A stretch of DNA of 63,742 nucleotides, filler included, from Octopus bimaculoides (taxonomy: Eukaryota): assembly GCF_001194135.2 (NCBI RefSeq). It is 6 parts of 6 records of this genome, joined end to end, with 100 filler letters (N's around TTAATTAATTAA, not from the genome) between each part and the next. Parts side by side here need not be neighbours in the genome. Positions count along the whole stretch, not along the records: positions 49,204 to 62,122 come from NC_069003.1; 5 more parts are not named here. One strand, given 5' to 3'. Positions 1 through 63,742 of the stretch are shown piece after piece. The position numbers and the translations under genes are program-made. Numbering within the stretch: position 1 is the stretch's first letter; each line of letters opens with the position of its first letter. The notes below the pieces were generated by a model that saw only the letters and a list, made by a program, of their open reading frames with translations, was not told where the DNA came from and ran no database searches.

Positions 1-14362: not shown

Positions 14363-14930
14363 AAAAACGAAGTTTAACGCGACTCGTTGAAGTTATGAAG
14401 AAAACAATGAATGGTCAGGCGTACAGTGTGGTGACGTGTGGGTGTGACAGGAGAGCTACGTGAGTATAGTTTGAATGGCTGTCTGATAATTTCGTTGGAG
14501 AGACTTTGATTGGGTGGTTAGATTTTGGTCTGTGGTGTTTTTGTTTGTTTTTATTGTTTTTTTGGCTTCGGGTTTTTTTTTTATTTTTTGTTTGGTGTTG
14601 TTGTTGTTTTTAAACACAAATAAAATTGTAATGAGATCGCAGACTGTCAAGACGATACTGTCGAAGATAAAGTAAAAAAAAAAAAAAAAAANNNNNNNNN
14701 NNNNNNNNNNNNNNNNNNNNNNNNNNNNNNNNNNNNNNNNNNNNNNNNNNNNNNNNNNNNNNNNNNNNNNNNNNNNNNNNNNNNNNNNNNNNNNNNNNNN
14801 NNNNNNNNNNNNNNNNNNNNNNNNNNNNNNNNNNNNNNNNNNNNNNNNNNNNNNNNNNNNNNNNNNNNNNNNNNNNNNNNNNNNNNNNNNNNNNNNNNNN
14901 NNNNNNNNNNNNNNNNNNNNNNNNNNNNNN

Positions 14931-15245
14931 AAGAAGAAGAAGAAGAAGAAGAAGAAGAAGAAGAAGAAGAAGAAGAAGAAGAAGAAGAAGAAGAAAAAGA
15001 AGAAGAAGGAGGAGGAAGAGGAGGAGGAGGAGGAGGAGAAGAAGAAGAAGAGAAAAGAGAAGAAAATGAAAAAGAACAGAAGAAAAAGAAAAGAAAAAGG
15101 AGAAAATATGATGATGATGATGATGATGATGAAGATGATGACGATGATGAAGAAGAAGAAGAAGAAGAAGAAGAAGAAGAAGAAGAAGAAGAAGAAGAAG
15201 AAGAGGAGGAGGAGGAGGAGGAAGTAGTAGTAGTAGTAGTAGTAG
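14931..15245. repeat. Compound trinucleotide microsatellite (GAA)n/(GAG)n/(GAT)n/(TAG)n
   Basis: Direct reading. Confidence 0.97.
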
Positions 15246-15619
15246 AAAAAGAAAACTAAGATTAAAGCTATTGCCATAGCTGGGGACGCACAGACGGGTG
15301 GCAAAGAGGTGGAAAAGATAGAAAGATGCAAGCTAGTGATAAAAGACGAAATTCCACGAATGAGGGGAAGGAAGAGTGTAACTGTCATCCGAGAAGGTGT
15401 GGAGGGTGGAAGCAGTGGGAGCATTAACAACCAGGTTTGTGGAAGAATTTGGAACTGACATGAGGGAAGAACATGCCCGAAAGAACTGTTCAAAAATACC
15501 AATCTTAGTACTTGGATATGAAGTATTGTGGAAAGAGACCCTGTCAGGCCTTTGGCAACAGGTTGCTGTCCGCCCTTACAGAATTTACCGGAGCAAGTAA
15601 AATCGAAGATTCTGAGAAC

Positions 15620-16082
15620 TAAAATGGAAATAATCTTTTCTATTCTAGGGATAAGGGGGTCAGTGGATTAGATCGATCTCAATACGCAACTGGTACTTTA
15701 TTTATCGAACCCGAAAGGATGAAAGGCAAAGTCGACTTCGGTGGAATTTGAACTCAGAACGTAAATACAGAAGAACTAAAATCGAAATATTCTTTTCTAT
15801 TCTAGGCACAAGGCACGAAAGTTTTGTGGGAGGGGGCCAGTGGATTACATCGACCCCAGTGCGTAACTGGTATTTAATTTATCGACCCCGAAAAGATGAA
15901 AGGCAAAGTCGGTGGAATTTGAACTCAGAACGTAAAGACAGACAAACTAAAATGGAAATGGAAATAGTAATAGTGACTTCTTTATTGTTTTCTATTCTAG
16001 GCACAAGGCCCGAAATTTTTGGGGAGGGGGGCAGTCGATTAGATCGACTCCATTATACAAATGGTATCTAATTTATCGATCA
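15620..16082 (-). repeat. Three tandem truncated family-A SINE units sharing the same junction
   Basis: Each unit starts CTAAAAT(G/C)GAAAT and continues TTTTCTATTCTAGG...ATCGA. Confidence 0.75.
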
Positions 16083-17235
16083 TAAAATAAAATAAAAACT
16101 TGTTCTTATATAGGTGCAGGCGTGGCTATGTGGTATGAATTTTGTTTCCCAACCACATGCTTTCGGGTTCAGTCCCACTGCGTGGCACGTTGGGCAAGTG
16201 CCTTTCACTATAGCCTCGAACCGACCAATGCCTTTGTTTGTGGATTTGGTAGATGAAAACTGAAAGAAGCCTGTCATATATATATGTATTAGTGTGTGTT
16301 CGTTTCCGACCAACGTTTGACAACTAGTGTTGGTGTGTTTACGTCCCTCTAAACTAGCTGTGCATCAAAATTGACCGATAGAATAAGTACCAGCCTTTGC
16401 AAAACAAATGATAAATATTGGTGTAGATTCATTCGACTAAAATTATTCAAGGTGTTGCGCTAGCATGGCCGCAATCTAATGACTGAAACACGTAAGATCT
16501 CAAACATATATACCAAAAACAAAATAACAAAAAAGATATTCTGAATTTGATTGACTCGGTCTAACGGTCCCCAACCTCATCAAAATTGATTCAAAACAAA
16601 TAAGAAAACTAAAGCGACAACAAGTGAAAAGGAAAAAAAAACGTCTAACTAAATTATGTTTTTTAAAGAATTTATTTTTATTTAATTTTGTCCTGACAAC
16701 AAATTTGAGAAAAGTTTGTTGTCTATCAGAGGGTTAATAGTTTCATATCTTTAATCCGACTTTCATAATGAAACGTTTAGCGCGTGGCTAATTCAATAGT
16801 TGACTTTGATGAGACTGAAAAGAAATGTGGACAACACTAAATTAACAAACATAAAATATTTATTTTTAACAGGAGCAGAGGTTTACAAATATAAAAACAA
16901 AAAAGAAACCACTTGGCGCAGGACTACCGAGAAACAAAGAGAGAGAGAAATGAAAAGTCTTAATGGCTGTCCACCAATCAGACATTGTTGGTCTTTTGTT
17001 AAAAATGGAAGACATTAACCTGAACGGTGTATCTTCGTCTTTCTCTTTTTACCTTTGACTTGTTTCAGTTATTGGGTTGCGACCATGCTGGGGCAACGCC
17101 TTGAAGGGTTTAGTCGAACAAATCGGCCCAAGTAGTTATTGTTGTTACTCTTTTTACTCTTTTACTTGTTTCGGTCATTTGACTGCAGCCATGCTGGAGC
17201 ACCGCCTTTAGTCCAGCAAATAGGCCCCAGGACTT

Positions 17236-18677
17236 ATTATTATTATTATTATTTATACAATTAGTATTTATACAAAGATGTATGTACTGCTAGACGATTT
17301 CCGTGATAGGCGGCTTGTATAGTAATAATGGGCTGCCGTTGTTTAGGATACGCGTTGAGTCATTTTGTTGGGTAACGATCATATATTCATTGTTCCATTG
17401 AGTTATAACTGGCATGGGATATGGGCTGGACTTAGTAGAGCTAATTTCAGATAGCATGCATCACTTGTATGTTCCGTATATTTTACTCGGGGTACCAACA
17501 AACCAATTGCTCCAATTCTGACTATACTGTTTTTGCTTTCGTACTGCAGATCTTGTTATTTCAGTTTCGTGATCCTTATGTTGAGCTGTCAGGTACATTC
17601 GTCCGTTCTTTTCTACTTAGGTCTCCATCGTCGTATGTCTGAAAACAAGGATTATACAGGTAGAGTACAGCTATAATACACCATAAAACACTACAGTAAA
17701 AGCAAACTCGTTACCAGTTCAAATATTCTTGACGCCTTTCTCAACCCATGGAAGTACCATTCAATATATTTTGTCCTGTCTTTCTGAGAAATACATTCGC
17801 CGAACAGTTTCATTACAGGAACGCTGCGAACTGACTCAGCCTATTTACACCAATCTGTCTCCAGCGACAAAATTTTCCCACGACAAAATACAATTAATGG
17901 CTTTCTTACGGTTTCAAATAAGCCTCAAGGATATTTGAACTGGTAACGTGTCTGCAATTATACACATTACTACTTAGTGCTGTCAACGGTTACAATAGAA
18001 ATATTTTTTTAATTCAAATGACATTGGAAAGTATTAAAATGAAAATAAAAGAAGCGAAGTATTTATCTGACAAACCAATATGTCTACACACTTTTCAATT
18101 CCTTTTGGACATGGTTTTGGTCAAATGATAATTATTTCTGGATTACATGGTTGAATAGGCATACTTAAGGAGGTTGTAGTTAAGTCTTTCTTTGGCACCT
18201 TATTTTGCACCTGTTTATGCCATCTATTTGTTTATCACTTTGAAGTGTCGACTCTGTTGTGTCTCTATATTTTTGGGTATTGAAACGCAGCCGGAAATTA
18301 CGCAGTCATCTGCCGGAATTGGTTGCATTGTCTTCAAATGAAGCTGGCATCATCTTTTGCTGTTTTAGTCTTGGAGGTGGTGGCAGTTAAGCACTGCTGT
18401 TCTGCAGCTAGTATCAGACATTTTTATTTCTGCATTTAGCCAAGAGCTCTTCAGTTATTGTTTACTTTCAATCTGACTTCTTTCTTTTGGTCGGCCTTAC
18501 AGAATAGAGGCCCTGGAGTGGTTTATTTTTTCTCTCACCGTTTTTTATATTTATATTTTGGTAATCCTTTTCCATCTTAACTTTTGTTTCCTAACATCTT
18601 AAGTTGTTTTCTTCTTGTCTAAATTTTATGTTTCAATGTAGCTGGTTCGTTTCATCTTTGTACTTTATCGTTTCTTA

Positions 18678-18708
<31 letters not shown>

Positions 18709-18960
18709 ACGTTTTTGCTTTCTTTATCTTATGAGCTTCACTTAGGTTTACCTCTGAGTAATTTATTATATTTTTCTTCGTTCGTTTCATGCAAGTTTTT
18801 ACTACAAACACCTGGTGCTTCTTTGTGTTCCTAAATTGTAAGCAGCCCTCTGCTTTTATCTTGTTTTTTGTAGAGATTGGAGCAGTGTAGACTCTTCCTG
18901 TAACCGTACTGCGTCAGTCTGTTTTTAGTTGTTGTTAATTTGTTGTTTTTATTTTACTGC
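17236..18960 (-). mobile_element. Degenerate R4/Dong-like non-LTR retrotransposon, 3' portion, ending in an (AAT)n tail
   Basis: Minus-strand peptide remnants LILAAEQQCLT, SGC, HKDHETEITRS and KLALLSPAHI resemble the R4/Dong C-terminus (IAAQDQ, YKDLEIEITRMW, KIALLGTAHIL). Many stops and internal insertions. Confidence 0.6.
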
Positions 18961-19293
18961 CTCTTGCTATATTGGTGTATACTCTGTTGTGTGCGGTATG
19001 TGTAATGTAAGTTGGGATATTGTTGGGCCTTAATCTTGTAAACTTAGGTGAGTTATTACTGCCATTATTAATATCATTAATGCGGTGAGAGGGCAGAATC
19101 GTGCCAGACAAAATACTCAGAGGCATTTTGCCCGTCTTTAGGACCTGCGTTCAAACTCCACCGAGATTGATTTTGCCTTGAATCCTTTCGCGGTCTATGA
19201 AATAAATACCATTCGAGTACTGGGGTCGAATATAATCTATTAGTTCCCTCCCAAAAATTTCAGACCTTGTGCTTTTAGGACGAAGGATTATTA

Positions 19294-19379
<86 letters not shown>

Positions 19380-20228
19380 TTCATTTCAATATACACAGGT
19401 TGAAAGCAGGAAAATTAGAGAGACCAAAATTTCATAAAATAATTCAGATAGTTCTAGATTGATCAATTTCTAGATTAGTTTAATGGCTCTTGCTTCAACT
19501 GTAGAGCATACTGGGCGAATTAAAGGAAAACATTTATACAAACCCTCAGAAAAGCACACGTAAAATACGTATTTTGCGTGTGCTTTCCACTCGCAAGGCT
19601 TTGATAGTCGTCCTGAGTCGTAAATCTCGAAACTATAGGAGAAAAAAAAACATCTGCAAAAGATGTCTCGCAGTGGAAATGAACCCAAAACGGCGAGATT
19701 GCAAAGCGAGCTTCTTCACATCAGTGTCTAAGTTCGTTTACTTCTGTAACTTGTCAGTTTGTTTCTGCATAACCAATATTATTAGACATTCGATACAGCT
19801 AAATCAATTATTTACAGATAATTCACTCACAGTTATTAATTTTTGATGAGGAAAATGATCTCATTCATTCTTCCAGAATAAGTCACTCTGTCATTCTCGA
19901 AAATAGAGAATCATGACTCCTTGTTTTTTTGTTTTTTTTTATACAAGAAAATGTGATTCGTTGTCCACAACTTATTTTATATTATTTCGTACTGCGGCCA
20001 TGCTGGGGCTTCGCTTTGAAAATTTCAGCCGAATGCATCGATCCCTCCGCTTATTATTTGTTGTTTTTTCTTCTGAAGCCTAGTATTTATTTTACGGTCT
20101 CTTTGGCCGAACCACTAAGTTGAGAGACCGTACACACACAAACATCGGTTGTCAAATGATAGCAAGGAACACACACACTCATACACACATATTATATATA
20201 TATATATACATATTTAGATATGTGCGTG

Positions 20229-20259
<31 letters not shown>

Positions 20260-21937
20260 CTGTCTCTCTGTGTGTATACATACCATGATCTCTTAAAAAT
20301 ATGGAGGGGAAAATGCCTCACCACTAAAAGGTAACAACTGGGTTGTTATTGGCTTTCGACTTCCGGCTGTGCCTTCGACTTCCGGCTGAGCTGCCATTGG
20401 CTTTCGATCTATAGTCTTCGAATTAGCCTTCTCCTTTCTGGTTTTGAGAAGCCTAATTTCTCGAGATTCATATTTAGGCAGTGTGCTACATATCCCAGGG
20501 CCCCAATAATTACAGGTATAAACCTGAACTTGTAATCTGGATAAAGTAACTTCAGATTTCTCAATAGTTCAGCATAGTGTTCCCTATTTCATTGATCTTC
20601 AGCTTTATCTTACATCAGCTGAGCAGCTAATTTCCACAACTGTGCACAGTTTCTCTTCACTACCCCAAATCATTATATCAGGTCTGTTGTGTATGTATGC
20701 ATGTATGTATGCATGTATGTATGTATGTATGCATGTATGTATGTATAATGGTAAGGTTCTGATATACATAAAATATAGTTTTACTGTTTTGCTTTTGTGC
20801 AGATAGTATTCCTGTTTCGACTCGGAAACAAACAAGCAATGACTGTCAACACATTTTAACTGCCATTACGTTATTTTGAAATATAATTATGTAATACATG
20901 TGGACATTTCAATATGTCTGATTTTTGTATTCTTTCATTTTGCTTTTTCATTTGTTTTGTTTTATTTGCGGGTTCTTTTTTTTACGTTTGCTGGATATTT
21001 TTTCTACTCTTTTTGTTTTTTTTTTCTTTTTGCATATTTTCTCTTTAATTTCATTCCGTTTCTCTTTTATAATCGTGTTTTATTAATTTTTTTATTATAT
21101 TATTGTGGTTTATGCATATTTATTACATTTACGTCTTTATTTTAAATTCTTAGTGCATTTCATTTCATTAGATTATATTTTAATTCATATTTCATTTTAA
21201 ATATAAACGACAAATATATATTGATAGAAATGTGTGTTTTTTGATTTTTGTTAATTTTTTACTAGTGGTTAATGGCTGGTTTTGTCGTTGTTGTTGTAGC
21301 TGTTGTTTTTCAACGATTGGCAGCCATGTTATAACAAAAAGCTGTAGATACGACAGAAAAAAAAGAAGAGAAAAAGCCAAATGAGTAAGGGAGAGAGAGG
21401 GGGGAAAGAGAGAGAGAGAAAGAGAGACAGACAGACAGAGACAGAGAGGGATCGGTTTATGAACGTTTTGCAAGAGTATGTGGTGCTGGAATTTAAAATA
21501 TAGATAGATAAATAGAAAGAGAGTTATACAGACAAATAGATAGATATAGGGTCAAAGAAAACACACACACACGCATATATATATANNNNNNNNNNNNNNN
21601 NNNNNNNNNNNNNNNNNNNNNNNNNNNNNNNNNNNNNNNNNNNNNNNNNNNNNNNNNNNNNNNNNNNNNNNNNNNNNNNNNNNNNNNNNNNNNNNNNNNN
21701 NNNNNNNNNNNNNNNNNNNNNNNNNNNNNNNNNNNNNNNNNNNNNNNNNNNNNNNNNNNNNNNNNNNNNNNNNNNNNNNNNNNNNNNNNNNNNNNNNNNN
21801 NNNNNNNNNNNNNNNNNNNNNNNNNNNNNNNNNNNNNNNNNNNNNNNNNNNNNNNNNNNNNNNNNNNNNNNNNNNNNNNNNNNNNNNNNNNNNNNNNNNN
21901 NNNNNNNNNNNNNNNNNNNNNNNNNNNNNNNNNNNTA

Positions 21938-21973
<36 letters not shown>

Positions 21974-22043
21974 CATATATACAAAAGACAGACAAATGGA
22001 CACTTACGTAGATCGACAGACTGGCAGACAGACAGATACAGAA

Positions 22044-22125
<82 letters not shown>

Positions 22126-22740
22126 GGACAAACAGACAGACAGACACATAGATAGACAGGTAGATAGATACATACATACATACATACATACATACATAAT
22201 ACATACATACGTACTGACGTACGTACGCACGTACATACATGCATACATATGTACCTATATACATAAATGCGTACGTACATACATATAAGCATGCATACAT
22301 ATATACATAGAGTAATATTTACTGAGAATAATACATAAATGGAATACACAGAAGATGAGAGTCGAATACAATAATTACGGATAATGTAATAAACCGGTTA
22401 TTGTTATCAAATTACGTGTCATAAGCTGTTTATTCGCCGAAGGTCATCAGTGAATTCATTCCATCGTCCTAAAGTAATCACATTAAGCGGCTCCCACTGC
22501 ATGTACGTATGTTTAGAACGAAAGAAATATTCGGGCTCACATTTCGATAAGATGAATACTGGTAAATTTACGGATATGAATCCATGTGTATGTGTGTGTG
22601 TGTGTGTGTGTCTGTGTATCTGTGTGTGCGTACATTTATGTGTGCGTGGTGTATGTATGTATGTATGTGTGTGGGTGCATCTATGCGTGTATGGTGTGTG
22701 TACGTGTGTTTGCATCTATGTATGTATTGTGTCTGTGTGC

Positions 22741-22820
<80 letters not shown>
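22741..22820. repeat. (AAT)n microsatellite. Similar tracts at 9946-10000, 11678-11762, 13562-13628, 14046-14120, 19286-19378, 31415-31495, 44680-44760
   Basis: Direct reading. Confidence 0.97.
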
Positions 22821-22850
22821 CATGGTAATCATAATGATAATAATGATAAT

Positions 22851-23105
22851 GTCCAGATGCAGTACCAGGGAGTGGCTCTCATGGCTTCTGATCTTAATTG
22901 ATTGGAAGTGTTATCATGTACATTGTTTTGTCTTGGTATAAAAGATGGGTTACAGCAAATATTCTGCTTAATATCACAGATTTGCTGGTCAGTTGTTTGA
23001 CCTTAACCAGCTGAGTATGTCCTTTAGTGGCTGACGATATGTGCATCTCTGATCACGACCAGAAGTAGTGGGTGAGCATCATAGCCATGTGTTGGGAGGA
23101 ACTGT
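22851..23105 (+). mobile_element. Second copy of the (AAT)n-abutting repeat
   Basis: GATGCAGTACCAGG...CATCATAGCCATGTGTTG matches the reverse complement of 11430-11672. Confidence 0.75.
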
Positions 23106-23654
23106 GTGCAGTTTGAATAATTCACTTCTCAAGGCAAATCAGCGTGACACAGACTGTATATAAGGTTAGCCATTTTGGATTGTAGGGAGGACTCACTTTT
23201 ACAAGCTAAGTGGACTCGAAAAACCTGAAAAAGATTTCTTGCTCAAGGACACAACGCACAACAGGGAATTGAACTCACGACGTTATGATTGTGAGCCGAA
23301 TACCCTTAACCACTTAGCCATACGCTTTCACACATAGTTTCCTCAATTCACACCTTACTGCCCTAGAATAAGACGGAACGTAGAATTCCTTTCGCCATGA
23401 ATGTGGTCAGTCACGAGTAACCTGGAGTTAAGCCTCAAAGGCAAAATTCTAAATAACAGGCTTAGTCAAACAATTGAATATTACAAATAAGCAGTGTTAA
23501 ATCTCGTCTGATTTTCTGCATTTTAACAATTGAAAGAAAGATTAATTTGCAGCTAGATAGCTTACAGGAGGAAAAGAAACCGGAAATCAGAATTTTGACA
23601 AGACTATTAGCTGTATTAGATTTGTGATACTCGTTTCCGCTATTTGCGATTAAA

Positions 23655-23706
<52 letters not shown>

Positions 23707-23822
23707 GCAGTCTTGATATCCANNNNNNNNNNNNNNNNNNNNNNNNNNNNNNNNNNNNNNNNNNNNTTAATTAATTAANNNNNNNNNNNNNNNNNNNNNN
23801 NNNNNNNNNNNNNNNNNNNNNN

Positions 23823-24093
23823 TGTTATCTCCCCCTTTCTTAGCTCTCCTGAAATAAGAATTTCTAACTTCCGGTCAGTCATTGTTATGATCGGCCATTA
23901 TTATGATTGACCGTTGACTGAACACTATTCAATTTTTTTTCTCCGTGTTTTTCTCCTTGTCTCCGTATTCTTTCTGTTGAAGAGCGTAGCTCGAAACGTC
24001 AAAGACTTTCCGTATTCCCGAGCGTCATACTAATATATACTTTTGTTATTTACACCACCTGTCCTCGTCTGTTGTTATTTTTTGTATATTCTC

Positions 24094-24098
<5 letters not shown>
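23823..24098 (+). mobile_element. Probable Penelope-like terminal (pLTR) fragment followed by (TA)n
   Basis: GAAGAGCGTAGCTCGAAACGTCAAAG motif typical of PLE ends. The 3' part is shared with 222-300. Confidence 0.55.
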
Positions 24099-24135
<37 letters not shown>

Positions 24136-24939
24136 TGAAAGTTGGCAGCCAGTTTTCATGTATATCATTGCCTGTTCAGTTTTTAACCTCCCGAATCCTG
24201 TAATATCTCGACAAGCTAGTCAAAAGCCATAAATCATGTTATTAAATCTAGATTCATCATCGAATTTATCTCCACCAACAGATGAAAGCCTATTGCTGTA
24301 AGGAAAAAGAAAATTTGAGAATTTATTAAATGTTCATATTTTGGTTTTGAAATCTTCCTTTGTAGCCAGAATACAGAGGATCGCTGATTCTCCCGTTCAA
24401 CCGAATGTTTAGACTTTGCTGAATTCTTCTGTTAGGTTCTAGACCACACGCTGTGTTGTTCGATTTCTTTTCTTCTTCTTTCCTCGCTTCCATTTCTTTT
24501 TCTTTCATTTGAAACTTCCTTCCAGCCCGCTTTCTCATTATTCTTGTATAATAACTATTAATTATACATTTTGTTTTCTTACATATCAAGAAAAGACCAA
24601 GCAACACAAGCATTTCTATATACATACAGAAAAACATGATTTCATGATTGCTGTGTGTGGTGAAATTATATTCCTAATAAGTTCCATTACAATTCGGTGA
24701 GTCTGTGTTGTAATTCAGAATTAAATATCACGTTAGCAACCGGCAAAGATATGTTCAGCTTAATTAATATTAAATATTCTTTGAAAATTCTGGAATGTTC
24801 TACACCTAACTACCAAAGTTCTAAACAGTTCACAAACTAAGCATAGATAACAGCTTAATTTGTATTATTTACTCAAAATATAAGCCAAATTTTTGCTAAT
24901 TTTTTTTTTAATGTGTTACTTAATTTAGTAACCCACTTT

Positions 24940-25290
24940 GTGAAGGCACATGACTCAGTGGGTAGACTTATAACTATGAAGTAGTCAGTTCCATTTCCGT
25001 AACGGGCTGTATTTTGCTTTGTGTCTTGGCAAGACACTATATTTCACGTTGCTCCAGTTCACTCAGCTGAAGAAATGAGTTGCAACGTCACTCGTGTCAA
25101 GCTCTTTCGGCCTTTGCCTTTCCCTTGGATAACATCGATGGCATGGAGAGGGGAGGTTGGTATGCATGAGCGACTACTGATCTTCCATAAACAACCTTGC
25201 ACAGACTTATGACTTGGAGGGACATTTTCTATGTGCAATTCCATAATCATTCATGACCGAAGGGGGTCTTCATCCTTTACCCTAAGTAAC
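24940..25290 (+). mobile_element. tRNA-head SINE family E. Other copies at 33362-33710 and 52145-52380
   Basis: Shared CTTGAGCAAG...CAGTTCACTCAGCTG..GAAATGAGTTGC.ACGTCACT core. Confidence 0.7.
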
Positions 25291-25899
25291 CCCTTTGTTG
25301 GCTGTGGAGTGTAGACCAACGGTCACTTTCGTCCATAGCTCTCGATTTGGTGCTATCTTCCTCTTTTCCGACTCTGATTGGTTTCGAATTGTCATCGATG
25401 TCTCTATAATTTTATATCTTTCTAGGTAGAGGTATTGGTCCTACGGAACCCTATTTTCACCTCTGGGAAGAAGTAGTCTATATTAGTCAGGCCTCTATCC
25501 TTCGACCTGCCCGGTCGATTGCTTTCTGTTGGCATAGCTCTCGGGGCCACTGAGGCACATAAGCCATCACAGTACAACAAGGAATGGAACTTTTGAGTAA
25601 CTATTCGTTACTTCATGTTAATCCTACCCATCATATGTAAAATGATTAGTATTTTGGTTTCTTAACACCATGCTTTCTTAAATCATATAATAGGGGCCTT
25701 TTTACTATTTTATCTCTAACAGATATTAGCTCTTTAATTTACTAATATCTGTTAATTCAAATGAAATGTCACTAATATTTTGTAAATTCATATATCACTG
25801 CCTTACTGCGCCACACTTTGGATAAGTCTGTCTCTATAGACTCGGTTGACCAAAGCCCTCTGAAGAGAATTGGTATGCAGAAACAAAAAGAAGCACAAC

Positions 25900-25950
<51 letters not shown>

Positions 25951-28904
25951 CGCGTATGGGTGTGCGTCTGCATGCGTGTGAGTGATTCTGCGTGTCCTTG
26001 TCTCTCTTTGCCTAGACTAATTATAAAGAAGCAACAGCGTCGTACACGTAGACACGTGGTGTCAATTCTTTGCAGCCTTTTGTGAAAGCAATCTGGCCAT
26101 TACACTCTTCATGTTTGGAGAGTCACAGAAAATAATACATGACTTGCTAATATGTTCTAGTTAGTGAGATAAAGTTTATCCATCCATAGAAAATCTGCAT
26201 CAACAAATATCGTCTGACACATGCAATATCATCATCAAAGCCATCGTCATCAACGCCGACGTCGTCATCATCATCATCATCACCATGACGATGAAGATGA
26301 TAATGATGCAGAAGAATCGGTGAAGGAAATTACTCAAGATCACCATTCAGTAGTTACGTTCGTAAACAAACGTAACATATTTAATGCACTGAACACCGAA
26401 GATCTAATTAGAAATAGTTAAGCTGTAGGGAAGAGTCGAGATTAACTCAATAAACAATATGAAATTAATTATTTCAGCAAACGCAGGAGATAACTGCGGG
26501 CACGGTTCAGTCTTATTAGATCTCCTCCGAGTAGCTTAGACTTCATTGGAATTGTCCAAGTAGTGATAAGTAAAATGTTATGTAAACGTTACAATATTAT
26601 ACACACGCGTAGGCGTGAAAAAATAGTATGTTTAATCAAATGAATCACTGAGGTTAATTACTAAAGACAGAAATGCCATTCACCTGGAAAGACATCATTT
26701 AGTGAACATCAAAAATCTAATTAAACATAATTATGCGCCGAGGAAAAGACATCATTTGCGTAATTAGTGAAAATGTTGTAATTAGAATCTTGTAATTTAG
26801 AATGGTGTAATTTAGAATACAGAGGTTTTACTACATTACAATATTAAGATTTTTCTTTCTCTATATTCAGATAAAAGATTTTGAGAATTACTTTATTGTT
26901 TATTTTGGTTTGACAAAATAACTAACAGCACTATACCAATAATATTCGATAGCCTATATCTTTATTGTCTAAAAGAAGACGTCTCTATGAGTTATGAAAA
27001 AAAATCAACATAGTCCACTGCATATAGCAGTGTAAGATTTCGTTTTCTTAATGGCTCAGTAAAAGGAGGAAATATAGCATCCATCATCCTCTTCAAGGTA
27101 TCCTAGTCTGGTGTAAGGGAAAAGTTGAAGCTACTTTGAAGCCATAAATCAGTTTAAGGTGATGGTGGTGTGGTGTAAGCATTGCATTTGTTGTTTGGCG
27201 GTGGTAAACCGGACGATGGATGAAGTCTACAACTCAAGTTTGCTACTATTATGAAAAATGGAACAAGGTAGCGAGCTGACAAAATAGTTACAGCGTTGGA
27301 AAAAATAACTTGTGATATTTCTTCTGATTTTTTTACGTTCTGCGTTCATACCTCACTGAGGTCAACTTTGTCTTTCACTCTCCAGAGTCAATAAAATAAG
27401 TACCAATCAAATACTGAGGTCGAGGGTCTAGACAAAAACCCTCCTCTGAAAATTATTAGCATTGTGTCTAGACTAAAACCATTAAAAAAAAAAAGGGAAC
27501 CATTAAGGATGATTATATGCAGTTCCTTTTATAGCTAAATTCATTTTGAAGACTAATATGGGATTGAAAGAATAATACATTTATTTCCAACGTGTGAATG
27601 CACATATAATGGTTATATGAAAGAGAAGCTTCTGAAAGTTAGTGGCTGGAGCGAATTCACCTCTTAGAAATCTCTTTCATATAAAACTTTATAAATGCAT
27701 TTAGACGCATACTGTTTAGCGTTAACCAGATAACAAACATATCTCATCCTGAATAAACGCTATTTCATACTAAATTCAATTTCCAGAAATTCCCATCCCA
27801 TTATCTTACTACCGAAACAGAAATTGGTAGGATAGGAACTTATGACACAAGAACCAGTAAAGTGATATGTTTTATAGCTATTTTATCTTTACGCCCTGTT
27901 ATCATGACTTCACATTTATTTTATTTTCTCTTGAATCTCACGTATAAATATAACCACACGTTGAACTACTTCACGCATCAAAAGTTTTTGTTTTTAGTTG
28001 TGGTTGTTAATATTTTAATCGCTTGGCTTGCGTGCGATCAAAAGCGTTCCACATGTAACCAACCCGTCTTTTTCATATATCAAAGATTACGTGGTACACT
28101 GTATCCATCTTTATCTATGGCGCTAACTTGTGATTTGAAGGTGATTCTATTAATGTATTACTGACGCATGTCTATAATATTTCTAGAATGAATAGTAACG
28201 GGTTGAGTAAGATAAGCGATTAACTAACACTAAGAGAATCCACATTTCGAATTTGTTTTCTGAATGATTTGAATGTTATGAACACCACATATTACGATTT
28301 CTCGTCCCATATAAATATACAAGCACATTGTAGGAAGTAAAGGCGAAGCTTTTAGCCAAATTAGCAGCAATAATCATATTTGCATTGATGTTTTAATGAT
28401 CAGCAAATACAAATTGTATCTATGTTATCACCAGATTGGTGGTGTGTCCATGTCTATAAAACAAATGTCTCAATACCTTAATCTACTAAGATTTAAATAA
28501 AGTATAACCTGTGACGCTGTGTATAGTTACACAGAATGGTAGAAATGTGGAACTGACGACTGTTTTTCTCCCCCCCCTTATCATTATGTCAACCGGAAAC
28601 TTTAACATCTATCATACTTTGCCTTTTAATCGCTTTGGGTGTCAAAGATATACGAAGGTTCCATTGATGATTGTGATTCTGAAAATGTTTACCTGGTCTT
28701 ATCATAAATACACCAACAGCTAAAATCCAAATTAAATCCATTTTAGCTCCATCATACTTGTGAACAATTATACACAACTTAAAGGCCATATGTTGATTAT
28801 AATATTAATACTAAACTCTTCTACTATACCTACTGGCAGATGAAAGTCTTGTGGTTGGATTTGGTAGACGAACAGAAATATCATACTTTCACCCCTTAGT
28901 TTTC

Positions 28905-29110
28905 AGGTGGTGGGCTGGCAGAATCGTTAGCATGCCGATCAAAAATGCCTGGCGGCATTTTTTCCGGGTTCGAAATCCGCCGGGTTCGATTTTTGCACTT
29001 CATCTTTCGGGGACGATAAAATAAGTATGAGCTGAGCACTGGAATCGATGTAATTGACTTAGCCCCTTTCCTTAGATTGCTGGCCTTGTGCCAAAATTTT
29101 AAACTAATAT
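28905..29110 (+). mobile_element. tRNA-head SINE family A, near full length. Other copies at ~1064-1195, 1238-1405, 13420-13552, 13628-13848, 19135-19285, 27280-27490, 53250-53335
   Basis: Recurrent GGTGGTGAGCTGGCAGAATCGTTAGC...GTTCAAATTCCGCCGAGGTCGACTTTGCCTTTCATCC...CCTTGTGCCAAAATT. Confidence 0.85.
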
Positions 29111-30359
29111 TAACATCAACATTACTTTACGATCAGTTTGATTAACGGGAAGCATCGAGGATCATTGATCCATCCTTGTTAAGTACACCGTCTTAATATT
29201 TTCAAGGCAATTATTAAGTACATCGTATTACCTTAGTAGAGTAGAAAGTTTGGTTCACATCTGGTGTTCGGACGCTTTTAGATGAAGTTCAAATAGATAC
29301 AATATATTACAATATCTCCCGACCATTGAAACTTGAATCCCACGGTCGATGTTACATTATACCCCTACGTAAGTTTTATAGCTTGCATTATACGGAAACG
29401 TAGAGTCTTATTTTTTTATTATTTCCATAGCATTCGCAAACCTCTTGGCTAACTCGTCCGAGTATCCTTTGAATGATATTCATCTGTTTTATACCCAACG
29501 GTTTTTCTACAAGGCAACGCAACAACTTATAGGCTCCCCATTCGTCAGTTTTAATATGATATTAGGATATATACACAAGGAAAATATATAGAGTCTATGG
29601 ACTAATATTATTGGGACGTTGGCTTTGACTGCATCAATATCAATTCCAATTTGCAATTAATGATGAGAATATTCTTGCTTTTTCTTCAATTTAATAATTA
29701 GCATTTCTTAGTTGACATCGCGATATTATTCTATATTTTCATTTATATTATGCTATCTAATTTGGGGACCTTTTAGCTTGTCCATATTGATCTCGTTTCA
29801 AATTGTTATGATATAATTAAATAAAGATCTATCTTTAATTAGATCGAAATATAATTAGCTGAAACACCAAAGCAAATAATGCATCAGTACAATGAGAACA
29901 AGTATATAGCTAAACCGATAGAGATATATTACAGACATTCTATAATTATTTTCAAAAGGTCTACCTTTCATCAGCATACCTGTGCAATTATAAAAGGTGT
30001 CGGTCAAGTGACCGACAGGTCAACGTTTTCCATTCACATTGTAGAATGTTTCTGACAATGACTTCACACTCCCGAAGATACAATCATCCTAACTGCAAAT
30101 ATATGACAAAATAACTGGTTTGATTGCTTGGTATACCTTTTTTTTTGTTTTGGTATTTTTACAGCAAATCTACACATGATCGGATGAAACTCTGCTACGC
30201 TAAGTTTCTCTGTTGCTCTGTGGTAAGAACTTGCTTTCCAACGACATAGCCCGTGTTCAGTCCCATGGCATAGCACCTTGGGTTCGATTCTATTACTATA
30301 ACAGCAGACCGACCAAAACTTTGTAAGTAGATTTGGTAGATGGAGGCTGAAAGAAACCA

Positions 30360-30404
<45 letters not shown>

Positions 30405-31414
30405 NNNNNNNNNNNNNNNNNNNNNNNNNNNNNNNNNNNNNNNNNNNNNNNNNNNNNNNNNNNNNNNNNNNNNNNNNNNNNNNNNNNNNNNNNNNNNNNN
30501 NNNNNNNNNNNNNNNNNNNNNNNNNNNNNNNNNNNNNNNNNNNNNNNNNNNNNNNNNNNNNNNNNNNNNNNNNNNNNNNNNNNNNNNNNNNNNNNNNNNN
30601 NNNNNNNNNNNNNNNNNNNNNNNNNNNNNNNNNNNNNNNNNNNNNNNNNNNNNNNNNNNNNNNNNNNNNNNNNNNNNNNNNNNNNNNNNNNNNNNNNNNN
30701 NNNNNNNNNNNNNNNNNNNNNNNNNNNNNNNNNNNNNNNNNNNNNNNNNNNNNNNNNNNNNNNNNNNNNNNNNNNNNNNNNNNNNNNNNNNNNNNNNNNN
30801 NNNNNNNNNNNNNNNNNNNNNNNNNNNNNNNNNNNNNNNNNNNNNNNNNNNNNNNNNNNNNNNNNNNNNNNNNNNNNNNNNNNNNNNNNNNNNNNNNNNN
30901 NNNNNNNNNNNNNNNNNNNNNNNNNNNNNNNNNNNNNNNNNNNNNNNNNNNNNNNNNNNNNNNNNNNNNNNNNNNNNNNNNNNNNNNNNNNNNNNNNNNN
31001 NNNNNNNNNNNNNNNNNNNNNNNNNNNNNNNNNNNNNNNNNNNNNNNNNNNNNNNNNNNNNNNNNNACCACATGGTCCCGGTTTCAGTCCCACTGCGTGG
31101 CATCTTGGGCAAGTGTCTTCTACTATAGCCTCGGGCCGACCAAAGCCTAGTGCGTGGATTTGGAAGACGGAAACTGAAAGAAGCTCGTCGTATATATGTA
31201 TATATATATGTATGTGTGTATGTGTTTGTGTGTCTGTGTTTGTGCCCCCAACATCGCTTGACAACCGATGCTAGTGTGTTTACGTCAGCGTCACCTAGCG
31301 GTTCGGCAAAAGAGACCGATAGAATAAGTACTAGGCTTACAAAGAATAAGTCCTGGGGTCGATTTCCTCGACTAAAGTCGGTGCTCCAGCATGGCCATAG
31401 TCAAAACTATAGAC

Positions 31415-31487
<73 letters not shown>

Positions 31488-31506
31488 CATTATTACAATT
31501 AAGTAA

Positions 31507-32105
31507 ATATACTTAATGTATACGCTTTGTGTATTTACCGGTGGCTGCAATAGCGTGGTGGAGTATATATACTCACAAACCGTTGGGTATAAAATACCTC
31601 AGAATCATGGCCAGGCGAGATAACACACCTTTAATCTCTGTTTTACACCCAGCCGTTTGAGTGTATATTCACTCCACCACGCTATTGTAGGCACCTGAAA
31701 ATACACTAAGCATACACATTAAATATGTAGTGAATAATATGTATTATACTAAAGCTGTTTATTTCATATATACATTTTCTTTTAGGTATGGGATTTCCAG
31801 GCAAACCAGCTCATGAATTTACAAGCCATGAGCATATAAGACGTGGACCGGCTGATTGACTTGCTTTTAACTGGCGAAAAACCCGATGACTTGCCTTCAA
31901 ATAGCGAAACCCCTGGTGTCCATCACTCCCAAATGGGATTCAGGGTTTGATATGTCGCCTGACCATCAATCTGAGGTGTTTCACACCCAGCGGTTTGAGA
32001 GTATATATACTCTGCCACGCTGTTGCAGCCACCAGAAAATATACAAAACATGCACATTAAGTATATGTGGTTAATAATATTTATTATACTAAAGCAGCTA
32101 TTATT
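31507..32105. repeat. Foldback structure: one ~100-115-bp unit forward and two copies in reverse
   Basis: 31507-31622 is the reverse complement of 31636-31725 and of 31962-32065. The two reverse copies share an extra ~40-nt tail. Confidence 0.85.
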
Positions 32106-32149
32106 TCACACACACACACACACACACATACACACACACACACACACAC

Positions 32150-32206
<57 letters not shown>

Positions 32207-32310
32207 NNNNNNNNNNNNNNNNNNNNNNNNNNNNNNNNNNNNNNNNNNNNNNNNNNNNNNNNNNNNNNNNNNNNNNNNNNNNNNNNNNNNNNNNNNNNNN
32301 NNNNNNNNNN

Positions 32311-32352
<42 letters not shown>

Positions 32353-33066
32353 GAGAGAGAGAGAGAGAGAGAGACTTTTGTGACCTTGCGTTTGTCTCAT
32401 CCACCATTTGATACCGGTGTTAGTATATTTATATCCCCTTGACATAGCAGTTCGTCATAACAGTGCGATAGGAAAAGTACGAGGTTTTAATACACCAAGT
32501 ACTGGGTCCGATTAATGCGATGTAAGCCCTTCAAGGCAGTGCCCCAGCGTGACCGCAGCCCAATGAGTGAGACAAGAAAGCGATAAAAGATAAAATAGTT
32601 AATCAGAGCTTAAGTTCAGTAGCAATCACTCTATAGAATATTGGATGTTCTATACCGATAATCATTGGAAACTTATTCGATTGAATAATTGAAATTTTTC
32701 TATAACGCTAAATATCTTGTTCAATTTTCTTCTCATATTCTTGCTTTCATCTCATCGACTTTAATCTGCCACAGGAAGTAAATATATATGCTATGTTATT
32801 TATTAATTCAGTCCGAATCTTTAGATTTATGGTTGGGATAGCATATAATTCATATATGCCGGTCTCTATTAAAACAGTGTTACATGAGATTTTAAGTTGT
32901 ACTTATTTAGGTATATGCTTTCCAGATTTCACTTCCAACCAACCAAGCTGCATATATTCTTATACAATTTGAAAAGAAGCCAACAGTAGTAGGCTTTTTT
33001 TCTTTTAAATTTCATAAATGATAAATGTAACAGCAAAGTGCGGAAACTCATCTAATTGTTGCTTAC

Positions 33067-33113
33067 CATCGTAGTCAGTGGCATTAAATGTCAGCTTATC
33101 GCAAGTAACTTTC
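33067..33113 (-). CDS. Orphan 47-nt candidate exon, xKVTCDKLTFNATDYDx
   Basis: cacttctattttctag|G...GATG|gtaagc. One open frame, phase 2-1. Could be chance. Confidence 0.25.
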
Positions 33114-35394
33114 CTAGAAAATAGAAGTGTTTGCTTTCCATACCTGCTTTGTGAACTAATGCGCAAATAATTGTTTTACAGAGACACACTGACATTTCTA
33201 GCAACGGATAAGAATTTCTGGTTTACAAGTTAAGTAAAAAGAAATCCTCTTCAACTTGTAGTTTAGCTCCTGATTAGTCAGACTTAGAAATATTATGATC
33301 AATGACAAATTAGAGGCGACTGTTTTATCTTGTTTTTATATTGTTTAAGGAAAACCATATTATCTACTGTAGGCGCAAGGCTCAATGGTTAGAGTGTCAT
33401 GCTCACAGTCGAGTGGTAGTGAGCCCGATTCCCGGACCGGGCAGTGTGTTGCTTTCTGTCTTGAGCAAGATATTTTATTTAATGTCACTCAGCTGTAGAA
33501 ATGAGTTGAGTTGCGACGTTACTGGTGCCAAGCTCTTTCGGGCTTTGTCTTTCCTATGGATAAGATCCGTGGCATGGAGAAGGGAGGCTGGTATGCATGG
33601 GGCGACTGCTGATCTTCCATAAACAACTATACCCGGACTTGTGCTTCGGAGGGAAACTTTCTGGGTGCATCGCATGATCATTCATGGCCGAAAGGGTTTT
33701 TACCCTTTTTATATTATCCTGTTTTAAGAATAAATGGAAGTGGGCGCAGGTCGATATGATGTATATCTGACAGCGATTTCAAGCAAGATGAGCGAAGACA
33801 CAGAGGGTTAACATTATTTAGACTTCTCTTATACATTTATTGTTTTGTTATCTTTTTAAAACTATTTATAATTTATATTTTAATAAGTAGGGTTATCCCT
33901 TTAATTGATGAAAATCTATTGGAACTGCAAAAACTAATCAGAAATCGTGTAATATTAAAAAAATGTTCTGGCCTTGAAACCTGTTATATAGGAACTAAAT
34001 TGGATGTATCAAATTTAGGTTAACATCTCCGTTTCCAAAATGACATAAACACATCTTTAATCAAAGCAAAGATGATCGGCGTATAATTGTCTCTGAGGAA
34101 ATTATTTCCGGATTATTGATTTTCAAATACATCGACAAACATTCCTTCTATAAATATTCATTAATTCTCTGTGGGGAATATATATTTAGGTTTGCTCTCA
34201 AGTAATTTTAGTTTTCAAACATCTAGAGTAGGCGTGTTGTCCTGAAAACGAAAGCTTCTTGATTCCTTTTTCAGCGGATCACATTTAACCTCGATGTACT
34301 CAACAATTCAGAATCTATACACAAATAATATACAATTTCTTTTGCTTACTACCACTTTATGTGTATATATCTGTAAGTGGATATATGTGAATATATCTGT
34401 CAGTATGTGGTATAGCTGTTTGGCTAAGAAGCTCACTTTTCAGCTTCAGTCACACTGCACGCCAACTTCGGTACTATAGCATTGGGCCACATTCTTAAGC
34501 CTACAAACGATATTAGCACTAGATATCTTGTTTCGACTTATCACTTTATCATGTTAATAGGGTGAACAGGGTCTGTGATTTGTTCTAAAAGCCTTATTGG
34601 ACCTACGAATTTTGCACAGGTATTGCTTTGTCAATGATGGTCATACACGTTGACATGTTGCCAACCGTTATTTATCTTGTGTAAATGCATATGCGTTTGT
34701 GTAATATTTCGGTGTTGTTGCGTTTGTTGTATTTGTTCCAAGTCAGCTTTCATTGAGTAGACTTATGATCAAAGGCATTCCAGTTTTATCTATCTTACCT
34801 TCATTGCATCATCATGTACGTCTGACTTTTCGATGGAGATGAATTGAATATGAAGAAGATTTGGCTGCTATTTCTGTGAGATTGAACGACCACTCACAAA
34901 TTACCTCTTTATAGTGAATTTCATGGGATAAATAAGACAAGTGCTCGACGACGAAAACTCGACATCATTCATTTTATATCTTCTGTGTAACTTCTCAAAT
35001 TTACCCCAACAAATAACTACAAATTATTTCCGAATAATGCCTCATTCATTATTGATTCTTTATTTATAGTATGTAATGTAATGTAATTCGTATCTGGTAT
35101 TAAATTAAAGACAAAAAACTGGAATGACATTGATGAAATTTGATTCGCTCCTTTAAATATTTCTGTAAGATGTTCTTTAAAATTATGATCGACTGCAACG
35201 ATTGAAACAATAGCGGCTTTATAAGTATTTGCATCGACATTACTTAAGTAAAGTGAGGGCAGCGAGATTCCTGATGTGTGCAGTTGCGCTGATGGCTATT
35301 CATGCGTTTGGATCTTTGAATTTGTAGTCATAAATGAAAAGGAGATACTGGAAGTACACAACACACATGCGCATGCACACACACACACACACAC

Positions 35395-35436
<42 letters not shown>

Positions 35437-38400
35437 NNNNNNNNNNNNNNNNNNNNNNNNNNNNNNNNNNNNNNNNNNNNNNNNNNNNNNNNNNNNNNNN
35501 NNNNNNNNNNNNNNNNNNNNNNNNNNNNNNNNNNNNNNNNNNNNNNNNNNNNNNNNNNNNNNNNNNNNNNNNNNNNNNNNNNNNNNNNNNNNNNNNNNNN
35601 NNNNNNNNNNNNNNNNNNNNNNNNNNNNNNNNNNNNNNNNNNNNNNNNNNNNNNNNNNNNNNNNNNNNNNNNNNNNNNNNNNNNNNNNNNNNATATATAT
35701 ATATATATATATATATACGTATATGGGTGTGTGTGTCTGCCTATCTAATTGTCTGTCTGTAAATACATGTGTATTTATATATGTTTTACATCAGAATCAG
35801 TCTCTATTATGGTTCTTTGTTCTTGCACTGATTTTGTTAGTAGTCCAATAACAATTTACCTTAAGCATTTACGTGTTCAATGAAATGTTACAGAGGAGTG
35901 TACATACGAATTAATGCTGTCGTCATGTAACAATGCTACAGTATAAGACAAATAATTGAAGTTTTCAACTAGCTCTTATAAATCGCAAGCAAGTACATCT
36001 ATTAATGACAAATTAGAACTGGAATTTCTTTTGCTCTCTTCTTTAATACATTCTATGTTAGTCTTATAGTTTTTTTCTATTTGATGACACCTTTATTCAG
36101 AAACCCGAAAGACGCACTCAATTTCAGTTTCTTTGTTTATGATCTCTATTTATTGACTTAGAGTCAAGTAATATTACGCTTTTGATCTTGAGGCGAAAAT
36201 CCGTATTTGTAATATAATGTAATGTTGTTAATTATCATACAGTCTATAAAATTATATTTATTGATGTAATTCAGGTCGTATTAATTTATCTTTAGTTAAT
36301 AGGAATCATTTGTCGTCTATTTCGTCATTATAACTTCGCTAACAAAATTGTATATTATACTTGCGATAGAGAAGTTATAATCTAAGTCTCTAAGCTTATC
36401 ATAGAGTAAGTTTCACTTCTTTTCGAAATATAACTCACCCAATATTCTGAATAATATCAGTAGTAGATAACTTTCAAAAATATTACAACGATTTTGGAAG
36501 ATATAAAATTGGTGTGTCACTCTTATTTGGTGACAAATATGAATATTTGTTAAAGTAAAGGATATTTCTATCCAGTTACATGAGTTAATCATTATAAAAG
36601 CGAGTTGTATAAATAAACGAAGCGATTTCTTTATATAATTTAGTTACTTATTTTGGCGTTATCTTATTCAGGACGTAAATGGTTGATCTATATATAGAAA
36701 ATTTAGTCCCACACTGTATCGGTTCTATAATACTTATATGTCTGTTGTTAAGATATATTTCTTCTTTTCTATATGAGACGCTCTTGAGACGAACTGGTAG
36801 AATCGTTAGAATATCGGAAAAATTGCTTAGCGACATGTCCTCCGACTCTAGGTCCTAAGTTCAAATCGCCCCCGAAGTTCGATTTGAACTCAGAATGAAA
36901 CATAATCAAGTACTAGTAAAATAAAATACCAGTAAAGTACTGAGATCGATGTCAAAGACTTGTTCCTTCCACTCGAACTTGCTGGCTCGGAACTCTGCAA
37001 CAGACCGGCGTCGCGATCGGTGGTAGGATGTTGTAATCTTGATCACTTATACGCTGTGGAAACCGTGTAACGGACCTTACGAGACTTCGGGCTAAAGACA
37101 ATAAATCAAAAAACCAATCACACGCGGGTTGTAAAATAACTAAGCTCTCATTAGAGCTTAATTAAAATATACGTATAGATACTATGTTTGTACTGTTTAA
37201 ACAAAAGATATCCCAGAGCCTAAATCTTATTTTGATTTTGTCTTTTAGCAGTCCCATCTACTTTCTCTTAATTTTGAATTTTAAAAAAAAACATTTCAAG
37301 TTGCGGTGTTACGTGATATCTATTAGCAATCAGCGCTAGATATCTCTCCGCAGATGAATGGTACAAAATGCTTAGATTTTAAATACACATATCTATACAG
37401 TATCTATCATACTGAATTAACTAGTATTTTGAAACTGAAAATTAATATCAATTGTAAGGTTTAATTACAATTATAAAGAGAAACAGGACTTATTACTTGT
37501 AAGCATGCTCCTAATCTGTTCAAATACATCACACAATGCCTGATTTCTTAGCTGACAAGCTTCAGTTATATCATTTTTCATTATTATTTTTTTTTTGCGG
37601 GGGGGGGGGCAAATGAGTACAGGAAAATTGACATTAAAAATTTCAATTTAAAGAATTTTTTTTAATGTTAGCTAATTTTACGAAAGAGCGGTTTTCTTTC
37701 AAAACTTCCCACTTCTTCGAACAAGATTTAATGAATAATCAAGTTTTAATTAATATGTTTATTGGTTACTATTTAATAGAAAAATAATTCGAAACAAACT
37801 TTTGAAATTTGAAGTTTTCATTTACTTCATTTAAGCTTCTCGAAAGTTATATAAAACCAAATGTCTACACAGTGATATACTAGAATTGATAGATCGTTGG
37901 AAGAAAATCCCTTTACTTTCTGAGTTCAAATCACAGGAGATCAAGTTTGAGTGGCATTGTTCCAGAAGTTGATATGTACCAATCAACTAACTACTGGGAT
38001 GGATTTATTTGATACTTACCCTGTCTGACATTTATGCCATTGTACTTATGTTCTCTAAACTGTGAGTTTTATGAAATAACAATAATGATTTCTTCGTTAT
38101 ATACAAAGAAAGTAGTTCTCAGGGGAGTGTGTTAATTAGCACTCTCCTTCTTAGAACTTCACAGGTATTTTATTTTATCGACTCCGAAAGGATAAAAGGC
38201 ATTGTAGGCGGAATATGAGTTCAGTACATAAATAATAAGAAAATATAGTGCATGATATTTTTTCTAGCAATCCAGCGATTCTTTAATCCACAGATTCAAC
38301 TTGAATAAAAATAATAAATATATTGTAGGTATTGTTTTATTTTATTGTTAATGGAAATCGTCACAATCCATCGGGTAATAGCCGTTTTAAATACTTCTTC

Positions 38401-38784
38401 AAGTATTGAGAGAGTTGGATCCCCTTGGTATCAGACAAACAGCTCACGCTATAAAAATATGTATTACTTTTATACTTCAGTCGCTGTTTATTTTACTGTA
38501 TTTATTTACAATGCTTTTAATGATAGTTAATTCATTAACATCATACTTAATATAGAGACCATCAACTGAAGAAAAAACCAAAGTACCAACTAAACGAAAG
38601 ACTCCAAATATGTAAAACTACGTTATCCCATGAAAAATGGCCCCTTTTAATTTGGTACCTGTAATTAACAGCTTATTTAACACAACATTTCCTGACCAAT
38701 GACTACATCGATACGAATCCGGAAGCGACGGCATAGTAAGATCAGGTGGTCTCAGTCTTGCCACCCACTATGTCCGCGACTTAC

Positions 38785-38832
38785 TGGTGGTGCTGGGCTG
38801 CCAGACGGCCTCCCTCATCGGCACCTCATCCG
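38785..38832 (-). CDS. Orphan 48-nt candidate exon, xDEVPMREAVWQPSTTx
   Basis: cacatttattgcag|CGGATGAG...CACCA|gtaagt. Only one open frame, symmetric phase 1-1, GC-rich against an AT-rich background. No family recognised. Confidence 0.4.
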
Positions 38833-40489
38833 CTGCAATAAATGTGTTTTAGATAAAAGTGGAGAATACATGATGCTAAGAATCTATGCAGATGCAATTT
38901 CCTAGTCACTGTAGTTTATGAATAGTGCTATTGGCATGGCGCACTCTTTTCTGTACAAGATTGAATTTGTTCATGCTTAAGTTGTCGATATGTCTGAGAT
39001 TGAAATAAGAAGGTAGAAATTCGCGCATGCTATGCCATGCCATTTACATTAGATCCTCTCGTATTTATGACCTACTAAAGTTTGTTCGCAAAAATGCACC
39101 GCATACTTGACTTCTGCAGTAAGGAAAATACATTTTCTCAATGACAAATAATTATAGTCATTTCGGCAATCACGGGATAATTTTTACGCTTATGAACCTC
39201 CACAGCGGAACAGAGACACTTCTCTTATCGAAGAGATTAGAGTATTACTAATTACGTCTAAAACATTTTATAGTATTTATAGGTGTCATGAAACAGCATA
39301 TATAAAAAGAAAAATTATTGTGTTCAGTCACAGTGGCGTGGGCAGTATCATTTGTGCATTCAATGTCTTTGTCATGTATACAACCAGTATTATTAGCAAG
39401 ACACGATTCCCGATTCATGGGTGGTTGTCACGCACCTTATTAATTCATCAACACGTGTTGTCATTTGATTGTAAGACATTGTAAACTTTTAGGTAGATTT
39501 GTTTCAAAATTTCTTCCGCTTTATGTAATTCCCGACGCTGTTTCTTTCATAGGTTACACTTTGAGAATCGATGTCTATAAGTATTTTGAAGATGTTCTTT
39601 GTCTGCTAATCATGTATATTTAAAATGAATAACATAGATTGAATGTTATATAAGAAGCTTTCTTGGTAAGACGTAACTATTTACTAGTCTTCTCTACATT
39701 GTAATCAGACGTTATTTTTTTATTGAAGAGTTTCTCAGTTGCCAACAATGTGCAATAAAATGGCTTCAATTTGTTTTTTATTTATTCAGTAAATATATTC
39801 TTACAAATAACGGCTATAGGTTTTATTTTTCTCTCTATTAGATTATCAGCAAATTCAGCTTCAATGTTTGCATTTTCATTTTATATCTGACAACGAGGAT
39901 AACTTTGCTTTTATTTGTATATGAAGCGAATAACTCATGTGAGAGATTGTAAAATATGACGTGAAAAATTATACACACCCCATTTTAAAAACATGGCCGT
40001 CTACAAATCAAGGGCTTTTATCAGTTGTTTAGTACCAGTGGAAATTAACTTGTTGATAACTAACTAAAGCCGTCTCTTCTTAAGCCAGTTGACTACCGCT
40101 CTTTCAATGAATAAGTGACATGGGCAATATATGCAATTTGAATTGTATTATTTTGTTAATTCTTGACCAGTGTGTTTTGGATTTTCCTCAAATACGGCTT
40201 ACAAAAACTCAATACTGAGAGTAATTGGTCGTTCACATTAAGGGGAATCTGTGAGAGAAACATCATTTTGAACAAAAATGGCCAAAATGTTAACGAAGAT
40301 TTTATAACAGAGAAATATTTTGTGGGACAGTAAATTTTGTCGCATTTCCAACATGATCATTTTGAGGGTAGTTTTGCAATACTTCCCGTAAAAGAACCGT
40401 TCAATTCTACATGCTAATGTCTTGTTTTCGTTCTTTACATATTAGTTTATACCATAGTTGTTAAATTCGTATCTATTTTGTCTTTTAAA

Positions 40490-40960
40490 ATGAGTTTTGA
40501 TCAGATCCATGCCAAATACTACACGCTGCATAAATTCAAAAGAAGCTCTTAAGCAACAGAAAGAAATATTCGTTCTATCCTTGGAGAAGGAACTCTAACT
40601 GCCCAGACATGCCAATGGTTGTTTGACTATTTTCGTTCGGAAAATGTTTCTCTCACTGATTTCCCTTTATGTGGAGGTCCAGTTTTCGTCGATATTGAGC
40701 ATTTTAAAGCCGTAGTCGATGAAAATCCAAAGCGAACTCTTCAATTATAACCAGAATAATTTTGAAAGAATGAAAACCTTTAAGCTAGTGAAATATGAAT
40801 GAATTATTCGCTACTCTCGTTCCTTGAATAGATGAGCTGATGAAGTACATTAAGATAATTTACATGTTTGTTTTCGGAGTCAAGAAAGACTTACGCGGAG
40901 CGCCTGATGCAACTTTTATTGATACTAATTATACAATTTGTAAACGATAATATTTACATT
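40490..40960 (+). mobile_element. Internally deleted mariner transposase remnant
   Basis: LHKFKRSS*ATERNIRSILGEGTLTAQTCQWLFDYFRSENVSLTDFPLCGGP...KAVVDENPK resembles the mariner HTH N-terminus. FSESRKTYAERLMQL resembles the mariner C-terminal FFASK..FYERGIMKL. Confidence 0.65.
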
Positions 40961-42045
40961 CATTCAAGAACATCGTTCTTATTCTGTTCTGGAATTACAT
41001 GGCGTCGAAATATCACGTCTTTTACAGCATATTTTCACAAAAGTTCACATGCTCTTTGACCGATAAACTCACCTCGAAAAAGCAGAACGATCTATTATTG
41101 TAAATATCCCGAATGATATTATTTTGTTTATTTTTTAATAATAACAACTAAAAATTATCATCATCAGTCAGCTGCCAAGAAATAATATTGAATTTAACAA
41201 ATATAAATCTCGCTGAAGCTGAATTGCTTTTGTTTTCAGTCACGAAATATAAAACAGTTTGACCTCAATTGAGAAGTGGATCCAAATATTTGGCAAGGCT
41301 TCAATAAATATTTATCTCACTCTCTTACTCACCGCTAACCAACGCACAACTCCCACAAAAGTGGTTTCATTCAATCACTATAATCCATCATCAATTTCAC
41401 AATTAGTTCTGAGCGTGCTGCAACGAAGTAAACTGAATAAAACGAAATTCATAAATAGATGTTCATTCATTGCATAGATGTATAAATTGTTTTTTTTAAA
41501 ATTATCTTATCGTGCCCCAGTGATTCATGAAATGAGCGTTTACTTCTGAAACTAGAACCTTTTCGGCTGGTGAGACATAAATATACTCTTGTATGGGTTT
41601 GTATAAGGTCAAAGATGCGTCTGAGATACTATATTACAATAACGCTGTCTCTAGTTTGACAGCAAGGCGAATTTAGTCATTTAGAAATAAGCGTTCTTCA
41701 AAGAACTTAACGAGATATCTATAAATGATATGAAGTAATGTATCAAGAGCTAATAGCACACAAACTTCTGATGCATTAAAAATATATTATCATATAGTTA
41801 TCTCGCATATGCCCTGTCTTGTACTAAGTGTTTGTACTATAAAAGCCGATCTGTGTTTGTTTGCGTGAGTGGAGAGATAGGTGTATATACATATATATAC
41901 ATACATAAATACATATACATATACATATATATATATATATATATANNNNNNNNNNNNNNNNNNNNNNNNNNNNNNNNNNNNNNNNNNNNTTAATTAATTA
42001 ANNNNNNNNNNNNNNNNNNNNNNNNNNNNNNNNNNNNNNNNNNNN

Positions 42046-42462
42046 GCTCAGCGGCATTTCGTCCGCCTTTAAGTTCCGAATTCAAATTCCACTGAGGGTC
42101 AACTTTGCCTTTCATTCTTTTGGGGTCACTAAAATAAATACCAATTGAGGACTGGGGTTGAAGTCATCAACTTAGCTCCACTTCTGAAATTGCTGCCCTT
42201 GTGCCAAAATTCGAGACCAATAGTTACAATCGAGAGATAGGTGGCGAACTGGCGGAATCGTTAGCATGCCGGACAAAATGCTTAGCGGTATTTGGTCCGT
42301 CTTTATGTTCTGAATTCAAATTCTGCCGAGGTCGACTTTGCCTTTCATCCTTTTGAGGTCGCTAAAATAAGTACCAGTTGAGCACTGGGGTCGGTCTAAT
42401 CGACTGAAGCCCTCCTCCGAAACTGTTGGCATTGTGCCAAAGTTTGCAACCAATAATTATAA
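42046..42462 (+). mobile_element. Two tandem family-A SINE copies
   Basis: 42046-42220 and 42238-42462 both match the family-A consensus. Confidence 0.8.
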
Positions 42463-43610
42463 TTGAGAGAGATGTGGCTGCTATTTCTAACAGGTCGAGA
42501 GACCGCGTGTAGGGCAACTAACTCCACTAACATCGGTTGTCCAACGATGGTGGCTGGACAAACACAAACTCAAAGACACATGCACATAAATACACATACG
42601 CAAACACACATATGACCGGCTTCTTTCAGTTTCTATCTACCAAATCCACTCACAAAGCTTTAATTGGCCCGAAGCTGTAGTAGGGACTGAACCAGGAACT
42701 ATGTGGTTGGGAAGCATGTATGTATGTATGTATGTATGTATGTATGCATGTAAGTATGTATATATCTTCGTATGTATGTAGATGCATTCGTACATTCTAT
42801 GCATTTATGCATATATGTATATACAGTCATATATACATAAATTCAATACATACATACATACATAAAAATTAGGGTTCTCAAAACCTGAAAGAAAAAGGCT
42901 GATTAGAAGACTACAGATTCAAGCCATCAATGGAACTGTAAAGATATGTAAAACTTTCCAAAAATTTACCACATAAATACATATGCATGCGTCTAAAACG
43001 CATCCATAAAACAAACATGCAAATCTGCGCATACACTAACACCAAATACTGCACACATACACATATGCACAAATACCTAGATGATGTTGATAAAAGTTCC
43101 AATGAAGGAGCCTTGAATCTATGTTAGAGTCCGGCTCTTTCTCTATGGACAAGAAATACAGAAATGAAACTGATTGATAACATACATACATACATACATA
43201 CATCTAAACAGACACATATCAATTTGCATGCCAAATTCTATAACCCAAATGTTTTTCCGCTCTGCTACTTAAAGCCGGTAAGCTAGTCGAAGCTCCATCA
43301 ATTCTCTTGTGACCACGCTTGGCACCGAATGTACTTCTGCTCTGACCGAAAACACGTGACCGAAAAAAGGTGGTGGATTCACTGTCGGTTTCGACGATAA
43401 GCATTCAAATCGTTCGATCATCTGGATTCCTGCATGCATAATTACTGTAAAAATCGGTGAGTAGTCCAGTGCATAGGCGTGTAATACTGAATGTAATTTT
43501 GAGGCAGAATCGGCGTGGTATTACGAGACAAAGCTGGATCATTGGTTTACAGATGCAGTCCAAAGAGAGATAGCGATAGATAGAGGTAGAGAGAGAAAGA
43601 GAAGAGAGTT

Positions 43611-43667
<57 letters not shown>

Positions 43668-57273: not shown

Positions 57274-57369
57274 TGAAACGAGAGTATAGCTTTTGTTTTT
57301 CTGTACCAATTCTTTGGCTGCTTTCTCTGCAATGTGTGATGCTTTGACAGGAGCTTGTTTGTGTGGTAC
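57211..57369 (-). CDS. DHX16: DHX16 coding exon 2 (53 aa, contains poly-Asp11)
   Basis: ttttcag|GTA CCA CAC...AAG|gtaagt. VPHKQAPVKASHIAEKAAKELVQKNKSYTL matches human [30 protein letters not shown]. Phase 0-0. Confidence 0.92.
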
Positions 57370-58126
57370 CTGAAAACAGCATCGCAATCATCATTAACCA
57401 ACATCATTATAAATACGATTACAATCAGCAAGAAAATCTTCATTTTAAAGCGAATGAGAGAGCCTCCACATAGCTGCTTAAAATAGCAATGAAATGTCCC
57501 TTGAATTACACCCTGCCACAGTGCTTCTCAAATAATGTCATCATCATTATCCTTTAGCATCCGTTTTCCATGCTGGCATGGGTAAGATGGTTCCACTGGA
57601 ACTGGTAAAACAGAGAACTGCACCAGGCTCCAGTCTGTTTTGGTTTGGTTTTTATGGCTGGATGCCCACCCCCAGAGAGTACCAGATATCTTCTAGATCC
57701 TGTTGCATTTTACAATTTTTTAAGTATATTATATCCTTGGTTATACAATATTAAACTATTACTTAGCTGTTTTACCTGTTTTCTTCTTGCTTATCAGATG
57801 AAAAAAAAAAAGAGAAAGCTGCCTTTGCAATAATAGCTGAATGTCCTTCATACTATGTAGCACCTATTTTATTCTAGTCAGTTAAACCTAGTGGGGTTAT
57901 GTGAATCTAGCTCAGTAGCACAATAAAATAATTAAACCAGCAAGGTTTGAATTCATTAACATACATAAGATAATCCAGTGCCTTCAGTTTCAACCGCAAT
58001 TGCATATATAAACACACATTCTTACATATGAGTGAACTCGGGTAATAACACTCTTAGATGAAGAATGTGGTAGATTGTTTTGTGGTCTTTTCTAGATAAG
58101 TGATACAACTCTCAAATTATATAGAA

Positions 58127-58423
58127 CAGGGGTTTTCAAACTGTGGTCCGCGGACCACAGGGGGTCCGTGGAAAGCCAAGACAGGGGGTCCGTGCAGAGC
58201 CAAGCAAGTACATCCTTCTCAGTAAGTATGTATTAAAAAAATCCTGTGTGTATAATTGACAATAAACCTATTTGTTAAATACTGTTAAATAAATAAATGT
58301 AAAAGTATATGTTATTTTAAGCAAATATCTATGTATAAATTTCATAAGCGTTTATAAGGGGGTCTCTAAGGTAAAGCCTGAAATATAAAGGGGTCCACAA
58401 GTCAAAAAGTTTGAAAACCCCTG
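58127..58423. mobile_element. Complete hAT-type MITE, 297 bp, in DHX16 intron 1
   Basis: Perfect 16-bp TIRs CAGGGGTTTTCAAACT and a perfect 8-bp TSD ATATAGAA (58119-58126 and 58424-58431). Confidence 0.93.
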
Positions 58424-59499
58424 ATATAGAACACTACTATATAATGATGTGAGACAGGGGAACTCGTATTCACTCTTAGGTTAACTGAAAATTCAGATAT
58501 CACTTCTCACTGCTCTTTCTCATAACTATTCTCCCTCTCGTTTGCAAATTGTTATAAACATACGACACCAGCAGCCAACAAAGGAGCTTCCAGCAACCAA
58601 GTTCCATCGATTGTCTTAAAAGAAAGAAAGGCCACATTGGAAAATGCAATTCCAGATATATAATAAGATAGGATGGTCATGGATGGAATGCCTATGCTAA
58701 TATATCTGTTCAATCAAGTTTCACCTACAACTAGACAATGCATAGGGAAAGCCTGAAATAAAAAGTATAAGCAAACTATAGCTTGAAGATGAAATTCATG
58801 ATAGCAGCTGACACATATATTTCAATCATAAAAATATATTACGNNNNNNNNNNNNNNNNNNNNNNNNNNNNNNNNNNNNNNNNNNNNNNNNNNNNNNNNN
58901 NNNNNNNNNNNNNNNNNNNNNNNNNNNNNNNNNNNNNNNNNNNNNNNNNNNNNNNNNNNNNNNNNNNNNNNNNNNNNNNNNNNNNNNNNNNNNNNNNNNN
59001 NNNNNNNNNNNNNNNNNNNNNNNNNNNNNNNNNNNNNNNNNNNNNNNNNNNNNNNNNNNNNNNNNNNNNNNNNNNNNNNNNNNNNNNNNNNNNNNNNNNN
59101 NNNNNNNNNNNNNNNNNNNNNNNNNNNNNNNNNNNNNNNNNNNNNNNNNNNNNNNNNNNNNNNNNNNNNNNNNNNNNNNNNNNNNNNNNNNNNNNNNNNN
59201 NNNNNNNNNNNNNNNNNNNNNNNNNNNNNNNNNNNNNNNNNNNNNNNNNNNNNNNNNNNNNNNNNNNNNNNNNNNNNNNNNNNNNNNNNNNNNNNNNNNN
59301 NNNNNNNNNNNNNNNNNNNNNNNNNNNNNNNNNNNNNNNNNNNNNNNNNNNNNNNNNNNNNNNNNNNNNNNNNNNNNNNNNNNNNNNNNNNNNNNNNNNN
59401 NNNNNNNNNNNNNNNNNNNNNNNNNNNNNNNNNNNNNNNNNNNNNNNNNNNNNNNNNNNNNNNNNNNNNNNNNNNNNNNNNNNNNNTCCAACCTTAGTG

Positions 59500-59505
59500 T
59501 TTAAT
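59500..59505 (-). terminator. Possible poly(A) signal (ATTAAA) for THUMPD3
   Basis: Variant hexamer ~130 nt after the stop in a U-rich 3' region; a gap begins 13 nt further on. Confidence 0.3.
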
Positions 59506-59632
59506 GATTGTAAATGGATTGATGCCAGTGAAAAAGGAAATAGAAAGAATATAAAACTAAACACAATAAAAATTTTTTAAAATAAAGAGAAAAAGTTCAA
59601 TGTAAAAATATGTGGATTCATTAGATCCCATT

Positions 59633-61224
59633 TTACAGATCTGGAATTTGATTGTCTGGAACTGGCATTTCTTGAGGACAGTTTTCTGGTAGTGGAGAAT
59701 GCCACAGAGTTGAAACTGGAGCTCCAGAAAGCTTAGCAGATGTTCTTCGGAATAACCACACACCAGCAGCCAGCCCGCCAATGTTCACCCAAAGGTAAGA
59801 CTGTTTCTTCCAGTATTTGGCAAAATGCTGCATACACTTAAACATGCACTTTTTGTCCTGGGTAAGAAGACAGGCCCGACCAGTGTTCAGCTTGGCAACC
59901 CGTGCCATTTCATACATTACTGCAGGATATAATTTCCAGTTGTTTTTCTTTGAGCCACTTCTTTTCCCGAATGGCAAGTCAGTGATGAAAACATCTACAC
60001 TGTGGCTGGCAAGTGGCAAATGACAAGCATCCCATTTGAAAACATCGATACCAAGCTGAGGCAGCATCTTCTCTTTCCGTTGCTCATTCACAGCATTAAT
60101 GTTACCTTCAATTTTTTCCATCGCTCTATGATGAATCTCCCCACATATGTTCCAGGTTTGGGGCCAACAAACTGAGGCCTGGATTGGAATTGCTCCACTT
60201 CCACACATAGGGTCACAAACAACATCTCCATCCTGAATTTTGCAAAGTCTGAGCATGTTATAGGCAGTGGTTGCACGAAGAGTTGTCGGTCCGAAATTTG
60301 TAATTAAGCGCCGGTGTAAGCTCTCTTTGGTAAGAGCAATGCTAACAGAAACACTGTCATCAACAATTCTCAGAATAACTTCAATATTGAAATTTTTCAT
60401 ATCAACATTCCATTCAAAATAAGTTTGTATTGCACCACCAAAATTCGCTGCTGCAATCATTGANNNNNNNNNNNNNNNNNNNNNNNNNNNNNNNNNNNNN
60501 NNNNNNNNNNNNNNNNNNNNNNNNNNNNNNNNNNNNNNNNNNNNNNNNNNNNNNNNNNNNNNNNNNNNNNNNNNNNNNNNNNNNNNNNNNNNNNNNNNNN
60601 NNNNNNNNNNNNNNNNNNNNNNNNNNNNNNNNNNNNNNNNNNNNNNNNNNNNNNNNNNNNNNNNNNNNNNNNNNNNNNNNNNNNNNNNNNNNNNNNNNNN
60701 NNNNNNNNNNNNNNNNNNNNNNNNNNNNNNNNNNNNNNNNNNNNNNNNNNNNNNNNNNNNNNNNNNNNNNNNNNNNNNNNNNNNNNNNNNNNNNNNNNNN
60801 NNNNNNNNNNNNNNNNNNNNNNNNNNNNTGTAACTGGCTTCTCAGAGATTGGCAAATGAAAGGAATAAACTTCAGACCAAACCGTTAAGCCCATTCTCCA
60901 ATCAACATTTTCAACTAAATATTGAAGCTGTTTCATACATCCTTCCTCGTTACTTCCAAATCCAAAATGAAGATTTTCATGAATCAAGACTGCGCAATTG
61001 TCAACACCATTTAAAGTTAGAACCTTGGACGTGTTCTTTACGGGCAAGCGTATCACTATATGTCCGTGGCCGACACGAACCTCTTCTACACCTAATACTT
61101 CTTTGGCTTCCTCACTGGCCTCTTTTTCGAAGCCGGTACACACGGTGCATTGTACTTGACACCATTCGTCGACGTTTTTATCAGTCAACATAGAAACAGC
61201 ATGACTACTCATAGGGGTCGCCAT
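59633..61224 (-). CDS. THUMPD3: THUMP domain-containing protein 3 (tRNA guanine-N2 methyltransferase); no introns in the sequenced parts; split by N gap 60464-60828
   Basis: N-terminal part (TVCTGFEKEASEEAKEVLG...VDW) and C-terminal part (AANFGGAIQTYFEWNVDMKNFNIEV...LHRRLITNFGPTTLRATTAYNMLRL, SAM-binding DPMCGSG, TDLPFGKR, WVNIGGL) match recalled human THUMPD3. An in-frame TAG lies upstream of the ATG at 61224; TAA stop at 59633-59635. The 365-N gap is about the size of the ~105 aa missing relative to human. Confidence 0.93.
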
Positions 61225-61349
61225 TTCTACGTTTTCTGATTTAAAAAAAATTTGCTTCAGTTCCTATTTGAAGTGTGTCAGTAATTTCCCTCGTTTAATC
61301 TCTAGTGCCCCACGCTGTCAAAAACAGTGGGGACCTTTGTTCTACTCTC

Positions 61350-61367
61350 CTGAAAAGGGAGGAAAAC
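61350..61367 (-). promoter_or_regulatory. Candidate 3' splice site 125 nt upstream of the THUMPD3 ATG
   Basis: Minus strand reads GTTTTCCTCCCTTTTCAG|GAGAG. No ATG occurs between this AG and the THUMPD3 start. Confidence 0.55.
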
Positions 61368-61817
61368 TTTGCATATTGTACTCTTTGATACCTAATGCTC
61401 AGACAGGACATGTTAGCTAGAGAGGAAATTTATTCTGTAAGTTCTTGATCAATTGACTCTAAAATCCCCAAAAATGGACTTTGGCATGCAAAAAAAAAAA
61501 AAAATGCAGTGACCACAAAACAGGACCTAGCTTCAGTATCACGCAGAATCTTAGCTGATGGGAACGATAGCGGCTGGCGGCATAAGTGCTCAGTTGCGGA
61601 GGTGATATCAACAGTCATTCAATACAGTATAATAGAAGACACTTGCTCAAGATGTCGTACAGTGAGACTGAACCTGGAACCATGTGGTTGGGAAGCAAAC
61701 TTCTTACCACACAGCCACTCTTGCGTCAATATATTTCTCAAATATAGCAAGCTACATGGAAATACTTTAGAATACTATTCACACACATAGGATTGCCTAA
61801 ACACGGTACAATCTACA

Positions 61818-61863
<46 letters not shown>

Positions 61864-61976
61864 GATGGGTGTGTTTAATTTTCTGATATTGAAGAGGGAA
61901 ATTTCAAGCCCTGTGACACAGAAAAATAGAAATCAAGACCTTAAGATATCAAATCATTGCGAAAGAGATAGTTTAC

Positions 61977-62122
61977 CTTGTTCCATAATTCTGAACAGAA
62001 ACTAATGACGTTGTCATCCACATCAATTGTGTTTGTATCTTCTATCCTGTTGACAAAATCCTGCGGACTGTGCGACTTGGTGCCCAGCTCAATTAAATAA
62101 AGTGAAATATATTTATCAGATA
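61977..62122 (-). CDS. DHX16: DHX16/Prp2 coding exon 1 (3' part; start codon presumably in the gap from 62123)
   Basis: Manual translation gives SDKYISLYLIELGTKSHSPQDFVNRIEDTNTIDVDDNVISFCSELWNK, then donor AAG|GTAAAC, phase 0. Resembles the recalled human DHX16 N-terminus (SERHVAQFLIG...RDTDTLDL...LWNK). Not in the ORF track. Confidence 0.85.
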
Positions 62123-63391
62123 NNNNNNNNNNNNNNNNNNNNNNNNNNNNNNNNNNNNNNNNNNNNTTAATTAATTAANNNNNNNNNNNNNNNNNNNNNN
62201 NNNNNNNNNNNNNNNNNNNNNNTAATGCATATAACTTAAGATGTTTGCCTTGCCTTAACGTTTGTTATTCTCTTTAACAATTATATATATATATATATTG
62301 AAAAGACATTTGAGCATGAAAAGACATTCGAGCGAGTTCATTGCCAGCCCCGCTGGACTGGCTCCTGTACAGGTGGCACGTAAAATACACCATTTTGAGC
62401 ATGGCCGTTGCCAGTACCACCTGACTGGCCTTCATGCCGGTGGCATGTAAAAGCATCTACTACACTCTTGGAGTGGTTGGCGTTAGGAAGGGCATCCAGC
62501 TGTAGAAACTCTGCCAGATCAGATTGGAGCCTGGTGTAGCCATCTGGTTTCACCAGTCCTCAGTCAAATCGTCCAACCCATGCTAGCATAGAAAGCGAAC
62601 GTTAAACGTTGATGATGATGATCATGATGATATATATAACATATAAAAATATCAGTTGCTAAGGTCATCTCTACAGACTTTCTATAGAAATTATAACCAA
62701 CATCATTGATTGTTATGACGTTACATATCCAACATGTCAGATGTAAACAACAAGATCAAAAACGGACAAATACGTAATGGGTGTTTATATGACACAGTAG
62801 AATACAGTATTGATTTATAAAATCGTTTAATATGCTTTGTAGCATATTATAGTTGCATAACGAAATACAGTGTCCCAATAAGTCATTAATATTTACATAT
62901 CAGCTTCAAAGAGTGTTTATTGTGTAATCCAATAATATTGCATAGTTATATGTAGCGGCTGTTTAAGCACTGTGTGATGTATTATATAGTAGCTATCTCT
63001 ATATGAGTGATGTATATATAGTGGCTATCTCTCATATGTATATGAGTGGTGTATATGTAGTGGCTATATAAGCAATGATGATTAATGGGTTGGATGGATG
63101 CTGCTGGAGGAGCAGAAACTCCCAATATATGCCACATATGCCCACCACCCATTTTTTTCATCTCCAATCTCGTAGTTTATATCAGGCATCTCGGATATGA
63201 AATGTAATAAAATCATTGCTGACTATAATTTCTTTAGAAATTCTATAGAGATAACCTTAAGAAGTGATTTAATAGCACTGCTAACACAGAAGAACACAGT
63301 TCTGACTTATAAGATATACTTTGTAGTATATTATAGTTGCATAATGAAATGCCGTATCCCTACAAGTCATTAATATATACATATTTTGTTT

Positions 63392-63742
63392 GTTTGTTGG
63401 CACTCTGTCGCTTACGATGTCGAGGGTTCCAGTCGATCCGATCAATGGAACAGCCTGCTCGTGAAATTAACGTGCAAGTGGCTGAGCACTCCACAGACAC
63501 GTGTACCCTTAACGTAGTTCTCGGGGATATTCAGCGTGACACAGTGTGACAAGGCTGGCCCTTTGAAATACAGACACAACAGAAACAGGAAGTAAGAGTG
63601 AGAGAAAGTTGTGGTGAGAAAGTACAGCTGGGTTCGCCACCATCCCCTGCTGGAGCCTCGTGGAGCTTTTAGGTGTTTTTCGCTCAATAAACACTCACAA
63701 CGCCCGGTCTGGGAATCGAAACTGCGGTTGGAGGACTGCGAG
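63392..63742 (+). mobile_element. Repeat family D, cut by the window end. Other copies at ~23105-23335, 49204-49425, 52420-52740, 56760-57026
   Basis: Shared GTGTACCCTTAACGTAGTTCTC...GACAAGGCTGGCCCTTTGAA and GGAGCTTTAGGTGTTTTCGCTCAATAAACAC segments. Confidence 0.75.

What the first reader, a model, noticed from the sequence alone, without database searches (positions are those of the whole stretch)
59633..62122. THUMPD3 is nested on the same strand inside intron 1 of DHX16
Seen in sequence: DHX16 exon 1 (missed by the ORF track) ends at a GT donor at 61977, and DHX16 exon 2 begins at 57369. A full-length THUMPD3 ORF (61224 to 59633) lies between them in the same orientation. Exon 1 and the THUMPD3 start are on gap-free contiguous sequence, so their adjacency does not depend on scaffolding. 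Established knowledge: most nested protein genes are antisense to their host, and human DHX16 and THUMPD3 are on different chromosomes. Both are RNA-processing factors; THUMPD3 works with TRMT112 to make tRNA m2G6/7. Inference: every DHX16 pre-mRNA carries the whole THUMPD3 ORF in sense, so intron-1 splicing and THUMPD3 3'-end formation may compete. That would couple a spliceosomal helicase to a tRNA methyltransferase. I do not know of this arrangement being described, but could not search.
Basis: partly seen in the sequence, partly recalled or inferred. Interest (0 to 1): 0.85.

Follow-up and report, generated by a model that had tools for sequence, protein, structure and literature searches.

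The report
THUMPD3 retrocopy inside octopus DHX16 intron
The THUMPD3 reading frame inside intron 1 of the Octopus bimaculoides DHX16 gene is an intronless, mRNA-derived copy that landed there only in this octopus lineage, so it is an ordinary retrocopy and not a conserved link between a splicing helicase and a tRNA methyltransferase.

Summary
The geometry is real. DHX16 coding exon 1 ends at 61977 (GT donor), exon 2 starts at 57369, and a same-strand THUMPD3 ORF lies between them. Public annotation already places a gene inside that DHX16 intron. "Full-length ORF" cannot be verified. A 365-N gap cuts the ORF and the two halves are out of frame as written. The gap size does fit the about 129 residues present at this point in cuttlefish THUMPD3.

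It reads straight through four intron positions that Octopus vulgaris and a cuttlefish keep with canonical splice sites. In O. sinensis, THUMPD3 and DHX16 lie on different chromosomes. DHX16 intron 1 there is 1361 bp with no THUMPD3, and Argonauta hians also has none. Both flanks of window 61269-57697 align to neighbouring points of the O. sinensis intron. The 3' edge coincides with the point where similarity to two THUMPD3 source-gene loci stops.

So this is a lineage-specific processed retrocopy inserted in sense orientation. No poly(A) tail or target-site duplication is visible. Expression, function and survival of the source gene in O. bimaculoides are untested. Interest is low to moderate.

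The parts
61977..62122 (-). DHX16 first coding exon, 3' part (codons from 62120). It is cut upstream by an assembly gap. The GT donor is at 61976-61975.
   Evidence: Translation is identical to P0155 residues 1-48. It aligns to O. sinensis L011 5061-5204 at 96% aa identity. A 1071-N gap lies directly upstream in L002.
61270..61976 (-). 5' part of DHX16 intron 1, orthologous to O. sinensis intron 1. It contains an (AT)n run and a SINE-like repeat at 61628-61734.
   Evidence: Window 62122-61270 aligns to L011 5059-5936 at 86.5%. Repeat copies are seen in L001. The (AT)n run is.
57697..61269 (-). Inserted THUMPD3 processed copy (leader + ORF + 3' UTR). It is about 3.57 kb as assembled, including two gaps. 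The 5' edge is uncertain by about 10 nt.
   Evidence: It is absent from O. sinensis intron 1, which has about 297 unrelated bp between the two alignment blocks. It is absent from Argonauta intron 1. Its 3' edge coincides with the end of similarity to source-type loci L001 and L013.
61225..61269 (-). Short 5' leader of the inserted copy, ending gtagaaATGg (A at -3, G at +4).
   Evidence: Read directly from the sequence. It is not homologous to the O. sinensis intron. The source gene's exon 1 was not available for comparison.
60829..61224 (-). THUMPD3 ORF, N-terminal 132 codons. It reads straight through the intron position that a cuttlefish has between window 60943 and 60942.
   Evidence: ORF list. 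It aligns to P0128 residues 1-142 without frameshift. The cuttlefish genomic exon starts at ...ttttag|GTTGAATGTATGG.
60464..60828 (.). Assembly gap (365 N) inside the ORF. It hides the charged linker and the first half of the THUMP domain.
   Evidence: P0128 has about 129 residues here, and its THUMP match lies at residues 250-310.
59633..60463 (-). THUMPD3 ORF, C-terminal 276 codons plus stop (59635-59633). It holds the methyltransferase domain with DPMCGSG and DLPFG. It reads through three further intron positions: 60249/60248, 59961/59960 and 59837/59836.
   Evidence: Pfam UPF0020 at E=8.5e-35. PDB Trm14/Trm11-type tRNA m2G methyltransferases. Intron positions in cuttlefish L003 and O. vulgaris L001 have canonical AG/GT.
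57697..59632 (-). 3' UTR of the inserted copy, interrupted by the 643-N gap at 58844-59486. It ends at ...GCAACAGGATC with no A-run.
   Evidence: It is collinear with the terminal exon and downstream region of O. vulgaris (L001 42604-43831; 92.5% in the first 146 nt, then about 87%) and of another octopod (L013).
58127..58423 (.). 297-bp MITE-like element inside that 3' UTR, with terminal inverted repeats and a flanking direct repeat.
   Evidence: Direct repeat ATATAGAACA at 58119-58128 and 58424-58433, and inverted arms at 58122-58142 / 58408-58428. The site is empty in L001 and L013.
57370..57696 (-). 3' part of DHX16 intron 1, orthologous to O. sinensis. It includes a SINE-like repeat at 57540-57667 and the ttttcag acceptor.
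   Evidence: Window 57698-57066 aligns to L011 6241-6875.
57211..57369 (-). DHX16 coding exon 2 (VPHKQ...FVPKK), followed by gtaagt.
   Evidence: It is identical to P0155 residues 49-101 and matches L011 6566-6712.

Best explanation
Window 61269-57697 (minus strand) is a processed, mRNA-derived retrocopy of THUMPD3. A spliced THUMPD3 transcript, with a short leader, the whole coding region and a long 3' UTR, was reverse-transcribed and integrated in sense orientation into intron 1 of DHX16. This happened in the Octopus bimaculoides lineage after it split from O. sinensis/O. vulgaris. The retrocopy origin and the lineage-specific insertion are shown. Integration appears to have removed or replaced about 300 bp of the target. 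It left no poly(A) tail and no target-site duplication, which points to an atypical, non-L1-like or end-joining integration; that step is inferred. The readable ORF (408 codons) is intact and almost unchanged from the source gene of sister species. The copy is therefore either young or under purifying selection. I put the chance that it is a transcribed, protein-coding retrogene at about 0.45. If so, it would most likely be expressed as part of, or from the promoter of, DHX16, whose start lies about 1 kb upstream; this is inference. Nothing supports a conserved or designed coupling of DHX16 and THUMPD3.
For: 1. The copy is intronless where relatives have introns. O. vulgaris L001 has the exon for P0128 residues 436-477 at 9956-10081 and the terminal exon from 42392. 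They are 32 kb apart, with ...tttgtttag|, |gtaaga and ...tttttcag| splice sites. The cuttlefish genome L003 has one exon for residues 101-342, with ag| and |gtatgt, and no other exon within 10 kb. The window reads continuously through all four positions.

2. The site is empty in relatives. O. sinensis DHX16 intron 1 (L011 5205-6565, gap-free) and Argonauta hians intron 1 (L012 5205-5880) contain no THUMPD3 by tblastn. Window 62122-61270 aligns to L011 5059-5936, and window 57698-57066 aligns to L011 6241-6875.

3. The source locus is elsewhere. In O. sinensis, THUMPD3-like lies on a 105.9-Mb chromosome and DHX16 on the 32.9-Mb CM016881.1. The O. vulgaris THUMPD3 exons are on the 119-Mb OX597822.1.

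4. The 3' edge is discrete and transcript-like. Similarity of the window to two source-type loci (L001, L013) stops at the same base...CAACAGGATC|. Those two loci stay similar to each other beyond it.

5. The assembly links are independent of scaffolding. Contig A holds the 5' junction and contig C holds the 3' junction. Contigs A-B-C are collinear with THUMPD3 mRNA and the source 3' region.

6. Coding state. There are 4 differences in 328 nt against the O. vulgaris exons (3 synonymous, 1 His/Tyr). There are 2 differences in 191 aa against O. sinensis, one of which is O. sinensis-specific. UTR and intron differ by 7.5-17%.
Against: There is no poly(A) tail and no target-site duplication at the junctions. 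The 5' edge could not be compared with the source gene's exon 1. All three contigs are short pieces of a gap-rich short-read assembly. No second O. bimaculoides assembly or read set was available, so an assembly artefact or a polymorphic insertion is not formally excluded. A quarter of the ORF is unread and the halves are out of frame as written. No expression data could be consulted. Polarity rests on only two outgroup loci, O. sinensis and Argonauta.
Confidence: 0.88

Rival explanations
1. A conserved nested-gene arrangement. THUMPD3 would be an ordinary resident gene of DHX16 intron 1 in cephalopods, so that splicing of the helicase pre-mRNA and 3'-end formation of the methyltransferase mRNA are functionally coupled.
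For: The same-strand nesting exists in this assembly and in its public annotation.
Against: Intron 1 is empty in O. sinensis (1361 bp) and Argonauta hians (676 bp). THUMPD3 and DHX16 are on different chromosomes in O. sinensis. THUMPD3 is multi-exonic with introns of more than 10-32 kb in O. vulgaris and a cuttlefish, with no DHX16 exon nearby.
Confidence: 0.02
2. An assembly artefact. Contigs A and B would be cDNA-derived or misplaced pieces, or contigs A and C would be chimeric joins made through the SINE-like repeats near both junctions, so no THUMPD3 sequence really lies in DHX16 intron 1.
For: The contigs are 1.3 kb and 1.0 kb long, bounded by N runs, in a short-read assembly whose gap sizes are demonstrably wrong. 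SINE-like repeats lie within 30-360 bp of both junctions. There is no poly(A) tail or target-site duplication. No second O. bimaculoides THUMPD3 locus appears in the protein collection.
Against: The two junctions lie on two different contigs. Their outer flanks align to points only about 300 bp apart in the gap-free O. sinensis intron, in the right order and orientation. The junctions themselves are not inside the repeats. cDNA contamination would not give contigs that run from intron sequence into the cDNA. An intronless 977-bp contig needs intronless template DNA.
Confidence: 0.06
3. A secondary DNA-level copy. An older THUMPD3 retrogene located elsewhere in the O. bimaculoides lineage would have been duplicated or transposed as DNA into DHX16 intron 1. 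This would explain the missing poly(A) tail and target-site duplication.
For: There is no poly(A) tail or target-site duplication, and there is an apparent target deletion of about 300 bp.
Against: The 3' edge coincides exactly with the point where similarity to two source-type loci ends. That is expected for a transcript end, not for an arbitrary DNA segment. No second intronless copy is on record.
Confidence: 0.04

Closest known systems
Processed retrocopies or retrogenes lodged in an intron of a host gene in sense orientation. From my own knowledge, examples are the CypA retrocopy in TRIM5 of owl monkeys and the Adh-derived jingwei in Drosophila. For reviews see PMC5470649 and PMC5408686.
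   Same: The copy is intronless and mRNA-derived, with UTRs. It sits inside a host intron on the host's strand. The site is empty in sister species, and the source gene is multi-exonic at another locus.
   Different: No chimeric host-retrocopy transcript is known here. Splicing DHX16 exon 1 to the candidate acceptor near 61351 would hit a stop after 15 codons (my translation of the sequence shown). No poly(A) tail or target-site duplication is present. Expression is untested.
Retrogene replacement, or 'orphan' retrogenes (amphioxus SYCP1, PMC5803294; human orphan retrogenes, PMC3548309).
   Same: The retrocopy ORF is intact and near-identical to the source. No second O. bimaculoides THUMPD3 protein is in the searched collection.
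   Different: Loss of the source gene in O. bimaculoides was not tested. Sister species clearly keep at least the 3' exons of the multi-exon gene.
THUMPD3 / Trm14-type tRNA guanine-N2 methyltransferases (THUMP + UPF0020/RlmKL-like domain).
   Same: The UPF0020 domain scores E=8.5e-35 and the DPMCGSG and DLPFG motifs are present. The best named hits are THUMP3 orthologues at 50-56% identity. PDB matches are Trm14 and Trm11.
   Different: The first half of the THUMP domain and the linker fall in the assembly gap. No activity data exist.
Classical nested genes inside host introns. From my own knowledge, examples are OMG/EVI2A/EVI2B in NF1 and F8A in F8. Most lie antisense to the host.
   Same: A whole coding unit lies inside one intron of another gene.
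   Different: This one is in sense orientation, is of demonstrable recent retroposition origin, and is confined to one lineage. Independent transcription is unknown.

Membership tests
Processed retrocopy / retrogene | Lacks the introns of a multi-exon source gene | tested here: met
   Four intron positions with canonical splice sites in O. vulgaris (L001) and cuttlefish (L003) are read through in the window at 60943/2, 60249/8, 59961/0 and 59837/6.
Processed retrocopy / retrogene | Lies at a locus different from the source gene | tested here: met
   In O. sinensis, THUMPD3-like is on a 105.9-Mb chromosome and DHX16 on the 32.9-Mb CM016881.1. The source locus in O. bimaculoides itself was not examined.
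Processed retrocopy / retrogene | Empty orthologous site in related species | tested here: met
   O. sinensis and Argonauta DHX16 intron 1 lack it, and both flanks align to O. sinensis.
Processed retrocopy / retrogene | Boundaries correspond to transcript ends (UTRs included, no promoter or flank) | tested here: inconclusive
   3' end: similarity to two source-type loci stops at one base, while those loci continue to match each other. 5' end: only 45 nt lie upstream of the ATG, but the source exon 1 was not available.
Processed retrocopy / retrogene | 3' poly(A) tract | tested here: not met
   The junction reads ...GCAACAGGATC|TAGAAGATATC with no A-run.
Processed retrocopy / retrogene | Target-site duplication | tested here: not met
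   No direct repeat is present at the two junctions. Instead, about 297 bp present in O. sinensis are missing.
Functional retrogene (as opposed to retropseudogene) | Intact ORF and evidence of purifying selection | tested here: inconclusive
   408 readable codons have no stop or frameshift. There are 3 synonymous and 1 replacement differences in 328 nt against O. vulgaris. About 122-129 codons are unread, and the copy could simply be young.
Functional retrogene (as opposed to retropseudogene) | Transcription and translation | not testable with these tools
   No RNA-seq mapping is available. No full-length Octopus THUMPD3 protein from transcript assemblies is in the collection.
THUMPD3 orthologue group | C-terminal UPF0020/RlmKL-like SAM methyltransferase domain with motif I and motif IV | tested here: met
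   PF01170 at E=8.5e-35. DPMCGSG and DLPFG are read in the translation.
THUMPD3 orthologue group | THUMP RNA-binding domain | tested here: inconclusive
   The region corresponding to the first half of the THUMP match in P0128 (residues 250-310) lies in the 365-N gap. Only the second half is readable.
THUMPD3 orthologue group | Closest named relatives are THUMPD3, not another THUMP protein | tested here: met
   Named hits are THUMP3 / THUMP domain-containing protein 3 across molluscs, hemichordates, fish and arthropods at 45-56% identity.
Nested gene within a host intron | Whole coding unit lies between two consecutive host exons that are spliced together | tested here: met
   RefSeq DHX16 protein P0155 joins ...LWNK|VPHKQ..., that is 61977 to 57369. 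The annotated 255-aa gene lies inside the DHX16 range.
Nested gene within a host intron | Arrangement conserved among related species | tested here: not met
   It is absent in O. sinensis and Argonauta hians.

The most novel reading that the evidence does not exclude
O. bimaculoides has lost, or is losing, the multi-exon source gene, so this retrocopy is its only THUMPD3. It would be expressed by riding on DHX16 transcription. In this one species, tRNA m2G6/7 methyltransferase output would then really depend on a choice between DHX16 intron-1 splicing and intronic polyadenylation. That would be a natural case of retrogene replacement into a sense-oriented host intron.
Probability: 0.15. Interest if true: 0.5.

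Novelty: new member of a known kind. Interest (0 to 1): 0.27.

Why it matters
It replaces an attractive reading, a conserved link between the spliceosome and tRNA modification, with a documented ordinary one: a single retroposition event. The evidence includes an empty site in sister species and base-level boundaries. It is a clean example of gene retroposition in a cephalopod. The integration left no poly(A) tail or target-site duplication, which bears on which reverse-transcriptase machinery makes retrocopies in these transposon-rich genomes. It is also a caution for annotation. The public models here are a truncated 255-aa product and a gap-spanning 367-aa model. The multi-exon THUMPD3 of O. 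sinensis and O. vulgaris is modelled only as fragments of 94-191 aa. If the source gene turned out to be lost in O. bimaculoides, the locus would become a usable natural experiment on sense-oriented intronic retrogenes.

Tried and rejected
1. A first protein search used only the 240 aa of DHX16 N-terminal exons. It returned only short fragments and no octopus DHX16. A 907-aa hybrid query was needed, built from the window's exons plus the human helicase core recalled from memory and used only as bait.

2. The O. sinensis THUMPD3 locus could not be read because the gene range is 429 kb. The O. vulgaris locus gave only the last two exons.

3. I looked for a poly(A) tail and a target-site duplication at both junctions and found none.

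4. I asked whether the about 297 bp present in O. sinensis at the insertion site is a repeat. No copies were found in the other loci, so deletion in O. bimaculoides versus insertion in O. sinensis stays open.

5. A BLAST run with the low-complexity filter off gave thousands of microsatellite hits and added only two short collinear blocks.

6. The tRNA scan of the piece was negative. Pfam found nothing in two repeat-like ORFs at 50209-50506.

7. Literature searches found no paper linking THUMPD3 with retrogenes, nested genes or DHX16, and no survey of retrocopies in O. bimaculoides.

8. I considered that O. sinensis might have precisely lost an ancestral nested copy. I rejected this because Argonauta also lacks it and because the multi-exon gene sits on another chromosome.
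Full report
**Source and layout.** The piece 49204-62122 is identical to Octopus bimaculoides GCA_001194135.2, chromosome CM046623.1 (37.7 Mb), positions about 22.32-22.35 Mb, reversed. It consists of three contigs separated by N runs:
- Contig A, 60829-62122.
- Contig B, 59487-60463.
- Contig C, 49204-58843.

A further 1071-N gap abuts 62122 in the record. All features discussed lie on the minus strand.

**The observation.**
- DHX16 exon 1. Frame 62120->61977 reads SDKYISLYLIELGTKSHSPQDFVNRIEDTNTIDVDDNVISFCSELWNK and is followed by gtaaac.
- DHX16 exon 2. After ttttcag at 57370, this exon starts at 57369 with VPHKQAPVK.
- The annotated junction. The RefSeq protein 'DHX16, partial' of O. bimaculoides (P0155) begins with exactly these residues and joins ...LWNK|VPHKQ.... 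O. sinensis DHX16 (P0274) has 21 more residues upstream.
- Later exons. Further DHX16 exons follow in order on contig C.
- The THUMPD3 ORF. Between exons 1 and 2 an ORF starts at ATG 61224 (132 codons to the gap). It resumes at 60463 (276 codons) and stops at 59635-59633.
- Identity of the ORF. The C-terminal half matches Pfam UPF0020 (E=8.5e-35) and solved Trm14/Trm11-type tRNA m2G methyltransferases. The best named relatives are THUMP3/THUMPD3 at 45-56% identity.
- Existing annotation. The public annotation already lists a 255-aa UPF0020 gene (P0001) inside the DHX16 gene range.

**The gap test requested by the scan's program.**
- Both edges of the 365-N run fall on codon boundaries of their own frames, but 365 = 3x121+2. 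As written, the halves are out of frame.
- Gap lengths here are poor estimates. The 643-N gap at 58844-59486 corresponds to about 310 nt in O. vulgaris and about 278 nt in another octopod.
- A full-length cuttlefish THUMPD3 (P0128, 548 aa, from spliced transcript contigs L005-L010) has about 129 residues between the residues flanking the gap. All of them lie within a single cuttlefish genomic exon.
- An uninterrupted ORF of about 530 codons is therefore plausible but unproven.
- The hidden part holds the linker and the first half of the THUMP domain.

- O. vulgaris (L001, gap-free). The exon for P0128 residues 436-477 lies at 9956-10081 and the terminal exon begins at 42392. They are 32 kb apart. 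The sites are canonical...tttgtttag|, |gtaaga and ...tatttttcag|.
- Cuttlefish genome (L003). One exon covers residues 101-342, with ...ttttag| and |gtatgt, and no other THUMPD3 exon lies within 10 kb.
- A Logan contig from a further octopod (L013). It shows the same terminal-exon acceptor.
- The window. It reads straight through all four positions: 60943/60942, 60249/60248, 59961/59960 and 59837/59836.

**The site is empty in relatives.**
- O. sinensis. DHX16 (L011, gap-free, chromosome CM016881.1, 32.9 Mb) has SSNA1 head-to-head upstream, as in O. bimaculoides. Its intron 1 is 1361 bp with no THUMPD3.
- Argonauta hians (L012). Intron 1 is 676 bp, also with no THUMPD3.
- Flanks. Window 62122-61270 aligns to L011 5059-5936 (86.5%). 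Window 57698-57066 aligns to L011 6241-6875 (82.9%). O. sinensis has about 297 unrelated bp between these blocks.
- Location of THUMPD3 in the relatives. O. sinensis THUMPD3-like lies on a different, 105.9-Mb chromosome. The O. vulgaris exons lie on the 119-Mb OX597822.1.

**Boundaries of the insertion.**
- Downstream of the stop codon, the window stays collinear with the O. vulgaris terminal exon's downstream region and with L013.
- In both comparisons the similarity ends at the same base, ...CAACAGGATC| (window 57697). The two source-type loci continue to match each other beyond it (AGCAT...TTGAAAGAAT...).
- After that base the window switches to sequence orthologous to the O. sinensis DHX16 intron.
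- This is the behaviour expected of a transcript 3' end.
- The 5' edge lies about 45 nt upstream of the ATG.
- Window 61269-57697 is therefore a cDNA-like segment (leader, ORF, about 1.9 kb of 3' UTR as assembled) inserted in sense orientation into DHX16 intron 1.

**Does this depend on scaffolding?** Very little.
- Contig A carries the 5' junction: DHX16 exon 1, orthologous intron, then THUMPD3.
- Contig C carries the 3' junction: THUMPD3 3' UTR, orthologous intron, then DHX16 exons 2 onward.
- The order A-B-C is supported by collinearity with THUMPD3 mRNA and with the source 3' region.
- A chimeric-assembly explanation would require two independent false joins that happen to map 300 bp apart in the O. 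sinensis intron. I give it about 6%.

**What does not fit a textbook L1-type retrocopy.** There is no poly(A) tract at the 3' junction and no target-site duplication. About 297 bp present in O. sinensis are missing. I infer an integration that did not depend on a poly(A) tail, or one that was accompanied by a target deletion. This remains unexplained.

**State of the copy.**
- The 408 readable codons contain no stop or frameshift.
- Against the two O. vulgaris exons there are 4 differences in 328 nt, of which 3 are synonymous and 1 is Tyr/His.
- Against 191 aa of O. sinensis there are 2 differences. In one of them the window agrees with cuttlefish, so that change is O. sinensis-specific.
- Non-coding divergence is 7.5-13% in the 3' UTR and 10-17% in DHX16 introns.
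- Roughly 6% neutral change is expected on the O. bimaculoides branch. That would give some 25 replacements in 191 codons if the copy had drifted for the whole branch. At most one is seen (inference from the figures above).
- The copy is therefore either recent or constrained.
- No second O. bimaculoides THUMPD3 protein appears among the hits or in the 90% cluster. This hints that the source gene might be missing, but it is weak evidence in a fragmented assembly.
- Expression could not be examined.

**Mechanism and consequences.**
- Shown: retroposition of THUMPD3 mRNA into DHX16 intron 1 in one lineage.
- Follows from geometry: DHX16 pre-mRNA contains the ORF and its polyadenylation-type hexamers (ATTAAA at 59505, AATAAA at 57873) in sense.
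- Inferred only: the copy has no promoter of its own. It may be transcribed from the DHX16/SSNA1 promoter region about 1 kb upstream, or within DHX16 pre-mRNA.
- Checked by hand: a strong acceptor-like site (ttttcctcccttttcag) lies near 61351. Splicing exon 1 to it would terminate after 15 codons, so a DHX16-THUMPD3 fusion protein is not predicted (my translation of the sequence shown).

**Comparison with what is known.** Retrocopies in host introns, chimeric retrogenes and retrogene replacement are well described (PMC5470649, PMC5408686, PMC3548309, PMC5803294). I found no paper on a THUMPD3 retrogene or on THUMPD3 with DHX16. This is a new member of a known kind. They do not make this locus exceptional once its origin is recognised.

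**Verdict.** The best explanation is a lineage-specific processed retrocopy (confidence 0.88). Interest is 0.27.

Noticed in passing
window 58119-58433: A 297-bp MITE-like element (58127-58423) has about 16-21-nt terminal inverted repeats (CAGGGGTTTTCAAACT...). It is flanked by a direct repeat (ATATAGAACA on the + strand). The site is empty in O. vulgaris (L001 about 43472-43478) and in L013. It sits in the retrocopy's 3' UTR, so it inserted either after retroposition or into the O. bimaculoides source gene before it.
   Followed up: partly
window 61628-61734, 57540-57667, 51937-52147, 54715-54904: SINE-like repeats have many copies on both strands in the O. vulgaris locus L001. Two of them lie within about 30-360 bp of the retrocopy junctions. 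ARAGORN finds no tRNA-like gene in them.
   Followed up: partly
window 58844-59486 and 60464-60828: The gap-length estimates of this assembly are unreliable. The 643-N gap corresponds to about 310 nt in O. vulgaris and about 278 nt in L013. The 365-N gap corresponds to about 387 nt by cuttlefish protein length.
   Followed up: yes
L011 5937-6240 (O. sinensis DHX16 intron 1): About 297 bp present in O. sinensis, exactly at the retrocopy insertion point, have no counterpart in the O. bimaculoides piece and no copies in the other loci. A target deletion at integration cannot be told apart from a later insertion in O. sinensis.
   Followed up: partly
window 57241-57273 (DHX16 exon 2): A perfect (GAT)11 run encodes 11 consecutive Asp in O. 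bimaculoides DHX16. O. sinensis has 7 Asp, and Argonauta has a short mixed Asp/Glu tract. It is a length-variable coding microsatellite.
   Followed up: no
L002 708-2620; L011 1-4496; L012 1-1891: SSNA1 lies head-to-head upstream of DHX16 in O. bimaculoides, O. sinensis and Argonauta hians. This is conserved microsynteny and a likely shared bidirectional promoter. It supports the orthology of the three DHX16 loci.
   Followed up: partly
window 59633-59960 vs L001 9958-10081 and 42392-42607: Synonymous divergence in the compared THUMPD3 coding sequence (3 synonymous changes in 109 codons) is far below the 7.5-13% seen immediately downstream in the 3' UTR. The numbers are small, and the cause (constraint on synonymous sites, or chance) is open.
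   Followed up: no
O. sinensis and O. vulgaris THUMPD3 loci; cuttlefish L003: The multi-exon THUMPD3 of the relatives is poorly modelled in public annotation. The models are 162 and 191 aa in a 429-kb gene range in O. sinensis, 94 aa in O. vulgaris, and a 241-aa single-exon model in Acanthosepion pharaonis. Cuttlefish transcripts, by contrast, encode 548 aa.
   Followed up: partly
window 51732-51948: A tandem array of about 3.3 copies of a 66-nt unit (72% matches) lies inside a DHX16 intron. It overlaps repeat-family matches in L001.
   Followed up: no

What the first reader, a model, noticed from the sequence alone, without database searches (positions are those of the whole stretch)
61225..61977. 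Splice acceptor and AUG-free leader ahead of THUMPD3 suggest a shared promoter or first exon with DHX16
Seen: a 17-nt pyrimidine tract plus CAG (61367-61350) lies 125 nt before the THUMPD3 ATG, with no ATG in between. If DHX16 exon 1 (phase 0) splices here, it reads ESRTKVPTVFDSVGH and stops at TAG (61304-61302), 77 nt before the THUMPD3 start. That gives a uORF/bicistronic mRNA or a DHX16-truncating decoy isoform. Alternatively, a non-coding upstream exon could splice to either DHX16 exon 1 or this acceptor, making the two proteins mutually exclusive outputs of one promoter. Which model applies, if any, is inference.
Basis: partly seen in the sequence, partly recalled or inferred. Interest (0 to 1): 0.72.

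Follow-up and report, generated by a model that had tools for sequence, protein, structure and literature searches.

The report
Intronless THUMPD3 retrocopy inside DHX16 intron
The octopus THUMPD3 gene here is an intronless, reverse-transcribed copy that landed without a promoter in the first intron of DHX16, so the splice-acceptor-like motif in front of it is host-intron DNA that could let it borrow DHX16's promoter, but no transcript data could be reached to show that it does.

Summary
The piece is Octopus bimaculoides chromosome CM046623.1. The motif is real: G + 14 pyrimidines + CAG at 61367-61350, a 125-nt ATG-free stretch, and the ESRTKVPTVFDSVGH* read-through. The tract is 14-15 nt, not 17.

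It has no introns, whereas O. vulgaris, O. sinensis, another Octopus species and Sepia have at least five, some over 30 kb. Similarity to the relatives' gene starts 5 nt before the ATG (61229) and stops sharply at 57696. It lies sense-oriented in DHX16 intron 1, 747 nt after the exon-1 donor and 326 nt before exon 2.

So the leader and acceptor are host-intron DNA, and the copy brought no promoter. Borrowing DHX16's promoter is a known route for intronic retrocopies. The motif is the best pyrimidine-run acceptor on this strand of the piece.

No transcript evidence was reachable. DHX16's own AUG lies in exon 1, so an exon1-to-61349 mRNA would carry an 83-codon uORF before THUMPD3, a poor design for translation.

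Verdict: new member of a known kind. The splicing claim is untested.

The parts
61977..62122 (-). DHX16 first coding exon, 3' 146 nt (SDKYISLYLIELGTK...SELWNK), phase 0 end. The 5' part with the ATG is lost in an assembly gap.
   Evidence: Translation. tblastn with Lottia DHX16 P0132. The gap is seen in L008. The related Octopus exon, L018/P0350, supplies the missing MSSQEIETWVSDKLHDILGI.
61230..61976 (-). Upstream part of DHX16 intron 1 (host DNA). Donor GT at 61976-61975, (CA)n(TA)n microsatellite at about 61874-61823, tRNA-derived SINE at 61734-61628, T15 run at 61504-61490.
   Evidence: The first ~100 nt of the intron are conserved with L018 (84% identity to window 61876). The SINE has several copies in O. 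vulgaris L007. There is no similarity to the sequence upstream of THUMPD3 exon 1 in L001.
61350..61367 (-). Acceptor-like motif G-(Y)14-CAG followed by G. It lies in host-intron DNA, 120 nt upstream of the retrocopy's 5' boundary.
61225..61349 (-). All but the last ~5 nt is host-intron DNA. Stops occur in all three frames.
57696..61229 (-). Processed THUMPD3 retrocopy: about 5 nt of 5' UTR, an intronless ORF and about 1.9 kb of 3' UTR, ending without a poly(A) run.
   Evidence: Similarity to relatives starts at 61229 (L001) and ends at 57696 (L007, L015). Exon junctions are seamless.
59633..61224 (-). THUMPD3 open reading frame including the stop. 132 codons are sequenced, then an assembly gap, then 276 codons. 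The UPF0020 methyltransferase domain is in the C-terminal part.
60464..60828 (.). Assembly gap (365 N) inside the ORF. It replaces roughly 130 codons, judged from Sepia P0129.
58844..59486 (.). Assembly gap (643 N) in the 3' UTR. It spans about 311 nt of O. vulgaris sequence.
58122..58428 (.). MITE with 21-nt terminal inverted repeats inside the 3' UTR. It is absent from O. vulgaris and from the other Octopus species.
57868..57873 (-). AATAAA, the only canonical AATAAA in the sequenced 3' UTR (an ATTAAA variant lies at 59505-59500, beside the assembly gap). A variant AATATA lies about 30 nt before the 3' boundary.
57691..57695 (-). TAGAA directly after the 3' boundary. It repeats the TAGAA at 61229-61225 directly before the ATG, so it may be a 5-nt target-site duplication or microhomology.
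57537..57667 (-). 5'-truncated SINE fragment with a (GAT)n tail, between the retrocopy's end and DHX16 exon 2.
   Evidence: Multiple copies in L007. Sequence.
57211..57369 (-). DHX16 exon 2 (VPHKQAPVK...KFVPKK). Its natural acceptor, gatgctgttttcag, is weaker in pyrimidines than the candidate at 61350.
   Evidence: Human and Lottia DHX16 continue ...LWNKVP(H/R)K.

Best explanation
SHOWN. The THUMPD3 gene in this piece is a processed, mRNA-derived, intronless retrocopy. It lies in the sense orientation in the first intron of the spliceosomal helicase gene DHX16 of Octopus bimaculoides. It starts about 5 nt before its ATG (61229) and ends at 57696. It therefore carries no promoter and no 5' UTR of its own. 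The pyrimidine tract + CAG (61367-61350) and the 125-nt ATG-free stretch are DHX16 intron sequence.

INFERRED. Any expression must come from outside the copy. The nearest source is DHX16 transcription, which reads through the copy in every pre-mRNA. A mature THUMPD3 mRNA could arise in two ways. A minor alternative splice from a DHX16 5' exon into the 61350 acceptor, with polyadenylation in the retrocopy's 3' UTR, would be a natural splice-acceptor/ORF/poly(A) 'gene trap'. Alternatively, a cryptic start site could exist in the intron.

I put the use of this particular acceptor at about 0.3. The ORF is intact and nearly unchanged, so the copy is either young or kept by selection.
For: 1. Organism and locus: GCA_001194135.2, CM046623.1. 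DHX16 and THUMPD3 are called as overlapping same-strand genes.
2. Introns present in relatives and absent here:
 - after codon 71, AAG|GTAAGG, in another Octopus species (L001)
 - a 32-kb last intron, and an acceptor before RSGSKK, in O. vulgaris
 - a 419-kb CDS span for the last 191 codons in O. sinensis
 - introns on both sides of a 726-nt exon in Sepia pharaonis, with no other exon within 10 kb
 The window joins these places seamlessly.
3. Sharp boundaries:
 - Similarity to L001 begins at 61229 and nothing upstream aligns (Smith-Waterman score 18 against a shuffle mean of 20.4). The same two species are 80-83% identical over more than 800 nt of 3' non-coding sequence.
 - The 3' similarity ends exactly at 57696. 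L007 and L015 agree with each other beyond that point and the window does not.
4. Each junction lies within one gap-free contig: DHX16 exon 1 with intron and the THUMPD3 5' end on one side, the THUMPD3 3' UTR with DHX16 exon 2 on the other. The DHX16 5' flank and intron start are colinear with a relative.
5. Constraint or youth: 4 differences in 327 coding nt against O. vulgaris (3 synonymous, 1 not), compared with about 13% divergence in the 3' UTR. There are 2 amino-acid differences in 191 against O. sinensis.
6. The acceptor motif is rare.
7. Host-exon chimeras are a documented route for intronic retrocopies (PMC4772013).
Against: - There is no poly(A) run at the 3' boundary, and only a 5-nt TAGAA repeat as a possible target-site duplication.
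- The parental multi-exon gene in O. bimaculoides could not be looked for, and none appears in the protein cluster.
- The ORF is interrupted by a 365-N assembly gap, so its integrity is unproven for about 130 codons.
- The two small contigs carrying the ORF (1294 and 977 nt) are flanked by gaps.
- For the expression step there is no transcript evidence at all.
- An exon1-to-61349 mRNA would put THUMPD3 behind an 83-codon uORF.
- No canonical branch point sits at the usual distance.
- The candidate acceptor looks stronger than the natural exon-2 acceptor. If it were used freely, that would harm DHX16.
Confidence: 0.8

Rival explanations
1. DHX16 exon 1 splices to 61349, giving a bicistronic mRNA. 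The DHX16 ORF is truncated after 15 extra codons, and THUMPD3 is translated by reinitiation 77 nt downstream. Alternatively the product serves only as a DHX16-truncating decoy.
For: - Phase-0 donor, a strong Y-tract/CAG|G acceptor, an ATG-free spacer and a strong Kozak context at the THUMPD3 ATG.
- The motif is rare on this strand.
- The copy is promoter-less.
- Precedent: Taf9 in Ak6.
Against: - The DHX16 AUG lies in this exon in a related Octopus (68 codons), so the uORF would be 83 codons with internal AUGs. By established knowledge, reinitiation after long uORFs is inefficient.
- No junction evidence exists.
- Exact look-ups of the predicted chimeric peptide found nothing. The control peptide was not found either, so this says little.
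- No clear branch point.
Confidence: 0.2
2. A non-coding DHX16 5' exon, upstream of the ATG-bearing exon, splices either to the DHX16 ATG exon or to 61349. One promoter then yields DHX16 or THUMPD3 mRNAs exclusively, without a uORF.
For: In the related Octopus, an acceptor-like (Y)16-AG lies about 180 nt upstream of the DHX16 ATG (L018 about 806-822). This hints that the ATG exon may not be the first exon. The model avoids the uORF problem.
Against: This rests purely on a motif. The corresponding O. bimaculoides region is an assembly gap, and no transcript data exist.
Confidence: 0.1
3. The retrocopy is transcribed from a cryptic start site of its own inside the intron (between 61976 and 61225). 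The acceptor motif is a bystander.
For: Many retrocopies use novel promoters in their flanks (PMC4772013). The region holds a SINE and A/T-rich tracts that can seed start sites. The public gene models call THUMPD3 as a stand-alone single-exon CDS.
Against: I saw no CpG-rich or recognisable core-promoter element by eye, and no tool was available to test this. The rarity of the acceptor motif would then be coincidence.
Confidence: 0.25
4. It is a young, silent processed pseudogene. The ORF is still intact only because too little time has passed, and THUMPD3 function is supplied by a parental multi-exon gene elsewhere in the genome.
For: Near-identity to the O. vulgaris coding sequence fits a recent origin as well as it fits selection. 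There is no promoter. Most retrocopies are dead on arrival.
Against: A MITE has since entered the 3' UTR, unless it was already in the parental mRNA. No second O. bimaculoides THUMPD3 product appears in the protein cluster, though a gene with 400-kb introns could easily go unannotated.
Confidence: 0.3
5. THUMPD3 is natively nested in DHX16 intron 1 and lost all its introns in place, by recombination with a cDNA.
For: There is no poly(A) tail. The 3' similarity to relatives runs 1.2-1.9 kb past the stop.
Against: - The 5' flank shows no similarity to the relative's exon-1 upstream region. DHX16 intron and 3' UTR sequences of the same species pair are 80-84% identical.
- O. vulgaris has no DHX16 exon 2 within 8.8 kb after the THUMPD3 last exon. 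Here it follows within 326 nt.
- Similarity does not resume after the SINE.
Confidence: 0.05
6. Assembly artefact: cDNA-derived or chimeric contigs were placed into scaffold gaps.
For: The ORF sits on two short contigs flanked by N runs.
Against: Two independent contigs each join THUMPD3 sequence to DHX16 sequence in the expected order and orientation. The boundaries are clean and carry the same TAGAA on both sides.
Confidence: 0.04

Closest known systems
Intronic retrocopies expressed as chimeric transcripts with the host gene's upstream exons (13 human and 14 mouse cases, e.g. the mouse Taf9 retrocopy in Ak6; Carelli et al. 2016, PMC4772013)
   Same: An intronless mRNA-derived copy in a host intron, in the same orientation, with no promoter of its own and an acceptor-like site just upstream. 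Such retrocopies typically gain new 5' exons from upstream flanking sequence.
   Different: No junction or transcript has been seen here. The host's start codon lies in the donor exon, and the fusion frame closes after 15 codons. The result would be a long-uORF mRNA, not a clean 5'-UTR fusion or an in-frame chimera. This would be a first example in a cephalopod, if real.
Retrogene replacement (e.g. amphioxus SYCP1; PMC5803294)
   Same: A single-exon copy stands where relatives have a multi-exon gene, here with giant introns. No second THUMPD3 product from O. bimaculoides is in the protein cluster.
   Different: Loss of the parental gene was not tested. The genome outside the piece could not be searched.
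L1-type processed pseudogenes
   Same: Precise removal of all introns. Similarity is limited to the mRNA. A short direct repeat flanks the insert.
   Different: There is no poly(A) tail, the flanking repeat is only 5 nt, and a 5'-truncated SINE with a (GAT)n tail lies 28 nt downstream. These features point to a non-poly(A) route, such as a LINE with a specific 3' tail or template switching, or to later erosion.
Engineered gene-trap cassettes (splice acceptor - ORF - poly(A) signal in an intron)
   Same: The layout in DHX16 intron 1 is a strong acceptor, then an ORF with a good Kozak context, then AATAAA.
   Different: This is natural, not engineered. If it were efficient it would truncate DHX16, a spliceosomal helicase, so it should be weak or regulated.

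Membership tests
Processed retrocopy (RNA-derived, intronless gene copy) | Lacks the introns of the source gene, with exon-exon junctions joined precisely | tested here: met
   Five intron positions known from O. vulgaris, another Octopus species and Sepia are continuous coding sequence here.
Processed retrocopy (RNA-derived, intronless gene copy) | Similarity to the source gene is confined to the mature mRNA, and the flanks are unrelated | tested here: met
   5' boundary at 61229 and 3' boundary at 57696. Beyond these points the relatives agree with each other but not with the window.
Processed retrocopy (RNA-derived, intronless gene copy) | Sits at a locus different from the source gene | tested here: inconclusive
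   The flanks are DHX16 intron 1. The O. vulgaris THUMPD3 3' region has no DHX16 exon within 8.8 kb. DHX16 intron 1 of O. vulgaris or O. sinensis (the empty site) could not be fetched.
Processed retrocopy (RNA-derived, intronless gene copy) | An intron-bearing parental gene in the same genome (or evidence of its loss) | not testable with these tools
   Only this piece and L008 of the O. bimaculoides genome are available. Cluster members list no second O. bimaculoides product.
L1-type (poly(A)-primed) processed pseudogene | Poly(A) tail at the 3' end | tested here: not met
   CAGGATC is followed by tagaagatatctgg, with no A run. It is therefore not filed under this subtype.
L1-type (poly(A)-primed) processed pseudogene | Target-site duplication of about 7-20 bp | tested here: inconclusive
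   Only a 5-nt TAGAA abuts both ends, and four of those five bases also match the relative's 5' UTR.
Host-gene/retrocopy chimeric transcription unit | Retrocopy in a host intron, on the same strand, downstream of host 5' exon(s) | tested here: met
Host-gene/retrocopy chimeric transcription unit | Consensus 3' splice site between the host exon and the retrocopy | tested here: met
   (Y)14-CAG|G, the best pyrimidine-run acceptor on this strand. The branch point is not evident.
Host-gene/retrocopy chimeric transcription unit | Transcripts that join a host exon to the retrocopy | not testable with these tools
   No RNA-seq search was available. Exact look-ups of guessed chimeric peptides were negative, and the control failed too.
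THUMPD3 (tRNA guanine-N2 methyltransferase THUMP3) | C-terminal UPF0020/RMKL-like methyltransferase domain, with best matches to proteins named THUMPD3 | tested here: met
   PF01170, E = 8.5e-35. Named animal THUMPD3 hits at 50-56% identity.
THUMPD3 (tRNA guanine-N2 methyltransferase THUMP3) | THUMP domain | tested here: inconclusive
   In Sepia P0129 the THUMP match (residues 250-310) is weak, and the region falls largely in the window's assembly gap.

The most novel reading that the evidence does not exclude
The retrocopy is the only working THUMPD3 gene of O. bimaculoides. It would have replaced a parental gene spread over more than 400 kb. It is expressed from the DHX16 promoter by a regulated alternative splice into the 61350 acceptor, so that output of a tRNA methyltransferase is traded against output of a spliceosomal helicase from one promoter. 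This would be a natural gene trap kept by selection, made by a non-poly(A) retroposition route in a cephalopod.
Probability: 0.08. Interest if true: 0.55.

Novelty: new member of a known kind. Interest (0 to 1): 0.35.

Why it matters
The finding changes what this locus is. It is not an ordinary gene pair sharing a promoter. It is a compact retrocopy of a gene that has giant introns in sister species, dropped into the first intron of a spliceosomal helicase gene.

If the copy is expressed through the host's promoter, it would be a clear invertebrate example of host-gene piggy-backing by a retrogene. If the parent is gone, it would also be an example of retrogene replacement.

The lack of a poly(A) tail and the adjacent tailed SINE fragment could say something about how mRNAs are retroposed in cephalopod genomes.

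For annotation, the current models are fragments caused by assembly gaps: 255 aa, and 367 aa spliced across the gap.

Tried and rejected
1. Protein searches for full-length octopus THUMPD3 and DHX16. The search for homologous proteins listed only hits up to about 1.75 times the query length, so full-length proteins were never shown.
2. The 50%-representative search with the DHX16 N-terminus. It gave one useful octopus hit (P0350, exon 1 of another species) and no route to DHX16 intron 1 of O. vulgaris or O. sinensis. The 'empty site' test therefore could not be done. The cluster of P0350 has one member.
3. The O. sinensis loci. The X1 gene range (419 kb) was too long for DNA, and X2 is not on record.
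4. Exact look-ups of five guessed peptides: DHX16 exon 1 joined to 61349, to three other acceptor-like sites, and to the unspliced intron. None was found. The unspliced control was not found either, so the N-terminal guess may be wrong and the result is uninformative.
5. The 5' UTR of cuttlefish THUMPD3 transcripts (L009, 103 nt) contains no DHX16 coding sequence. There is no sign of a shared first exon in decapodiforms, where the gene is multi-exon.
6. Rfam and tRNA scans of the piece gave only sub-threshold microRNA-like hits on microsatellites.
7. In-place intron loss and assembly artefact were both considered and rejected. Reasons are given under the rival explanations.
8. A literature search for octopus retrogenes found nothing on this locus.

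Full report
**What is in the piece.** All features below are on the minus strand. The stretch 62122-61977 encodes SDKYISLYLIELGTK...SELWNK and ends AAG|GTAAAC. This is the N-terminal exon of DHX16. It aligns with Lottia DHX16, and further DHX16 exons follow at 57369-57211, about 55744, 54473, 53682, 52975, 51242 and 49908.

Between the first two DHX16 exons, on the same strand, lies an ORF. It starts at ATG 61224 and stops at 59635-59633, and it is interrupted only by an assembly gap (60464-60828). Its C-terminal 276 residues carry the UPF0020 methyltransferase domain. Its best named matches are animal THUMPD3 / tRNA (guanine(6)-N2)-methyltransferase THUMP3.

The piece is Octopus bimaculoides CM046623.1 (GCA_001194135.2). 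The public annotation calls a 1006-aa DHX16 and, inside it, a 255-aa THUMPD3 fragment.

**The observation.**
- 61367-61350 is GTTTTCCTCCCTTTTCAG, followed by G at 61349.
- The next 125 nt contain no ATG.
- Splicing the phase-0 exon end to 61349 reads ESRTKVPTVFDSVGH, then TAG at 61304-61302, 77 nt before the ATG.
- The tract is 14 pyrimidines (15 counting the C of CAG), not 17.

An ATG-free 125-mer is ordinary here: 9.1% of such windows lack ATG. The acceptor motif is not ordinary. It is the only run of 14 or more pyrimidines abutting AG among 651 AGs on this strand, and a first-order Markov null expects 0.08 per piece. However, real octopus intron sequence is richer in such runs than that null. 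By simple pyrimidine content, 11 AGs score as high or higher, and only two of them are known DHX16 acceptors. I could find no canonical branch point 18-40 nt upstream (reading).

**What the THUMPD3 gene really is.** In relatives the gene is split by introns.
- Another Octopus species (Logan assemblies of SRR11869391): exon 1 ends AAG|GTAAGG after codon 71 (L001). The last exon is separate (L015).
- O. vulgaris: the last two coding exons are 32 kb apart, with standard GT and AG ends (L007).
- O. sinensis: the last 191 codons span 419 kb.
- Sepia pharaonis: a 726-nt exon has introns on both sides and no other exon within 10 kb.

In the window all five of these places are continuous coding sequence. 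For example...TTTAAG|TGTATG... is joined exactly where O. vulgaris has its 32-kb intron.

**The boundaries.** Similarity to the relatives is confined to the mRNA.
- At the 5' end it begins at 61229, five nucleotides before the ATG. Nothing in the 294 nt upstream of the relative's exon 1 aligns with the window (local alignment score below the mean of shuffles). The same two species are 80-83% identical across more than 800 nt of 3' non-coding sequence, and 84% identical in the DHX16 exon 1/intron start.
- At the 3' end it runs through about 1.9 kb of 3' UTR and stops exactly after ...AAAATGCAACAGGATC (57696). Beyond that point O. vulgaris and the other Octopus still agree with each other, but the window does not.
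- The window instead continues into a 5'-truncated SINE fragment with a (GAT)n tail. After 326 nt it reaches DHX16 exon 2.

**Why this is not an artefact.** Each junction lies inside one uninterrupted contig. The DHX16 5' flank on the other side of the assembly gap is colinear with the relative. This is therefore a processed retrocopy inserted into DHX16 intron 1. It is not an ordinary nested gene, not in-place intron loss and not an assembly artefact.

**Atypical points.** There is no poly(A) run. The only flanking repeat is a 5-nt TAGAA (61229-61225 and 57695-57691). So I do not file it as an L1-type, poly(A)-primed insertion. A LINE that uses a specific 3' tail, template switching from the neighbouring SINE RNA, or later erosion could explain this. 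All three are inference.

**Consequences for the finding.** The 'leader' and the acceptor motif are DHX16 intron DNA, not part of THUMPD3. Intronic, sense-oriented retrocopies are known to be expressed as chimeras with upstream host exons, and most multi-exon retrogenes gained new 5' exons from upstream flanking sequence (PMC4772013).

Several things argue against the specific exon1-to-61349 bicistronic model.
- In the related Octopus the DHX16 AUG lies in this same exon: MSSQEIETWVSDKLHDILGI followed by SDKY..., 68 codons.
- The chimeric mRNA would therefore carry an 83-codon uORF, with internal AUGs, ahead of THUMPD3. From established knowledge, reinitiation after such long uORFs is inefficient.
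- The candidate acceptor is more pyrimidine-rich than the natural exon-2 acceptor. With the AATAAA at 57873-57868, the layout amounts to a gene trap in a spliceosomal helicase gene, so efficient use should be harmful.

The alternative model, a non-coding upstream exon, cannot be judged. The O. bimaculoides sequence there is an assembly gap. The relative does have an acceptor-like (Y)16-AG about 180 nt upstream of the DHX16 ATG.

No transcript evidence could be reached. The only cephalopod THUMPD3 transcripts available (cuttlefish; L009-L014) come from the multi-exon gene, and their 5' UTR has no DHX16 sequence. Exact look-ups of guessed chimeric peptides were negative, but the control was negative too.

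**Is the copy alive?** The sequenced ORF (132 + 276 codons) has no stop or frameshift.
- Against O. vulgaris, the last two exons differ at 4 of 327 nt (3 synonymous, 1 replacement). The adjoining 3' UTR differs by about 13%.
- Against O. sinensis there are 2 replacements in 191 residues.
- This means either purifying selection on the copy or a very recent origin. The data cannot separate the two.
- A MITE (58122-58428) absent from both relatives sits in the 3' UTR.
- No second O. bimaculoides THUMPD3 product is in the protein cluster. That is weak evidence, because a gene with 400-kb introns is easily missed.

**Verdict.** The motif is real and statistically unusual. The genes are correctly named. 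The true nature of the locus is a promoter-less THUMPD3 retrocopy in DHX16 intron 1. This makes dependence on DHX16 transcription plausible but unproven. I give about 0.3 to any use of this acceptor, 0.2 to the exon-1 bicistronic form, 0.25 to an intronic start site and 0.3 to a silent young copy. It is a new member of a known kind, of moderate-to-low general interest. It is worth a quick check against existing octopus RNA-seq and against DHX16 intron 1 of sister species.

Noticed in passing
O. sinensis chromosome in GCA_006345805.1; L007 10082-42403: The multi-exon THUMPD3 of O. sinensis and O. vulgaris has giant introns: 419 kb for the last 191 codons, and 32 kb for the last intron alone. 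It is annotated only as C-terminal fragments (191, 162 and 94 aa).
   Followed up: partly
window 58122-58428: A 307-bp MITE with 21-nt terminal inverted repeats (TAGAACAGGGGTTTTCAAACT...) sits in the retrocopy's 3' UTR. It is absent at the same place in O. vulgaris and in another Octopus species.
   Followed up: partly
window 57241-57273: DHX16 exon 2 encodes a run of 11 aspartates from a perfect (GAT)11 microsatellite. A (GAT)n-tailed SINE fragment lies about 260 nt upstream in the intron.
   Followed up: no
L018 806-822 and 1002-1205: In a related Octopus, an acceptor-like (Y)16-AG lies about 180 nt upstream of the DHX16 ATG. DHX16 may therefore have a non-coding first exon. The matching O. 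bimaculoides region is an assembly gap (L008 7208-8278).
   Followed up: no
L008 708-2620: An SSNA1-family gene lies upstream of DHX16 on the opposite strand (divergent neighbours, about 5.6 kb apart including gaps).
   Followed up: no
window 61797-61878, 56511-56655, 57027-57148: Sub-threshold Rfam hits (mir-297, mir-3149, mir-1277 and others) all fall on (CA)n/(TA)n microsatellites. They are low-complexity artefacts.
   Followed up: yes
window 61628-61734: A tRNA-derived SINE copy in DHX16 intron 1 has several copies in the O. vulgaris locus. ARAGORN finds no intact tRNA.
   Followed up: partly
(tool behaviour): the search for homologous proteins listed no hit longer than about 1.75 times the query (231, 483 and 618 aa for queries of 132, 276 and 354 aa). 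This hid full-length octopus proteins.
   Followed up: partly
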